64,000 nt of DNA from an uncultured Nitrososphaerota archaeon. GTDB lineage: Archaea; Thermoproteota; Nitrososphaeria; Nitrososphaerales; Gagatemarchaeaceae. Positions 1-64,000 of this stretch are shown here, piece after piece (within the stretch, counting starts at the first letter, position 1; every line of letters starts with the position of its first letter). The notes under the pieces were generated by a model. It was not told the DNA's origin. It saw only the letters and a list, made by a program, of their open reading frames with translations, and made no database searches. The DNA is taken from NCBI GenBank assembly GCA_963838925.1, contig CAWISW010000001.1, positions 96,001-160,000 of the forward strand. The letters are read 5' to 3'. The translations under genes were made by a program, and so were the position numbers.

Positions 1-746
1 TGACCATCCTTTAGGGCTAGGACCACGTTGAATGTCCAGTCTACGAATGGAGAGGATTGGGAGACCCATTCATAGAAGCCAAAAGGCTTGTCAGCCGGCT
101 TTGGGACGTCTCTCTTCCGTCCCATGCGTAATCCGAGTTGGTTCGCACAAAGGCTTGTGAAATCCCCAATCTTCACATTTGTTTCGTATCTCTTGCTTAG
201 GACGACATGAACATTTCTGTGGCCGCGTCCTGGCTTTGGTTTGTGCGCGTCCCCTATGATCATCCCAACGAAGAAGCCGAACAAGTACTCCCGGCTGATT
301 CCAACAACCGGGGGCCCTGGAGGGACGAGCTTACTCAAGACGTGATCAACGTCACTCCAGGAGGAAATAGCTTCGGGGACTTCAACGAAAGAGCCAATTG
401 GGTTCGCATACCCATGAGAACATTCCATCGTTAGCCACACGAACCCCTCCCGGGGTTGGCCAAATTCAAGTAGGGCCTTAAGATAGAGACCAAGCTTTGG
501 CGGCCTAGTCAGCTCCGACCACTCTGTAGCAAGATCTTTCTTGATGTCAATCTTCTCTAGGACGTTCGGCGGAGCACGACTGTTGCGGGAGAGGTTCAGG
601 ACGTCTACGAACTCGGAGAATAGTCTCACGTCACGAGGAAGCGGTTCGCAACCTTTCCAGAAGAATTTCGTAAAGCCGAGGTCGTCACCGTGCGCAACGA
701 CGTGGTCAATCATGCGTTGCTCTAGCTCCGCGCCCGCGACGCCCAT
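1..746 (-). CDS. Free-standing LAGLIDADG homing-endonuclease-like protein (partial, runs off window start)
   Basis: Manually read minus frame from ATG at 746 to position 1 has no stop (>=248 aa). It contains REYLFGFFVGMIIGDAH followed by a beta-strand-like HVVLSKRY, resembling a LAGLIDADG helix. Absent from the ORF track because its stop lies outside the window. Confidence 0.6.
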   Translation of the reverse strand, partial: MGVAGAELEQRMIDHVVAHGDDLGFTKFFWKGCEPLPRDVRLFSEFVDVLNLSRNSRAPPNVLEKIDIKKDLATEWSELTRPPKLGLYLKALLEFGQPREGFVWLTMECSHGYANPIGSFVEVPEAISSWSDVDHVLSKLVPPGPPVVGISREYLFGFFVGMIIGDAHKPKPGRGHRNVHVVLSKRYETNVKIGDFTSLCANQLGLRMGRKRDVPKPADKPFGFYEWVSQSSPFVDWTFNVVLALKDG

Positions 747-1049
747 GCCTTTGACCGTGCGGATTCTATTTAGACACCCACGCGCTTAATCGGCCGACTC
801 TTCCTTCGTCGCCTCCAAAATCGAATCCCCCGCCCGCCCTCCTTGTCTGACCCCTGACCCAAGCATCCTCGGCCTAGGCAAGGGGACTGGAAGCCACTTT
901 TTCGATAGAATCACCGCCTCTCTTTGACGCACGTGGAATCCCGCCGTCGGGAGGTGACCCAGCCGACTTTGGTCTCCATCGCTCTCTATATTTATATGCA
1001 CATTCGTCAAGGCTCCGATTCCAAGTCGAGTCACCGGTGATTCATTGAA

Positions 1050-1235
1050 TTGTACACGCCCAAGCGCTGCCACTTTTGCGGGAAGGACGTCCACCTCGGG
1101 ACCGGCATACTCCTCGTGATGAACGACGGGACCTCGAAGAGCTTCTGCTCCAACAAGTGCAAGACGAACGACCTCAAGCTGAAGCGGGACCCGCGCAAGC
1201 TAAAGTGGGCTCGCAGAAACCGGACCACCCGCTAA
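1050..1235 (+). CDS. rpl24e: 50S ribosomal protein L24e
   Basis: CxFCG...GTG...DG...FCSNKC...KRDPRKLKW signature; TTG start. Confidence 0.95.
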   Translation: MYTPKRCHFCGKDVHLGTGILLVMNDGTSKSFCSNKCKTNDLKLKRDPRKLKWARRNRTTR

Positions 1236-1247
1236 GTGACCGTCACC

Positions 1248-1664
1248 ATGTCGCAGCCAGACCCCAACGAGAAGACCCTCATCGTCGTGAAGCCCGGAGC
1301 GGTCGCCCGAGGGTTCGTGGGCGAGATTCTCGGGAGGTTCGAGAAGCGGGGCATGAAGATACTGCAGCTAAAGTCCCAGACCATGACCAAGGCCAAGGCG
1401 GAGGAGTTCTACAGCGTCCACAAGGAGCGGCCCTTCTTCGGCGAGCTCGTCGCGTCCTTCTCGGGCGGGATGACCGTCGGCGCGGTGATCCAGGGGATGG
1501 ACGCCGTCGCCACCGTCAGGAGGATGGTCGGCGCGACGAAGAGCTGGGAGGCTGCCCCCGGGACGATCCGAGCGGACCTGGCCATCGGGCTGACCGACAA
1601 CGCAATCCACGCCTCCGACTCGAAAGAGTCCTTCGAAAGAGAGAGCAAGGCCTACTTCTCCTGA
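1248..1664 (+). CDS. ndk: Nucleoside diphosphate kinase
   Basis: EKTLIVVKP, RPFFGEL, PGTIRAD, NAIHASDS motifs; ATG 1248 (GTG 1236 also possible). Confidence 0.97.
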   Translation: MSQPDPNEKTLIVVKPGAVARGFVGEILGRFEKRGMKILQLKSQTMTKAKAEEFYSVHKERPFFGELVASFSGGMTVGAVIQGMDAVATVRRMVGATKSWEAAPGTIRADLAIGLTDNAIHASDSKESFERESKAYFS

Positions 1665-1759
1665 CCCGCCAGCCGCTTTCTGCGCGATGACTTTTTTCTA
1701 ACCGCTCGCTAGAAAATAGTTGACGCGCGGCATCTTAGACGTGCGCGGGCAATTGTCCA

Positions 1760-2131
1760 ATGTTCATGGGTCAAATCTCGCGAGCCCTCGCGCTGGAGCA
1801 GGCGGGCGACTACCGGAGTGCGGTCAAATCGTTGATGAGCGTCCTCGATGACATCGAGGCGTCCTCGGAGTGGGACAGCGTCTGCGAATGGATAGCAAGC
1901 TGTTTCGAGAAGATCGGCGAGCACGCCGAGGCAGGGTTCTGGTACGAGACCGCGGGCCAGCTCACCCTCGCAGGCGACTCCTCGCCGGTCCCCCGGAAGA
2001 TATCCTCGGCGCTCTTCTTCGTCCAGAGGGCGTCGGACTGCTACTCGAGGTGTGGAACGGAGGGCGAGATGGCGACCGCCCGGACCAGGGCGATAAGCGT
2101 GGTGTTGGAGAGAGCATGTCCTCCCGCGTGA
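1760..2131 (+). CDS. Small TPR/SNAP-like alpha-helical protein
   Basis: Helical repeats with patterns ALALEQAGDYRSA and ASCFEKIGEHAEAGFWYETAG; GC3-rich codon usage like neighbouring genes. Confidence 0.55.
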   Translation: MFMGQISRALALEQAGDYRSAVKSLMSVLDDIEASSEWDSVCEWIASCFEKIGEHAEAGFWYETAGQLTLAGDSSPVPRKISSALFFVQRASDCYSRCGTEGEMATARTRAISVVLERACPPA

Positions 2132-2231
2132 TGTTCTTCCGCTCGATCGCTCTGCGGCCGAGGCCGAAGCGCCGCAAGACCGGCAACTAGTCCTCACCAG
2201 CCGGTCCCCCCCTCAGCGGGGCTCGGGCGCT

Positions 2232-2801
2232 CTAGTTCTTGGGCTCAGACCCGCTACCGAGGAAGAAGTTGCCGATCTTGGTTATCCTCTCCCTGATGGT
2301 GGTCGCGGTCGTGTCTATCTGGAAGTAGAGGTCGAGCGATTTCAGGGACTGGGGGAAGTTGGGCCCGCGTCCCACCCTCAGGAGGGGTCTCTCGGTGCAG
2401 ACGGCAAGGACGGAGTCGATGAACTTCTTCCCGTCCTCTGGCGACTTGCTAACTGAGCACCGGATGGACAGAATCTCCCCGGTGTCGACGTCCCTGGCCA
2501 TCCAGAGGACTCCCTGGGTTTCACTGTTAAGATAAGCGACGTTCTCCTCGATCGTCACCAGGCGCCTCTTCTTCTCGGGCGTCGGGAGGGCGGCCATGAC
2601 CGCCTTCTGCGCGTCGTGGACCGCGACGTGGGATATCCCACCCAGGAGCTTGGACGCATCTCGTGAAGTGTACCCTGAAGCGCACAGGACCGCTGCCATG
2701 ACCTTCTTTTCCGTGGGAATCCTGCTCCTTTTGATGACGTTCTGGTCCTTCGCCCACGCAGAGAGGAACTCGATTATGGTGGGAGGAGGGGGGCTCGTCA
2801 A
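2232..2801 (-). CDS. IS6-family transposase-derived protein, catalytic DDE residues lost (HTH plus RNase H-like fold)
   Basis: Collinear with archaeal IS6 transposases: R-I-P-TEKKVMAAVL..SGYTSRDASKLLGGISHVAV (HTH), PEKKRRLVTIEEN (normally VAIDET), LWMARDVDTGEILSI, VLAVCTERPLLRVGRGPNF (normally VDRGPWY). ORF intact. Confidence 0.75.
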   Translation of the reverse strand: MTSPPPPTIIEFLSAWAKDQNVIKRSRIPTEKKVMAAVLCASGYTSRDASKLLGGISHVAVHDAQKAVMAALPTPEKKRRLVTIEENVAYLNSETQGVLWMARDVDTGEILSIRCSVSKSPEDGKKFIDSVLAVCTERPLLRVGRGPNFPQSLKSLDLYFQIDTTATTIRERITKIGNFFLGSGSEPKN

Positions 2802-2804
2802 GAC

Positions 2805-2951
2805 CTGTTAAGATAAGGCGCTCCACACTCATTAATGAGCTTTGCGAAATTATTCTCAAAAAAGGGTCCACGAACAGCGTTAAGTTAGCGTTCGGAGGCT
2901 GTTAACTTATCAGAATTCATAACGGTTATCTAGAAATTCCTACCCTAACAG
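2805..2951. promoter_or_regulatory. Divergent promoter region with repeated CTGTTAAGATAAG-like sites and palindrome CTCATTAATGAG
   Basis: Motif copies at 2805-2817, 2877-2889, 2899-2911 and (reverse) 2939-2951; perfect 12-bp palindrome at 2828-2839. Confidence 0.6.
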
Positions 2952-2958
2952 AGACAAG

Positions 2959-4014
2959 ATGGAAGTAAGTAACGAAGGAATGGACTTCATAGAAGCCGAA
3001 AAAATCGCAGCAGTCATGCGGATGGCCAAACCTAACGTGACCGTAATTGGTCTCGGAGGAGCCGGAAGCAACATCATCTCCTGGATCAAGGAGAGAGGCA
3101 TCGCCGGCGGCAAACTCATCGCCGCCAACACAGACGCAGCACACCTGAGCATCACCAAGGCGGATCGCAGGATCCTCATTGGAGAGAAGCTCACGCACGG
3201 CCAGGGCGCCGGAGGGTACCCACAGCGCGGTGCGGCAGCAACAAAGGAGTCGATCGACGACTTCCAAAAGGAAACACAAAACAGCAACATCATCTTCCTG
3301 TGCGCGGGCCTCGGAGGAGGCACCGGAACAGGTGCGATCGAGGTCCTCTCAAAGGAACTCGCAAGGCAGGGCCGCCTAGTGATAGGGGTCGTGACTTTGC
3401 CGTTCTCTGTCGAGAGGTTCAGGTACGACAACGCGAAGAACGCTCTCAAGGTTCTCCGCCAGTACTGTGACACCGTCGTCGCAATCGACAACACCAAACT
3501 GTCCAAAGTCGCAGGCGACCTGCCGTTACAGCAGGCGCTGGGCGTTGCCAACGAGCTGGTAGGCCAGTTCGTGAAGGGCATCACCGAGACCATCACCACG
3601 GCCAGTCTCATCAACATCGACTACGCTGACCTCCGCGCCATATGCGAGCGCAAGGGTCTAGCCGCGATCGGTGTCGGAGAGGCAAAGGGCTCTGACAGGG
3701 TTGAGGTCGCGATCAGGCAGGCCATCGAAGGGCAGCTGCTCGACATCAGAGACGTTACCAAGTCGCAAGGGGTACTCGTCCACGTGACAGGCGGCTCGGA
3801 CGTGACGCTGGAGGAGGTCACAAGGGCAGGCGAACTCGTAACAAAGTCGCTACCTCCGAAGGTCAGGATCGTCTGGGGCGCACGCGTAGACCCGTCTCTG
3901 GAAGGCCGTGTAAAGTGCATGGTCATGCTCACTGGCGTGGAGAGCACTTTCCTCGCTCAGCAGCAAGAGTACAGCTTCTCGTTCGGTCCTCTGAAGATCG
4001 GTCCAAAGAGCTAA
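2959..4014 (+). CDS. ftsZ: Cell division protein FtsZ
   Basis: GLGGAGSN, AANTDAAHL, tubulin signature GLGGGTGTG, T7 loop LINIDYADL, IVWGARVD. Confidence 0.97.
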   Translation: MEVSNEGMDFIEAEKIAAVMRMAKPNVTVIGLGGAGSNIISWIKERGIAGGKLIAANTDAAHLSITKADRRILIGEKLTHGQGAGGYPQRGAAATKESIDDFQKETQNSNIIFLCAGLGGGTGTGAIEVLSKELARQGRLVIGVVTLPFSVERFRYDNAKNALKVLRQYCDTVVAIDNTKLSKVAGDLPLQQALGVANELVGQFVKGITETITTASLINIDYADLRAICERKGLAAIGVGEAKGSDRVEVAIRQAIEGQLLDIRDVTKSQGVLVHVTGGSDVTLEEVTRAGELVTKSLPPKVRIVWGARVDPSLEGRVKCMVMLTGVESTFLAQQQEYSFSFGPLKIGPKS

Positions 4015-4060
4015 AGAGCAAGGGCTGCGAGCCTTTCGCTCTCCTTTCCTTTTTATTTTT
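4015..4060 (+). terminator. Probable terminator after ftsZ
   Basis: Stem-like agagc/aagggct...agcctttcgctct followed by a pyrimidine/T-rich run ctttcctttttattttt. Confidence 0.5.
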
Positions 4061-4148
4061 CACAACCCAGCGGGAGCTGTGGCCGCGTATTCGGCAAGCC
4101 GATCCGACCGCGCAAGGCATAAGTCGGGCCTGCGTCGGCGGGAATTTC

Positions 4149-4562
4149 GTGAGGAGCAGGTCCCTCTCTGCGGCCGCGGCCCTCTCGCTGGCCATCGTCC
4201 TAGCGTCGAGCTTCGCCCAGGCGGCCTCAGCCTCTGTCTTCGTGGGGGGAACGGGCGACTGGACGCTGGTCGGCGATCCTACCGTGCAGACCTTAGGGGC
4301 GTCCCAGGCGGCTGAGCTCACCTACGAGAACCACCTGGCAACTCCCGTGTTGGGGGTGGTCATCATGGTCCTGCACAACAACATCGGCCAGACCGTGTAC
4401 TACACCACGGCGACGATCAATCTCAACTCCAGCTCCTACGGGACGGTCTTCCTCGTCGAGTATGGGGTGAATCCCGGTGTCTACAACGCGACCTTCTTCG
4501 CGTTCAGTGTCGCTGGGATTGCGATCTCCAATTGTGCGGAGACGTCCTTCCCGGCTCGGTGA
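4149..4562 (+). CDS. Small secreted Ig-like protein, homologous to the C-terminal domain of the 1135-aa S-layer-like protein
   Basis: GTG 4149 gives a signal peptide (RSRSLSAAAALSLAIVLASSFAQA); HNNIGQTVYYTTATI...GVYNATFF...GIAIS matches HNAAGQTVDISTATI...GTYSVTLF...GTAIS at the end of ORF 27228-30635. Confidence 0.7.
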   Translation: MRSRSLSAAAALSLAIVLASSFAQAASASVFVGGTGDWTLVGDPTVQTLGASQAAELTYENHLATPVLGVVIMVLHNNIGQTVYYTTATINLNSSSYGTVFLVEYGVNPGVYNATFFAFSVAGIAISNCAETSFPAR

Positions 4563-4629
4563 CGCTGAAAAAAGCGAAGCAAGGGATAATTAGTAGTGGG
4601 TTCCCCATAACCCTGAATGCTGATTTCGC

Positions 4630-6444
4630 ATGTCCCAGTCAGAACAAAAACTCCGACAACCAGTCGTAGTCGTGCTGGGGCATGTTGACAGCGGAAAAAC
4701 TTCACTTTTGGATCGGATTAGGGGGACGGGCGTCCAGGCCCGCGAGGCTGGCGGGATCACCCAGGAGATCGGCGCCAGCTTCTTCCCGATGGAGACGCTC
4801 GAGGCAATCTGCGGCCCGCTGCTCTCGAAGACCGGCGGGCAGCTGAAGATACCCGGGCTCCTCGTCATCGACACACCCGGTCACGAGATATTCTCTAACC
4901 TGAGGATGCGGGGCGGCTCCGCGGCGGACATCGCGATCCTGCTCGTCGACGTCCTGAAGGGCCTTGAGAACCAGACCATCGAGAGCATAGAGATTCTCAA
5001 GGAGAGGCACGTCCCGTTCCTAGTGGCGCTCAACAAGGTCGACATGATCAGGGGCTGGAGGAAGGACACCAACAGCGGGAAGGGGGGCATCTCCCTCGCC
5101 GCCGCCCTCAAGCTGCAGCCCCCGGAGTGGAACGACGAGCTCGAGGAGCGCCTCTACAACGTGGTCGGCGGGCTCTCGAGGGCCGGCTTCCAGGCCGAGG
5201 CGTTCTACCGCATCCAGGACTTCCGCAAGCAGGTCGCGATCATCCCAGTCTCCGCGAGGACCGGCGTCGGCATACCGGAGCTCCTCGCGGTGCTCATCGG
5301 GCTCGCCCAGCAGTTCCTGACCACCAAGCTCTCCCAGGGGTCGGCCGACGTCTCCGGCAAGACCAAGGGGATCGTCCTAGAGCTCCAGGAGGAGGTGGGG
5401 ATGGGGCAGACCGCCAACATCATCCTCACCGACGGGACCCTCCACGTGGGGGACAAGATAGTGATCGTGAAGCGGGACGGGGCGGCGCAGTCCAAGGTGA
5501 AGGCCCTCTTCATGCCCAAGCCCCTCGACGAGATGCGGGACCCTCGCGACAAGTTCACCGCGGTGAACGAGGTGTACGCGGCCGCGGGCGTGAAGCTGGT
5601 CAGCCCCGACCTCGAGGGGGTAATCCCGGGGACAGCCGTGACGACCTTCCAGGACGAGGCGGAGTTCGAGAGCCTGAAGGCAGAGCTCGAGAAGGACCTC
5701 GGCACCCTGAGGCGCAGGAGCGACAACGTCGGGGTGGTGGTGAAGGCGGGGAGCATCGGCGGCTTGGAGGCTCTCATCAAGATGCTCGAGGACCGCGCCA
5801 TCCCCGTGCGCTCGGCCGACATCGGCGACATCTCAAAGGCCGAGATAATCGAGGCGGAGGCCGTGGCTGAGCGCGACCCCTACCTCGGCGCCATCATCGG
5901 GTTCGACGTCAAGGTCCTCCCAGAGGCAAAGGAGAGCCAGGAGCGCGTCAAGATCATCGCCTCCGAGGTCATCTACGACTCGGTCGAGGGCTACGTCCAG
6001 TGGGTGGCGTCGAAGAAGGAGGAGGACGAGAGGACGGCCCTCCAGAACGTCACCATGCCCGCGAAGATAAAGGCGCTGAAGGGGAACTTCTTCAGAAGGA
6101 ACGACCCCGCGGTCTTCGGCGTCGAGGTCCTCGCAGGCAGGCTAAAGCCCAAGGTCAGGCTGATGAACCAGAAGGGCGAGGAGGTCGGGATCGTCGAGCA
6201 GATCCAGGAAAACGGGAAGAACATCCCCGAGGCCGGCAAGGGGATGCAGGTCGCGATCTCCGTGAAGGGCCCCACCCTTGGGAGGACCATCAAGGAGGAC
6301 GAGGACCTCTTCACGTTCCCCACGAGCCACGACGCGAAGATACTGAAGGGCAAGTACGCCTCCACCCTGAGCCCTGACGACCAGCAGGCGTTCGAGGAGA
6401 TAATCGCCATAAGGTCCGCGAAGGACATGCTCTACGGGTTCTAG
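4630..6444 (+). CDS. infB: Translation initiation factor aIF5B (IF-2)
   Basis: LRQPVVVVLGHVDSGKT, REAGGITQEIGA, IDTPGHE, NKVD, KPLDEMRDP; 604 aa. Confidence 0.98.
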   Translation: MSQSEQKLRQPVVVVLGHVDSGKTSLLDRIRGTGVQAREAGGITQEIGASFFPMETLEAICGPLLSKTGGQLKIPGLLVIDTPGHEIFSNLRMRGGSAADIAILLVDVLKGLENQTIESIEILKERHVPFLVALNKVDMIRGWRKDTNSGKGGISLAAALKLQPPEWNDELEERLYNVVGGLSRAGFQAEAFYRIQDFRKQVAIIPVSARTGVGIPELLAVLIGLAQQFLTTKLSQGSADVSGKTKGIVLELQEEVGMGQTANIILTDGTLHVGDKIVIVKRDGAAQSKVKALFMPKPLDEMRDPRDKFTAVNEVYAAAGVKLVSPDLEGVIPGTAVTTFQDEAEFESLKAELEKDLGTLRRRSDNVGVVVKAGSIGGLEALIKMLEDRAIPVRSADIGDISKAEIIEAEAVAERDPYLGAIIGFDVKVLPEAKESQERVKIIASEVIYDSVEGYVQWVASKKEEDERTALQNVTMPAKIKALKGNFFRRNDPAVFGVEVLAGRLKPKVRLMNQKGEEVGIVEQIQENGKNIPEAGKGMQVAISVKGPTLGRTIKEDEDLFTFPTSHDAKILKGKYASTLSPDDQQAFEEIIAIRSAKDMLYGF

Positions 6445-6450
6445 CGCCGA

Positions 6451-6744
6451 CTACTTGCGCGCCTCGAGGGTGGCGACCCTGCCCTCAACGCTCGAGATCC
6501 TGTCGACCAGGGCCAGTCTCTGGTCAAGGCCGCCCATCCTCTCGTCCAGGCGCTTGATCTCGGAATGGACCGCGGCGAACTGTCCCTCCATCCTGTTCTG
6601 TAGGCCGTCTATCTTGCCTTCCAACCCACCTATCTTGCCTTCCAGCCCGTTGACCCTACCGCCGAGAGCCTTAATCTCGCCCTTAATCTCACCCAGCTGG
6701 GGAAGGAGGATCCGCTCTATCCAAACGGGAGTCTTCTCCGCCAT
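6451..6744 (-). CDS. Small coiled-coil protein with heptad repeats
   Basis: Repeated GLEGKI heptads; TATA-like cttaaata upstream on the minus strand. Confidence 0.7.
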   Translation of the reverse strand: MAEKTPVWIERILLPQLGEIKGEIKALGGRVNGLEGKIGGLEGKIDGLQNRMEGQFAAVHSEIKRLDERMGGLDQRLALVDRISSVEGRVATLEARK

Positions 6745-6863
6745 CCCGACCTCCCAATAATGACTTGGAGATATTTAAGCCCCCTCCCAGATGACTCCCT
6801 CTTCCGTTGTGGCTCTCTCCTACAATTCGCTTAATAACCGAGCCTTGGGGTAGGGTTTGAAAA

Positions 6864-7205
6864 TTGGCGCAGTTCAAGATCGTCATCTCGGATAAAAAAA
6901 CGGGCAAGTCCGAGGTCCTCGAGGCGAAGGACTCCACCGCCCAGCTCTTCGTGGGCAGGAGGCTCGGGGACACGGTCGACCTCAGCGCCGTAGGCCAGAA
7001 CTACAAGGTCAAGATCACCGGGGGCAGCGACAAGGCCGGCTTCCCTATGCGCGCCGACATCCTCGGAGGCGGCAAGAGGTACGTCCTCCTCACCGAGGGG
7101 GTGGGCTTCAGGAACGCCGTCGAGGGCGAGAAGCGGAGGAAGCTCGTCCGCGGGGGCCTCGTCACCGACGAGGTCTACCAGCTCAACGCGGTCAAGGTCG
7201 AATAG
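6864..7205 (+). CDS. rps6e: 30S ribosomal protein S6e
   Basis: FKIVISD, KITGGSDKAGFPMRAD, GEKRRKLVRG, YQLN. Confidence 0.97.
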   Translation: MAQFKIVISDKKTGKSEVLEAKDSTAQLFVGRRLGDTVDLSAVGQNYKVKITGGSDKAGFPMRADILGGGKRYVLLTEGVGFRNAVEGEKRRKLVRGGLVTDEVYQLNAVKVE

Positions 7206-7264
7206 GCCGGTACGTCAATCACCTTAAAATACACGCGCGGCCGCCGCCAGCCCAACCGTTCCTA

Positions 7265-10200
7265 ATGGCCCAGCAACAGCAGTCCACTTCCACGCCGCCC
7301 CCGGAGGCGCAGCGTCTGATCCCCAAACAGCCGGAGTGCAACATCGGGACGTCGGGCCATGTAGATAGTGGCAAGTGTCTCGAGTGGGGAACCCACGTCC
7401 TCCTGGACGGGGTCCCGATGACGGGACAGCAAATCCTCGACAGAGTGAAGCTCACGGGTGCATTGATTAGCAGAATCGATGGCGGCGAAGTCTATTCGTT
7501 TGCAGACAACGAGATAGTCAGCGTCAACAATAGCTTCGAACCTGTAAAGGCGGCTTCGTCCTTCTACGTCCAACGATACGCGGGTCCGATGTATACTATC
7601 AGAGGCAAGACGGGGCGGGAGTTGAGTGTCACCCCTGAACATCCCCTGCTGATCAATAGAAAGGGGCTTGTGCAGTGGGTCAAGGCAAAAGACATCCGCG
7701 AGGGTGATTACGCCGCCTTCCTTGGAAAGGTACCGCTACACGAGGACGCTGTCATTCCTGACGCTCTTCCAGCACTGGGGGAACGATACAAGATAGTCAC
7801 GGCACAGGAGTATGATGCAATCAGGACACTGAGCTCCGAGTTCAAGGATTTCACGTCGCTCTCCACTGACCAGTTGGAATCCGTTCGAATCTTGAGACGT
7901 CTCTCGAGAAGCGAGCTAGAGAAGCGTGCGAACGTCGACGCTGCGCGTTACGCGCGTGCGGTTCGTGAGGGGAAGCCCCACCCGGCCGGAGAAAGACAGA
8001 GAATTGTCGAAGTTCTGCAAGAGTCCCTTCCCAGAGAACTCAAACCCGACGAATTCTTGGTTGAGCAGAAGCTGGTGGCTGGAAGAAGAATCCGACTGCT
8101 GAGGAGGTTCGAGTCCTTTGACGAGGACATCATCAAGTGGTTCGCTTTCGTTTGGTCTGAGGGGAACAGCAGCAACGGGTCGGTGACGGTTACCCAGACA
8201 GTCCAGGAAAGAATGCTTCAGGAGTACCTTAGGATCACAGGGGAGAAGTTTGGCCTCGAAGTTAGGTCTTATGGGGAAGGGAGGTACTCGATCTACAACA
8301 CCGCTTTTGTCGACTACATCCGCTTCAGCTTTGGCTTTAACCCAGGCAACGAATCCGTCTGCGGAATCGCAGACTGGGTGTGTGGGCTCCCCCGAGGCCT
8401 CAAAGCCATTTTCCTCAGATGGTTCCTCACGCTGGACGGGGAGTTCAACAAGAAAGGGGAAATCGCGATCAGCCAACTCAACGGAAGAAACATCGTCATA
8501 ATGAGCTACCTGCTTCACTCGTTTGGCATAGTCCCGAAGTTCGGCGTGAAGAACAGCCCGACGAAGAAAGGGATGAAGGGTTACAGTAGATTGAGGATAT
8601 CGGGCCGCAGAGACCTTCAGCTCTTTGCCGACCTAATCGGTTTCGAGGATTCAGGGATACAAGGGAAGCTCCTCCACTACCTTTCGAAGATTGAAAAGGA
8701 AAGCAAAGAGACGGATAGAAGCATCCCGATCGACCAGCGGTCCTTGAGGTTGCTTCTGAAGCGGAGCGGGATCACGCGGGAGGGGTTCGACCGCCTGGAG
8801 GTCGAGACCATAATCAAGGCGACCGCGTGGTACCACGCCTATTCTGATGCAATGAGGAGCGGGCGAATGTCTCGAACCAAGCTTCTCTTGGTCGTTGGGA
8901 GAATCGATGAGCAACTTCGCGCGCTCGAGCACTCGGCTCACTCAATGCACCATGACGGCGGTCGTCTAAGGCATCACGCGGCGCTGCTTGGGATCTCATT
9001 GCAGGCACTCTCGGCCGAGCTGGGATTCAGCCGAAGGAAGCTGGTGAGAATTCTTAGGAAAGGTTCCGATGCCGAGCTGCGAGCAATCGCGCTCTACCTT
9101 AGGGCTGAAACCCGAGGAGTTCTGCGCTATTCCACTGGCAGACTCGAGCAGCTTCGAAAGCTCGCGAGTTCATCAGTGGAGTTCGATAGAATCGTTCGCG
9201 TAAGGAAGGTCGACTACGACGGCCTTGTCTTCGACCTCACTGTCCCGGAGTACGCGAATTTCGTTGCGGGGAGCGGGGCGACGATATGCCACAACACGTC
9301 CATCGTCCAGGCAATCACAGGCGTATGGGCCAGCGCCCACAGCGAGGAGCTGAAGCGGGGAATCACGATAAAGGTCGGTTACGCCGACGCAGCCTTCTAC
9401 AAGTGCCACGTCACCCCTCCGCCGGAGGCATACTCCACCTCTCCGGTCTGCCCTGTCTGCGGGAACAAGACCGACTTCCTCAGGGCAGTCAGCTTCGTCG
9501 ACGCGCCTGGGCACGAGAGCCTCATGACGAACATGCTGGCAGGCGCCGCGCTCATGGACGGCGTGATACTGGTCATAACCGCGAACGAGCCCGTCCCCAT
9601 GCCCCAGACGAGGGAGCACCTCCTCGCGCTCCAGATGCTGGGGATGAAGAAGATGGTCGTCGTCCAGAACAAGATCGACAGGGTAGACATGGAGGGGGCG
9701 AAGAAGAACTACGAGGCGATCAAGCAGTTCCTCGCCAACACCGTGGGCGCCGACGCGCCGATAATCCCGGTCTCTGCCCAGAACAAGATAAACATCGACG
9801 CGCTGATAGAGGCCCTCGAGGAGAACATACCCACTCCGAAGCACGACCTGAGCGCCGCCTCGCGGATGCTCATCCTGAGGAGCTTCGACGTGAACAGGCC
9901 TGGGACGGACGTGAAGACCCTCGTGGGGGGCGTCCTGGGGGGCACACTCGTCAGCGGCGAAATCAGCGTGGGCGACGAGATCGAGATCTCCCCCGGCATC
10001 GCCGAGGAGAGGACCGGCAACTACACGCCCATCCTGACCAAGGTGGCGAGCCTCGGGACTGGCGCGGGGATGACCGACAAGGTCGGACCAGGTGGGCTCA
10101 TCGCGCTCGGGACGTCTCTCGACCCTCGCCTTACCAAGGGCGACGTGCTGGTGGGGAACCTGGTGGGCAAGCCCGGAACCCTCCCTCCGATAATGTCTCA

Positions 10201-10459
10201 CATCACGGTCGACCTCCAGCTCTTCGACCAGGCGGTCGGCTCATCCGCTCTCATCAAGGTGGACAAGGTGAAGGCGACAGAGACGCTCAGGCTCAACATC
10301 GGGACCGCCTCGACGCTCGGGACTGTGACCTCCGCCAGGGACACGGTGGCGGAGCTCGACCTGAAGAAGCCCGTGGTCACGGAGGCTGGAGGCCGCGTCG
10401 CGATAAGCAGAAGGATAGCCGAGAGGTGGCGCCTGATTGGCTCCGGCCTCGTCCGCTAG
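7265..10459 (+). CDS. eif2g: Translation initiation factor aIF2 gamma subunit, intein-containing (mature protein about 424 aa)
   Basis: QPECNIGTSGHVDSGK|intein|TSIVQAITGVW..HSEELKRGITIKVGYAD, VSFVDAPGHE, QNKID, RSFDVNRPG, RWRLIGSG. Confidence 0.97.
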   Translation: MAQQQQSTSTPPPEAQRLIPKQPECNIGTSGHVDSGKCLEWGTHVLLDGVPMTGQQILDRVKLTGALISRIDGGEVYSFADNEIVSVNNSFEPVKAASSFYVQRYAGPMYTIRGKTGRELSVTPEHPLLINRKGLVQWVKAKDIREGDYAAFLGKVPLHEDAVIPDALPALGERYKIVTAQEYDAIRTLSSEFKDFTSLSTDQLESVRILRRLSRSELEKRANVDAARYARAVREGKPHPAGERQRIVEVLQESLPRELKPDEFLVEQKLVAGRRIRLLRRFESFDEDIIKWFAFVWSEGNSSNGSVTVTQTVQERMLQEYLRITGEKFGLEVRSYGEGRYSIYNTAFVDYIRFSFGFNPGNESVCGIADWVCGLPRGLKAIFLRWFLTLDGEFNKKGEIAISQLNGRNIVIMSYLLHSFGIVPKFGVKNSPTKKGMKGYSRLRISGRRDLQLFADLIGFEDSGIQGKLLHYLSKIEKESKETDRSIPIDQRSLRLLLKRSGITREGFDRLEVETIIKATAWYHAYSDAMRSGRMSRTKLLLVVGRIDEQLRALEHSAHSMHHDGGRLRHHAALLGISLQALSAELGFSRRKLVRILRKGSDAELRAIALYLRAETRGVLRYSTGRLEQLRKLASSSVEFDRIVRVRKVDYDGLVFDLTVPEYANFVAGSGATICHNTSIVQAITGVWASAHSEELKRGITIKVGYADAAFYKCHVTPPPEAYSTSPVCPVCGNKTDFLRAVSFVDAPGHESLMTNMLAGAALMDGVILVITANEPVPMPQTREHLLALQMLGMKKMVVVQNKIDRVDMEGAKKNYEAIKQFLANTVGADAPIIPVSAQNKINIDALIEALEENIPTPKHDLSAASRMLILRSFDVNRPGTDVKTLVGGVLGGTLVSGEISVGDEIEISPGIAEERTGNYTPILTKVASLGTGAGMTDKVGPGGLIALGTSLDPRLTKGDVLVGNLVGKPGTLPPIMSHITVDLQLFDQAVGSSALIKVDKVKATETLRLNIGTASTLGTVTSARDTVAELDLKKPVVTEAGGRVAISRRIAERWRLIGSGLVR
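7376..9295 (+). mobile_element. Intein (640 aa) with LAGLIDADG endonuclease domain
   Basis: Starts CLEWGTH after the P-loop Lys; block B VTPEHP; LAGLIDADG-like WFAFVWSEG and FLRWFLTLDG; ends VFDLTVPEYANFVAG...CHN before Thr; codon usage less GC3-rich than the exteins. Confidence 0.95.
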
Positions 10460-10877
10460 GCCCGGCCGCCAACCGACAGCGACGTCGGGCAAGGCCCGCG
10501 AGAGGAGGGCGGTTGTCTTCGACACCAGCTTCCTCATGGCGGTCATGGAGCGACCCACTTCCTGGAGCCAGGACATCTCCGAGAGCATAGGGGCGTTCAC
10601 TCCCGTCATCCTGATGTCCGTGCGCGACGAGCTCGCCCGCCTCGCGGCCAAGGGCGACAAGCGGGGGAAGCTCGCATCTCTGGCGCTCGAGCTCCTCCAC
10701 AGCGGGGCGTTCACGCTCAAGCCCGACGGCAAGGGGAAGCCGGACGACGAGATAATCTCCTTCGCGCTGCGCGAGGGCGCCGCGGTCGCCACAATCGACT
10801 CGGAGCTCGCCAAGAGCCTCCGGGCGTCCCACGTCCAGACCGTGATAACGCTCCGAGGCGGGAGAGTCTCGACCTAG
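10437..10877 (+). CDS. PIN-domain protein (Utp23/Fcf1-like)
   Basis: VVFDTSFLM, VRDEL, DDEII, VATIDSEL; conserved position after eif2g; start uncertain. Confidence 0.85.
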   Translation: MAPASSARPGRQPTATSGKARERRAVVFDTSFLMAVMERPTSWSQDISESIGAFTPVILMSVRDELARLAAKGDKRGKLASLALELLHSGAFTLKPDGKGKPDDEIISFALREGAAVATIDSELAKSLRASHVQTVITLRGGRVST

Positions 10878-11217
10878 GATCCAAGGTTTCCTCGCGGCGT
10901 TTTCAGGGAGAAAACTCGGGCCTACCGGAACGGTGCGCACCCCGCACACTCTTTCACATGGGGCGGTCGAGAATTTGTAAAGCCCGTTGGGATTCGGCCT
11001 TTTTTTGTGGATAACCCCTACCGGCAGCACTAAGCCTGTCCCGTTGAAGCTCCACATCTAAGGGCGGGCTAAGGGGATTGAGAATGCCGATGTTCTCTTC
11101 GACCCACACTTCGTAGGTTCGGCCCGCTCGAACTACATCTAGCATGCAGGCTAACACTGCATAAAGAGGACAGAACCCGAACTTTGGCGGAGTGGCGCTT
11201 ATTAGACAGGACAAAAC

Positions 11218-11530
11218 ATGATGGCGTGCGAAATGGCTGGAACACGAAGCAGGTACAAAGAAATCTCGAAAAAGTTCAATTCATTGACTCAGGAGGAAAG
11301 GCAGATTCGGGCGCGAGAGGCCGCCAAGGAGTTTGGTAGGCTCGTCCGACAAAGACCTCGAGCTAGCGTGCAAAAACCTTCGCAAGATTGAGAAGGACCT
11401 CGCCTTCGAGGTCGTAGAGTCATACCAAAACAGACGTATGGAGGCTTTCGCGGATGCGCTCCTGACCTTGCAAACCCTGGTTCAGACAGTTAACTTGCTC
11501 TGCGAGAGTTCAGATACAAGCCAAAGTTAG
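11218..11530 (+). pseudogene. Hypothetical helical protein split by a 1-nt frameshift
   Basis: ATG-started frame (MMACEMAGTRSRYKEISKKFNSLTQEERQIRAREAAKE) joins ORF 11333-11530 if one T is removed from gagtttggta near 11331. Confidence 0.35.
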
Positions 11531-11674
11531 ACCAACCCTCTCTCGAGGTTGCGATTTGGACCTAAAGTTCGGTGCTCATCGCCCCCACGCCTCAGGGGAG
11601 CGAACAGAAAACCGTCAAATAGCGAAATCTTTTTGTAGGGTTGGAAAAGGCGGAAACCTTCCCTAGGGTATATC

Positions 11675-12256
11675 ATGTTTCAGCTCGTAGAACTTGAAGA
11701 TGTGGTCAGGGTCCCCCCAGACAAATTCGGCAACTCGCTAGAGAACGTCGCGCTCGACCTGCTCAAGCAAAAGTACGAGAGCACAATCAGCCCCGAGAAC
11801 GGCTACCTGGTGCTTGTCAACAACGTGAAGGTCGACAAGATCGGGAAGATAATCCCCGGAGACGGCGCCACCTACCACAAGGTCAGGTTCCAGGTACTCT
11901 CATTCTTCCCGCTCAAGCAGGAGATAGTCGAGGGCGAGATAGTCGAGATCACGGACTTCGGGGCGTTCGTCAGGATAGGCCCCACCGACGCGCTTCTCCA
12001 CCTCAGCCAGATAATGGACGACTACCTCACCAGCGACGTAAAGTCAGGAGTGATAACCGCCTCCCAGAGCAAGAGGACGCTCAAGGTCGGGAGCAAGGTG
12101 AGGGTCAGGATCACCGCGGTCAGCCTAGGGCACGGGATCTCGATGGGCAAGATAGGCGTGACCTGCCGCCAGCCATTCCTCGGCGCCCTCGAGTGGGTCG
12201 AGGAAGAGGTCTCCAAGGTCCAGAAGCAGGCGAAGGCGGCCGCACGGGCGGCATAG
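11675..12256 (+). CDS. rpoE1: RNA polymerase subunit Rpo7 (E')
   Basis: DVVRVPP, IIPGDGATYH, EIVEGEIVEITDFGAFVRIGP.DALLHLSQI, RQPFLG. Confidence 0.97.
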   Translation: MFQLVELEDVVRVPPDKFGNSLENVALDLLKQKYESTISPENGYLVLVNNVKVDKIGKIIPGDGATYHKVRFQVLSFFPLKQEIVEGEIVEITDFGAFVRIGPTDALLHLSQIMDDYLTSDVKSGVITASQSKRTLKVGSKVRVRITAVSLGHGISMGKIGVTCRQPFLGALEWVEEEVSKVQKQAKAAARAA

Positions 12257-12271
12257 CGCGAGGAGAACAGC

Positions 12272-12460
12272 TTGGCGCGAGAGCAAGCATGCAGAAAGTG
12301 CCACATGCTCACCCACGACAAGACTTGCCCCAACGACAAGTCCAACGAGTTGAGCAGCGAGTGGTCAGGCCTCATAATTGTGCTGGACGTGGGCCATTCC
12401 AACGTCGCGCAGACGCTGGGAATCACGGTCCCCGGTCGATACGCTCTCAAGGTAAGCTAG
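12272..12460 (+). CDS. spt4: Transcription elongation factor Spt4 (RpoE'')
   Basis: ACRKC...CP, EWSGLII, SNVAQTLGI..PGRYALKV. Confidence 0.93.
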   Translation: MAREQACRKCHMLTHDKTCPNDKSNELSSEWSGLIIVLDVGHSNVAQTLGITVPGRYALKVS

Positions 12461-12464
12461 GTCC

Positions 12465-13004
12465 TTGAAGGCGGGCTCCTCCTCGAGGCGGTCCGCGGGC
12501 GACTACGTCCTGACACCCGAACTCAGACGGAAGCTCAAGAGGCCCCTCGGCCAGCTCTTCCCAGCCGTGGACGTGCGCGGCGAGGACTTCCTCGCGACCG
12601 TGGCCGGCGCTTCGATGGTGGTCACCGTGGGAGACCGTGTCACCGAGACCCTCCAGGGGACCATGGGCAAGTCCCCCGACGTCTTCGTGGTCGACGGCAT
12701 GGAGAGGAGGGTCGCGCGCGAGGTCCCGCGGGTCGCCCACGGCTCCACCATCAGGGCGAAGAACCCGGCGGGGTCGATAACCAAGGCCGCACGGAGCGCG
12801 ATTAGGAGGGCGTTCGCCGGGGAGAAGCCCGTGATGGTGCTGATCGACGGGGAGGAGGACCTCCTCACCATCCCCGCGGTGATCGACGCGCCTCTCGGCG
12901 CGGTCGTGTTCTACGGCCAGCCTCTCGAGGGGGTCGTCGCCATCAAGGTGGACGAAAAGTCCAAAGCGAGCGCCAGGGACGTGCTGCAGAAGATGTCGGC
13001 ATGA
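12465..13004 (+). CDS. GTP-dependent dephospho-CoA kinase (DUF359)
   Basis: LKRPLG, VTVGDRVT, NPAGSIT, IDGEEDLL, YGQP..G; conserved position after spt4. Confidence 0.9.
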   Translation: MKAGSSSRRSAGDYVLTPELRRKLKRPLGQLFPAVDVRGEDFLATVAGASMVVTVGDRVTETLQGTMGKSPDVFVVDGMERRVAREVPRVAHGSTIRAKNPAGSITKAARSAIRRAFAGEKPVMVLIDGEEDLLTIPAVIDAPLGAVVFYGQPLEGVVAIKVDEKSKASARDVLQKMSA

Positions 13005-14371
13005 TCTCCGGCCTCTCGCTCGCGGTCAACGTCGCCGGCTACGTCGTCGCTCTCGCGATCACGCTCCTCTCGGGCTACTACACCTACAGACAGCGCCTCA
13101 CCGCCTACCAGCTGATTCGCGACTTCCTCGCTCTCGTCTACGGCGTCATCGTCGTGCTCATGGTCGTCGACCTGACGAGGGTCCTCACCGGCAACCAGGC
13201 GCTCCTCTCGGTCTACCCGCTCTTCAGCTTCGGCTTGGGCTTCGTGGAGGCCATCCTCCTCCTCACGGCTGCGGTGGGTGCCTACCTCAGGCCCAACGGG
13301 TCGACGTACCGGCTCCTCTTCAAGGACCTCCTCTCCCACGTGGGGCACCTCCTCATGCTCGGCCTCTTCATCGCAGGCACGGTCGCCGCAGAGGTATACC
13401 TCGCCCTGCTCAAGCCATACACGACGGTGGCGGCCACCGACTTCTCGGGAGGGACCGTCGAGGCGGTCGCGTATTCCAACACCTTCTCCATCGGAATCGG
13501 CGTCCTATTCCTGCTCTTCCTCGCGTATCCCGTCGCGCTCCTCATCATCGGGGCGCTACGCGTCCAGAACCCGCAGATGAGGCGCGCCCAGTTCGGGCTG
13601 GCCGTGGGCTGGGCGGGGAGCTCCGCCATCTACCTCGTCTCATCCCTCTCGCTCTTCAACTACGCCCTCGACGTCACCGCCATAGCGTACGTCATCCTCA
13701 GCGTCTTCTTCGGGCTCATCGCGCGGAACTTCCGCAGGGCCGCGACCTTCGCGGGCTTCGTCGCACCGGTGGCCATCGAGATACCCGAGTCGCGCCAAGG
13801 TTGGGCCTTGAGGACCCGGACGAGGGACGGGGAGCCAGTCCTCTTCGAGGAGGGCGAGCTCAGCCTCGTCGAGGTGGACACGTCGGTGAGGTACGAGGAG
13901 AGCCTCGACGAGCTGGTGAAGGACTTCCGGGCGGAGAAGAGGGCGGTATTCGTCATCTCCGCCAAGGGGAGCAGGCTCCACGCCTACTTCTCGGGCGTCC
14001 CCGGCATCAGGCTCTACACGATGACCGAGTCGACGAGGTACATCGCGCCGTCCACGACGAGGACCGACGAGGTGAACATCCCGCTCTTCGACTCCAGCGT
14101 CCTCCTCGAGGTCCTGGACAGGACGCTGAGCACCCCCGGGGAGCAGACAGCCATAATCTTCGACAGCGTCTCGGACATGATGATCTACTCGGGGTTCCAG
14201 CCCTGCTACAAGTTCCTCAGGGAGGCCGGCGCCATCATCAGCGGGAAGAAGGCGGTGGGGATCTTCATTGTCTTCGTGGGGGCGCACGACGACAAGGACG
14301 TGACCGCGATCCGGAGCATCTTCCCGTCTCAGCTGAAAGTAGGCCCCGAGGGCTTCCAAGTCGTCCGGTAG
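13001..14371 (+). CDS. Membrane protein with about 7 N-terminal TM helices and a C-terminal DUF835/inactive RecA-KaiC-like domain
   Basis: Hydrophobic N-terminal ~250 aa; C-terminal IIFDSVSDMMIYSGFQPCYKFL...AHDDKDVTAIRSIF; no Walker A. Confidence 0.65.
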   Translation: MISGLSLAVNVAGYVVALAITLLSGYYTYRQRLTAYQLIRDFLALVYGVIVVLMVVDLTRVLTGNQALLSVYPLFSFGLGFVEAILLLTAAVGAYLRPNGSTYRLLFKDLLSHVGHLLMLGLFIAGTVAAEVYLALLKPYTTVAATDFSGGTVEAVAYSNTFSIGIGVLFLLFLAYPVALLIIGALRVQNPQMRRAQFGLAVGWAGSSAIYLVSSLSLFNYALDVTAIAYVILSVFFGLIARNFRRAATFAGFVAPVAIEIPESRQGWALRTRTRDGEPVLFEEGELSLVEVDTSVRYEESLDELVKDFRAEKRAVFVISAKGSRLHAYFSGVPGIRLYTMTESTRYIAPSTTRTDEVNIPLFDSSVLLEVLDRTLSTPGEQTAIIFDSVSDMMIYSGFQPCYKFLREAGAIISGKKAVGIFIVFVGAHDDKDVTAIRSIFPSQLKVGPEGFQVVR

Positions 14372-14423
14372 AGGCCGAAACGCCTTTAATCTCCCCGCCG
14401 CGCGGGGTGGCTGGAAATCCCGT

Positions 14424-14783
14424 TTGCAGATCCTAGAGAAGAAGGAGTCCAAGCTCCTCGGGCGGACCGACCTCGACGTGCTCTTCAGCGAGAAGGCCGG
14501 CGCGCTCACGAGGAAGGACGCCGTGAAGGAGGTCGCCCAGTCGATGAAGGTGCAAGAGAACCAGGTGGCCCTCCTCAAGCTCGCGTCGGGCTCGGGCTCG
14601 CGCGACCTCATCGGCACCTTCAGGGTCTACGACTCGGAGGCCGCCCTCAAGGACGTCTCCCCCGGATACCTCAAGGTCAGGCTGATGACAAAGGAGGAGA
14701 GGCAGGCCGCGAAGGAGGCGAAGAAGAAGGCAGAGCAGGCGGCAGCGGTGGCCAAGCAGACAAAGGCAGGCAAGAAGAAGTAG
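14424..14783 (+). CDS. rps24e: 30S ribosomal protein S24e
   Basis: KESKLLGR, G.FRVYDS pattern; located immediately before rps27ae. Confidence 0.85.
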   Translation: MQILEKKESKLLGRTDLDVLFSEKAGALTRKDAVKEVAQSMKVQENQVALLKLASGSGSRDLIGTFRVYDSEAALKDVSPGYLKVRLMTKEERQAAKEAKKKAEQAAAVAKQTKAGKKK

Positions 14784-15077
14784 ATGTCACAAAAGGCAAA
14801 GGCCCCTCCTCCAGCGCCCGCAGCGGCAGCGCCCGCCCCAGCGGCACCCGGCGCAGAAGCGCCAGCGGTGGAGGCGCCGAAGGTACGCAAGGTACGGAAG
14901 GAGCGCAAGCCGCGTGCGAACGTCCAGGTCTGGAAGCTCTACAAGGTGAAGGGCGAGAGCCTCGAGAGGCTCAAGAAGGAGTGCCCCCGCTGCGGCAAGG
15001 GATACTTCATGGCCGAGCACAAGGACAGGCTCTCATGCGGGAACTGCGGATACACCACCTTCACGCCGAAGAACTGA
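14784..15077 (+). CDS. rps27ae: 30S ribosomal protein S27ae with Ala/Pro-rich N-terminal extension
   Basis: LYKVKG...[24 protein letters not shown]. Confidence 0.95.
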
Positions 15078-15183
15078 AGAACTGTTCTAGTCGATTGCTC
15101 GGTCACTGCATCGACTTTTCAGATTGTTCGACCTAGTCTTAGTAGTCTGACTGACAACTTTTGGGCTCCACTAGAAGCCATGG

Positions 15184-15200
15184 GGGTATACCGTATACCC
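15184..15200. promoter_or_regulatory. Palindromic operator of TA operon
   Basis: GGGTATAC-C-GTATACCC directly before TATA-like cttaaata upstream of the antitoxin. Confidence 0.6.
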
Positions 15201-15228
15201 TTAAATACAAATCCATTCATCTTTCTCG

Positions 15229-15465
15229 TTGTTGCCCAGGTCAAAGGTCACCTCGAAGTATCAGGTTACGATTCCGTTGGCGGTGAGAGAGAAGGTGGAG
15301 GTACGGCCAGGAGAAGTCGTCTCAGTCGAGGCCATATCAAAAGACGAGATTGTGGTTAGACGCTATCCTGGGGTGGGTGACCCGTTGCTCACGCTCATTG
15401 GCAAGAAGGCATCGATCCGTGCCATCCCGATTGAGAAGGTAGAGGAACTGGCCGAGTCTAGATAA
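15229..15465 (+). CDS. AbrB/MazE-type antitoxin
   Basis: SKVTSKYQVTIPLAVREKVEVRPGE. Confidence 0.88.
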   Translation: MLPRSKVTSKYQVTIPLAVREKVEVRPGEVVSVEAISKDEIVVRRYPGVGDPLLTLIGKKASIRAIPIEKVEELAESR

Positions 15466-15475
15466 GACGGTTAGG

Positions 15476-15913
15476 ATGCTTTTGCCCAGGGTCTTCATCG
15501 ACAGTAACGTCTTCTTCTACGCCAAGATTATGGACCGGACATTTGGCGACTCGTGCGCCCGAGTCGTCCGCCAGATTGCTTCTGGTCAACTCAAGGCCTC
15601 GACGTCGGCGCTGGTTCCGATTGAGGTCGCGAACACAATGCGAAAGTACGGGCTCAGCAAGGACGCCCCCGCAGAAGTCCATGCAATCTTCTCCATGGGG
15701 ATCGAAGTCCACCCGATTGGGGAGCCGGAGGCCAGGGAAGCAGCTGAGATATTCAAGAAGGTCGACATCAGCCCCTACGACTGCCTCCACGCCGCGGTGA
15801 TGAAGAACAACGGCCTGGAAGAGATCGTTTCTGCAGACAAAGACTTTGACAAGCTTCGTTGGTTGAGACGCAAGGACCCCCGATCCTTCCAGAAGGCCGC
15901 CGCTCTCGCGTGA
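15476..15913 (+). CDS. vapC: VapC PIN toxin
   Basis: FIDSNVF, IEV, PYDCLHAA, SADKDFD. Confidence 0.9.
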   Translation: MLLPRVFIDSNVFFYAKIMDRTFGDSCARVVRQIASGQLKASTSALVPIEVANTMRKYGLSKDAPAEVHAIFSMGIEVHPIGEPEAREAAEIFKKVDISPYDCLHAAVMKNNGLEEIVSADKDFDKLRWLRRKDPRSFQKAAALA

Positions 15914-17569
15914 CTAGGCGGAACTCGCTTCTATGGTCTCTCTGACAGTCTTGAGCACCTGGGGCGCGGTGAGGGGCCTGAACGGCGCGACGTACTTCGG
16001 GCTCTTCGCCTTTACGATGTTCTCCACGCCGTTCGACTTCTTGTAGCCCCTCAGGAAGGCCTCAGCGACCTTCCTCGTCCCGGACTCCTTGAAGGAGAGC
16101 TTGGCCTGGTAGTAGACGAAAGCCGCGATGTCCCACGCCTGGTCGCCGCCCTCCTCGGCCTGCTCGAGGTCGGTGAAGCAGAGGCCTCCATCCCCTCTTA
16201 CGATGACGTTGGTGGCTTTCGAGTCGCCGAGCGAGTATCCCGCCTTGTGGATCGCGCCCACGGCTTCGCCGAACCTCTCCACGATGGCCGTCTCCTCAGA
16301 CCTACCGGTCAGGACCTCCTGGACGATGTCGGAGAGCCTCTCTCCCTCGATGTACTCCTTGACCAAGACCTTGTCGTCGAGCACCGCCCCTATGATGCGG
16401 GGAGTCGACACGCCCCTCTTCCTCAGCTCGATGGAGGCGCTGTACTCCCTGTGCATCCTCGCCTGAGGAGAGGTGCTGAACTTGCGCGACGGCGACCAGA
16501 CGTTGAGGAGCGCCCACTTGACCGACCTGATGTCGGCGAAGTGCTTGAGGACGAAGTTCGCCTCCTTCCCAGTCCCCCCCTTCAGCGTGAGGAGCCTTGC
16601 CGTCGCATAGATCTCCCCGAGGTTCTTCTCCCTCTTCGTGTAGGCCACCATCCCGGAGAGGGTCGCGAGCCTCTGGACCATCTGCTCCGTCTTCGGGAGC
16701 ACCACGCCCTCCTCAAGTTGGATGAGGCGCTTTGGCTCTTCGAGCTCCAGGGGCGGGTCGACCTTGACCTGCATCCTCTTGACCTTCGAGAGGGCCTCGT
16801 CCTTGAAGACGTTGAACCCCACCCTTCCCGCGTAGCCGTGGACGGCGTACTGCCTCACGCCCCTCTTCGTGAGGTTGAAGATGGAGAGGGTCCTCGCGAA
16901 GGCCCTCCCCCTCAGGCCCTCCCCCAGTATCCTCACGTGGGGGACGTCCCCCCTGGTCTCGAGCCTGAGGATCCCGCCAGACTGGAGCGAGAGCGCCCCC
17001 TCCGCGAAGGCCTCCAGGGTGAACGCCTTGTTCTCGTCGGCTGAAGGGCAGGTGTAGGTCTTGATGTAGCTGTACAGCGCGGGCGGGTAGATGAGCGCCC
17101 TCTTGTGGAGCTTGTCGAAGAGGAAGTACTCCAACGGCAGGAGGAGGTCCTGCGCGAACTCCCCGTGCTGCGAGCCGATCTCGAGTATCTCCTCGGCGAG
17201 GACCCTCTTCTTGGACTCGACCTCCGCCTTCCTCAGCAGGTCGTCATTGAGCAGGGGCTCGTAGACGTTGAGGAGCCTGCCGGAGACGAACTCCCCCAGG
17301 TACGCCTTGACCGCGTCGCTCTCGAGCAACTCGGCCTCGACGACGAGCGCCGCCGCTGTGACCGGGGAGTGGACGTACTGGTACCTTATCCTGCCCCTGA
17401 ACTTCTTCGCCACGACTATGAGGTCGTAGTCGGAGTCGGGCCTCGCGTACCCCGCGACCTTCGAGCCGTACGCCGCGACAGCGAGCGCCTTTCCCCCGTC
17501 GCCCACGACGTCGTCGGCGACCTCGAGGAGCTGCCTCCTCTCCTCGTCCCCCAGCCTGTTGAGGTCCAT
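15914..17569 (-). CDS. Fusion of a Pol-beta-type nucleotidyltransferase and a Bud32/RIO/Kdo-like kinase
   Basis: N-terminal AYGSKVAGYARPDSDYDLIVV; C-terminal VLKHF, RMHREY, EYIEG, IHKAGYSLGDSKATNVIV, FTDLEQA, AWDIA. Confidence 0.8.
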   Translation of the reverse strand: MDLNRLGDEERRQLLEVADDVVGDGGKALAVAAYGSKVAGYARPDSDYDLIVVAKKFRGRIRYQYVHSPVTAAALVVEAELLESDAVKAYLGEFVSGRLLNVYEPLLNDDLLRKAEVESKKRVLAEEILEIGSQHGEFAQDLLLPLEYFLFDKLHKRALIYPPALYSYIKTYTCPSADENKAFTLEAFAEGALSLQSGGILRLETRGDVPHVRILGEGLRGRAFARTLSIFNLTKRGVRQYAVHGYAGRVGFNVFKDEALSKVKRMQVKVDPPLELEEPKRLIQLEEGVVLPKTEQMVQRLATLSGMVAYTKREKNLGEIYATARLLTLKGGTGKEANFVLKHFADIRSVKWALLNVWSPSRKFSTSPQARMHREYSASIELRKRGVSTPRIIGAVLDDKVLVKEYIEGERLSDIVQEVLTGRSEETAIVERFGEAVGAIHKAGYSLGDSKATNVIVRGDGGLCFTDLEQAEEGGDQAWDIAAFVYYQAKLSFKESGTRKVAEAFLRGYKKSNGVENIVKAKSPKYVAPFRPLTAPQVLKTVRETIEASSA

Positions 17570-17582
17570 CCTGGCGCCACGC

Positions 17583-18281
17583 TCACTTCCGCGCCGTCTG
17601 CGCGGACTCCATCGCCCTGATCCTCTCGAGGAGGGCTGGGTCGAACCTCGTCCTCGCCACCATTGTCATGTCCAGCCTCACGTTGTTCTCCTCCGTGGTG
17701 ACCCGCCGCGTAGGGAGCCCCTTCGCGACCCACGCCTTGCTCACCTTGTCGTCGAGCTTCGGGTCGGTGAGGTTGGGTGTGAACCTCTTGTCGACGAGCC
17801 TCGCGAGAGGCTTGTCCTTTGCGAAGACCTTCGACGGGCTGACCACCCTCTCCTCGTCCGCGTACCCCGCCTCGAAGAGCGTGCTGACCCTCTCCTCGCT
17901 GATGATGCTCGTGCCGCTCAGCCTCCTGACGAGGTCGACGTAGTGCGTGAACTCGTGGGCCGCCACCGCCGTCACCGTCAGCTTCGTACCAAAGAGGAGG
18001 AGAGGCGCGGTGAACTGGACGATTATCGAGACCTTCCCCTCGAACGGGGTAGGGATCACCCGCGCGAAGAAGGCGCCGACGCTCCCGTATTCGACCGACG
18101 TGACGGCGAGCGGCAGGGTCGGCTCGACGTAGTACGGGGGGTACCTCAGACCGGTGGCCTTCTCGACCCGGGCTATCGCCCCCGAGAGGTTCCCCGCCTT
18201 CGCCTTTACCTTCGCAGCGAGCGCGGGCTTTAGCTTCCCCTGGGCCGCGAACTGGTCCATAAGGACGAAGGGGTCTGCCAC
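17583..18281 (-). CDS. Putative zincin-like metallopeptidase
   Basis: AVAAHEFTHY (HExxH); lies 13 bp upstream of the NTase-kinase gene on the same strand. Confidence 0.65.
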   Translation of the reverse strand: MADPFVLMDQFAAQGKLKPALAAKVKAKAGNLSGAIARVEKATGLRYPPYYVEPTLPLAVTSVEYGSVGAFFARVIPTPFEGKVSIIVQFTAPLLLFGTKLTVTAVAAHEFTHYVDLVRRLSGTSIISEERVSTLFEAGYADEERVVSPSKVFAKDKPLARLVDKRFTPNLTDPKLDDKVSKAWVAKGLPTRRVTTEENNVRLDMTMVARTRFDPALLERIRAMESAQTARK

Positions 18282-18317
18282 GATGGCTCGTTTCCGCCCC
18301 GAGCCTATAAATCGTTC

Positions 18318-18518
18318 TTAGAGCTCTTCGTCTTTCTTCCTTCGCAAACGGGACCAAATTGCGGTGACCAGGGCGAAGAGCCCGACCGCGATCAGCACCA
18401 GACCCCTGCCCATCTGCCCCGGGCTGTAGAACCCTGACGCGGCCCATATGCCAAGCGCAAGGGCGACGCAGAGGCCGAACGTGACTTCGACCGAGGAGAC
18501 CGCGTTTCTACCCATCAA
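18318..18518 (-). CDS. Small two-TM membrane protein
   Basis: Two hydrophobic segments and a basic tail. Confidence 0.5.
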   Translation of the reverse strand: MMGRNAVSSVEVTFGLCVALALGIWAASGFYSPGQMGRGLVLIAVGLFALVTAIWSRLRRKKDEEL

Positions 18519-18598
18519 AACACGCTCCTTTTGGGGTCAGTCTTAAGCTGTAGCTTCTTGCCTCTAGTACAGGAAGAAACAGACCCAGAAAGCTTAAA

Positions 18599-18620
18599 GA
18601 CATATACATATGCATATGTC
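18599..18620. promoter_or_regulatory. Palindromic operator of vapBC
   Basis: gacatat-acatatgc-atatgtc between TATA-like cttaaa and the antitoxin start. Confidence 0.55.
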
Positions 18621-18631
18621 GCGATAACGGC

Positions 18632-18856
18632 TTGGCGCGTACCATCGCTATATCGGACGAGGTCTATGAGCTACTCAAGCGAGCGAAGCTTCCGGGCGAG
18701 AGCTTCTCGACAGTCATCAAGAGAAACCTGCGAAGAGGCAGGCTGTCCGAGCTCGCAGGCACATCGATTCTGAGCCTGGAGGAGTGGGCCGCCATAAAGA
18801 AGGAGCTCGCAGCTTCGGAAGAGATTACGGCAAAGAAGCTCGTGGGGAAGGCTTGA
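18632..18856 (+). CDS. vapB: Archaeal VapB antitoxin (DUF217-like)
   Basis: RTIAISDEVYELLKRAKLPGESFSTVI. Confidence 0.88.
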   Translation: MARTIAISDEVYELLKRAKLPGESFSTVIKRNLRRGRLSELAGTSILSLEEWAAIKKELAASEEITAKKLVGKA

Positions 18857-18857
18857 G

Positions 18858-19271
18858 TTGCCGCTATTCGACACCACGTTCATCGTGGATCTTACCAGGT
18901 CGGAGCCCGGCGCCTTGCGGAGGGCTGAGAGGACCGACGAGGAAAACATTCCCGCGGCGTTATCGGTTTTGAGCGTCCACGAATACCTCGTCGGAGTCCA
19001 TCGGAAGTACGGGACCCACTCACGCGACGCGCTTCAGGAGAAGCTCGCGACAGCCCACGTCCAACTATCGAGGTTCGAGGTCATCCCGCTGACGACCGAG
19101 ATAGCGGAAGTCAGCTCGGGCCTCCAGGCCGACCTCATGCGGCTCGGAACGCCGATTGGAATCAATGACCTTTACATCGCGGCTACGGCGCTGAAGCTCG
19201 AATTTACCCTTGTAACGAGAAATATCGCCGAGTTCAAGCGAGTCCCCAAGCTGAAGGTCGAGAGCTACTGA
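18858..19271 (+). CDS. vapC: VapC PIN toxin
   Basis: FDTTFIVD, SVHEY, INDLYIAATA, VTRNIAEF. Confidence 0.92.
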   Translation: MPLFDTTFIVDLTRSEPGALRRAERTDEENIPAALSVLSVHEYLVGVHRKYGTHSRDALQEKLATAHVQLSRFEVIPLTTEIAEVSSGLQADLMRLGTPIGINDLYIAATALKLEFTLVTRNIAEFKRVPKLKVESY

Positions 19272-19275
19272 CAGG

Positions 19276-19752
19276 TCATGCCTGGATAGCAGGCGCGGAG
19301 GCGAGGTTGTAGTTTACCTCGGGCTCTCTCTCAGAGACCTCCACGAACGTCTCCGAGTGCGTGACGCCCGGGACCCTCCCGATGACGTCCGAGATCGTCT
19401 TGTGGAGCTCCTCGATGGTGCGACCCCTCATCGTCAGGAAGGCATCGAACCTCCCCGTCACCTCTGTGAGGTCCCTGGCCTGCGGCAGCTTCATCAGCTC
19501 GCCGATGGCCTGCTCCCTCTGCTTGGGGTCGAGGTTCAGCCCCACCACCACTCCCGCCGGCAGCCCGAGCTTCGACTCGTTGATCTCCAGCGTGTAGCGC
19601 TGTATGATGCCCCTCCTTATGAGCCGCTTTATCCTGCTGTAGGTGACCGAAAGGTTCAGGCCGAGGTCGGTGCTGAGCTTTGGGATCGATATCGAGGCGT
19701 CCCGGTGGAGAGCCCCCAGAATCTTCATGTCTATCTCGTCTAGTTTGCCCAT
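19276..19752 (-). CDS. Lrp/AsnC transcriptional regulator
   Basis: LDEIDMKIL, HTH, RIKRL..RGII, EVTGRFD, PGVTHSETF. Confidence 0.93.
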   Translation of the reverse strand: MGKLDEIDMKILGALHRDASISIPKLSTDLGLNLSVTYSRIKRLIRRGIIQRYTLEINESKLGLPAGVVVGLNLDPKQREQAIGELMKLPQARDLTEVTGRFDAFLTMRGRTIEELHKTISDVIGRVPGVTHSETFVEVSEREPEVNYNLASAPAIQA

Positions 19753-19937
19753 ATTCTCCCCGCTTTCTTGTCTCTGTGAAATAATTTCACACTATATTTA
19801 TGTCTGATGGAAATCTGATACTAATTTTTTGGCCTTTTCTCTCGTGGCGCTGATATACTAAGGGTGTTTCGCCCTTTCCTAGGCCGAGAAGTGGCCTCAG
19901 ACAATAAATAGACGCGGAGGCGTCCGAGAGGCCGGTT

Positions 19938-21278
19938 TTGAAAGCGGGAAGGCGCCTCGTGCCTCTGCTTCTGCTCGGGCTCCTACTCGTCTCGCCGTTC
20001 GCCCCGGTGGTCGCCGCGACCGCAACCGCGCCCAGCACCACCCCGCTCAAGCACATCTTCATCATAGTGCAGGAGAACCACAGCTTCGACAACTACTTCG
20101 GGTTCTACCCAGGAGTTAACGGCCTTGGGAACGCGGTGCCTCAGCTCAGCCCCAACTCGTCGGCCCTCGTCTCGCCCTTCGAGATCAACAAGGCGACGAT
20201 ACCGGAGGACCTCTGCCACATGGCGCCCTGCGCGCAGGCCGACTTCAACGGCGGCAAGATGGACGGTTTCCTCACGAAGAACGGCGAGAACAACGGCGAG
20301 ACCATGGGCTACTTCAACCCAGACCTCATCCCGTACTACTGGGACTACGCCTACCAATACACCCTCATGGACAACTGGTACACCCCGTTCATGGGCCCCA
20401 GCCTCCCGAACCACATCTACCTCCTCGCGGGGCAGGCAGGGGGCCTCACCGGCAACAACGACCAGTTCAACTTCACCTTCCCCACGATCACAACGCTGTT
20501 GGACGCCGCCAACGTCTCCTGGGCATACTACGCGGGGGGACACACCCGCACCAACGGGTGGAACCCGCTCCCCTCCGACCTCCCATACATGAAGGCCCAC
20601 CCGACCCTCCAGGGGCTCTATGAGACGAGCGCCTTCCCCTCTGCAATCCAAAAGCCCAACTTCCCCTCCGTGGCGTGGCTGATGCCCGAGACCGACCAGG
20701 TCAGCGAGCACCCCCCATACAACGTCACGACCGGCGAGCTGACGACGGTGGGCGAGATCAACGACATCATGCAGAGCAGGTACTGGAACTCGAGTGCGAT
20801 AGTCCTCACCTGGGACGACTACGGCGGCTGGTATGACAACGCGTCCCCGCCGCAGGTGGACCAGTACGGGTATGGATTCCGCGTCCCCACGATCATAATC
20901 TCCCCGTTCGCAAAGCACGGCTTCGTCGACAACACGGTCTCCGAGGACGCCTCGACCCTCAAGCTCATCGAGGCCGTCTTCCACCTGCCCTCGCTCGGTA
21001 CGCGCGACATGAAGGCGAGCGACCTCCTCGATGCGTTCAACTTCGACCAGAACCCGCGCGCCCCCCTCGTCCTCCCCGGCCCGTACCTGCCGAACCACTA
21101 CCCGCTCGCTCTGCCTAACGGCTCGATCCTAGGCCCCCTCCCTCAGGGCTCGCCCGGCAAGCTCACCTCCGACCCGGTCGCTCCCGACTACGACGACGTG
21201 GGCTTCCTTGTCGCGACGGTCTCTTTGCTCGTGATTGTGATGGCCGCGTTCTCGGTCAGGATGAGGCCGCAGTACTAG
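19938..21278 (+). CDS. Secreted, membrane-anchored phosphoesterase (phospholipase C/AcpA family)
   Basis: Signal peptide; KHIFIIVQENHSFDNYFG, GPSLPNH, SEHPP, TWDDYGGWYD, GFRVP.IIISPFAK; C-terminal TM. Confidence 0.92.
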   Translation: MKAGRRLVPLLLLGLLLVSPFAPVVAATATAPSTTPLKHIFIIVQENHSFDNYFGFYPGVNGLGNAVPQLSPNSSALVSPFEINKATIPEDLCHMAPCAQADFNGGKMDGFLTKNGENNGETMGYFNPDLIPYYWDYAYQYTLMDNWYTPFMGPSLPNHIYLLAGQAGGLTGNNDQFNFTFPTITTLLDAANVSWAYYAGGHTRTNGWNPLPSDLPYMKAHPTLQGLYETSAFPSAIQKPNFPSVAWLMPETDQVSEHPPYNVTTGELTTVGEINDIMQSRYWNSSAIVLTWDDYGGWYDNASPPQVDQYGYGFRVPTIIISPFAKHGFVDNTVSEDASTLKLIEAVFHLPSLGTRDMKASDLLDAFNFDQNPRAPLVLPGPYLPNHYPLALPNGSILGPLPQGSPGKLTSDPVAPDYDDVGFLVATVSLLVIVMAAFSVRMRPQY

Positions 21279-21325
21279 CAGCCATGGCGTGCGAAGGTCA
21301 GATAAGTTCCATGACGTTCTGTCGT

Positions 21326-21733
21326 TCAGCCCAGAGCCAAAACTCCCGCGGCCTTCGCTTCCCTCTTCAGCCCTCTGTCGTATGTCGCGATTGGGATTCC
21401 TAGCTTCAGAGCCGTACCGAGTATCACCTTGTCATCGAAGTCCGTGAGTGCCGCCTTCTCTTCGACCACCATCCTGATAGCACGCACGGAGAGCTCTCCG
21501 GCGTCTACTTCAACCAACGACCTCGGGTTTCCAACGAGGGCCGTGACGACCTCCTCGACCTTTTCGGGGGTGACCCCGAGCTTCCTCAAGACCCAGACGA
21601 CCTCGTAGATCACGATGCTCGGCACATGCATCTTCTTCATCGACGCCAAAAGCTCCCTCGCCTTTGCGTGCCCTTCAGCCTCAGCCACCAGCGCGTCTAC
21701 CAGCACGCTGGTATCGATCACTGCCTCGTTCAA
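21326..21733 (-). CDS. vapC: VapC PIN toxin
   Basis: VIDTSVLV, IYEV, FDDKVIL, ATYDRGL. Confidence 0.88.
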   Translation of the reverse strand: MNEAVIDTSVLVDALVAEAEGHAKARELLASMKKMHVPSIVIYEVVWVLRKLGVTPEKVEEVVTALVGNPRSLVEVDAGELSVRAIRMVVEEKAALTDFDDKVILGTALKLGIPIATYDRGLKREAKAAGVLALG

Positions 21734-21957
21734 CCGGAGATCTCCTCAGCCGACTCGGCGATGAGCCTCTCAACCTCTTTGTTGCTGATTCTCCTGCCTA
21801 TCCTCAAGACTGGAAGTTCGTCGCTCGCCTTTTCAAACACCACGCCCTTTCCCATTATCTTCACCTCCAGGACGTCGCCTTCGCTTATGTGCGCCTCCCT
21901 GGCGATCTCTGCGGGGATGGTCACTTGGCGATTCCTGGTGACTTTTGTCCGTGGCAC
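21730..21957 (-). CDS. AbrB/MazE-type antitoxin
   Basis: TKVTRNRQVTIPAEI...GDVL; 4-bp overlap with the toxin. Confidence 0.88.
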   Translation of the reverse strand: MPRTKVTRNRQVTIPAEIAREAHISEGDVLEVKIMGKGVVFEKASDELPVLRIGRRISNKEVERLIAESAEEISG

Positions 21958-22061
21958 GACTTACTAAGCACGTTAGATGCTTATAAGGCTAACTAGTAAA
22001 CTCCCCTACTCGCGATGCGCGAGCAACTTGTTAAATACGTGTCATACATGCATCACATGTA

Positions 22062-22280
22062 ATGAGCGAAGCCGTCTCGGTCAGGCTGCCTGAGGACATC
22101 GCAAAGAAGCTGGACGCCCTCGCGAAGACCCTCGACCGGTCGAAGACATACATCGTCACTAAGGCCGTCCAAGAGTACCTCGAAGAGTATGAAGACTACC
22201 TCGTCGCGCTTCACAGGCTCAAGGACAAGGACGACGGAATAGTCTCGGAGAAGGAACTGGTCAAGTCGCTTGGCCCGTAG
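22062..22280 (+). CDS. Ribbon-helix-helix antitoxin (RelB/CopG-like)
   Basis: VSVRLPEDIAKKLDALAKTLDRSKTYIV..AVQEYLEEYED. Confidence 0.88.
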   Translation: MSEAVSVRLPEDIAKKLDALAKTLDRSKTYIVTKAVQEYLEEYEDYLVALHRLKDKDDGIVSEKELVKSLGP

Positions 22281-22527
22281 GGTGCTCTACAAGTCCTCCG
22301 TGGGCCGCGACCTCAAGCACCTCGATCCTGGGAGCGCGCGAAAGATCCTATCGAAGATTGCGAGCGGTCTCGCAGATGCTTCCATCGAGGGAGAGCCACT
22401 CCAAGGCGAGTTCAAGGGCCTCTTCAGGATCCGGATAGGGGAGTATCGCGTCATCTACACATTGACCGGCGAGGATGTCTTGGTCTTGAGGATCGGGCAC
22501 AGGAGCAAGGTCTGCTCGCCTAGATGA
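22270..22527 (+). CDS. relE: RelE/ParE family toxin
   Basis: GEPLQG..KGLFRIRIGEYRVIY..VLRIGHR. Confidence 0.9.
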   Translation: MARRVLYKSSVGRDLKHLDPGSARKILSKIASGLADASIEGEPLQGEFKGLFRIRIGEYRVIYTLTGEDVLVLRIGHRSKVCSPR

Positions 22528-22575
22528 GCTTCCCGCCCCAGCGCTTATTACTCCCATTCGAATGATGCAACCGAC

Positions 22576-25200
22576 ATGCGTGGCCGCTTGCCTGCAAGAA
22601 GATGGCTGCCTCTCGCGACCCTCGCCCTCCTCGCGTTGAGCCTCTTCCCTCCTGGCCTGCGGTCTGCTTTCAGCTTCACCAACAACCAGGGCGCTTCCGT
22701 TGCCGTTGGGGAGCCCGACTTCGTCTCGAGCGTCTACCCCACGAGCGCCCTTAAGATCCCGAGCAACTTCGCGTTCGGCCCCTCGGGGGCGATGTGGATA
22801 GCCGACTCGGGGAACAACAGGATCCTCGAGGAGCCGAACCCCGCCCCCGGGTCGAGCCTCACCTTCCAGACCGTGCTCGGCCAGTTCGCCTTGAACGGGG
22901 CACTCCCGACCGTGACGCAGAACGGCATCGACAACCCCTCCGGGATGTCCACCGACCCCTCAGGGAACCTCTGGGTCGCCGACACCAACAACAACAGGGT
23001 GCTCGAGTTCGGCGCTCCCTTCACGCCCGGGGAGGCGGCCTCGTTGGTGCTAGGGCAGGCCAACTTCACCGCGTATGCATCCTCATCCGCGCCGACCGGC
23101 ATGTACCTGCCCGCCGACGTCACCTTCGACTCCAAGGGTAACCTCTGGGTGACAGACGCCGGGAACAACCGCATCCTCGAGTTCCAGCCCCCGTTTAGCG
23201 GCGACATGTCTGCCTCTCTCGCGATAGGCCAGCCCAGTCTCAACTCCACGACGAGCGGAGACTCTACGAGCACCCTCAACTATCCGACCGACGCCACCTT
23301 CGACTCGTCGGGGAACCTCTTGGTCGCCGATGCCAGCAACAACAGGATCGTGGAATACAAGGCTCCGCTTACCACGGGGATGGCGGCCTCTCTCGTGATC
23401 GGCCAGCAGGGCTTCAACTCGGCGACCTCTGCGGCCTCTCAGAGCGGCCTGAACTTCCCCGGGAGCCTAGCCTTCGACTCGACCGGGAACCTCTGGGTAG
23501 CGGACGCCTCCAACAACAGGGTCGTCGAGTTCAAGGCCCCCTTCGCCACGGGGATGTCCGCCTCCGTCGTGCTCGGGCAGGCTGGCTTCACGACCAACTC
23601 CACCGCGACGTCGCCCACAGGGATGTACAACCCCTCGGAGGTGGGGTTCAACCCTAGCGGAGACCTGTGGGTGGCAGACTCCTACAACAACAGGCTCCTC
23701 GAGTTCGCCCCTCCGTTCGCCAGCGGGGCCTCGGCGAGCTTCCAGCTGGGGCAGTCCGACTACACCTCGAGCGTCTTTCAGGGGCAGCTGAGCCTCTTCG
23801 ACCCTGAGTCGGTCGCGTTCGACCATTCGGGCGACCTCTGGGCGGTGGACACCCAGAACAACCGTGTGCTCGAGTACCCGCCCCCGCTCGCGACCGGGAT
23901 GAGCGCCTCACTCGCGATAGGCCAGACGAGCCTCATGCGGAGCCTCGCGGGGGCCACGAGGAGCAACCTCTCCAACCCCTTCGCAGCGGCGTTCGACAGC
24001 TCTGGGGACCTGTGGGTGAGCGACTCCAGCAACAACAGGGTCCTCGAGTTCGTGCCCCCGTTCACCACCGGAATGAACGCCAGCGTGGTCATCGGCCAGC
24101 TCACGTTCGGGACCTCGTCGCCGTCCCTCTCGCCTTCGGGCTTGAACTACCCAACGGGCGTCGCGTTCGACCCGAGCGGCAACCTGTGGGTCGCGGACAC
24201 CCTCAACAGCAGGGTCCTCGAGTTCAAACCTCCGTTCACAAGCGGCATGTCGGCCTCCCTCGTCATCGGGCAGGTCTCCTTCGGCTCCTCCAACCCCGGG
24301 ACGTCCTCGGGGCAGCTCGCCTACCCGATAGGGCTGACGTTCGACTCCTTCGGCAACCTGTGGGTCGCCGACTCCTTCAACAGCCGCGTGCTCGGGTTCG
24401 CCTCTCCCCTCTCTTCCGGCGAGCGCGCCTCCCTCGTAATCGGCCAGCCGCTCTTCACCTCGGGCCTTCCCGAGACGACGCAGAGCGGCCTCTACCTGCC
24501 CGAGTCCGTCGCTTTCGACCAGTCTGGCAACCTGTGGGTGTCGGACAGGGGCAACAACAGGGTGCTGGAGTTCTCCTCCCACCTCTCCTCAGGAATGTCC
24601 GCCGAGACCGTCATAGGGCAGGCTGGGTACTTCTCCAGGACGGGAACGACCAGCCAGACGGGCCTGAGCGGACCCGTGGGGCTATCGTTCGACGCCTCTG
24701 GGAACCTATGGCTGGCGGACAGCAGCAACAACAGGCTGCTCGAGTTCCAAGGGCCAGGCGTCACGACCAGCAGCTCGACCAGCACATCAACATCAATTTC
24801 TACATCGACCACCAACACCTCTTCGGTCTCGTCGACATCATCGACCACGTCGAGCACTTCGACTTCCTCAACTACGTCGACAACTTCGTCCACGACCACA
24901 TCCTCGACCTCCACAAGCTCGACCACGACGACATCGTCGTCTTCCACAAGCAGCAACTCCTTCGTCACGGTCAGCGTCACCACCTACTCGACGTCCCTGC
25001 CGACCCTCCCAACGACGACAGCCACCTCAACGGCATCGAGCGCAGCGTCCTCTTCCTCCACGGCGACAACGACATCCACGGTCCCGGAGTTCCCATTGGG
25101 CGCGCCGATCGTGCTCATCACGGTCGTCTTCGCAGTCGCGATTGTTGCCTCAAGCCTGAGGCGTCGGAATCAGGAACTCGCCTCCTCTTCGGATTTATAG
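22576..25200 (+). CDS. Cell-surface NHL-repeat beta-propeller protein with Ser/Thr-rich stalk and PEF-CTERM-like sorting signal
   Basis: Signal peptide; about 12 repeats of FD.SGNLWVAD..NNRVLEF..P...GMSAS.VIGQ; S/T tract; VPEFP-TM-RRR. Confidence 0.9.
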   Translation: MRGRLPARRWLPLATLALLALSLFPPGLRSAFSFTNNQGASVAVGEPDFVSSVYPTSALKIPSNFAFGPSGAMWIADSGNNRILEEPNPAPGSSLTFQTVLGQFALNGALPTVTQNGIDNPSGMSTDPSGNLWVADTNNNRVLEFGAPFTPGEAASLVLGQANFTAYASSSAPTGMYLPADVTFDSKGNLWVTDAGNNRILEFQPPFSGDMSASLAIGQPSLNSTTSGDSTSTLNYPTDATFDSSGNLLVADASNNRIVEYKAPLTTGMAASLVIGQQGFNSATSAASQSGLNFPGSLAFDSTGNLWVADASNNRVVEFKAPFATGMSASVVLGQAGFTTNSTATSPTGMYNPSEVGFNPSGDLWVADSYNNRLLEFAPPFASGASASFQLGQSDYTSSVFQGQLSLFDPESVAFDHSGDLWAVDTQNNRVLEYPPPLATGMSASLAIGQTSLMRSLAGATRSNLSNPFAAAFDSSGDLWVSDSSNNRVLEFVPPFTTGMNASVVIGQLTFGTSSPSLSPSGLNYPTGVAFDPSGNLWVADTLNSRVLEFKPPFTSGMSASLVIGQVSFGSSNPGTSSGQLAYPIGLTFDSFGNLWVADSFNSRVLGFASPLSSGERASLVIGQPLFTSGLPETTQSGLYLPESVAFDQSGNLWVSDRGNNRVLEFSSHLSSGMSAETVIGQAGYFSRTGTTSQTGLSGPVGLSFDASGNLWLADSSNNRLLEFQGPGVTTSSSTSTSTSISTSTTNTSSVSSTSSTTSSTSTSSTTSTTSSTTTSSTSTSSTTTTSSSSTSSNSFVTVSVTTYSTSLPTLPTTTATSTASSAASSSSTATTTSTVPEFPLGAPIVLITVVFAVAIVASSLRRRNQELASSSDL

Positions 25201-25224
25201 GCGCCCGGACAAGGCACTCGCAGG

Positions 25225-27024
25225 TTGCTCCTCGGGTATCTCGAGTTCGTCGCCCTCCTCTTTCTCCCGGGCGCCGCGTTCATCGAAATCTTCAAGCTCG
25301 GTGGCGAATTCTCATTCGCGGAGCGGCTCGGCCTCGCGTTCGGTCTGAGCATGGCGGTAGACGTACTGGTCCTCGCCTTTCGGACTAGCGGGCTCCTCAT
25401 CGGAGGGCAGCTGATGGTCGGGATTTTCCCGGGGACTCTTGAGCTGATGCTGGGGGCGGCCCTCGTCGCGTTTATCGCGCCCGTCGCGCTAAGGCGGAAG
25501 TTGACCTTCTACGTCCAGCCCACTCGAACAGACCTCTGTGTTCTGGGGCTAGTCGCCGCGCAGGCGCTCCTTGTGTACGCGCATTTTTCGAAGTACCCGA
25601 TATTCCCGGAGTACCAGAGCGCTGATTTTCTGCAACACGTGCAGATTACGGCAGACTTGCAGGCAGGCAGGCTCACCATGTTTCCAGGCGGGATTCTGTA
25701 TTATGGCGCGCACCTACTCATGGGCTCGCTGGTCTCGCTCTCTGGGGACTTGGTCTTGGTGGCCACCCAATACGCGATGTGGATCCTCACCGCGTTCTCG
25801 CCCCTGCTGGTCTTCGTGGCCGTGAACTCCGTGACCCAGTCAAGGCGCGTAGGCCTCCTCGCATCGCTCCTCTACGTCTCCACGGGCTTTGTGTGGTATG
25901 GGAGCGTCTTCGACGCTGGTCTCTACGCGAACTTCTACGGGCTCCTCTCGATGTTGTTGCTATTCGGGCTCGTTCCGGCGGTGCTAAGGCAACCGCGGAG
26001 CCCAGGCGTCTGGGTGGCGTTCTTGTTGGCCTTGGGGAGCGGGTACCTCTCTCACTACTCGTTCGTCACGGTCGTTCCCGCCCTGATTGCGCTGCCCCTC
26101 GCCTTCCTGTTCCTTGAAAAAAGGTTCAGCCTCGTCAGCATGGCTGTACCCGCCATCGCGGTCCTCCCCGGGGTGACCGCGGCAATCCTGAGGCCTGACC
26201 TAGTCACACTCCTTCTCCAGTTTGTCCAGGCGCAGGGCGGGGGGAGCATCACAGGCAACACCGCCCTGTCCCAGTACATGGCCGGATGGCCGGTCTTGCG
26301 GTATACGGTCGTAGAGATAACGAACGACCTCGCGTCCGTCGTGGTGCTGGTGCTCGCTGCTGCGGGAACGTACTTGGCGATTCGGGGCAAGAACCCGCTC
26401 ACATGGATGGCCGTTATCTGGCTCGTTGCACTCCTAGTGGTCGCGCCCTTCTCGGAGGCCGCTTGGCGCTTCTCGTACATGGCGCTCGTTCCGCTCCTGA
26501 TTGTCGCTTCGGTCGCCTTGGACAAGATTATACCACAGTGGAGCCCAACCATGGTCAAGAGGAGCAAGATGCGCGCGAAGCGGGGCACCCCTCCCTACCG
26601 CTTGGCGCTACTCGGGGTCGTCTTTCTACTGTTGGTCGTCAACTCGTGGAGCTGGTCGCTCGTCGCTGATGCTGCCACCAACAACGGGGCAACGAACCAA
26701 GTCCAGCACGGGATTCTGGTCTCCATGCAGTGGATGAACTCGACCCTCCCGCGGCCCAGCAACATCGTTTCTGTGACGAGCTTCGATTATAACTACTTCT
26801 TCCTGCTTTTTGGCAGGGGCTCCGGATACGCGCCCCTCGCCACGCCCGATGAGATCGCGTTCGCTTCCAACGGGAGCGCCACCCCCACGTATGTCGTCCT
26901 GACCAAGATCGCCACGGTCACGGTCCCTCCCGACCAGAACCCCTTCAGCCTGTACCCTTCAGACTCTAGATTCCAGCTTGTCTACAATTCCAGTGGTGTC
27001 TTTATCTACAAATTGGCTCCCTAA
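25225..27024 (+). CDS. Polytopic membrane protein, probable GT-C-fold glycosyltransferase
   Basis: About 14 TM segments, D..xH loop (SADFLQH), YYGAH, WRF, C-terminal soluble domain ending LVYNSSGVFIYKL. Confidence 0.6.
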   Translation: MLLGYLEFVALLFLPGAAFIEIFKLGGEFSFAERLGLAFGLSMAVDVLVLAFRTSGLLIGGQLMVGIFPGTLELMLGAALVAFIAPVALRRKLTFYVQPTRTDLCVLGLVAAQALLVYAHFSKYPIFPEYQSADFLQHVQITADLQAGRLTMFPGGILYYGAHLLMGSLVSLSGDLVLVATQYAMWILTAFSPLLVFVAVNSVTQSRRVGLLASLLYVSTGFVWYGSVFDAGLYANFYGLLSMLLLFGLVPAVLRQPRSPGVWVAFLLALGSGYLSHYSFVTVVPALIALPLAFLFLEKRFSLVSMAVPAIAVLPGVTAAILRPDLVTLLLQFVQAQGGGSITGNTALSQYMAGWPVLRYTVVEITNDLASVVVLVLAAAGTYLAIRGKNPLTWMAVIWLVALLVVAPFSEAAWRFSYMALVPLLIVASVALDKIIPQWSPTMVKRSKMRAKRGTPPYRLALLGVVFLLLVVNSWSWSLVADAATNNGATNQVQHGILVSMQWMNSTLPRPSNIVSVTSFDYNYFFLLFGRGSGYAPLATPDEIAFASNGSATPTYVVLTKIATVTVPPDQNPFSLYPSDSRFQLVYNSSGVFIYKLAP

Positions 27025-27039
27025 GAGTGCAAGACAGAG

Positions 27040-27170
27040 CCGAAATTCGGGTTCGGAATCACGAACCGAAACAGATGGTAATAATCAGGCGGAAGTCTTC
27101 TTTTTCAGGAAAACAAGGCAAGTTTGCGCTTCTACTCGTCAATTCGAGCCCAAATCTGCCTATAAATAGA
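27040..27170 (+). promoter_or_regulatory. S-layer operon upstream region: inverted repeats and strong TATA box
   Basis: ccgaa-a-ttcgg and ggttcg-gaatca-cgaacc inverted repeats (27040-27067); cctataaata at about 27159-27168. Confidence 0.5.
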
Positions 27171-27227
27171 CGAATCATCCACAAGCGTTATATACAATAA
27201 TTTGGAAGCTCAAAGTTACGAAAATAA

Positions 27228-30200
27228 GTGAATAGTATGCAAATGCATATCTCACAGAACAACAAACTAGCTTCAATAGGAACTGTCGGACTGTTATTCC
27301 TCGCAGGGATAGCAGGTATCGTCTTTCTGCTGCCGGTCTCACCGGCTCATGCAGCGAGCGCATCTGTTACCCTGTCGGCTTCGTCCGGCACGGTGGGCTC
27401 TTTCGTTACCATCACTGGTAAGGGATTCAGCCCGAGTGCCGACGTCGGAATAGAGTTCGGCACGACTCTAATCAATACATTCGGCACATCCGCAAGCTAC
27501 CCAACCGTAGCAAGCATCATAGACACTGGAGTCACCAACCAGGCCAGTCCGACCCCACTTGGCATGCAAGCATGCTCCGCTACCAACCCATGCATCAGGA
27601 CTGATGCAAACGGATGGTTCGAGGCGATCATTGCTGTGCCACCCACAGTGAACGGGGCTCAGACTGTGACTGTGTCTGACGGTTCAGTGACAGCAACAAC
27701 CACTTTCACGACCAACGCAAACGTCCTGATCTCCACCTCCAGCACCAGCGTGAGCGCACTCACCTCTGGCCTTCCAGACGAGTCGTTCCCGGTGACCATC
27801 GTCGCAACCGGCTTCGCAGCATCTGACACTGTCGCATTCAGTGCAGCAGTGTTCGGTGGTGTGAACGGAGCGACTACGCCAGGAATAGCAACAACACCCG
27901 CAGCACTTACGGCCTACCTGACGTCGACAACAGTGACGCCAGCGGGCGAATCCACCAGCGGCGTGATGTACACTAGCGGGCCCGGCATCGCACAATCGGC
28001 CACCACAGCGGTGGTCCCAAGCGATGTCCTTGGAGGAAAGCAGAACATTGTTGCCACCGGAACCTCCGGTGTGACATCGACAACCAGCTTCACCATCAAC
28101 CCCGTGATCGCATTGTACCAGACCCAGACGGGAACAACTGTATTCTCGATGGGCGGTGCCCCCAACCAAGCCATATTCCTTGAAGGGTATGGCTTCGCAG
28201 CGGGAACGATCGCGGCTAGCTCAATCACTGCAGGAGGGGTTGCACTCAGCAATCCAGTAGTCACCGTCGGATCGACGGGGACCGTCGGTGCTGGGGCGGG
28301 CAATCACTTGCTCATGACCTCCGGCAGCGCCGGGCTCTCACAGGGCCAGACGAGCATCGTCGTAGTAGACGGAACAAACACATACACCTTCAGCTATGCT
28401 AACCACAACATCATCAACCCATTCGGCACAGGCGGCAAGGGGCAAGACAGCTTTGGAAACTATCTGCCGAAGAGCTACGCCATTCCTGGCTGGAGCTCTA
28501 GCGTGGCAGTGACCATTGCCACCGGCGCCGTTGCAGCGAACGGATACGGTGCTCCATTCGTCGTATCGACGCCAGGAGGCTCCGGGACCGTCGCCACAAT
28601 CACAACCAGTGCGTCCGCCTACAAGGGCGGGTCGACCAGCTTGGTGACCTTCTTCGGAAGCGGCTTCGCCGCTTCTACCCCTCCAACGATTCCAGCAACA
28701 TGGACGCCCGCCACAGGGGGTGCGACCATCACGTTCGGCGGCACAACCGCCGTTGACGCGTATGGCGCCTTCTGGGACGTCGCTTCCGGCGGAAGCTCCT
28801 CATCCACAACCAACACGAACGTTGCAACAATCGCCTACCTAGGCGACATTCCAGCGCCTGTCTCGCCTGCAACGTACTCCTTCACCGCAACAGGCGGCGG
28901 AGTCGCTGCAATCCAGACGCCAACGCTGGGCATCACATCGTGGCTGAGCCCATCCACACAGACACTATCATACGGCAGCACATGGCCATCAGTAGTCTTC
29001 CACGGCTTTGCTTCAGGGAACACATGCTCCTTGAGCACACCGACGGGTTCCATAGCCATCACAGGAACCTGCACGATAGCAACGAATGGTGCCTACACGG
29101 CAACCATTACCGCCGCTGACCTACCTGGCGGCGCGAACCTCGTGACGGGATCCGATGGCGTGAACACGGGAACGTCTACCTTGACCGTCCTGGCCGTGAA
29201 CCTCTATGGAGGTTCGAGCACCACACAGGGGTTGTCCCTGAACAACGGAGCTGCTGGATCGACAACGATCCTCAGAACCAGCTCAGGTTCAACTCTCTTT
29301 GGAGTGCACGGACTTTCAGCAAGCACAACCTACTCCGTAGTGTGGGACCCAACTCAGGGTACTGAAACCACCCTCGGATCCTTCACATCCACTGCAACCG
29401 GCGGGATTCCGGCACCTGGAGTACAGGTGACCATTCCAGTCGGTGCGGCGGGCATCCACATCATCGGGCTCAAGACAGCCTCCGGAACCTACGTGTTCTG
29501 GAACGCAATAGGGACTTCGACGACCACTGCAGGCACATCTGTTGACAAGTCGAACAACGTCGTAGGCTCCGTAGGCACTGGCCAATGGGGAGACGGCCTG
29601 TTCACTCTCGGCGCTAGCCTCATCGCTACGCCAACAGTCGCCAACGTCGGCGGCACCGTAGCAATCGGCGGATCCGGACTACCGGCGGGCACGACCTTCG
29701 ACCTAGGAATGTCGATGGCCGGAACCAACGGCGGCTCGAGTCCGTCCATTTGCACAATCGGAGCCACACCCGACGATGCAGCGGCACCGAGCGTAGTCCT
29801 CGGAGCCTTCACCACAACAGCCTCAGGCACCATCCCCAGCCCAACTTCAGTCTCAGTGACTGACATGCCAACATATTCAGGTCTCGAGCAGGGCACGCTT
29901 TACTGCGTGTTCGCACAGACCGCATCAGGCTTCGGTTCGACCAGTGCAACAGGAACCGCTCAGTTCGAACTGCAGGCCTCCGCATCACTCAACATGACCT
30001 CAGCGCCGTCCGGGCACAACGTCCAGGTCTCGGCGCACGCACTCAACGCGGGCAAGGGCTACAACGTCCTCTTCGCGCCATACACCGTATCTGGCACCAG
30101 CAACGTAGCTGGAACTGTCGTAGGTGCAGTCCTCTCCAACGCAGTTGGAGCAGGAATTGGAACCTTCACGGTCCCAAGCACCATCCAGACGCCGACCGGC

Positions 30201-30635
30201 AGCCAACCCGTCTCAAGCGGAGTTGCCTACCAAGTCGAACTCCAGCCAATTGGCGCCAATACAGCAGCCCTCGCTTCAGCACCCTCAATCACAGTCGGCT
30301 CTGTCTCGACATCGTCGTGCAGTAGCACGACATGCGTCACAGTATCCGGCACCCCAACAACGACGACAATCAGCGGCAACAAGGCCGTGCAGTCGTCATT
30401 CACCAACAACTCCAATGCACCAGTGACGGCAATCGTCTTTGCTACCGTGCACAACGCAGCAGGACAGACCGTCGACATCTCAACAGCGACGATCACCGTA
30501 GCAGCAGGAGCGAGCGCCACAGCGTACAACGTACTCTATGGGCTTCCATCCGGCACATACTCGGTGACCTTGTTCGTAACATCGACCAGCGGAACCGCAA
30601 TATCTGGCACGACAACCGTCTCGGTGACTATCTAG
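27228..30635 (+). CDS. Large secreted multi-Ig-domain protein, probable S-layer protein (SlaA-like)
   Basis: Signal peptide ending PAHA; very T/S/G/A-rich; IPT/TIG-like GSFVTITGKGFSP repeats; no C-terminal TM. Confidence 0.75.
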   Translation: MNSMQMHISQNNKLASIGTVGLLFLAGIAGIVFLLPVSPAHAASASVTLSASSGTVGSFVTITGKGFSPSADVGIEFGTTLINTFGTSASYPTVASIIDTGVTNQASPTPLGMQACSATNPCIRTDANGWFEAIIAVPPTVNGAQTVTVSDGSVTATTTFTTNANVLISTSSTSVSALTSGLPDESFPVTIVATGFAASDTVAFSAAVFGGVNGATTPGIATTPAALTAYLTSTTVTPAGESTSGVMYTSGPGIAQSATTAVVPSDVLGGKQNIVATGTSGVTSTTSFTINPVIALYQTQTGTTVFSMGGAPNQAIFLEGYGFAAGTIAASSITAGGVALSNPVVTVGSTGTVGAGAGNHLLMTSGSAGLSQGQTSIVVVDGTNTYTFSYANHNIINPFGTGGKGQDSFGNYLPKSYAIPGWSSSVAVTIATGAVAANGYGAPFVVSTPGGSGTVATITTSASAYKGGSTSLVTFFGSGFAASTPPTIPATWTPATGGATITFGGTTAVDAYGAFWDVASGGSSSSTTNTNVATIAYLGDIPAPVSPATYSFTATGGGVAAIQTPTLGITSWLSPSTQTLSYGSTWPSVVFHGFASGNTCSLSTPTGSIAITGTCTIATNGAYTATITAADLPGGANLVTGSDGVNTGTSTLTVLAVNLYGGSSTTQGLSLNNGAAGSTTILRTSSGSTLFGVHGLSASTTYSVVWDPTQGTETTLGSFTSTATGGIPAPGVQVTIPVGAAGIHIIGLKTASGTYVFWNAIGTSTTTAGTSVDKSNNVVGSVGTGQWGDGLFTLGASLIATPTVANVGGTVAIGGSGLPAGTTFDLGMSMAGTNGGSSPSICTIGATPDDAAAPSVVLGAFTTTASGTIPSPTSVSVTDMPTYSGLEQGTLYCVFAQTASGFGSTSATGTAQFELQASASLNMTSAPSGHNVQVSAHALNAGKGYNVLFAPYTVSGTSNVAGTVVGAVLSNAVGAGIGTFTVPSTIQTPTGSQPVSSGVAYQVELQPIGANTAALASAPSITVGSVSTSSCSSTTCVTVSGTPTTTTISGNKAVQSSFTNNSNAPVTAIVFATVHNAAGQTVDISTATITVAAGASATAYNVLYGLPSGTYSVTLFVTSTSGTAISGTTTVSVTI

Positions 30636-30642
30636 TCACCAG

Positions 30643-31797
30643 GTGATTGACATGAAGACACTCAGAACCATCGCAGCAGTCGTAGTGGCCTTCGTGTTGG
30701 TCTTCGGACCAACCGTCGCCTTCGCAGCAACCACAATTACCGCGTCACCTAACGCAACAACGTACACTGGAGTGGCAACCGTCCAGATCACGGGTGCCGT
30801 TACTCCCGCGCCGTCCAGCTCGTCTTCATCCGTCGTCGTAACGACGAAGGGTCCAGCGGGCATAGTCGACGTAGGACCGGCACAAGTGGCTACAGGGACG
30901 GGAGCCTACACCTACACGTATGTGACTGGTGGCTCCACAGGCTGGGTCAGCGGGACCTACACGGTCAACGCGACCTGGGGCTTTGGAGGCGTCGTAGCCT
31001 CAACTACGACCTCATACACCTACACAGCGGCAACTGGCGGCGGCGGTTATGCACAGATGACCGTCAACATCCAAGCAGCAGCGTTAACAACGAGTACAGG
31101 CAGCAATGTCTACGTCTCGGTGCTGACTTCGTCTCCAACGGGAACGTTGGACGACGTCGCGACTTGGTCGCCGTTCCATGTCCACTATCCAGACGGGACA
31201 CTCCACAACATCTGCACAGGACCGAGCACGCCAGCAGGTTGCATAGGGACGTTCACCAGAGTCCACACCGGATTCTACTACGTGAACTTCACCCTACCGA
31301 CAACAGCGCTTGCGGGCTTATACGCCGTCCACGCCGGAACCACTGACGCCAACGGCGTCACTGGCGAAGGAATGGGCACGTTCGTCGTGCAGTCAGCAAC
31401 CAGCTCATCTAGCCCCGACGCAGCAGCACTGGCACAGATTTCGACCTCGCTAACGGGTCTGACAACGAGCGTCAGTGGAATTCAGGGTAGCCTCACTACT
31501 CTGACGGGCAGCATCAACGCAATCAACTCTGGCATCTCGACACTCACAACAGACGTCACTGGTCTGCAAACAAGCATGACCGGGTCACTCAACACAATAT
31601 CCACCGGAGTAACTGGGATAACCAACACTCTGAGCGGACTCTCCACAAACCTCACAACAGTCAACGGGATCGGAAACCAGCTGACTTCACTCAACAACGC
31701 TGTCAACAACAACCAGACATACGTTCTGGTAGTTGCAGCACTCGCAGCAATCACTCTAGTCCTCGAACTAGCAATATTAGTAAGGAAGCTGTCTTAA
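30643..31797 (+). CDS. Probable S-layer anchor (SlaB-like): Ig domains, coiled-coil stalk, C-terminal TM
   Basis: Signal peptide; two beta-rich domains; about 90-aa S/T/N heptad stalk; YVLVVAALAAITLVLELAILVRK; 7 bp after the large gene. Confidence 0.75.
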   Translation: MIDMKTLRTIAAVVVAFVLVFGPTVAFAATTITASPNATTYTGVATVQITGAVTPAPSSSSSSVVVTTKGPAGIVDVGPAQVATGTGAYTYTYVTGGSTGWVSGTYTVNATWGFGGVVASTTTSYTYTAATGGGGYAQMTVNIQAAALTTSTGSNVYVSVLTSSPTGTLDDVATWSPFHVHYPDGTLHNICTGPSTPAGCIGTFTRVHTGFYYVNFTLPTTALAGLYAVHAGTTDANGVTGEGMGTFVVQSATSSSSPDAAALAQISTSLTGLTTSVSGIQGSLTTLTGSINAINSGISTLTTDVTGLQTSMTGSLNTISTGVTGITNTLSGLSTNLTTVNGIGNQLTSLNNAVNNNQTYVLVVAALAAITLVLELAILVRKLS

Positions 31798-31830
31798 GCT
31801 AGGGCAGCTTCTTTCCTTCTTTATTTTTCC
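31798..31830 (+). terminator. Terminator of S-layer operon
   Basis: Pyrimidine/T-rich run cttctttccttctttatttttcc directly after the stop. Confidence 0.55.
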
Positions 31831-32049
31831 AGACCTAGCGTGAGCTCTAGTTTTGCAAACGAAGGCGTCTTCCAGTTCCAACGGCCGCGAAGTATGACTC
31901 ATGTGCTAAGGGAATTCTTGCCGGTCGTCCGACGAGATTTCAGTGTGGGTTCCTTCGAGCAATGCTCCGCACGTGGATTGCGAAGTCGAGATACGAACCC
32001 TCTTTGTGACAGCACGTTGGCGAGGAAAACGGGAATTACTGCTTAGTCA

Positions 32050-32135
32050 TCGGTTCACATTGGTTAATTGGCGTTCATTCTATCGTTCGACCGTTCATTC
32101 ATTTGTTCCTCTGTCCGTTCATTCAGACGTTCAAA
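32050..32135. repeat. Short direct-repeat tract (C/G)GTTCA(TTC), iteron/operator-like
   Basis: GTTC at 32053, 32073, 32085, 32093, 32105, 32117 and 32129 (mostly 12-bp spacing); CGTTCATTC three times; palindrome GTACTAGTAC at 32156-32165. Confidence 0.55.
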
Positions 32136-32258
32136 CCAAAAAATTACCCCCCGGCGTACTAGTACTGGCACGTTCGCTGGGTGGGCCCTATTGGATAAGC
32201 AAGGGGTTTCCTCGAGAAGTCCTAGAGACGAGAGACCATCGAGGACGATCTGCGACAG

Positions 32259-32609
32259 CTAAACTGTCTTGCGAGCTTTACGGGCATCCCTTCGTATCAA
32301 CTTGCCGCCTTGGTTGGCCCTAAAGCACCTGTAGATGCCGGTCTTGTACCGGGTTTCTTCCTCCCTTACCAATCCGTCGGCCTGGAGCTCTCTCAGGCAA
32401 GACTTGACGGCGTTGTAGTTCATGCCCAAGTCGGCGGAAAGCGCCTTTGTAGACTTGCACGCACCTGATTTCGTCAGGTGCAAGAGTATCTCCATACACG
32501 TTTGGTGCTCAGCACTGTAACCGAAGAATTTCCCATGGTCTTCCTCCGTACCAGTTGGCTTCTGTTCTGGTGACGTCTCACCGTTCCTTCGGATTCTGAT
32601 GGTGGGCAA
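32259..32609 (-). CDS. Winged-helix DNA-binding protein
   Basis: ILLHLTK..STKALSADLGMNYNAVKSCLRELQADGLVREEE; start uncertain. Confidence 0.7.
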   Translation of the reverse strand: MPTIRIRRNGETSPEQKPTGTEEDHGKFFGYSAEHQTCMEILLHLTKSGACKSTKALSADLGMNYNAVKSCLRELQADGLVREEETRYKTGIYRCFRANQGGKLIRRDARKARKTV

Positions 32610-32661
32610 TGAGATTGAATCTCAAGGGAGACAGATAAGGAGGTTCTCCGCATCATGCCTC

Positions 32662-34206
32662 ATGAAAGGCGTCAGGATTTCCGACGAAGACAGAGAGCGA
32701 GCCCTACAAATGTACATGATGGGGTATTCGTACAGCGAGATCGAGGCCGCCACCGGGGTCTCCCGGGCCTCCATGAGTGGAATCGTGAAAGATCAGACTC
32801 GGAAGGACCCCAATCTCGCTGCCATCCGAGAGGTCGCAAGATACTGCAGGGAGCACGAAATTCCGTCAGAGGCTCTCCTGCGGGGGGTGGCCATCATCGA
32901 CAGAGTCGAAGAGGCTGGATCTTCGCTCGAAGAGGTGACCAAGATAGTAATCCCTTTCATTGCAAAAGCCGGCGACGACGCGGAAGAATACTGTAAGAAT
33001 GGAGCTGCATACGCCGACCTTGTGGAGTCAACTGGGTTAACTCGCACTGAGCTCGTGGAGGAACACCAAAGGCTAGCGCAGAACCTGACCTCCCTCTCGA
33101 AGAAGACCGAAATCGCGGAACCGAAATTTGCGTCCCTCCAGAAGCAGATCGGTTCGTTGGAGTCCCGGCTGGCGCACCTGCGCGACCTAGAAGTGGTCGA
33201 AGCTAGCCTCCGAGGTAGCGGCAAAGGACCGGGAGAAGCGGCCAAAGTCGTGACCAAGATGGAGGGGCTGCTGAAGAAGGGTCTGAGCGACCACGTGATG
33301 GAAGCGCTTGCATCGGAGTTGGAGAAACGCGGCAGCGACCCCGCGAACGCGCCCCGCGTCATCGCCGAACTCGTGGCGAAGCATGGGAGCCTGGAATCGG
33401 CCGTCGAGAAGGAACGGCGCAAATGGGACTCGCTGAAGCGGCAGACGGAGGGGCTCGATGGGGAAGTGACACACTTGACCGGCGAGAGGGCGACACTGAA
33501 ACGGCAAGTCGACGGCCTTGGAACCAGTCTGAACGAGCTGCGCTCGGGGTACAACTCGATGGCCAAGGACTACAAGGAAAGAGAGTCGGAGTTCGCGCGC
33601 AAGCTCGCCGCGCTGGATCATGAGGCAAAGCAAAGGGCAGAGGAAGTCAAAGCGGCCAAGAATCAACTCGCGGCGCTAACGTGGGACGTCGACCTTGCCG
33701 TCGCGAAGCTCCACGTAACTCAGCGCGAGCAACGAGGATTGGAAGAGGCGATTCCGCAACTGCAATCGACGAAACGGGCGGCAGAGAAGGAGCTAGGCGT
33801 GATTCGGTACGGGTTGAACCAGGCGAAGCAGAAACTTGAAGGATTGCAGAACGAATGCAGCCAGCTGCGAGAGGGAATCGGGACGCTGAAGGAGGAGGAT
33901 CGGGTGCTCTCACAAGCCAAGGTCGAACTGGAGGAGAGCATCGGAAAGACCGTGGAAGTCCTGGACGGGATCGACAAGAAGATTGCAGAGAAGAAGAAGC
34001 TCGAGGTCCTAGTGACCCTGGTCAACGAACCTGAAAACAAGATGAGCCCTGTGACTGTGATGGAGCCAGCCCTTATAGTGCTTGTCGCTCTGGCCGTCCA
34101 CATGAACCAACACGCGTCAGAGATTTCCGAGTACCAGGCGCTCGTTCGAGCTGCCAGGATGCTGATAGAGTTGATGACCAACGCCGTCAGAGCATCGAGT
34201 CGATAG
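32662..34206 (+). CDS. N-terminal HTH plus long coiled-coil protein
   Basis: YMMGYSYSEIEAATGVSRASMSGIV (HTH) followed by >300 aa of heptads; no Walker motifs; ATG 32662 (32599 also possible). Confidence 0.75.
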   Translation: MKGVRISDEDRERALQMYMMGYSYSEIEAATGVSRASMSGIVKDQTRKDPNLAAIREVARYCREHEIPSEALLRGVAIIDRVEEAGSSLEEVTKIVIPFIAKAGDDAEEYCKNGAAYADLVESTGLTRTELVEEHQRLAQNLTSLSKKTEIAEPKFASLQKQIGSLESRLAHLRDLEVVEASLRGSGKGPGEAAKVVTKMEGLLKKGLSDHVMEALASELEKRGSDPANAPRVIAELVAKHGSLESAVEKERRKWDSLKRQTEGLDGEVTHLTGERATLKRQVDGLGTSLNELRSGYNSMAKDYKERESEFARKLAALDHEAKQRAEEVKAAKNQLAALTWDVDLAVAKLHVTQREQRGLEEAIPQLQSTKRAAEKELGVIRYGLNQAKQKLEGLQNECSQLREGIGTLKEEDRVLSQAKVELEESIGKTVEVLDGIDKKIAEKKKLEVLVTLVNEPENKMSPVTVMEPALIVLVALAVHMNQHASEISEYQALVRAARMLIELMTNAVRASSR

Positions 34207-34342
34207 CCTTCTCTCAAGGTCACGCGCTCAGACCAAGGAAGCCCGGAGGATCGCGCGAGCAGTCGACGCGTTTGGGGAGAACTATGACCCGATACTGATC
34301 GAGGCGAAGAAGCTGTCGCTTCTCAGGGAAGTCAGCGAGATA

Positions 34343-34777
34343 GTGAAGGGGGTGATGCTGGAGGTGACCAAATTGGAGGATAAGGCGATCGAATTTCCCT
34401 ACAGCCACGAGGGGGAGGAGATCAGGATACGCTGGCAGTTCGCAGAGCGAATTGGCCTCTATGTCCTACGGGCGTTCCTTCTGAAACCTGAGGAGGCTGA
34501 AGCGGCCAATGAAGCATGGATCAATGGACGAGAAGGCCCGTTCTACAGAGTTACAGAATTCAAGGAGCTGGTCCAGGAGCTGAAACGATTGGTGACCACG
34601 TCACCCAGCATGAGCCTCATGGATCGCCCCGGGGGGATCGTCATCTACACGATGATGCAAAGAAGGGATCACCTTGGAGGCAGAAACCAGGTGAAACGGG
34701 GTGCTCTGACCGCGGCCGAAAGCGAGGAGCATGAACGAGGCAAACTAACAACGTTGAGAGCATCCGAAGCGAATTGA
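34343..34777 (+). CDS. Hypothetical protein (frame open from 34178)
   Basis: Protein-like frame extends about 55 codons upstream of GTG 34343 without a start codon. Confidence 0.5.
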   Translation: MKGVMLEVTKLEDKAIEFPYSHEGEEIRIRWQFAERIGLYVLRAFLLKPEEAEAANEAWINGREGPFYRVTEFKELVQELKRLVTTSPSMSLMDRPGGIVIYTMMQRRDHLGGRNQVKRGALTAAESEEHERGKLTTLRASEAN

Positions 34778-34847
34778 CTTTAGATGCTCAATAGGTCCTT
34801 AATTCCCAACAATCGGCAAGTCCAGGGTAAGCATTCGGAGACCCGGC

Positions 34848-35147
34848 TTGTCATGTCGAGTAGACCTTGAGCGTCTTGTAGCGGCGGAAGGGCACACTGT
34901 CATGCAACAAGGGACTTTGGAAGAAGTTAGCGGCGACGTGCGGGAATCGATCCACGAAGTGGATTTGGTGATCGCCAACATGGACGAACGCGAAGCTGCC
35001 TCTCCGGCCGAGTCAGTTCTGGCCAGAGAGCAAGATGCTCTGTGGGTGCAGATCCGCTCGGAGCTAGTCCTGTTGCGCGGGTACTACGGCGAGGCGCTAG
35101 GCCGGCTAGAGCGGATTGTGAAGGCGATGAGCGAGTCGAACACCTAG
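34848..35147 (+). CDS. Hypothetical acidic helical protein
   Basis: Amphipathic helix pattern; same strand as preceding genes. Confidence 0.4.
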   Translation: MSCRVDLERLVAAEGHTVMQQGTLEEVSGDVRESIHEVDLVIANMDEREAASPAESVLAREQDALWVQIRSELVLLRGYYGEALGRLERIVKAMSESNT

Positions 35148-35212
35148 CAACGGTGGCTCTTCGTCGACATGGAAAACGAATTTCTCGCGACAAAGACGTT
35201 GCCTGGGCGCCG

Positions 35213-35629
35213 TCAAACAAAGGCTTGGTATCTTGGAGGCTGCTTCAGTAGATCACTGAGAGATTTCGAATACCTTGTCTCGTCAAGCGGAGTGCTCTCA
35301 TCCATGACCCGGTGCATTCTGAACCAACCTGGTTTGGACTCGCAGACGACACCACATTGCTGAAGGTGCTTGAATGTGTTCTTGCTAGTCTCGTGATCGA
35401 CCTGTGCAGCCGAACTGATCATCTCGAGCAAGTTGCCCTCCCTGATGGGTTGCTCTCCTCTTCCCATCGCGCACTCGAGGAGAAACTTCCGAAGAGATCG
35501 CTGCCCCTTTTTGTTCAACTGCAGCTCTGTGATGACGCCTGCCAAGGCGCCTGACCAATCACTTAGTTGAAAGAGAATCTCGTTGGGAATCATCAGCGTT
35601 CCATTCGTCTTCCGTGACGCCCCTTTCAA
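35213..35629 (-). CDS. Hypothetical protein with winged-helix-like C-terminal part
   Basis: FKHLQQCGVVCESKPGWFR resembles a wHTH recognition helix and wing. Confidence 0.5.
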   Translation of the reverse strand: MKGASRKTNGTLMIPNEILFQLSDWSGALAGVITELQLNKKGQRSLRKFLLECAMGRGEQPIREGNLLEMISSAAQVDHETSKNTFKHLQQCGVVCESKPGWFRMHRVMDESTPLDETRYSKSLSDLLKQPPRYQAFV

Positions 35630-35785
35630 ACAACGCGTAGTCCCACGGACAGTTCATTAAGGGTTAAGATTCACTTTGTTTCTCCATCTGTCAGTCCGAG
35701 TTCACAGGTTCGTGTCATCCATCCCCTAAGCTCAACGTGCGAGTGAGATGCCCCCGCAGAGGCGCAATGAGACCCTCGCGCATGG

Positions 35786-36226
35786 TTATCGGCTCTCGCC
35801 CGTTTCATCCACGAATTCCTTTGAGGTCAAGACCCTGATGAACTTCGCGGCTTTCTTGAGAGACTCGTCGTTCGAGATGAGGCACTCCGCCTCGCCTTTC
35901 ACGGCAGAAGCGACGACTATCGCATCCGGCAACCTGAGCCCTGTCTCCGCCTTGATCCTTCCGGCCTGGTCCGCCACGCCCACGGAGAGTTCGACTATGT
36001 CGTAGCTTTGAGAGGCCTCGATATGCGTGAGAAAATCGTCTTTTTCCTTGGTCTCGCCCGCCATGTGATACCCCGCGCACATCTCGGCTATCACGACGGT
36101 TGACACGACACAATTGAGGGACCCGGAGTCGATTCCGTCGAGGATTTTCTTGGAATCGCCGGACAGGGGCTCCTTGTTGACCACACCGACGAAGACGTTG
36201 GTGTCCAGGGATACGTTCAATCCCAT
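35786..36226 (-). CDS. vapC: VapC PIN toxin
   Basis: LDTNVFV, VIAEM, LPDAIVVASA, ISNDESL; ATG 36226 overlaps the antitoxin stop. Confidence 0.9.
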   Translation of the reverse strand: MGLNVSLDTNVFVGVVNKEPLSGDSKKILDGIDSGSLNCVVSTVVIAEMCAGYHMAGETKEKDDFLTHIEASQSYDIVELSVGVADQAGRIKAETGLRLPDAIVVASAVKGEAECLISNDESLKKAAKFIRVLTSKEFVDETGESR

Positions 36227-36462
36227 TCTTTCCTCAGCTTCCTCTGGAACTGGAGCGCGCCCACCTTCCAAGGCTTCTGACTCTGAAGGGCCTCGGAGAG
36301 CTTCTCGGACTTTGCCTTTCGGAGGATTACTTGCTCGCCTGCCTCTAGGAAGACCACGCGGTCTCCCTTCTTCAGCTTGAGAGAATCTCGTATCTCCTTG
36401 GGAATGGTCACCTGGCCCTTCTCGCTCACCGGAGAGACGCCTATTTCAGACATGGTCGCCAT
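36217..36462 (-). CDS. AbrB/MazE-type antitoxin
   Basis: VSEKGQVTIPKEIRDSLKLKKGDRVVF. Confidence 0.92.
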   Translation of the reverse strand: MATMSEIGVSPVSEKGQVTIPKEIRDSLKLKKGDRVVFLEAGEQVILRKAKSEKLSEALQSQKPWKVGALQFQRKLRKEWD

Positions 36463-36518
36463 ACCAAATGGAAGGACTTGCTTTACTTAAATGCTTTACT
36501 CCGTAGAAGCATCTCCCG

Positions 36519-36835
36519 ATGAATCGAAGATCGTCGAAGAGTTAGGCAGGGTTACAAGAACGAAAGAAGCGGTCGAGGTCACTATCTGAGAGGCGTCTCC
36601 CCCCATCTCGTGGAGAGACGTCCTGAATGCCCAGCGGAAGAAGGGCTTCTCGCCAATTCGCCAGAGCGGGAGTCACATCGCATTGTCTTCCGCCGACGGC
36701 AAGCGGAGAGTGATTGTCCTCCGACGAAACGAAATCAAACCTGCAACCTTGCTGAGCATGGCCAAGGGTTCGGGCCGGAAGGAGCCCACCGCAATAATCA
36801 ACCAACATCTAATATCACGGCAGTGGCGCCGGTAA
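36519..36835 (+). pseudogene. hicA: Degenerate hicB(3' fragment)-hicA toxin-antitoxin relic
   Basis: Frame from about 36590 reads PISWRDVLNAQRKKGFSPIRQSGSHIAL...KRRVIV...EIKPATLLSM (HicA GSH motif) but has no in-frame start; preceded by a short fragment ending EAVEVTI*. Confidence 0.6.
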
Positions 36836-36839
36836 GCCG

Positions 36840-38171
36840 TTGAAGGTGGGAGTCGTCGGGCTAGGATACGCAGGCCTGTGTACGGCTGTCTGCCTTGCGA
36901 GCAGATTCGATGTGGCAGGAGTCGATGTCGATGAGAAGCGCATTACGCGACTCAATGAGGGGGAGGCGCCGTTCCACGAGAAAGGGCTGTCTGCGCTTCT
37001 TGGAGGCGGCCGGGCTAAGGGAAAGCTCACCTTCTCCAGCAGCTACGACGCGCTCCGTGACAAGGATTCGATCTTCATAGCCGTCGGCACGCCGTCGGAA
37101 CAAGACGGCTCGATCGACCTCTCTCAAGTGAAGAGTGCGTCAACGCTGATCGGGCGGGAAATCATGAGGAGCAAGAACAAGCCACTGGTTGTCATCAAGA
37201 GCACCGTCACTCCTGGGACTGCGACCAACGTCGTCAGGCCCCTATTGGAGAAGGAATCCGGAAGGGATTGCGGGAAGGGCTTCGGTCTGTGCTCGAATCC
37301 AGAATTCCTCCGCGAAGGCGCGGCGATAGAGGACACCTTGAATCCAGACAGAATCGTCGTCGGTCCCTTCGACAAGAGTTCAGGGCTGGCCATGAGGTCG
37401 CTCTACAGAAGATTCTACGGCCCGAAGTTGCCGAGAATCGTCGAGACCACTCCTGAGAATGCGGAGCTGATCAAGTACGCCAGCAACACGTTTCTCGCCA
37501 CCAAGATCAGTTTCATAAACTTCATCGCGAGGATCTGTGAATCCCTCTCTGGAGCAGATGTGGGAGTGGTGGCGGAAGCGATGGGGCTTGACCCGCGGAT
37601 TGGGCGAAGATTCCTTCAGGCGGGTCCTGGATTCGGAGGCTCCTGCCTTCCAAAGGATTCCAGAGCGTTGAGCGCATACGTGGAACAACTCGGGATGGAC
37701 GCGTCCCTCTTGCGCTCTGTTTTGGCAATCAATGACACGCAGCCCGAACGCATTCTCTCCGCGGTCGAGAGAACGCTTGGCACAATCAAAGGGAAAGAGA
37801 TTGCTGTCCTCGGAGTCGCTTTCAAGGAGGAGAGCGACGACGTGCGGGAGTCCCGGGCCATCGTGCTCGCCAAGAAGCTTCTAAAGAATGGTGCCCGGGT
37901 GAGGATCAGCGACCCGATGGCGATGGACGGGGCGAAGAGGGAACTTGGGGAGAGCGTCAGGTACTACAAATCGGCCAGAGATTGCATCCGCGGAGCGGAC
38001 GCGGCGGTCGTGATGACTGCATGGGATGAGTTCAAGAAGCTGAGACCTGGGGACTTTGTGAAGCAGATGCGGACTCCCATTCTCTTTGATGCAAGACGGC
38101 TCTACGACGCAAACGAATACCGACTTGGAGGGCTAGAGTTCATTGCGGTGGGACGCGGCAGCTCGCGGTAG
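36840..38171 (+). CDS. ugd: UDP-glucose 6-dehydrogenase family
   Basis: VVGLGYAGL, IAVGTP, KSTVTPG, NPEFLREG, AELIKYASN, GFGGSCLPKD, DDVRES. Confidence 0.95.
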   Translation: MKVGVVGLGYAGLCTAVCLASRFDVAGVDVDEKRITRLNEGEAPFHEKGLSALLGGGRAKGKLTFSSSYDALRDKDSIFIAVGTPSEQDGSIDLSQVKSASTLIGREIMRSKNKPLVVIKSTVTPGTATNVVRPLLEKESGRDCGKGFGLCSNPEFLREGAAIEDTLNPDRIVVGPFDKSSGLAMRSLYRRFYGPKLPRIVETTPENAELIKYASNTFLATKISFINFIARICESLSGADVGVVAEAMGLDPRIGRRFLQAGPGFGGSCLPKDSRALSAYVEQLGMDASLLRSVLAINDTQPERILSAVERTLGTIKGKEIAVLGVAFKEESDDVRESRAIVLAKKLLKNGARVRISDPMAMDGAKRELGESVRYYKSARDCIRGADAAVVMTAWDEFKKLRPGDFVKQMRTPILFDARRLYDANEYRLGGLEFIAVGRGSSR

Positions 38172-38183
38172 GCGCTTGTCGGC

Positions 38184-39116
38184 ATGAGGTGTCTCGTGAC
38201 TGGGGCTGCAGGATTCATCGGGTCACATCTCTCGGAGGCTTTGGTCAACGAGGGCAACTCCGCCCTCGGGGTTGACTGTTTCACCGACTACTACCCCAAG
38301 AGAATCAAGCTCTCGAACCTCTCTGCGCTTCGCAAGATGAAGAAGTTCAACCTGGTCGAGGCGGACCTCTCCTCTGCGAAGCTCTCGCCCCTGCTTCGAG
38401 ATGTGGAATATGTCTTCCACCTCGCAGCGCAGCCAGGCGTTCGCGCGAGCTGGGGCACCTCGTTCTCGCACTACGTCAAAGACAACATCGTGGCGACGCA
38501 GAGACTACTCGAAGCTGTGAAAGACTCCGGACTCAAGAAGTTCGTCTACGCGTCGTCCTCGTCGATATACGGGGACTCTGAGCGCCTGCCCACTCCTGAA
38601 GAGACCACGCCGCGACCGGTCTCGCCTTACGGAGCGACCAAGCTTACAGGAGAGCACCTGTGCCACGTGTACTTCAGGAACTACGCAGTCCCAGTCGTGG
38701 TGTTGAGATACTTCACGGTCTACGGGCCGAGGCAGAGGCCCGACATGGCGTTCAACAAGTTCATTGCCAAGATCGCGGCTGGAAAAGAGATCCAGGTGTA
38801 CGGGGACGGAGAGCAAATGCGGGACTTCACCTTCGTCGCCGATATCGTCGCCGGGAACATCTTGGCTCTAGATGCGAAGCCGGGGACCACCTACAACGTG
38901 GGGGCAGGGAGGACGGTCGCCCTGAATGACGTGATAGCCACGATGGGGTCGATCATCGGCAAGAAGGCCAAGGTCGCGAGGCGGGAGACCGCGTTGGGGG
39001 ACGTGAGGAACACTTCGGCCGACATCACCCGCATCTCGCGAGACTTGGGATACGCGCCGCGAACAACCCTCGCAGAAGGGCTAAGGCGGCAGATTGACGC
39101 CCAGCTGGCAGGCTGA
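38184..39116 (+). CDS. NAD-dependent nucleotide-sugar epimerase (UDP-glucuronate/UDP-glucose 4-epimerase-like)
   Basis: TGAAGFIGS, HLAAQPGVR, YGATK, RYFTVYGPRQRPDMA. Confidence 0.93.
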   Translation: MRCLVTGAAGFIGSHLSEALVNEGNSALGVDCFTDYYPKRIKLSNLSALRKMKKFNLVEADLSSAKLSPLLRDVEYVFHLAAQPGVRASWGTSFSHYVKDNIVATQRLLEAVKDSGLKKFVYASSSSIYGDSERLPTPEETTPRPVSPYGATKLTGEHLCHVYFRNYAVPVVVLRYFTVYGPRQRPDMAFNKFIAKIAAGKEIQVYGDGEQMRDFTFVADIVAGNILALDAKPGTTYNVGAGRTVALNDVIATMGSIIGKKAKVARRETALGDVRNTSADITRISRDLGYAPRTTLAEGLRRQIDAQLAG

Positions 39117-39182
39117 TGCCTGCATATCGATGGACGGCGGGCCGGCAAGAGATATCAACTCGACCTCGTCGGTACTACCTGC

Positions 39183-40115
39183 ATGCTCGACACTCGTTCA
39201 GCACCTCAGATGCCGCGCATCTCCGTCGTCATCCCCACAAGGAACAGGATGGACAAGCTCGTTAGGTGCCTGGAGTCTGTCTTCAAGAGCGACTACGGCG
39301 AGTTAGAAGTGATGGTGGTCGACGACGCGTCAGACAATCCTGTTGGGCCGATTCTATCTGGAAGGTTTCCAAGCGTCCGTTTCATCCGAAACAGGGAGCG
39401 GAGGCTCCTCTCGTGCTCGCGGAACATGGGTGCCGCAGCATCAAGCGGGGATTATCTCTTCTTCCTGGACGACGACAACGTTCTCGCTCCTGACGCAATC
39501 CGACTTCTTTCGGAATCGCTGGGCAAATCTGAACGCATAGCGGTCTCCGCTCCACTCATCTTTTATTTGGGTCGTCCCACGACGGTGTGGACGTCATACA
39601 TCTCAAGGAGCAAGTTTCCTGGATTCTACACTTTGCACACAGATATCCCGGCCTCTGACGCAGTCACCTTCTCGTTCCACAACTCCTTCATGGTGAAGAG
39701 AGAAGTCTTCGAACGACTGCGCGGCTTTGACTGCACGAACTTCCCCATTCATTTCAGCGAAGTTGATTTTGCTCACCGTGTAAGTGAAGGGGGTTATCTT
39801 GCTGTAATCAATCCTCGAGCGAAGGACTGGCACGACCTAGGCTGGTCGATGGTCCATGTGGACAGCGCGAGGTCCTACTACACTGAGCGCAACAGAATCA
39901 TCGTCATCAAGAGATATTATCAGAAGGGGGACCTCAGGTTTTATAGCGTCTGCATCCTTCCATTCATCAGCCTATATTACCTTCTTCACCATACGATCAG
40001 TTCGTCGGACGGAAGAATTCAGACCGCAACATCATTTCTGAAAGGCATCATCTCGGGACTGACATTCAAAGAAGACTTGAGTGCCGCTCATTCAGAGGGC
40101 TTTCTCCACCGCTGA
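39183..40115 (+). CDS. Glycosyltransferase family 2
   Basis: SVVIPTRNR, VVDDAS, FFLDDD, SEVDFAHR. Confidence 0.9.
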   Translation: MLDTRSAPQMPRISVVIPTRNRMDKLVRCLESVFKSDYGELEVMVVDDASDNPVGPILSGRFPSVRFIRNRERRLLSCSRNMGAAASSGDYLFFLDDDNVLAPDAIRLLSESLGKSERIAVSAPLIFYLGRPTTVWTSYISRSKFPGFYTLHTDIPASDAVTFSFHNSFMVKREVFERLRGFDCTNFPIHFSEVDFAHRVSEGGYLAVINPRAKDWHDLGWSMVHVDSARSYYTERNRIIVIKRYYQKGDLRFYSVCILPFISLYYLLHHTISSSDGRIQTATSFLKGIISGLTFKEDLSAAHSEGFLHR

Positions 40116-40183
40116 AGTTCTGCTTGCGGACGTAACGCTTATCTCAACTGATGCAGGGTGTCTTTGGCATAGCGCGACTCTGA

Positions 40184-41059
40184 TTGAAAGTAGCCTGCAT
40201 TCCAGCCCTGAATGAGGAGAGGACAATCGGCAGGGTCGTAGTCCTTGCTCAAAGATATGTCGATAAGGTCATCGTGTGCGACGATGGTTCAGATGACATG
40301 ACTGGTCAAATTGCCGAAAAGCTGGGTGCAAGAGTAATCGTTCACTCGCAGAACATGGGAAAGGGAGAAGCAATGCGCTCTCTGTTCGCCGCGTGCAAGG
40401 AAATGGGCGTAGACGTCATGGTCACCCTGGATGGTGATAATCAGCATAATCCCGACGAAATCCCCCTTCTCGTTGAGCCTCTGGAGAGTGATTCGGCAGA
40501 CATCGTAATAGGGGCGAGATTCCACGAGGGGAACAAGGGCATACCCGCTTACCGAAAGACAGGAAACAAGCTTCTCAATGTTGTCACGCTAAATGGAATC
40601 TCTGATACTCAATCAGGCTTCAGAGCCTACAACAAAAAGGCCATCGAGACAATAATGCCGGCCGAGATGGGGATGGGCGTAGATTCGGAGATTTTGATGG
40701 AAGCGTCACGCAAGGGACTGAGATTGCTAGAAATTCCGGTTTCTGTCATGTACGGCGAAGGCAAGACTTCGACCCATAACCCGATTTATCACACAATGGA
40801 CGTGATGATAAGCGCGCTGAAGATTACTTCAATCAGACATCCGCTCATTTTCTACGGTATCCCGGGCATCGGAATCTCGTTGGTCGGTCTTTATTTCGTT
40901 CTTCACGCGTTTGTTCTCTTCTCGGAACAGCAGGTGATTACCAACATCACAATGACCTATGCGCTGATGGGTTTTTCGATTGGAATCTTTGGGCTGTTCA
41001 CCTTCTTCACAGGGATAATTCTATTTACCCTTTCCACCGTAGTGCGAAAAACTGCGTAA
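40184..41059 (+). CDS. GT2, dolichol-phosphate glycosyltransferase (DPM1-like) with two C-terminal TMs
   Basis: IPALNEE, CDDGSDD, NMGKGEA, LDGDNQHNP, SDTQSGFRAY. Confidence 0.92.
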   Translation: MKVACIPALNEERTIGRVVVLAQRYVDKVIVCDDGSDDMTGQIAEKLGARVIVHSQNMGKGEAMRSLFAACKEMGVDVMVTLDGDNQHNPDEIPLLVEPLESDSADIVIGARFHEGNKGIPAYRKTGNKLLNVVTLNGISDTQSGFRAYNKKAIETIMPAEMGMGVDSEILMEASRKGLRLLEIPVSVMYGEGKTSTHNPIYHTMDVMISALKITSIRHPLIFYGIPGIGISLVGLYFVLHAFVLFSEQQVITNITMTYALMGFSIGIFGLFTFFTGIILFTLSTVVRKTA

Positions 41060-41136
41060 CCTCTATTTGTCGGGTGGCCTCCGGATGCCTTCGCACCTAT
41101 ATATCGTCAGAATCTTGCTGAGTTTCTGAAGCGCCG

Positions 41137-42706
41137 TTGTCCTCGATTAAGGTAGCGCAAGAGTCAGCGAGGGGGACAGTAATCCTCTTCGTAGGTAACC
41201 TCTTGTACGCCGGAATCACGGCTGTAGCGGCCGTATTCGTCGCAAGGTTGCTCGGTCCAGATGGCTATGGAATCTACACGCTGGCGTTTGTAGTTCCCTC
41301 ACTACTATCTCTCTTTGTGGGACTCGGTGTGAACATCTCAGTGACAAGATATGTGGCCTATTACGTCTCAAGCGGAGACATCGAAAAGGCGAAAAGCGTA
41401 ACGCGAAGCGCGACGAGTTTCCTCCTGATCTTCGGGCTTTTGTTGTCGGCGGTCAATTTCTATGGAGCATCATACTTTGTGGATGTTCTATTGCACAGAC
41501 CCGAGTTGGTGCCCTACGTCCAAATCGCTTCGCTTTTCATCTTAGGCCAGGCCATCTCCGGATCTGCGACCTCGGTTTTCATTGGTTGGGGTTCGATGAT
41601 GGAGCTGAGCGCTTTTACTGTCCTGCAAGCCGGACTCAAACTTGTCCTGACCATCGGGTTGATTCTCGCTGGGTTCGGGGTACTCGGTGCCGTGGTCGGG
41701 CACACCCTCTCCTATCTTAATGCAGGGCGCGTTAGCAACCCTCTTTCTCTACCTCACGCACATGAGACCGTGGTCGAGGGAATCGAACACATTCTTCGCA
41801 GACACGAAGATGATGTTGAGCTACGGCTTCCCTCCATACGCCGGAAACATCATTTCAGGCGTGGCTTCACAATATGTCACGATATTACTCGCCGCGATTG
41901 CGACGAATGCTGTGATAGGCTACTACCAAGCTGCCCTAAATGTGACTATAGCGATTTCCGTTATTTCGGGCACGGTGACGAACGTATTGTATCGCTCTTT
42001 TGCCGCACTTCAGGGCCTTGCAGGTGACACCTCCCTGGCATTTTCGTACGCCGTCAGGTATGTGTCGCTCATCGTTACCCCAATCGTCTTCTTTCTGATT
42101 GCGGCTGCGGAGCCTCTTTTCGACCTCTTGTACGGGCCCTCCTACTCTCCCGGCATCGTATTGCTTCGGCTCGTGGGGCTTTCCTTTCTGCCAATCTCAA
42201 TCGGCCTGACCGTTCTTGCGCCGTTCCTGAACGGCATCGGGAAGAGCAGGATGACGATGCTGATTACGGTATCAAGTGCGGTCGGCCTTGCCGTTGGGGG
42301 GTTTTTCTTTGCAGTCTCTCTTGGTCTTGGTGCCGAAGGGATAATGCTGGCTCTCCTGGTATCTAGCGTCGCATTGACCGTCCCGGGATTGTTTTTCATC
42401 AGAAGATATCTCGATATTCGCATGCCCATGAAGCCTCTAGCTGGGATTGTTGTCGCTGCCTTGATTGCTGGCCTTGCAATCACGTTCTTGCCGCTAGGGG
42501 CATTGCCAAGCATCCTTATTCTCGCCATTGACTGTGTGATATACACACTAGTTTACCTGACCTGCGTTCCTCTAGTCTGGGGCATTGACGGGAATGATAT
42601 CGTCAGACTCTCGATAGCTGGGGAAGCTTTGGGGCCTGCTCGAAGGATACTGAGCCTAACATTCGCGTACGAGAGGCGCATATTGGCACTCGTCAAACGT
42701 GTTTGA
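41137..42706 (+). pseudogene. Oligosaccharide flippase (Wzx/AglR-like) split by a 1-nt frameshift (real or assembly error)
   Basis: ARLLGPDGYG MOP-family motif; ORFs 41137 and 41687 join if one A is removed from tatcttaatgcag near 41719. Confidence 0.8.
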
Positions 42707-42774
42707 GCGGCGCAGTATCTTCCCAACAAACCGCAAGAACGTGGTCTATTGCGCAGGGAGGTGACTAAGCCCCG

Positions 42775-42915
42775 ATGGAGATCCGCATCGTAAAAAGCCT
42801 CTATCGTCCCTCGATAGGTGACGCCGAGACCCTTACTAGCATCTTGGTCAAGGGGACTCTCCCGGCCGAAGCCACGAGGAGATGGTCTACTGTGCGTACG
42901 ATCCTCTTGCGCTAG
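42775..42915 (+). pseudogene. N-terminal relic of a GT4 glycosyltransferase
   Basis: MEIRIVKSLYRPSIGDAETLTSILVKG resembles the GT4 start M.I.I...YPP.IGGAE....LA.GL, then truncates. Confidence 0.45.
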
Positions 42916-43123
42916 GAGGCAGCTCTCCGCGACCTAATCGAGCGTGCGCTGGCAGACCGTCTCCCCAACGGCGGAGAAAATCCAGACGAAAAAATAGCTG
43001 ACTGATTAATTGCGGGTCACGGTCAGAACTTGATGGATTGTTAACGATAGACCGTTGAATTCGAGTTGGGCCGAATTATGTCGCCGGGAACGCTTATGTC
43101 CACAACCTCCTCGAGGAGTCCAG

Positions 43124-44968
43124 ATGCAGAGCGGAGCCCAGAAGACACTTGGTGCGATACGATTGCGCCTAGTTTCAGCAGCACATCTCCGCACCATGGA
43201 CGCCAAGACCCTAGCAGGTTGTTTCGCGGCGTTGGCCGTCCTCTGCGCCTACCGGTTCTACAGCTACTGGACCACCGGCTTCTTCGTCTCCGACGAGTTC
43301 GGCTACTTCTTCGACGCACTCCACGGGCAGATTTACGGTGGAAGGTGGTTCTTTGGCTGGATGAATATCTACCTCTTCAGAGCACTTGGGATAACGAGCG
43401 TCGACGCCTTCTCGTACATGCTTCCGTTCTACTTGTTCTTCTGGACTGGAGTAACCTTGCTCGTCTTTTATGAGACGTTGAGGCTGCTTGGATTTGACCA
43501 GAGGACCATCACCATCTCGCTGCTCTCCGCTTTCGCGCTGATCTCATTTGTGCTGCTTTCTCTCGGCTTCTTGACAGAGCCGGTGGGGCTTTCTCTTGCA
43601 ATGGTCGGGATATACTTCCTCACCCGATGCGCGAAGTCGAAGAGCGCGAAGGGCATGATTGCCTTTCCCATCTTTGCGGCGGCGTCGTTCGGGGCGGCAG
43701 CGGGTACGAGAGAGCCATACGAAGCTTTCTTGATAGGCGGCATCGCGATTGTCGCACTAATAGCCTTCTCTCGCCGCAAGGAGAAAATCGGACCTTCGAA
43801 GCTCGGCGCCCGGGCAGTGCTCTTGATAGCTGTTCTGGGCTTCGCATTTGCCGCAACCTTTTTCCTGACGGTGCCGACGCAAGCATTCTCGACACAAGTT
43901 GCACCGGTTTCAAATCAGCTAGCGCAAAGCTTCGTCACAAACCCCACAATATCAGTTCCAGTTACTGCAACTACGATCACCAAGGCTGTCACAAACACGG
44001 TGACGATGACGACTCAGGTCACGTCCACGTTTACGACATTGAACAGGACAGTTACCACGACCACAACGATGATTGAGACATTCACATCGACGACGACTAC
44101 GACTTCGACTGCTTCGCAAAGCGTTCCGTTCTACCGACAGTCACTGCTTACAAATACGGTTCTGATTTTCCTAGGAGGAATAGTTCTTGGATGGGGGCCG
44201 ATTTGCTTCGTAGTAGGGCTCGCGGGTTTCTTGATCTTGTTTAAGAGAAGCATCAGGAGCGATGACATCGCGGCGAGGGTCGTTTTCCTCACCTCATTGA
44301 TCGCCTTGGGCTCGTATTTCGTCGTCTCGTTCATCTTCGCTCCTGACCCGTATTACTTCTCCTTCCAGAACTACTCTACCATTATCAGGTTCTCAGACAC
44401 AGCCCTTCCTGCTTACTTCATGGCCGCACCCTTCTTTCTTGCCATAGTCTCGAAGAGCCGAAAGCGCATTCTCTCGCTTCTTGGTGTGTTTGTCGTGTTC
44501 CTCCTTATTGCACTCCCTGTTTACCAGGGGTACGCCGCGTCCAACATCAGCTACACGAGCGCGAACCCTTTCCAGCTGGGTTACAGATCCGATGCTGCCT
44601 TGGTTCGAGACTATTTTGCATCGGTAGGGGGAAATCAGACCATCAACCTAGTCGGATTGCCGTATGGGTGGCCATTCACGCCAGGAGTGCAGGATCTTCA
44701 TTCTGTTCATGCCTACTCGATAGGCGAGAGCCAGCTCTTTCCGCACCTTACTGAGAGTAATTTCACTTCGGCCAGATGGAACTTCTTCTATCTACTCACC
44801 AGCAGTGCAACAGCCTTTCCATCAGACTCCCAGTCTTTGCTCCAGTTCATCGACCAAACCCCGGCCAACAACCAAACATTAACGTCTTCATTCACGATAC
44901 TAGCTAGTCAGCCTGTGTTCAACGGGTCGGACTTCATCCTGTACGAAGTTCAACTCGGATGGCAGTAG
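43124..44968 (+). CDS. Polytopic membrane protein, probable GT-C glycosyltransferase with internal Thr-rich segment
   Basis: FVSDEFGY (DE motif after TM1), LTEP, TREPY, RF; about 60-aa Thr-rich loop; start at 43124 inferred from a TATA-like cttat 30 bp upstream. Confidence 0.65.
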   Translation: MQSGAQKTLGAIRLRLVSAAHLRTMDAKTLAGCFAALAVLCAYRFYSYWTTGFFVSDEFGYFFDALHGQIYGGRWFFGWMNIYLFRALGITSVDAFSYMLPFYLFFWTGVTLLVFYETLRLLGFDQRTITISLLSAFALISFVLLSLGFLTEPVGLSLAMVGIYFLTRCAKSKSAKGMIAFPIFAAASFGAAAGTREPYEAFLIGGIAIVALIAFSRRKEKIGPSKLGARAVLLIAVLGFAFAATFFLTVPTQAFSTQVAPVSNQLAQSFVTNPTISVPVTATTITKAVTNTVTMTTQVTSTFTTLNRTVTTTTTMIETFTSTTTTTSTASQSVPFYRQSLLTNTVLIFLGGIVLGWGPICFVVGLAGFLILFKRSIRSDDIAARVVFLTSLIALGSYFVVSFIFAPDPYYFSFQNYSTIIRFSDTALPAYFMAAPFFLAIVSKSRKRILSLLGVFVVFLLIALPVYQGYAASNISYTSANPFQLGYRSDAALVRDYFASVGGNQTINLVGLPYGWPFTPGVQDLHSVHAYSIGESQLFPHLTESNFTSARWNFFYLLTSSATAFPSDSQSLLQFIDQTPANNQTLTSSFTILASQPVFNGSDFILYEVQLGWQ

Positions 44969-45012
44969 ACTTGACATCACGTTCATAAAGAGCGCGGGAT
45001 ATCTGATCCTCG

Positions 45013-46923
45013 ATGGGGTGTGGTATCTGCGGCTTTGTTGGCATCTCAGATAGAGAGCTTCTGCGGTCGATGTGCCAAGCCATCCAGCACAGGGGACCGG
45101 ACCAATCAAACTATTACGTCGATGACGGCGTTGGCTTGGGCATAGACCGGCTCAAGATAATCGACTTAACCAGCGGAGACCAGCCGATTCACAACGAGGA
45201 TAGCTCAATTTGGGTGGTATTCAACGGCGAAATCTACAACTACAAGGAGCTGCAGCCCGAGCTTGAATCGAGAGGCCATAGGTTCTACACGGCATCAGAT
45301 ACCGAGTGCATTGTGCACGCGTACGAAGAGTGGGGCAATTCTTGCGTGGACCATCTCAGGGGAATGTTTGCGTTCGCGATATGGGACTCGAAGGCGAGAC
45401 GGCTCTTCCTCGCCCGTGACAGGTTCGGGAAGAAACCTCTCTACTACGCTCACAATGGTAACGTATTCCTCTTCGCTTCGGAACTCAAGTCGATTCTCCA
45501 GTACAGCGGCATCAAGAGAGACCTGGACTACGATGCGGTCGACCTATTCTTCACCTACATGTACGTGCCGGCACCCTTCTCGATATTCAAGCAAATTCGC
45601 AAGCTTCCGCCAGGATGCTATGCAACGCTAGAAAACAACCAGCTGAGCATCTCCCAATACTGGGACTTTGCACCAAGGCCAGACCCCTCCTTGGCTGACG
45701 AGGACAAGCTGGTCGAGATGCTCTACAAGACAATCGAAGAAGCAGTCAAGGTGAGGATGAGGAGCGATGTCCCGTTAGGGGCATTCCTCTCCGGAGGGAT
45801 TGACTCGAGCACAATCGTCTCTTTCATGACGCGCCTCTCCGATCAGCCGGTGAAGAGCGTCTCGATTGGGTTTGACAACGAGATGAGCGAGCTGCCTTAC
45901 TCCCGAAAGGTGGCGGAGTTCTTGTCGACCGACCATCGAGAACACATCGTATCCCCTGAGGCGTTCAGGATTCTTCCCAAGCTCATCTGGCACTTCGACG
46001 AGCCCTTCGCCGACCACTCGATGATTCCGACGTACTACCTCTCGGAGGTGACCAGGCGCGAGGTGACCGTCGCCTTGAGCGGGGACGGCGGGGACGAGCT
46101 GTTCATGGGATACCCGTTCCTCCTCGACCCGAGGGCGTATTCGCTCTACTCGAAGGTCCCGGGCTTCTTGAGGCGTCCCTCGCTGAGGCTCCTCCTCGCT
46201 CTTCCATTCAACAGCCAGACGAAAGTGATGGCCAAGCACGCGTACGAGAAGGGATACGCGGACCAATCATATGACAAGAGGTTCACGATGCGCGTGACGC
46301 TAAACGATTCCCAGGGGCTGCGGAGTCTCTATTCAAAGGAACATCTCTCTCAGCACAGCCTAATGGATACGTACAGCTACTACCTCGGACTGACAAAGGA
46401 GTGCACCAGCAGCAAGGACCCGCTGGACGCGGTGGACTACGCTACCGTCAGGGGGTACCTCGAGGAGGACATCCTGGTGAAGGTCGACAGGATGAGCATG
46501 GCAGTCTCCCTCGAGGCGAGGTGCCCGCTGCTGGACCAGGAAGTAGCGGCACTGGTCGAGCGCATTCCTTCGCACCTAAAGATGCGCAACAGGGAGACGA
46601 AATACATCCTCAAGAAGATGGCGGTGAAGAAGGGCCTCATACCCAAGGAGATAGCCCTCAGGAAGAAGCAGGGCTTCGGAGCCCCGATAACATCGTGGAT
46701 GCAGAAAGAGTGGAAGGAAGTGGTCCCGCAGGTCCTCGACCCGGTCGTGGCGAAGGGTTACACCGGGCTCTTCGACAGGGAGAAGGTCCGTTCCTACATC
46801 GAAGACCCTTACTTGAACTCTGGCAAGCTGTTCTCGCTGATCACCTTCGTCCTCTGGTATAGGATGTACGTGGAGCAGGAAAGGGTCGACTCACCTCCGG
46901 AGGGGATAGGAGTGATTGCTTAG
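45013..46923 (+). CDS. asnB: Asparagine synthase (glutamine-hydrolysing) family amidotransferase
   Basis: CGICG, HRGPD, NGEIYNY, RDRFGKKPLYY, LSGGIDSS, SGDGGDELF, KVDRMSMA. Confidence 0.95.
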   Translation: MGCGICGFVGISDRELLRSMCQAIQHRGPDQSNYYVDDGVGLGIDRLKIIDLTSGDQPIHNEDSSIWVVFNGEIYNYKELQPELESRGHRFYTASDTECIVHAYEEWGNSCVDHLRGMFAFAIWDSKARRLFLARDRFGKKPLYYAHNGNVFLFASELKSILQYSGIKRDLDYDAVDLFFTYMYVPAPFSIFKQIRKLPPGCYATLENNQLSISQYWDFAPRPDPSLADEDKLVEMLYKTIEEAVKVRMRSDVPLGAFLSGGIDSSTIVSFMTRLSDQPVKSVSIGFDNEMSELPYSRKVAEFLSTDHREHIVSPEAFRILPKLIWHFDEPFADHSMIPTYYLSEVTRREVTVALSGDGGDELFMGYPFLLDPRAYSLYSKVPGFLRRPSLRLLLALPFNSQTKVMAKHAYEKGYADQSYDKRFTMRVTLNDSQGLRSLYSKEHLSQHSLMDTYSYYLGLTKECTSSKDPLDAVDYATVRGYLEEDILVKVDRMSMAVSLEARCPLLDQEVAALVERIPSHLKMRNRETKYILKKMAVKKGLIPKEIALRKKQGFGAPITSWMQKEWKEVVPQVLDPVVAKGYTGLFDREKVRSYIEDPYLNSGKLFSLITFVLWYRMYVEQERVDSPPEGIGVIA

Positions 46924-47009
46924 GCATTGCAAATAGGACGTGAATCCAGCGGCCTGGGCGACCAATCCATCAGACCGTTGCGAGGATGCCCCGGCCGACA
47001 TCCTGCAGA

Positions 47010-47441
47010 TCACTTTTCCCAAACTTCCCACTCGTCGTGCTGAGCTGCGAGGCGATATCCCGCGTTGTCGAACGCTCTCCTAGAACGAAGATTGTCCGAC
47101 TTTACGACGGCTTTCAGCTTCTTGCCCGGAAAGAGGTCGCTCAGCGAGGCAATCGCTTTGGAGCCGATTCCCCTCCCGCGGAACTTCGGGAGAAGGGCGA
47201 CGCTTACTTCATTCTCGGGACCTTCGACCCTGCAGTATCCGGCGGGTCGACCATCACTTTCTATCACATAGAGGGACTTCCCCGGATTGATTACCGCTTT
47301 CTTATACCAATTCTGGTGATTATCAAAGGAGATTGGATCGGAATTTCGAGAGGCTCTTCGTGACTCGGGATCGTTTCTTGCCTCGAAAAAGAGAAGACAA
47401 TCTGACTCGGAGTCCCTGGCTTTTCTCAACTTGACATCCAT
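47010..47441 (-). CDS. GNAT N-acetyltransferase (PseH-like)
   Basis: RNDPESR..S....ISFDNHQNW, FRGRGIGS, NLRSRRAF. Confidence 0.8.
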   Translation of the reverse strand: MDVKLRKARDSESDCLLFFEARNDPESRRASRNSDPISFDNHQNWYKKAVINPGKSLYVIESDGRPAGYCRVEGPENEVSVALLPKFRGRGIGSKAIASLSDLFPGKKLKAVVKSDNLRSRRAFDNAGYRLAAQHDEWEVWEK

Positions 47442-47526
47442 TGGCTCTTCTCTCGAATACAGTAGAACGGCGTGACATATAGATTTCATCGACTTGTATG
47501 CCGTTGCGACGGGCGCACTCCCACAT

Positions 47527-48591
47527 TTAAGGCGAGAACTGCTTCTTCCGCTTGACGATGCGGGAACTGTAGAGCTGCGAAAGTTCGCTGAGTATCTCTT
47601 CCGTGCTCAAGGGAGTCACGTCGTTCGACGAGAACCCTCTTCGTCCACCCTTGCGGGCGATTACATTGCCGGCACGTTGATTCGGGTTAATCACGTAGAA
47701 GTCGTCAGAATCGACGGCGCTCGCCATCTCCGTCTCGTTCATCAGCTCTTCGTGCACCTTCTCCCCGGGTTGTGCACCTATCCTCTTGATTGCTAAAGCC
47801 TTGGGGTCCAGACCTAGGCGCTTCGAGAAGAAGACTCTGCAGGCCTCGGCAAGTTCCCCGATCCGCACCGTTTTCATTTTCAAGACGAATATCTCCCCTG
47901 GCTTCGCTGCTTCGGCGGCGCGCAGAATCAGCTCCGACGCCTGGGACGGGGCCATTATGAACCTGGTCATGTCGGGATTTGTGATGGTGATCGGTCCTCC
48001 CTCGCGCACCTGTTTCTCGAAGATAAGGACCACCGATCCTCTGCTTCCGATGACATTCCCGAACCTCACTATCGAGAAGACCGGCTTCTTTGTCAGTTTG
48101 CTGGCGCTGATGACCAGTTTTTCGGCAAGGAGCTTGGTGGCCCCTAGCGTGTTGATCGGGTTCACTGACTTGTCGGTGCTTATGAAAACAAATTTCTTGA
48201 CGCCGTTCTTGACGGCGCAATCGATAACGTTCTGGGTCCCGAGGATGTTCGTCGTAATGGCCTCGTACGGATTCACTTCGCAGAAGGTCACGTGCTTGAG
48301 CGCCGCTGCGTGGAATACGTAGTCGCAGTCTTTCATCACGGTTTCCAGACTGTGAGGGTCCCGAATGTCGCCGAGCCTGTACTCTACGTCGCTCCGCGTC
48401 CCGATTTCGCTCCTCGTCTCGAAGAGGCCGTTCTCGTCGTTGCTGAAGACTATCACCCGCTTGGGACGGCGCTCGAGTAGTGTCCTGAGCAATTCGCTTC
48501 CGATGGATCCTGTTCCGCCCGTGATGAGAATCGTAGCGCCGGCATAACCGTTGCCGCGCGCGCCCCTGCCGCCGGCGTTGTCGCTCACCAT
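47527..48591 (-). CDS. UDP-N-acetylglucosamine 4,6-dehydratase (PseB/CapE-like)
   Basis: ITGGTGSIG, HAAALKHV, ISTDK, GATK, VRFGNVIGSRGSV, MTRF, PGEKVHEEL. Confidence 0.92.
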   Translation of the reverse strand: MVSDNAGGRGARGNGYAGATILITGGTGSIGSELLRTLLERRPKRVIVFSNDENGLFETRSEIGTRSDVEYRLGDIRDPHSLETVMKDCDYVFHAAALKHVTFCEVNPYEAITTNILGTQNVIDCAVKNGVKKFVFISTDKSVNPINTLGATKLLAEKLVISASKLTKKPVFSIVRFGNVIGSRGSVVLIFEKQVREGGPITITNPDMTRFIMAPSQASELILRAAEAAKPGEIFVLKMKTVRIGELAEACRVFFSKRLGLDPKALAIKRIGAQPGEKVHEELMNETEMASAVDSDDFYVINPNQRAGNVIARKGGRRGFSSNDVTPLSTEEILSELSQLYSSRIVKRKKQFSP

Positions 48592-48595
48592 TCGT

Positions 48596-49714
48596 TCAGG
48601 CCTCTTTGATTCCCCTTACGACATATTCAACGTCTTCCTCTGCCATTCCTGCGTGCATCGGCAAGGCGAGGGACTTCAGGCCTATGATTTCAGCGTTCGG
48701 GCATTCGAAGGGCCCATCTGAGAAGGCCTTGAAGTACGGCTGGGTGTGAATGGGCCTGAACATGACGGTCGTCTCAATCCCCTTTGACTCCAGTCGCATC
48801 GCCAGGTCATCTCTCGACAGCGGCGAGTCGGGCGCGAGCCGGACGATGTAGCTGTAATGGGTGCTCAGGGAATGTTTAGCGACTTTCTGGGGCCGTATCC
48901 ATTCAATATGAGAGAGCAAGTCGTTGTAGGCGGAGGCGAGACGGTTCCTTTTCCTCACAAAGGCGTCGATGTGGCCGAGCTGGTTCAGACCGATGGCAGC
49001 GTGGATGTCCGTCATGCGGTAGTTGTTTCCCAACATCACTATCGGGCCGGCACCGAATTCGGCTCTTCCCGCGTTTCTGAAGCTGCGTGCGAAGTCATGT
49101 AGAGACTTGGAATCGGTACCAAGCATCCCGCCTTCCGCAGAGGTAATCACCTTTGTCGGGTAGAGGCTGAACGCGCCTGCATAAGAGAGAGACCCGCACT
49201 TTCTACCCTTGTAAGTGGCGCCATCGGCGTGAGCAGCGTCCTCTGCCAAAGTTATTCCTCTTTTCCTGCACAGCGAAATTATCGGTTCCATTTCACACGG
49301 ATTCCCGGCCACGTGAGTCACAATCACGGCCTTGGTTCGCTCAGATATGCAGCGGTCTACGCTCTGTGCTGTGACATTGAAGGTATCGAGGTCGCAGTCG
49401 GCTAATACCGGCTTTGCGCCCACGTATATTGCAGCGTTCGCAGTCGAAGCGAACGTGTTCGCGGGCACGACGACCTCATCCCCCCCTTTCAGGTTAAGCG
49501 ACGCGGTTACGGTGTGAAGAGCGGCGGTCCCTGAACTGAGCGCGACCGCATACTTCGTCCCCGCCACGGTCTTGAACCTCCGCTCAAGCTCCTCGACCAG
49601 CGGGCCCGAAGTCAGCCAGCCGGATTGAAGCACAGAAGCGATAGACTTGCATATGGATCTGATGTCCGCTGGTGTGAAGAGTGGAGGCGCTAACCTGACC
49701 TTTCGCGATCCCAT
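48596..49714 (-). CDS. DegT/DnrJ PLP sugar aminotransferase (PseC-like)
   Basis: SSGTAALH, EDAAHA, SLYPTKVITSAEGG (Lys retained), GNNYRM. Confidence 0.93.
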   Translation of the reverse strand: MGSRKVRLAPPLFTPADIRSICKSIASVLQSGWLTSGPLVEELERRFKTVAGTKYAVALSSGTAALHTVTASLNLKGGDEVVVPANTFASTANAAIYVGAKPVLADCDLDTFNVTAQSVDRCISERTKAVIVTHVAGNPCEMEPIISLCRKRGITLAEDAAHADGATYKGRKCGSLSYAGAFSLYPTKVITSAEGGMLGTDSKSLHDFARSFRNAGRAEFGAGPIVMLGNNYRMTDIHAAIGLNQLGHIDAFVRKRNRLASAYNDLLSHIEWIRPQKVAKHSLSTHYSYIVRLAPDSPLSRDDLAMRLESKGIETTVMFRPIHTQPYFKAFSDGPFECPNAEIIGLKSLALPMHAGMAEEDVEYVVRGIKEA

Positions 49715-49895
49715 CGGAAGTCGGACCGGAGAGTCCGGCTTTAAGTCTGTGTTGGTCGAGGGAAGATCATTCGTCGTCCCAGTGCAAGTCTCCCTTCGGC
49801 TTTATCAAGCAAGACGGTTTTCCAGCGGCTGGGTAACAATCGGTACTACCACGTGCCTAAATACTCACCACCCGAGTTGACGCTACAATATAGCG

Positions 49896-51143
49896 ATGAA
49901 TATCGGATTCGTTGTGTCAGAGCTACTCGATGGACGCTTTGTCCCGTGGGAAAAATCACTCGAATGGGAATCATATCTCGATTTGTATTGTCTTGCCTTG
50001 AATAGGAAAGGTCATACTTGCGTCAAGTATGTCCCCTCCATAGGACTATCCAAAACTCAAACATACCTTCACAAATTTGGGCACAAGGTCAAGAGGGTGC
50101 CAGCCTACAACAAGATGCTTGCCCCGAAGACCTTGCTAAGACCTCGAACATACGCGGGAGGCAATACCACAATCCTTGGGCAGTTCCTGGGCCCATCGTT
50201 CACGATTAATCTCATGAGGGAGGCAAGCATCGACAACGTCCAAGTTTTGCATTATTCTAGCTACTACACTTCTTTTTTTGTTCCCGCCATCATTGCGGCA
50301 CAGCGCATTCCGATTGTCACGCAGTACACAGGAGGAATGCTCCCAACAAACACATCAGGCCGATTGCTTTGGAAACTCTTACTCCTTCCGAGTTTGAAAG
50401 CTTCTCGCGCAGTTCTTTTGGGCGATTATGAATCGGAAACAAAGACATTGGTCTATGACCTAGATGTGCCGAAAACAAAACAGGAATTCTTCAACGCCCC
50501 GATAGTCGATAGCGCTCTCTTCCACGAGCTGAACAAGCAGGAGGCGCAACGAAACCTCGGATTTGATGCGAAGAAGAAAAATATCCTCTGCGTGACATAT
50601 ATTCCGGCGAAACCAAGTACCCCTGTTCTCCTCGCAAAGGATCCGTACCTAATGATTGACGTCATCGAACGTGCAGTATATGCTGGTGGTGACGAGATAG
50701 CAGTTTACGTTGCTGGATGGGGTCGAGGCGCAGTTGAGTTCGAGGGCCATGTCCGTGATCGAGGCCTGACTGGACGAGTACACATTCTAGGACAAGTGGA
50801 GCACTCCAGACTTCCGCTGTACTATTCCGCAAGCGACTTGCTCTTCTTCCCGTTCAGGCTTGAGAAGCTCAACGAAGGCTCGGCAACAATCGAGGCATTT
50901 GCTTGCGGCAGACCAGTTACAGCATTCAAGCGGGACGCCTCCAATCAGACTGAGCAGTCTGGAGGATTCTTAGTTGATGGGACTTCGGAACTCGGAGCAT
51001 CGACACTTCTCGACAGACTCCGCCGCCCCGGGTACTTGGACGAGAAGGGGAGGGAGGGGCTTGTGCTCGCTTCCCAATACACGCTAGACATCGCGGGCAA
51101 AAGACTCGAAGAAATCTACTTCAAAGCTATCAAGAAGGATTAG
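49896..51143 (+). CDS. Glycosyltransferase family 4
   Basis: YYSASDLLFFP...EGSATIEAFACGRPV. Confidence 0.85.
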   Translation: MNIGFVVSELLDGRFVPWEKSLEWESYLDLYCLALNRKGHTCVKYVPSIGLSKTQTYLHKFGHKVKRVPAYNKMLAPKTLLRPRTYAGGNTTILGQFLGPSFTINLMREASIDNVQVLHYSSYYTSFFVPAIIAAQRIPIVTQYTGGMLPTNTSGRLLWKLLLLPSLKASRAVLLGDYESETKTLVYDLDVPKTKQEFFNAPIVDSALFHELNKQEAQRNLGFDAKKKNILCVTYIPAKPSTPVLLAKDPYLMIDVIERAVYAGGDEIAVYVAGWGRGAVEFEGHVRDRGLTGRVHILGQVEHSRLPLYYSASDLLFFPFRLEKLNEGSATIEAFACGRPVTAFKRDASNQTEQSGGFLVDGTSELGASTLLDRLRRPGYLDEKGREGLVLASQYTLDIAGKRLEEIYFKAIKKD

Positions 51144-51248
51144 ATTCGCGTTCCTCGAAAACCATTCCTTTCAGGTTCAAACTAAACTCGCGCCACCGCG
51201 CCAATGAGATTACAGACTCTCGCTTCATTATCAATAAGTTAATAGCGG

Positions 51249-52022
51249 ATGAAAGGCTTACGAAAAATATCAAACAAGATGAACACCAAAGACTCCCTCT
51301 ACAGGATCAACAAGATGATGCGCAACGCGTTCGAGCGAATTGGGATAGAATTACAGATAATGCCCATTCCGAAACGCAAGACAATCGCTGTTAACAACGA
51401 TGCAGGAGGCTTGCCAATGGATGACTCAGTCAACTGGTTGAGGATTCCAATGTACAACTCGATTTACTCGGTTCTCTTGAAAAGCCTCGGACCTGAATTC
51501 TTCAGAGGAAAAGTGGCAATCGAAATCGGTGGAAGTGAGGGCACGATTGCAAAGATGCTGAGACTATTGGGGGCAACTGTTCAGGTTGCACCTGACTATC
51601 CTCGCGTGGATGTAGAGAATCTTCCCTATCGGCCGGAATCTTGCGACATCATCGTCCTCGATCAAATTCTAGAGCATCTTCGGCATCCATGGATAGCAGT
51701 AGAACAGGTTAGGCGAGTCCTCAAGAAGAGCGGTCTGTGCATTTGCACGTCAGTCTTCATCTATCCAATTCATCACGGTGGAAACTACGGAGATTACTAC
51801 AGGTTCTCTCCCGATGGTTTCAAGGCCATTTTCGAGGACTTCAAAATCATATCTTCCGACGGGTGGGGGAACGCCGAAATTCTAAGGCTAACTTACAATC
51901 ACTCGGATAGAGGCCCTGAAGGAACAAATCCTATTACGAGGGCGGAAGCGGAGCGTTTGGGAGTATACAATCACACAGATACAATGAATTACATGATGAC
52001 TTGGTGCATCGCCGAACGCTAG
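51249..52022 (+). CDS. SAM-dependent methyltransferase
   Basis: IEIGG, DVENLPY, DQILEHLRHP, YPIHH..DYYRFSPDG. Confidence 0.85.
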   Translation: MKGLRKISNKMNTKDSLYRINKMMRNAFERIGIELQIMPIPKRKTIAVNNDAGGLPMDDSVNWLRIPMYNSIYSVLLKSLGPEFFRGKVAIEIGGSEGTIAKMLRLLGATVQVAPDYPRVDVENLPYRPESCDIIVLDQILEHLRHPWIAVEQVRRVLKKSGLCICTSVFIYPIHHGGNYGDYYRFSPDGFKAIFEDFKIISSDGWGNAEILRLTYNHSDRGPEGTNPITRAEAERLGVYNHTDTMNYMMTWCIAER

Positions 52023-52029
52023 GGCACGC

Positions 52030-53265
52030 CTAACCGCTCACTGATGCTTTGAGCAGTCGCAAAGTTTCGTCGGCGTGTTCGTCCCACGTATAGGGACGCA
52101 CGGTAATCCAGGCTGATTCCCCAATCCGAGCTCTTCGCATAGGATCCAGCAGGGCTTTCACAGTCTCTTCGCCAAATACTTCAGCGCTTGGGGGAATCAG
52201 AATTGAATTCTCTCCGTTTCTGAGGAACTTGCCGTACTGTTGGAACCAATTGCCGCCTGCGATTAGCGCTTTCCCATGAACCATGTACATCACAACTTTT
52301 GTGCCCATGCACCAATCGTCTAGCAGTTGAGTGCATAGGTCTGAAAGGGCAAGATAAGGACCAAGTTCTGCATATGGAATGGATCCGGCAAAGATGAAGC
52401 GATCTTCAAGATGAGAAGCTCTCACGGACTTCATTAGCGAGTGAAGGGTTGGGCCACTGCCTATGACGAGAAATTTCGCATTTGGAATTCGTGACACAAT
52501 GAATGGTGCTGCCGAAACCATGATGTCCAGACGATACACAGCCGTAATCTGACCTGCGTAAAGTATTACCGACTTGCCTTCCAACCCAAGCCTTCTCTTG
52601 AGCGAGACGACGCTTGCCGAGTCGACTGCAGGCGGAGTGTAGCCCACCTCGTACCCTCCGTTCGGCAGAAAGAGCGTCCTTTCAACGGGGAAGTTGTCCT
52701 TGATGTATTTGCCCACAACTTCATCAACATAGATTATTGCGTACGCATTGCGTCTGGTCATGACCAGGTCTTCGCAGATTTTGAAAGCCTTTCTAGCCAG
52801 ACCGTGTTCTCTCACGAAGTCGGGGTCGCCGTAGTTGGCGACGAAAGGTATCTTCTTTCTCATTCTAATCACGGCGCCAACCGACCCCACGAGGATTGTT
52901 GTGCTGTATTGCGCCGCGACTTTGATTCGGGTAACAGTGAGGTATGCGAGTATGAATAGGGTCCCCATGACGAGGGTTAGAGGTGTGGTCGCGCTTGCCG
53001 GGCTGACAATGACCGGAGGGAAGAGGTAGACCGTATTCCTGCTTACGATTCTCTTTGGGAATAGGTTGGTCACGAAGTCGCAAAAGGGGTTTCCGACGTG
53101 GCGGCCGATAGGGCAGTAGACCAGTAGCTTCTGTCCTTTCTCTGAGAGCTTTCTCGCGAGGTGGTATCTTGGAGACGCGGCTTGGGCCTCGAATACGGGA
53201 TGGGTGAAGTGGTTCGTGATGTAGAGAACCCAGTCATCAAATGGACTTATCTTTGTTTGCTCCAT
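52030..53265 (-). CDS. Glycosyltransferase family 4
   Basis: LPNG, ILYAGQI, FLVIGSGP, TKVVMYM, GENSILI, YTWD. Confidence 0.85.
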   Translation of the reverse strand: MEQTKISPFDDWVLYITNHFTHPVFEAQAASPRYHLARKLSEKGQKLLVYCPIGRHVGNPFCDFVTNLFPKRIVSRNTVYLFPPVIVSPASATTPLTLVMGTLFILAYLTVTRIKVAAQYSTTILVGSVGAVIRMRKKIPFVANYGDPDFVREHGLARKAFKICEDLVMTRRNAYAIIYVDEVVGKYIKDNFPVERTLFLPNGGYEVGYTPPAVDSASVVSLKRRLGLEGKSVILYAGQITAVYRLDIMVSAAPFIVSRIPNAKFLVIGSGPTLHSLMKSVRASHLEDRFIFAGSIPYAELGPYLALSDLCTQLLDDWCMGTKVVMYMVHGKALIAGGNWFQQYGKFLRNGENSILIPPSAEVFGEETVKALLDPMRRARIGESAWITVRPYTWDEHADETLRLLKASVSG

Positions 53266-53502
53266 CTTGCTGTGTGACCATCGAAACGGCTAGCCTGCCG
53301 GCCTTTTAGGCTGTCCAACGGCATAACATTTAGCCTTACGGCTTTGAATCCCGTTAGCTGCATTGTGGCTACGCAGGCAGCGACACGATTCATTTGTGAA
53401 CGGGCCGCCCAGTCGCCGGATTCTTGCGGATGAACCATCAAGTCGAGTCTAGATGCACTGGTGATTCAACACTTAACTACACATCGGCGAAGAAACCAAT
53501 AG

Positions 53503-54693
53503 TTGACCAGGGCAGTTCTGCTCATGCTCCCTAATCCGGTCCACCTCGCCTACAAAATTGTTGCAAGCAATCCTCCAGTGGGATACTCATTCGTCCCAGA
53601 GTTGCACAGCGTAATGGAGCAATCATCCAACATTGGAGTCCAGCAGGGGAGTGGCTTGTTCTATAAAGAGAATCGATTCACTGGTGGTATCATCTTCCTA
53701 AGAGATTGTTTCCTACTGACAAGGGAGAGACTTGCCTCGCTCAGAAGACCCTCTGAGGTGTCTCTGGTTTTTTCTTTATCGAAATACACTGCGTTCAATC
53801 GAGTGCCTACGATACTCTATACAGAGTATGTCTCGCCGCAGGCTGCAAGCAGGCGTGCTATTCAGCGAACCCTGTATCTGCAAAGGAGCATCAAGAAGAT
53901 CCTGGCGAGCAGTCGAACATCCATAGCAACCTACCTAAGCGTTCTCACCGAGAAGGAAGTGGAGGAGAAGGTTGATTCTTTCATGATTGGTGTTCCTTTG
54001 CCACCCCCTTTCCAGAAGCAGGAGAAGGAAACAGTGAACCTGCTTTTCGTTTCTTCCGGGAACTATCAGCAGAATGAAAGTTATGCTCACGCGGCCTTCA
54101 CAATAAGGGGCGGGATGGATGTTCTTCGTAGCTTCAGACTTCTAAACAAACAATATGGGAACAAGATTAGACTCGTGATGCGAAGCTACATTCCACGGGT
54201 TGTGAAGGAGAACTTCGCTGACGTGCTCGGCCTTCCCAACGTTTCCGTCTACGAGCAATTCGTTCCAAAGAGCGAGCTGCGGGCGTTGTACGAATCAAGT
54301 GATATCATGTTGTTCCCCGCCTATCGTGGAGTCGCACTAACTATCGGCGAGGCCTTTGGATACGGCTTACCCGTAGTTGGAGCCGATTCATGGGACATGC
54401 CGGACTACGTCACGGATAAGTTTGATGGTTTGCTGCCTCACAGAGACGATACAGGAAAACTCACTATTCGGAACCATGTGCCGTTTTGGGATTTTGAGAA
54501 CATAATCAGAGGACTCAGTGACGACGACTTTCTGAAGTCGTATGTGGAAGCTGTTTCAACCTTGATAGACCAAAAGCGCACAAGACAAGAGCTTGCTGCC
54601 AATGCAATCGAAACGGTACGCGCTGGTGGACTTTCAATTCCCTACATGCGCAAACGCTTGGGTCAATTCTTCGAAGAGGCTATTGCTCGGTAA
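53503..54693 (+). CDS. Glycosyltransferase family 4
   Basis: LYESSDIMLFP...IGEAFGYGLPVV...PDYV.D..DGLL. Confidence 0.85.
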   Translation: MTRAVLLMLPNPVHLAYKIVASNPPVGYSFVPELHSVMEQSSNIGVQQGSGLFYKENRFTGGIIFLRDCFLLTRERLASLRRPSEVSLVFSLSKYTAFNRVPTILYTEYVSPQAASRRAIQRTLYLQRSIKKILASSRTSIATYLSVLTEKEVEEKVDSFMIGVPLPPPFQKQEKETVNLLFVSSGNYQQNESYAHAAFTIRGGMDVLRSFRLLNKQYGNKIRLVMRSYIPRVVKENFADVLGLPNVSVYEQFVPKSELRALYESSDIMLFPAYRGVALTIGEAFGYGLPVVGADSWDMPDYVTDKFDGLLPHRDDTGKLTIRNHVPFWDFENIIRGLSDDDFLKSYVEAVSTLIDQKRTRQELAANAIETVRAGGLSIPYMRKRLGQFFEEAIAR

Positions 54694-54739
54694 CGACGAT
54701 TGGGATTCATTCTCCAACCAATGGTAACCAGAACATCGT

Positions 54740-54988
54740 GTGCGCACAGGTCTTTCAACTGATGAAATACAACTCTTTTTGGATAGGGAAATATGCTTTC
54801 AGATTCTTGCGGCATGCGTGAAGGAGGAAAGAATTCTGAATACCGGGGCCGCGGCCTACATCGGAAGCGTCCTATGCGAGCATCTTCTTTCGTTGGCTCA
54901 CTCGGGAACCGCAGTGGACAACCTAGCTTACTGCCAGAGCTCTTTGTTGCATGTTTGTCATTACAAGACACTTGCCTGTATGTGGTGA
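54740..54988 (+). pseudogene. Relic of NAD-dependent epimerase N-terminus
   Basis: RILNTGAAAYIGSVLCEHLL...AVDNLAY is a degenerate TGGAGYIGS Rossmann motif, truncated after about 45 aa. Confidence 0.6.
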
Positions 54989-55054
54989 CGCCTACGAACG
55001 TCCTCGGCTAGGTAAGCTTCGTCACCGAGGAACCAATCTTTGCGAATCGCATGT

Positions 55055-55981
55055 CTACTTCGCCGACGGGAGGCTGGGGAATTGTTCCCCAAGCGCGTAC
55101 TGAATCGCTTCTTTAACTTCTTGAGAGATCTCTGCTTTGATATCCTCTTTCTGGGCTTCGGAGAGTTCCAGCCTCCTCTCCTCGTAGAGGAGTGGATCCC
55201 TCTTTGCGAGTTCGGCCAATTCACTCTTGCTCCTGGCATCAGGCTGCCCTTGCTTGTGCCAGCAGAGCCTGGTGGTATTCATATCCACGATATAGGGTTT
55301 CGATGTTTCTCTGACTACCGTAGAGGCCTCGCTCACGGCTTGCATTACTTCATCGAGGTGGTTACCGTCAACCTGAGAGGACTCGATTCCGTATGCCTTT
55401 GCCCTTTCGGCGATGGTCTTGGTGGGGAGGTAGAACTCAGGGCGTATATTCCCCGCCAGTCCGTTGTTCTCACAGAGCATTAACAGGGGTGCCTTTCTGA
55501 CGCTCGCTATATTTAGCCCCTCGTGGAACTGCGCGTTACTTGTGGCCGCATCGCCGAAGAAACAGGCGACAATGTCAGAACCCTTCAGGTAGTTCTTCAC
55601 TGTCCAAGCGAGTCCCGCTGCGACGGGCACACATGTCCCGACGAGCTGGAAGCTGAACATGTAACGTAACTTCGGGTAGCTGATGTGCATCTCCCCCGCC
55701 ATTCCTCCATTCACACCGCTCTCCCTTCCGAGTATCTCGGCTACAAGCGGCTTCAGGGGCATCCCACGAGACACTGAGTGTGCAATCGTCCGGTGATGAG
55801 TCACTATATAGTCGGTCGGACGCAGCGCAGCACAGGCCCCGACGGATATCGCTTCTTGGCCCTTGCTAAAGTGCAAGTCACCTGCGTCCCCTTCAAGGCA
55901 GAGCCTCTGCAGCTCGTCTTCGAGGACACGTATCTTCAGCATCCTCTTGTAGAGCTCAATTTCGACGACCGTCTCCATCAA
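55055..55981 (-). CDS. TPP-dependent dehydrogenase E1 alpha-like subunit
   Basis: HFSKGQEA, HHR, FFGDAA...HEGLN...ENN (TPP motif), VDGN, DP. Confidence 0.92.
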   Translation of the reverse strand: MMETVVEIELYKRMLKIRVLEDELQRLCLEGDAGDLHFSKGQEAISVGACAALRPTDYIVTHHRTIAHSVSRGMPLKPLVAEILGRESGVNGGMAGEMHISYPKLRYMFSFQLVGTCVPVAAGLAWTVKNYLKGSDIVACFFGDAATSNAQFHEGLNIASVRKAPLLMLCENNGLAGNIRPEFYLPTKTIAERAKAYGIESSQVDGNHLDEVMQAVSEASTVVRETSKPYIVDMNTTRLCWHKQGQPDARSKSELAELAKRDPLLYEERRLELSEAQKEDIKAEISQEVKEAIQYALGEQFPSLPSAK

Positions 55982-56967
55982 TTCGATAACCTCCTTATCG
56001 CCGCAAGTATCTCCTCATCGGTGGGTAACATATACTTGTGCAGTGCCTGGCTGGCAGGTATGGTTGATTTGGGCGCGCCCAGCCTTTCAATTGGCTTCTT
56101 GAGGCTGTTGAAACAACGCGATTGGACCTCGGCAGCGATTTCTGCCCCGACACCTCCATATTTTATGTCAGGTTCGACTATCAGTAGCTTTCCTGTCCTT
56201 GAAACGGACTCGCAGACGGTCTCAAAGTCTACAGGCGCCACCGTCCTAAGGTCGATAAGATCACATTCTATTCCATGCTGGGCAACTAGAGATTCCACCT
56301 GACACATCGTCAGCGCGTAGGATACAATTGTTAGCTGGTCCCCGGCGAGTCTCCGCCTCGCAAAACCAAAGGGGATGGGGTTGTTGGAGGTTAGATTTTG
56401 GTCAGACTCGTCAATGTTTGCGTCACTAATCATCCTGTCCTCGAAGAAGAGCGTCACGCCAGGTGTCCTAAGGGCAGTCAGCATCAAACCACGAGCATCG
56501 TTGGGTGCTGACGGCACTGCCACGTTCAACCCCGGGATGTGTGCGAAGATGGCTTCCGGTCTCTGTCCTGTTGTAGGCCCACCCATGAAGTATTCTGCCC
56601 TGATTACTATGGTCCTTGGGTCCATCGCTCCTCCTAGGACGAAGTTGATTTTCGCTGCCGTGTTGCATATGCTGTCGAGAGTTCGATAAAGGAAGTCCCC
56701 GAGTATGACATCAACTACGGGCTTGATTCCCGCGAGCGCCGCCCCCACGGCGAAGTTCGTGTTGCCGTCTTCAGAGATGGGCAAGGTGATGACCCTCTCC
56801 CCGAATTCCTTCTCGATATCAGGCGCGTCGAAGTGAATCTTCATGTGCGCCCCTTCACCGAAGAGGTAGATTGACGGGTCGATTCTCATCTGCTGTAATA
56901 TTGCACCATAAATTCCGTTTCTTATCAGCCTGTTCCGGGCCCAAGCATTGGGCTTTTTTGTCTGCAA
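55978..56967 (-). CDS. TPP-dependent dehydrogenase E1 beta-like subunit
   Basis: LFGEG, FGERVITLPISE, HIPGLNVAVPS, IDLRTVAPVD; start placed at TTG 56967 (329 aa) to avoid overlap with the divergent gene. Confidence 0.9.
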   Translation of the reverse strand: MQTKKPNAWARNRLIRNGIYGAILQQMRIDPSIYLFGEGAHMKIHFDAPDIEKEFGERVITLPISEDGNTNFAVGAALAGIKPVVDVILGDFLYRTLDSICNTAAKINFVLGGAMDPRTIVIRAEYFMGGPTTGQRPEAIFAHIPGLNVAVPSAPNDARGLMLTALRTPGVTLFFEDRMISDANIDESDQNLTSNNPIPFGFARRRLAGDQLTIVSYALTMCQVESLVAQHGIECDLIDLRTVAPVDFETVCESVSRTGKLLIVEPDIKYGGVGAEIAAEVQSRCFNSLKKPIERLGAPKSTIPASQALHKYMLPTDEEILAAIRRLSN

Positions 56968-57021
56968 TTGAGCTCTGCAGTAAACAAGGTTCTTATAATG
57001 TATTTTGAACGCTATGCATGA

Positions 57022-57990
57022 TTGGCTTCGGATTTCTTCCGCGACAAACTGGTGGCCGTGACAGGCGCGACTGGTCTGAACGGATCGTATATCATGAATG
57101 CTCTTTCTGGGACGGGCGCCAAAGTTAGGGCGGTGATTCATCGAAGACCGCCTACTGAATTTACCAAACTTGCGGATGAATTCGTCACAGCCAACCTTAT
57201 GGAGGGCGAAGCAACTCGGAGTGCTATCAAGGGTGCAGAAATAGTAATCCACGCTGGAGGCGTCACAGGAGGAATCCCATTTGCTATGGCTGATCCTGCC
57301 GCTTTGGTCGCTCCCAACGCAATAATCGCCACCCAGGTCATCGATGCTTGTGCGAAGGAGAAAGTTGAACGTCTCTGTGTGCTCAGCAGTACGACCGTTT
57401 ATCCTCCTTCAGACTTGCCGGTGAAAGAAGATGAGGCGTGGACGGGCGAACCCTATGAGATGTACTACGGAATAGGTTGGGTCAAAAGGTTCACCGAAAA
57501 GCTCTGCACGTTTTACGCCGAGAATTACGGTCTCCAGGTTGCTATAGTCAGGCCAGCAGGAGCCTATGGTAGGTTCGATGACTTCGATGAAGGGACATCT
57601 CACGTGATTCCTGCCATGATAGCTCGGGCAGTCTCCGGGGTGAATCCATTCGTGGTGTGGGGTGATGGTGGCGATGTGAGAGACTTCGTGCACGCGAGCG
57701 ACCTGGCTCAAGGGGCATTGCTCGCAGTGGAGAAGCACGCGAACTGTGACGCCGTCAACATCGCGTCGGGCGTGCCATGCACCACGGGGCAGCTTGCCAA
57801 GATAATCTTGGAGGCCGTTGGGAGCGGTGCAGAGATCAAATTCGACCCCACCAAGCCGTCTGCAATGAGGATTCGCAAGGTGGACATCTCAAAGGCGCAG
57901 AGTCTGCTAGGTTATTCCCCAAGGATGTCGTTGCATGAAGGAATCAGAGATACGGTCGCCTGGTACAGGAGTCGATTGCGCGGAAGCTGA
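57022..57990 (+). CDS. GDP-fucose/colitose synthase-like epimerase-reductase (Fcl/ColC family)
   Basis: GGI, YGIGWVKR, DDFDEGTSHVIPAMI, VVWGDGGDVRDFVHASDLA, FDPTKP. Confidence 0.8.
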   Translation: MASDFFRDKLVAVTGATGLNGSYIMNALSGTGAKVRAVIHRRPPTEFTKLADEFVTANLMEGEATRSAIKGAEIVIHAGGVTGGIPFAMADPAALVAPNAIIATQVIDACAKEKVERLCVLSSTTVYPPSDLPVKEDEAWTGEPYEMYYGIGWVKRFTEKLCTFYAENYGLQVAIVRPAGAYGRFDDFDEGTSHVIPAMIARAVSGVNPFVVWGDGGDVRDFVHASDLAQGALLAVEKHANCDAVNIASGVPCTTGQLAKIILEAVGSGAEIKFDPTKPSAMRIRKVDISKAQSLLGYSPRMSLHEGIRDTVAWYRSRLRGS

Positions 57991-58000
57991 GTTGACTTCA

Positions 58001-58906
58001 ATGAAATTCCTAATTACCGGTATAGGCGGGTTCATCGGGACAAACCTCGCTTTGGCGCTTTCTAGGAGTGGCGCTGAGGTCGTTGGCATCGATGTGCCGA
58101 AGTCGCTCGAGAGGACTGAACTCAAATCGGCTTCTAACATTGAACTTGCCGTGGCGGATATCAGGGACTACTCCAGCCTGATTAAGCTAGGAGACAAATT
58201 CGATTGCATCATCCACCTCGCGGCCTTGGCTGCACCCAAGCAATGTGACGAGAACCCATCGTTGGCCTTTGATGTCAACGTGCACGGGACTCATAACGTG
58301 CTCAAGTTCGCCCTCAATAGCGGCGCAAGCAGATTCATCTTTCCCTCCACAGCCCACGTTTATGGTATCAGCCCAAAGTACATCCCCACTGATGAGAGTC
58401 ACCCGCTCGCCTTGCAGAATACCTATACCACAACAAAGATACTCGGGGAGAGCCTTTGCAGACTCTTCTTCGAGAACCACGCATTATCCTATCTGACCCT
58501 TCGCCTGTTCAACGTGTACGGGCCCGGGCAGAGCCTTGACTATTTCATCCCGGCTACGATAATGAAGGCCAAGGAGGGCCGTATCGCTCTTCGAGGCGCC
58601 GAGGTCACGAAGGATTTCGTCTTTGTGAGCGATCTCATGAGTGCTTTTAGGGCGTCGATAGAGTCCGAGTATGTCGGCGAAATCAACATTGGGACAGGAG
58701 TCCAGACCAAGCTGAAGACGGTCGCATCGTACATTGCAAATAAAATGGGCGCTGAATTAAGCATAGACAATGCATTTGATGAGGGTCCGACCTTCATGCA
58801 GTGTGACCCGACTAGGGCTAATAGGGCTCTGCATTGGCGGCCAACCGTGAAGTTGGAAGAGGGGCTGGACCGAACGATAGAGCTCTTTGGCACCGATAAA
58901 CGGTAG
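58001..58906 (+). CDS. NAD-dependent epimerase/reductase (extended SDR)
   Basis: ITGIGGFIG, HLAA, YTTTK, RLFNVYGPGQ; ATG at 58001. Confidence 0.9.
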   Translation: MKFLITGIGGFIGTNLALALSRSGAEVVGIDVPKSLERTELKSASNIELAVADIRDYSSLIKLGDKFDCIIHLAALAAPKQCDENPSLAFDVNVHGTHNVLKFALNSGASRFIFPSTAHVYGISPKYIPTDESHPLALQNTYTTTKILGESLCRLFFENHALSYLTLRLFNVYGPGQSLDYFIPATIMKAKEGRIALRGAEVTKDFVFVSDLMSAFRASIESEYVGEINIGTGVQTKLKTVASYIANKMGAELSIDNAFDEGPTFMQCDPTRANRALHWRPTVKLEEGLDRTIELFGTDKR

Positions 58907-59081
58907 AACGAAGAGAGACTTCAAGAGCAGTCGTGGTCTTCTTGGATTTGCTGTTGATGCCGTCCGCTGTTTGGGACCTGGACTTCAGTTGCGCTGCGGC
59001 GACAGCCAGAGGAGAAGCCCTCCCTGCCACCGTTTCGAGAAACAATTTTAGCCCATTGGTAAAGGGGTTGGGAATACTCAC

Positions 59082-60359
59082 ATGCCTGACCTGATTGAAG
59101 AGATTAATGAGAGGATAGAGCAGTACTTCGCATCCAAGGCCCGTCATAAATTCGTGCCGGGGAAGACGAAGATTCCCTTGGCAGTTCCTCAGTTTGGCGC
59201 AGCCGAAGTCATCGAGTCGCTGGACTCTCTGATGTCGACATACGTCACCATGGGGAAGAAAGTCAGGAAGTTCGAGGAGATGTTTGCGGAGTACGTCGGG
59301 ACGGGAAGGAGCGTCATGTCTAATTCGGGTTCGTCTGCAAACCTTCTCGCAGTGTCGGCACTTTCATCGAGGCACTTCCGCGACCGGATCAAGCCGGGAG
59401 ACGAGGTCATCTGTCCTGCCGTCACTTGGTCTACAACGGTGTATCCACTCCTAGCGATTGGCGCCACGCCGGTGCTCGTGGACGTCAAGACGGAGAATTT
59501 CGGTATCTCACCAGCTACTATCGAGGAGGCGATAACGCCGAAGACAAAGGCCGTCATCGCAGTGCATCTCATGGGAAATCCGTGCGAAGTCGACGAAATA
59601 CGTCGTATCACGGATAAGAAGGGGATACATCTCATCGAGGATTCATGTGAGGCCCACGGTGCGAGGATTGGCGGAAAGCACGTGGGGCGCTTTGGCCTTT
59701 GCGGGACATTTAGTTTCTATCTCTCTCATCATATTACTACGATTGAAGGCGGAATGGTGCTTTCTGACGACGACGACTTTATGGACCTGGTAACGTCACA
59801 GAGGGCACACGGCTGGATAAGAGAAATGAGGAACCATCAGGCGATTGCTGCAAAGTACAAGGAAATCGACGATCGATTCCTATTCTATGAGACTGGCTAC
59901 AACTTGCGGCCCACTGAAATTCAAGGAGCATTCGGGATACATCAACTGCCAAGGCTCGAACGCCTTGTTCAGTTCCGACGTCGCATTGCGAAGAGAATGA
60001 ACCGCAAGCTGGCGCATCTGAAGGATTACCTAATTCTTCCCGAAGAGCGACCCGGCACGACAAACTCGTACTTTGCGTATCCACTGACTATAAGGAAGAG
60101 TGCACCGTTTGGAAGAAGGGAGTTCATGCAATTTCTTTCTGCCAAACTAATTGACAGCAGGCCGGTCGCAGCTGGGAACCTCGCCGAACAACCGAGCGCG
60201 GCCCTATATGACCACCGCATTGTCGGTTCATTGAAGAATGCGAAGTTAATCATGCGCAACTCCTTCTTCATAGGCCTTCACGAGGAAATACATGAGGAGG
60301 AGGCTGACTACATTGCTAAGTGTGCAGAGGATTTTGTCACGAGTAAAATTACCAAGTAA
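59082..60359 (+). CDS. NDP-4-keto-6-deoxyhexose 3-dehydratase (ColD-like, PLP/PMP)
   Basis: NSGSSANLLA, SFYLSHHITTIEGG (His replaces the Schiff-base Lys), RAHGW.R, GYNLRP; lacks the Cys cluster of RfbH/E1. Confidence 0.85.
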   Translation: MPDLIEEINERIEQYFASKARHKFVPGKTKIPLAVPQFGAAEVIESLDSLMSTYVTMGKKVRKFEEMFAEYVGTGRSVMSNSGSSANLLAVSALSSRHFRDRIKPGDEVICPAVTWSTTVYPLLAIGATPVLVDVKTENFGISPATIEEAITPKTKAVIAVHLMGNPCEVDEIRRITDKKGIHLIEDSCEAHGARIGGKHVGRFGLCGTFSFYLSHHITTIEGGMVLSDDDDFMDLVTSQRAHGWIREMRNHQAIAAKYKEIDDRFLFYETGYNLRPTEIQGAFGIHQLPRLERLVQFRRRIAKRMNRKLAHLKDYLILPEERPGTTNSYFAYPLTIRKSAPFGRREFMQFLSAKLIDSRPVAAGNLAEQPSAALYDHRIVGSLKNAKLIMRNSFFIGLHEEIHEEEADYIAKCAEDFVTSKITK

Positions 60360-60393
60360 TTCAAACTGATTCTGAAGAGCGTCCCCCGGCTGG

Positions 60394-60846
60394 TCACTTC
60401 AACAGGATTGTCTTGTACTCCTCTCTCAGTTGTTTCGGTAATGCATTCTTTGGGAACCAATGACCTTCGGAGCTTGTCCGGTCTAACCATACTTGGTTGG
60501 TATCCGAGCGGGTCCTGTAAACAAAAGTCACAGCGTGCTCCCTTGGAGTGATGATCTCGACTACGCCCCTAAAGTGAATCATCGAGACATCGACTTTCAA
60601 ACCCGTCTCCCTCTTGAGAATTCTAACTGCGGCGTCTGCCAGCCTCTCATTTCTCAGTATTCGTCCTCCCGGCGTTGCCCATTCCCCGCGCCAGGCATGA
60701 TTGTTGGCATTCCTCCTAAGCAAGAGGAAGCACCTTGAATGATTTGTGACTACTATGTCAGTTGTGATAATCGGAAAAAGCGCGAGGTGCTCCTCGAAGA
60801 CACTCTTCGGCACCCGCTCCAGGTACGTTCGGGTCTTTCGAGTCAA
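60394..60846 (-). CDS. NUDIX hydrolase, GDP-mannose mannosyl hydrolase-like
   Basis: PIITTDIVV, LLLRR, WATPGGRILRNE.L.DAA.RI..RETGL. Confidence 0.8.
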   Translation of the reverse strand: MTRKTRTYLERVPKSVFEEHLALFPIITTDIVVTNHSRCFLLLRRNANNHAWRGEWATPGGRILRNERLADAAVRILKRETGLKVDVSMIHFRGVVEIITPREHAVTFVYRTRSDTNQVWLDRTSSEGHWFPKNALPKQLREEYKTILLK

Positions 60847-61250
60847 AGCCGGTTCCCACCATTCGTTGTGGTTTGCTCTTCTGTTGGCATTAGACTTCTC
60901 GTTCTAAGCACCATTTCTTCATAGCTGAGAATCAGGGATAGAACAACTGAGATTCTGCCAAGCCCACCGGTTGCCTGGCGGAGTCTCCTCACGTCTTGCA
61001 TGTCAATCGCCCTCCAGACCATGAAGGCTCGGCCTGATGAGGATTGCCGTGTAATGAAAACTGGTTGTCGCAATGCAAAGCCCGCAAGGCAATTCGACGG
61101 GCCTTTCTCCCGAAGGTGATGGCCGACTCCAAGGGCATACTGCGTCAGGATTTGAAGAGTTGAACTGATATTTATCAACCTGCTAATTCGAGGATTAGAT
61201 CGCGACAGTCAAGGCATATATGTGAATCAGGTCTATGTATCAGTCGAGAC

Positions 61251-62060
61251 TTGAAGCCGCTCGTTTCGGTAATCGTCCCGACGAAAGACAGCGCGGCTTA
61301 TCTGCCGAGATGTTTGGATTCTATTGTATCTCAGACATATGTTAATCTTGAAATCATAGTCGTGGATAACTACTCTAATGACGAGACGGTCGAGATAGCA
61401 AGGAGGTTCAAGTCGAAGATCATCCTAATCCCGGACTCAGAAAGAAGCGAGCAAGTGAATTACGGGGTGATGATAGCAAGGGGAAAGTACGTGTATAGGG
61501 TCGACAGCGATTTTGTGCTCAGTGCCGAAGTAATTGAGCAGGCGGTAGCGAAGGCTGAAACTGGTTATCCCGCAGTGGTCGTCAACAACTTCTCCGATAG
61601 CACTGTCAGCTTTTGGGCCAGGGTGCGTCTGTTAGAAAAGGAGCTTGTAACGGGGGATTGGGCGCACACGGCCCCCACGTTCTTTTCAAAAGAACTGTTT
61701 ACGGAAGTCGGGGGTTACAACGAACGGCTCGTTGCAGGTGAGGATTATGATATAAGGAATAGGATAGCGACGAAGCATAATGTTGCCGAGATAAACGCAA
61801 GGATAACCCATCTTGGGGAACCGAAGACGCTAGGGCAGATAGTCCGAAAGTTCGTCTACTATGGGTCGGTGATAGATCTGTTCTTCGAGGAGAATCCTGG
61901 GAAGGGAGCTTGGCAGATTGCTCCCATTCGCCTCATTTACTGGCGGAAGAGGAGACTCTTCGCTCAGTTCGGCCCCAAGGTGTTTCTTGGCTTCATCGTC
62001 TACCAATACACGCGATACATGGCTGCACTCTTTGGCTACATGACGGTTAAGATGTCATGA
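61251..62060 (+). CDS. Glycosyltransferase family 2
   Basis: VSVIVPTKD, VVDNYSND, VDSD, GGYNE...GEDYD. Confidence 0.92.
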   Translation: MKPLVSVIVPTKDSAAYLPRCLDSIVSQTYVNLEIIVVDNYSNDETVEIARRFKSKIILIPDSERSEQVNYGVMIARGKYVYRVDSDFVLSAEVIEQAVAKAETGYPAVVVNNFSDSTVSFWARVRLLEKELVTGDWAHTAPTFFSKELFTEVGGYNERLVAGEDYDIRNRIATKHNVAEINARITHLGEPKTLGQIVRKFVYYGSVIDLFFEENPGKGAWQIAPIRLIYWRKRRLFAQFGPKVFLGFIVYQYTRYMAALFGYMTVKMS

Positions 62061-62830
62061 TTCCTCTTTCGATAGTTATTGCTACCTATAACAGAAGAGA
62101 AATCGTGATGGGACTAATGAAGGAATTGGAGCCCTTGATGATTGAGTGCGAAATCTTGGTAATTGAGGATTCGTCGGACAGAACGAGCGATGAACTTCGG
62201 ACCGCTTACGGTTCTCAAATAATACTGGACCATAGTGACAAAAGGAGGGGCGCAAATGCTTGGAATATAGGCATTGAAAGGGCAAGGAACAAGGCGGTCC
62301 TTTGTCTAGGGGATGATACTCACATAGTGGGCGATGTCATAGAGTTCGCGCACAAGTTGGTTCGTTACATTGAGACTCGTGGGGAGATCGTGGGATTGCG
62401 AGTCATCGATGCGAGTGGGAAGAGATTCGAGCACAGGCGACTATCGAAACTCCTTTGGTGGTTGGCGGGACAAATATTTCCTCAGCAAAGCAAGAGTGGA
62501 TACGTCGACTTCTGCTCGAATTTTGCGCTCGACAAATCCAAAGTCCAGGCAAGGTTCGATACCGATTTCGAGGGTATTGGCTTCAACGCGGAATCGGACT
62601 TGCAATTGAGGGCTCGGAGGGCCGGGGCTAGGTTGTTCTTTGCTTTTGACTTGGTGATAAGGCACGACGAACTCAGGATGAGTGCCGAGAGCGCATCAAC
62701 AAGAAAGGCTCAGATGCTGAAAGGACATGCGCATTTCCTCAAGAAGAATTTTCGGCACTCGTGGTGGCTGAAGATGTTCTTCTACCGCCTCTACCTCTCG
62801 ACGGTTTGGCGATACTCCCAAGGCAAGTAG
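62057..62830 (+). CDS. Glycosyltransferase family 2
   Basis: SIVIATYNR, LGDD, AESDLQLR; ATGA overlap with previous gene. Confidence 0.85.
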   Translation: MIPLSIVIATYNRREIVMGLMKELEPLMIECEILVIEDSSDRTSDELRTAYGSQIILDHSDKRRGANAWNIGIERARNKAVLCLGDDTHIVGDVIEFAHKLVRYIETRGEIVGLRVIDASGKRFEHRRLSKLLWWLAGQIFPQQSKSGYVDFCSNFALDKSKVQARFDTDFEGIGFNAESDLQLRARRAGARLFFAFDLVIRHDELRMSAESASTRKAQMLKGHAHFLKKNFRHSWWLKMFFYRLYLSTVWRYSQGK

Positions 62831-62849
62831 AAACGCATCGAGCACTAGC

Positions 62850-63451
62850 AAACGTTGATACGCCATTCTCTGGCCTGTTTGAACCTCTTCTTCAAGCGCC
62901 TGCTTCTTTCCGTCTATTATCGCTTGGCGGAAAGCGCGACCATCACGTCGAGCAAGTCAGCCCTTACTGGCCTGAATTTGGCCGCATTCTCGGCATCTCG
63001 TCTTGTCAGCGGGACGACCTGGACCTCAAGGGCTTTCAGGAACGCCTCGTATCCGGAGGAGTCGAGCCGGGCGGGAGTGTAGCCCCCGACCAGTTGGAAG
63101 CGCGTTACGACGAAACCAAGAACTCGTCACCTTTCTCCCGCCGACACACTATCTCCTCGCGCACGAGCTTGAGGCCGCCGTCACTCAGTATCGATGTGTC
63201 GAGAAATATCCCAAATCAGAGCAGACTCTGCTTCCTCCACGTGCGGCCCTATCTTCTTCAGCTCTCTCGCGAACGCATCGATCGCGGTCCATAATTCTTG
63301 GGGCTGGTCTTCTCCTCGGCGGCCTTCCCGAGCTTGAGTTCGCCCTCGGACTCTTCAAAGATTATCGAGTCTCCGGGCCTGATGTCGAGGTCTTCTGCGA
63401 ATCTCTTGGGGCAGGTCCCTGAAACTTCCGCGTGACCTGATACCGCTTCAT
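62850..63451 (-). pseudogene. Degenerate AbrB-VapC toxin-antitoxin pair
   Basis: MKRYQVTRKFQ/fs/PKRFAEDLDIRPGDSIIF (AbrB), then IFLDTSILS...VVPLTRRDAENAA...LLDVMVA (PIN) with frameshifts and stops. Confidence 0.65.
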
Positions 63452-63500
63452 AGTTCCTATTTTCCTGCCGCAGACTTGACCTTTGCGGAAGATCCGCGGC

Positions 63501-64000
63501 TCATAGCCTGCGCCGCCCTTGTAGTTCCTGAATGACCAGCGCCGCGCTCGCCTCCGGGGAGCCCTTCTCGGTCTCCACCACGATGTCAGCGTCGGCAGGT
63601 TCCTCGTATGGGTCCTGGATGCCTGTCATGTTGGTGATTTCCCCTCTCCTGGCTTTGGCGTAGAGCCCCTTTGGGTCTCTCATCTCGCATACCGCGAGGG
63701 ACGCCTTCACGTAGAGTTCCAGAAATCTCTCCGGCCCGATCATCTGCTTCGCGCTTTCTCGAGAAGTACGGTAGGGTGAGATCAGCGCGACTATCGCGAC
63801 GACCCCGTTCCTCGAGAGCAGCTTCGAGACGAACGAGACCCTCCTGGCGTGCTCCTCCCTGTCCTCCCTCGAAAGGCCGAGGTCGCGCGAGATGCCCTTC
63901 CTCACCTCGTCGCCGTCAAGAATCTCGACTCGCATGCCGTAGTCTTTCTCGAGCTTCGCCTTTAGCAGGCCCGCGAGCGTCGACTTGCCGGACCCCGGAA
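63501..64000 (-). CDS. cysC: Adenylyl-sulfate kinase (5' end outside window)
   Basis: PGSGKSTLA, LDGDEVR, ALISPY, RDPKGLY, TGIQDPYEEP. Confidence 0.95.
   Translation of the reverse strand, partial: PGSGKSTLAGLLKAKLEKDYGMRVEILDGDEVRKGISRDLGLSREDREEHARRVSFVSKLLSRNGVVAIVALISPYRTSRESAKQMIGPERFLELYVKASLAVCEMRDPKGLYAKARRGEITNMTGIQDPYEEPADADIVVETEKGSPEASAALVIQELQGRRRL

What the first reader, a model, noticed from the sequence alone, without database searches (positions are those of the whole stretch)
2232..4014. Candidate domesticated IS6 transposase acting as a regulator of ftsZ
Seen: an intact 189-aa ORF with host-like codon usage, divergent from ftsZ across 157 bp. It follows archaeal IS6 transposases motif by motif, but the catalytic positions appear changed (IDET to IEEN, VDRGPWY to VGRGPNF, no NxIERW third-Glu motif) while the HTH is kept. 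There is no IS end at its 3' side. Known: IS6 transposases bind their terminal inverted repeats, and the characterised archaeal ftsZ regulators are CdrS/CdrL ribbon-helix-helix proteins, which are not present here. Inference: an exapted, nuclease-dead transposase works as a transcription factor or DNA-FtsZ coupling factor for cell division. I know of no described system like this.
Basis: partly seen in the sequence, partly recalled or inferred. Interest (0 to 1): 0.88.

Follow-up and report, generated by a model that had tools for sequence, protein, structure and literature searches.

The report
Dead IS6 transposase gene beside ftsZ
A soil archaeon keeps a catalytically dead, shortened copy of a jumping-gene enzyme next to a cell-division gene, with copies of the jumping gene's own end sequence conserved between the two, so it probably now works as a DNA-binding switch.

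Summary
Window 2232-2801(-) is an intact 189-aa ORF, 157 bp from and divergent to a canonical ftsZ (2959-4014).

- **Homology:** Pfam does not see it, but profile comparison ties it to IS6/IS240 transposases (99.9%).
- **Dead enzyme:** the DDE triad reads E85/G144/T174, and the last ~45 residues are missing.
- **Host gene behaviour:** it is single-copy in its genome. It lies between a TPR-like gene and ftsZ in 10 of 10 genome loci that hold it and in 20 of 20 informative metagenome contigs. It evolves under purifying selection (dN/dS ~0.16; HTH ~0.09).
- **New here:** the intergenic DNA holds three conserved copies, plus one inside the ORF, of an 11-nt motif. That motif is the core of the terminal inverted repeats of live IS6 relatives (12/12 identity). 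It is almost confined to this locus in the genome.

Most likely the gene encodes a domesticated transposase that binds its co-opted repeat ends and regulates itself, and probably ftsZ. Binding, regulation and any division role are inferred, not shown.

A sister subfamily lies beside an M50 protease gene instead. The host also carries CdvA, SepF and two more ftsZ paralogues.

I rate it a new variant of a known kind.

The parts
2232..2801 (-). 189-aa ORF: a catalytically dead, C-terminally truncated IS6/IS240-derived protein (subfamily A)
   Evidence: The triad columns read E85 (nt 2547-2549), G144 (2370-2372) and T174 (2280-2282).
2586..2729 (-). H-HTH DNA-binding region (residues 25-72), the most constrained part of the protein
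   Evidence: The model shows helices 30-41, 46-53 and 58-71. The region aligns to the IS6 HTH. dN/dS is 0.089 here against 0.185 for the RNase H-like part.
2307..2570 (-). RNase H-like fold remnant (residues 78-165) without the DDE acids
   Evidence: Strands 81-90, 96-104 and 110-116, helix 121-134, strand 140-142. The best Foldseek hits are Mu transposase, integrases, Metnase and Mos1, all weak.
2526..2536 (+). Intragenic copy of the repeat core GTTAAGATAAG, carried by rare codons (TAT CTT AAC)
   Evidence: The 12-nt form (with the following C) is exact in 6 of 10 orthologous loci. CTT is 23 of 234 Leu codons and TAT 7 of 48 Tyr codons in six local genes.
2807..2817 (+). Site 1: GTTAAGATAAG, 5-16 nt upstream of the ORF start. 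TGTTAAGATAAG is 12/12 identical to the terminal repeat of a live IS6 relative (L015).
   Evidence: (mean pairwise identity 0.83)
2829..2842 (.). Conserved AT-rich box (TCATTAATGAGCTT; on the minus strand AAGCTTATAT-like in relatives). It is read as the BRE/TATA of the ORF promoter, which is an inference.
   Evidence: identity 0.70
2878..2893 (+). Site 2: CGTTAAGTTAGCGTTC. In four relatives it is the palindrome CGTTAACTTAACG.
   Evidence: identity 0.82
2901..2911 (+). Site 3: GTTAACTTATC, 22 bp from site 2
   Evidence: identity 0.81
2912..2922 (+). AGAATTCATAA, the most conserved intergenic element, 36-47 nt upstream of the ftsZ ATG. It is read as part of the ftsZ promoter, which is an inference.
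   Evidence: identity 0.90
2959..4014 (+). Canonical ftsZ (paralogue 1 of 3 in this genome)
1760..2131 (+). TPR-like ORF, always on the 3' side of the dead-transposase gene
   Evidence: Only weak TPR hits below cut-off. Present in 10 of 10 genome loci and in 22 of 22 informative metagenome loci.
1665..4629 (.). Block lying between ndk and aIF5B (TPR-like ORF, dead transposase, ftsZ, small ORF of no known family). In relatives without canonical ftsZ, ndk and aIF5B are adjacent.
   Evidence: G007, G010, G015; the small ORF has no Pfam family

Best explanation
The ORF encodes a domesticated IS6/IS26-family transposase. It has kept the N-terminal H-HTH that once recognised the element's terminal inverted repeats, and most of the RNase H-like fold. 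It has lost the DDE acids and the C-terminal ~45 residues, so it cannot cut or join DNA.

Copies of the repeat core (GTTAA-S-WTAAG/C) were co-opted with it. Three sit in the 157-bp region shared with ftsZ and one inside the ORF.

Proposed mechanism:
- The protein, probably as a dimer or higher oligomer, binds these sites.
- Site 1 lies between the TATA-like box and the ORF start, so binding there would repress its own promoter. IS1 InsA does this at its left repeat.
- Sites 2 and 3 are 22 bp apart, and site 3 abuts the most conserved element upstream of ftsZ. Binding there would set transcription of this ftsZ paralogue.

Shown: homology, dead triad, truncation, single copy, fixed synteny, purifying selection, motif conservation, motif identity to live IS6 ends, and near-restriction of the motif to this locus.

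Inferred: the binding itself, the promoter assignments, the sign of regulation, and any effect on cell division.
For: Homology:
- phmmer gives 84 hits at E<=1e-3.
- Of 10 distant hits scanned, 8 carry PF13610 above its cut-off.
- hhalign of the family profile against a profile of intact relatives gives 99.92%, E 8.5e-35.

Dead enzyme:
- None of 57 close-family rows has D-D-E. The second position is G in 53. The third is never E.
- The tail after the third column is 6-18 residues, against 41-64 in 16 intact proteins.

Host gene behaviour:
- One copy in the 1.84-Mb genome and one orthologue in each of 9 same-genus genomes.
- The order ndk, TPR-like ORF, gene, ftsZ holds in all 10 genome loci.
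- ftsZ lies upstream in 20 of 20 informative metagenome loci, and the TPR-like ORF downstream in 22 of 22.
- NG86 dN/dS median is 0.156 over 28 pairs. It is 0.089 in the HTH.

Co-opted ends:
- Live relatives carry perfect terminal repeats GATGATGTTAAGATAAG (L015) and GATACCGTTAAGAT (L020). L020 is in the same genus and has an intact 224-aa transposase.
- The intergenic region shares a 12-nt exact match with these. A match that long occurred in 2 of 5000 shuffles.
- The sites are 0.81-0.83 identical across 10 loci, against 0.35-0.50 for the spacers.
- GTTAASWTA occurs 7 times in the genome, 4 of them here.
- The sister subfamily also has the motif upstream of its start.

Precedent: InsA shares the transposase DNA-binding domain, represses the promoter that overlaps IRL and competes for both ends (passages read in PMC12428005).
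Against: - No binding or expression experiment exists.
- Pfam and NCBIfam give no hit.
- All sites point towards ftsZ. That is the opposite of a left repeat left in place by the ORF's own ancestor.
- The sister subfamily lies beside an M50 protease gene. G024 has it without any canonical ftsZ found, though that assembly is 83% complete. The family is therefore not tied to ftsZ as such.
- The two other ftsZ paralogues have no such motif upstream.
- One locus (G022) has the gene split between two frames. Another (G012) has frame breaks in two neighbouring genes (ndk, TPR), and its copy of this gene aligned only from residue 9, with no start codon at the aligned first position.
- dS is about 1.2, near saturation, so dN/dS is rough.
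- The compared genomes are kin, not independent.
- The TATA/BRE assignments are by eye.
Confidence: 0.55

Rival explanations
1. Anti-transposon guard. The dead transposase is kept because it binds the ends of incoming or resident IS6 elements of this clade and blocks their transposition, as a dominant-negative inhibitor. The sites near ftsZ serve only its own autoregulation, and ftsZ is a bystander.
For: - The motif equals the repeat core of live IS6 relatives in the same order and genus.
- The own genome has no live copy of that clade.
- The sister subfamily sits away from ftsZ in G024.
- InsA acts this way (passages read in PMC12428005).
Against: - Position next to ftsZ is fixed in every locus where the flank could be read: 10 of 10 genome loci and 20 of 20 informative metagenome loci.
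- Three spaced sites reach to the conserved element just upstream of ftsZ. That is more than autoregulation needs.
- G018 carries both the gene and an intact IS6 copy with perfect ends.
Confidence: 0.2
2. The conserved motifs are promoter or operator elements for some other factor, and the protein has a different role that uses its HTH or RNase H-like remnant elsewhere.
For: No binding data exist. The sites are AT-rich in a 61% G+C genome, as promoters are.
Against: - The motif is identical to IS6 terminal repeats.
- It travels with the gene family in two unrelated genomic contexts.
- It is almost absent from the rest of the genome.
Confidence: 0.12
3. DNA-FtsZ coupling factor. The protein binds the site array and also touches FtsZ protein, in the manner of SlmA or Noc (comparison from my own recall), placing or blocking FtsZ assembly relative to the chromosome.
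For: Only the fixed adjacency to ftsZ. The RNase H-like remnant is retained and moderately constrained, so it could serve as a protein-binding surface.
Against: - There are only four sites, all at one locus. Known occlusion factors use many dispersed sites (recalled).
- No other evidence bears on contact with FtsZ.
Confidence: 0.05
4. A functionless relic of the insertion sequence that helped bring the ftsZ block into the ndk-aIF5B gap. It is not yet decayed.
For: - The block is absent between ndk and aIF5B in three ftsZ-less relatives.
- One orthologue is split by a frameshift.
Against: - dN/dS is 0.16 at dS about 1.2.
- The frame is open in 8 of 10 genome loci; G022 is split and G012 lacks a resolved start. 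The 27 metagenome loci were not checked for stops.
- The HTH is more constrained than the rest.
- The family forms one cluster with at least two conserved contexts.
Confidence: 0.03

Closest known systems
IS6/IS26-family transposases (Pfam PF13610 DDE_Tnp_IS240)
   Same: - N-terminal H-HTH followed by an RNase H-like core.
- Profile-profile match of 99.9%.
- The repeat core contains the family's cTGTt motif. Passages read in PMC7986276 describe GG tips and cTGTt in IS6 ends.
   Different: - No DDE triad, and no C-terminal region with the K/R residue.
- 189 aa against 213-254 aa.
- Single copy, not flanked by two inverted repeats, fixed in one place.
- Below every Pfam threshold.
IS-encoded truncated regulators that share the transposase DNA-binding domain (IS1 InsA; Tn5 Inh and IS911 OrfA are recalled)
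   Same: A protein with the transposase's DNA-binding domain but no catalysis. It binds the element's ends, one of which overlaps the promoter, and represses it (InsA: passages read in PMC12428005).
   Different: Those are made inside a live element, beside a full transposase, and serve the element. This one is a stand-alone host gene with no live partner at the locus, and its sites face a cellular gene.
Eukaryotic domesticated DDE transposases that still bind their old repeats or act as transcription factors (SETMAR/Metnase, FHY3/FAR1, CENP-B; recalled from memory)
   Same: The DNA-binding domain is kept and conserved, mobility is lost, and the gene is single-copy and orthologous under purifying selection. 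Metnase's transposase domain is among the fold hits.
   Different: - This is an archaeal host and an IS6 family.
- The whole regulon appears to be one locus.
- Catalytic acids are lost at the second and third positions in nearly all members.
CdrS/CdrL, the described archaeal ftsZ regulators
   Same: A small DNA-binding protein gene directly linked to an ftsZ paralogue. Titles and abstracts of PMC7439475 and PMC8406309 were seen in the search listing.
   Different: Those are ribbon-helix-helix proteins of Euryarchaeota. This is an HTH plus RNase H-like protein of transposase origin in Nitrososphaeria. The two are not homologous.

Membership tests
IS6/IS26 transposase (PF13610) | Scores above the Pfam gathering threshold for DDE_Tnp_IS240 | tested here: not met
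   No Pfam family at E<=1 and none in NCBIfam.
IS6/IS26 transposase (PF13610) | Detectable homology to bona fide family members | tested here: met
   phmmer hits carry PF13610 in 8 of 10 scanned. hhalign gives 99.92%, E 8.5e-35.
IS6/IS26 transposase (PF13610) | DDE catalytic triad followed by a K/R-bearing C-terminal region | tested here: not met
   The triad reads E85/G144/T174. No D-D-E in any of 57 close relatives. The tail is 15 residues against 41-64.
IS6/IS26 transposase (PF13610) | N-terminal H-HTH | tested here: met
   It aligns to the HTH of intact members and is modelled as helices at pLDDT above 90.
Insertion sequence (mobile element) | A pair of terminal inverted repeats flanking the gene, several copies, and variable location | tested here: not met
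   Repeat-like cores lie only on the 5' side and inside the ORF, none on the 3' side. One copy per genome and a fixed place.
Domesticated (exapted) transposase gene | Single-copy orthologue in conserved synteny across species | tested here: met
   All 10 genome loci that hold the gene (own genome plus 9 relatives) and 20 of 20 informative metagenome loci. An eleventh genome (G006) has the orthologous ftsZ at a contig end, so its flank is unreadable.
Domesticated (exapted) transposase gene | Purifying selection on the coding sequence | tested here: met
   Median dN/dS is 0.156 over 28 pairs. dS is near saturation.
Domesticated (exapted) transposase gene | A demonstrated host function | not testable with these tools
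   This needs binding and expression experiments.
CdrS/CdrL ribbon-helix-helix ftsZ regulators | Ribbon-helix-helix fold | tested here: not met
   The model is all-helical H-HTH followed by an RNase H-like fold. No RHH family appears in Pfam.

The most novel reading that the evidence does not exclude
The dead transposase and its co-opted repeat ends form a chromosome-anchored module that contacts FtsZ protein as well as setting ftsZ transcription. This would give a Cdv-carrying thaumarchaeal lineage a transposon-derived way to couple a newly gained, triplicated FtsZ system to the DNA.
Probability: 0.05. Interest if true: 0.9.

Novelty: new variant of a known kind. Interest (0 to 1): 0.68.

Why it matters
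Clear cases of a DDE transposase turned into a host regulator together with its own repeat ends are well known in eukaryotes. My three literature searches found none described for archaea or for the IS6 family.

This case is unusually clean:
- The live relatives, their ends, the dead protein and the co-opted sites can all be compared side by side.
- The whole target set appears to be one 400-bp locus, so a gel-shift and a reporter assay would settle it.

It also bears on archaeal cell biology. This Nitrososphaeria sub-clade carries three canonical ftsZ paralogues plus SepF alongside CdvA. One paralogue has acquired a private, transposon-derived neighbour in every locus examined where the flank could be read. 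If that neighbour regulates it, this would be a second, unrelated kind of ftsZ regulator in archaea after CdrS/CdrL.

Tried and rejected
- **Complex prediction:** Complex prediction of FtsZ (alignment A6) with the ORF product (A4) gave no answer: score 0.00 against a mark of 0.32, controls not run. It says nothing either way.
- **RNA evidence:** four metatranscriptome runs kept as contigs cover ftsZ or close relatives densely. On the ORF there is only one short contig (2319-2435, run X10) and one bin in X14. Contigs cannot rank genes, and DNA carry-over is possible. I draw no conclusion on ORF expression.
- **Fold search:** hits are DDE transposases and integrases, but weak (best E 7e-4, TM about 0.3). 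This is consistent with the reading and not decisive.
- **RNA element in the intergenic DNA:** no Rfam match in 1600-4700 at E<=1. The fold z-score is -0.57. Rejected.
- **Other IS6-type genes of the own genome as partners:** four PF13610-positive genes exist. They are a different, longer zinc-finger clade with an intact triad, share no detectable similarity with the ORF, and have no motif nearby. Rejected as partners.
- **Repeat ends at the borders of the 1665-4629 block:** none found. Whether an IS6 event delivered the block cannot be told.
- **Segmental duplication from the M50-ftsZ-2 neighbourhood:** considered but not resolved. In G201 the order is M50, subfamily-B gene, two ORFs, ftsZ. 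In this genome it is M50, a cyclophilin-like ORF (named from reading its translation, no family search), then ftsZ-2.
- **Tree:** I kept only rows of 170 aa or more and every third close-family row, giving 48 rows. One row (P0127) that I had labelled dead is in fact a fragment with D-D-E. It falls outside the dead cluster.
- **Invalid rows:**, rows L120, L124 and L125 have no upstream DNA. Their motif counts are invalid and were not used.
Full report
**What is there.** Window 2232-2801(-) is an open frame of 189 aa starting at TTG. The only in-frame start before the conserved N-terminus is that TTG, because a TAA lies two codons upstream. It faces away from a 351-aa ftsZ at 2959-4014(+), across 157 bp. 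The ftsZ is canonical. It has the Tubulin and FtsZ_C domains, scores above the TIGR00065 equivalog cut-off, and keeps the GGGTGTG signature invariant in 22 aligned rows. On the other side of the ORF lie a TPR-like ORF (weak hits only) and ndk.

**Is it IS6-derived?** Pfam and NCBIfam see nothing at E<=1. A word-indexed search found 114 relatives, mostly 60-86% identical and about 184 aa long. Some are named 'transposase-like' by one source. An exhaustive phmmer search found 84 proteins at E<=1e-3. I scanned 10 of the more distant ones. Eight, of 213-226 aa, carry PF13610 DDE_Tnp_IS240 above its cut-off. One has a sub-threshold hit and one has none. A profile of 14 close family members aligned to a profile of 17 intact relatives gives 99.92% probability and E 8.5e-35 over 161 columns. 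The homology is real but remote.

**Is it dead?** In the intact set, D82, D141 and E169 (numbered on the L020 transposase) are invariant. They align to E85, G144 and T174 of the window protein. Across 57 close-family rows:
- The first position is E in 40, D in 15 and Q in 2.
- The second is G in 53, E in 3 and D in 1.
- The third is S in 42, T in 11, G in 3 and A in 1, and never E.
- No row has D-D-E.

The proteins end 6-18 residues after the third column, against 41-64 residues in 16 full-length intact proteins. An AlphaFold2 model built on 89 sequences (pLDDT 84, pTM 0.76) shows four N-terminal helices. These are followed by three strands, a helix and more strands, and then a disordered tail. 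Foldseek's best PDB hits are Mu transposase, retroviral integrases, Metnase, Mos1 and TnsB. All are weak: best E 7e-4, TM about 0.3.

**Is it a host gene?**
- The own assembly (1.84 Mb, 3 contigs, 87% complete) holds one copy. The only other match has E 0.17.
- Among 40 relatives, 9 of 22 same-genus genomes have one orthologue each. In other families of the order, the matches are multiple, weak and often broken by stops, as expected of live or decaying insertion sequences.
- All 10 genome loci show the order ndk, TPR-like ORF, gene (reverse strand), ftsZ.
- The orthologous ftsZ (94-98% identical) was found in 10 of the 22 same-genus relatives. Nine of those have the gene. In the tenth (G006) the contig ends at the ftsZ start.
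- A metagenome scan gave 27 further loci. All 20 with at least 260 nt upstream have ftsZ there, and all 22 with at least 250 nt downstream have the TPR-like ORF. This includes members only 58-64% identical. Some of these contigs may duplicate each other or the genomes.
- Nei-Gojobori dN/dS over 8 loci (28 pairs) has a median of 0.156 for the gene. The values are 0.084 for ftsZ, 0.138 for the TPR-like ORF and 0.102 for ndk. dS for the gene is about 1.2, so the ratio is rough.
- By region, the ratio is 0.089 in the H-HTH, 0.185 in the RNase H-like part and 0.19 in the tail.
- GC3 is 0.82, within the local range.
- Against a fully clean picture, the G022 copy is split between two frames. The G012 locus has frame breaks in ndk and TPR, and its copy of the gene aligned only from residue 9 with no start codon at the aligned first position.

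**The new observation: co-opted repeat ends.** Aligning the intergenic region of the 10 loci shows three islands of conservation with one shared motif:
- GTTAAGATAAG at 2807-2817.
- CGTTAAGTTAGCGTTC at 2878-2893. In four relatives this is the palindrome CGTTAACTTAACG.
- GTTAACTTATC at 2901-2911.

Mean pairwise identity is 0.81-0.83 in these islands and 0.35-0.50 in the spacers. An AT-rich box (2829-2842) scores 0.70 and AGAATTCATAA (2912-2922) scores 0.90. Each of the 10 regions holds 1-5 matches to GTTA[AG][GC][AT]TA, against about 0.02 in shuffles.

In the whole genome GTTAASWTA occurs 7 times, 4 of them at this locus. The fourth copy, at 2526-2536, lies inside the ORF. It is identical to site 1 over 13 nt. 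In its 12-nt form it is exact in 6 of 10 orthologues. It is carried by the rare codons TAT and CTT.

Live relatives explain the motif:
- L020 is a 767-bp element in a same-genus genome. It has an intact 224-aa transposase flanked by the perfect repeat GATACCGTTAAGAT.
- L015 is a 717-bp element with the perfect 17-nt repeat GATGATGTTAAGATAAG.
- L013 has GGGATTGTCAAGATAA.
- Other copies show the same core, GT(T/C)A(A/C)GATAAG.

Site 1 with its flank (TGTTAAGATAAG) matches the L015 repeat 12 of 12. A match that long to any of the three repeats arose in 2 of 5000 shuffles of the intergenic region. The repeats fit the family description of GG tips and an internal cTGTt (passages read in PMC7986276). 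All four window sites point towards ftsZ. That is the reverse of a left repeat left in place by the ORF's own ancestor, so they are not simply an undisturbed relic.

**The wider family.** About 40% identical homologues occur in two other genera of the same family: G024 (L076 1774-2319) and G201 (L092 8334-8888). Both are truncated and lack the second acid. Both lie directly downstream of a zf-AN1/M50 protease gene. Both have the motif upstream of their start. G024 has CCGTTAAGATAA plus a reversed GTAACTTAACG next to the ATG. G201 has CTGTTAAGTTAC.
- G024 has no canonical ftsZ in an 83%-complete assembly.
- G201 has one 1.2 kb away, convergent.
- In the window's genome the M50 orthologue lies 1.3 kb from ftsZ paralogue 2, with a cyclophilin-like ORF between them (named from reading its translation, no family search) and no transposase-like gene.
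- In a tree of 48 rows, the dead proteins (30 rows, all subfamilies) lie on one side of a branch of length 0.54 with SH-aLRT 99. This is consistent with one domestication, although the tree is unrooted and was built with a quick search.

The motif therefore goes with the gene family, and the ftsZ linkage is a property of subfamily A.

**Genomic and biological setting.**
- Related records are titled Nitrososphaeria or Nitrososphaerales archaeon MAGs.
- In G007, G010 and G015, which have no canonical ftsZ, L24e, ndk, aIF5B, S6e and aIF2-gamma are contiguous. Window 1665-4629 therefore lies as a block between ndk and aIF5B relative to them. I found no repeat core at its borders.
- The genome has three canonical ftsZ paralogues, 100, 76 and 65% identical to the window copy.
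- Canonical ftsZ was found in 8 of 201 sampled genomes of the class, counting this one.
- Three relatives without canonical ftsZ that were searched with the tubulin family model (G007, G001, G005) each have only a distant tubulin-family gene. Two more (G013, G002) gave only a weak, 25%-identical match to the FtsZ query.
- The genome also has SepF and CdvA.
- A passage read in PMC11188069 states that Thaumarchaea encode FtsZ and SepF along with ESCRT but use ESCRT for division.

What these FtsZ proteins do here is therefore open, and 'regulator of cell division' is two inferences away from the data. The upstream regions of the other paralogues carry different conserved elements and no repeat core.

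**Mechanism proposed.** The most economical reading is that the HTH still recognises the repeat core. Site 1 lies between the AT-rich box and the ORF start, which is a repressor position. Sites 2 and 3 keep a 21-22 bp spacing in 6 of the 10 loci, and site 3 abuts the best-conserved element 36-47 nt before the ftsZ ATG. The ancestral behaviour has a documented precedent. In IS1 the promoter overlaps the left repeat, and InsA shares the transposase DNA-binding domain. InsA represses that promoter and competes for both ends (passages read in PMC12428005).

I give 0.55 to self-regulation together with ftsZ regulation. I give 0.20 to an anti-transposon guard with ftsZ as a bystander. I give 0.12 to the motifs belonging to another factor. 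I give 0.05 to a physical FtsZ link and 0.03 to a functionless relic.

**Novelty.** Three full-text searches and passages of two IS6 or thaumarchaeal mobile-element papers (PMC7986276, PMC6563490) turned up no description of a domesticated IS6 transposase or of such a gene beside ftsZ. Supplements were not seen. Domesticated DDE transposases that bind their old repeats are a known kind in eukaryotes (recalled). I therefore file this as a new variant of a known kind.

Noticed in passing
L053:1501-2961 (G009:C3, a same-genus genome): A fourth ftsZ-1-like copy, 90% and 84% identical to the window FtsZ in its two halves. It carries an in-frame insertion of about 135 aa between the GTPase and C-terminal domains. 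The insertion scores as an ArsR-type winged HTH (HTH_20 32.1 bits, cut-off 27). That makes it an FtsZ with a built-in DNA-binding domain. Its upstream DNA is unrelated to the window's intergenic region.
   Followed up: partly
window 2959-4014; G000:C2:557274-558320; G000:C2:138062-139057: The genome has three canonical ftsZ paralogues plus SepF (C3:762937-763152) and CdvA (C3:136448-136792). Canonical ftsZ was found in only 8 of 201 sampled Nitrososphaeria genomes and in about half of the 'genus'.
   Followed up: partly
window 1665-4629: The TPR-like ORF, dead transposase, ftsZ and a small ORF of no known family lie between ndk and aIF5B. In ftsZ-less relatives those two genes are adjacent, within the conserved L24e-ndk-aIF5B-S6e-aIF2gamma row.
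   Followed up: partly
window 7265-10459: aIF2-gamma is 1064 aa long. Residues about 38-654 are missing from the G010 and G015 orthologues but present in G007. This looks like a large intein that is polymorphic among relatives. I did not check it further.
   Followed up: no
G000:C2:411351-412274, C2:509162-510310, C3:179326-180537, C3:395295-396488: Four diverged (31-66% identical) proteins of 302-398 aa. Each has cysteine-rich N-terminal motifs (read by eye as zinc-finger-like), an HTH, and an IS240-type DDE domain with an intact triad. Each is single. They are unrelated at BLAST level to the ORF studied.
   Followed up: partly
window 2959-4014 and orthologues: Synonymous divergence of ftsZ is 0.39. 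That is a third to a half of its neighbours' values (0.67-1.23). Its GC3 (0.72) is lower than most neighbours (0.82-0.94). This suggests strong synonymous constraint, gene conversion or recent exchange.
   Followed up: no
L092 8992-9819 / L076 2436-3281 / G000:C2:559638-560432: A zf-AN1 plus M50 protease gene is the fixed neighbour of the sister dead-transposase subfamily. In this genome it lies 1.3 kb from ftsZ paralogue 2.
   Followed up: partly
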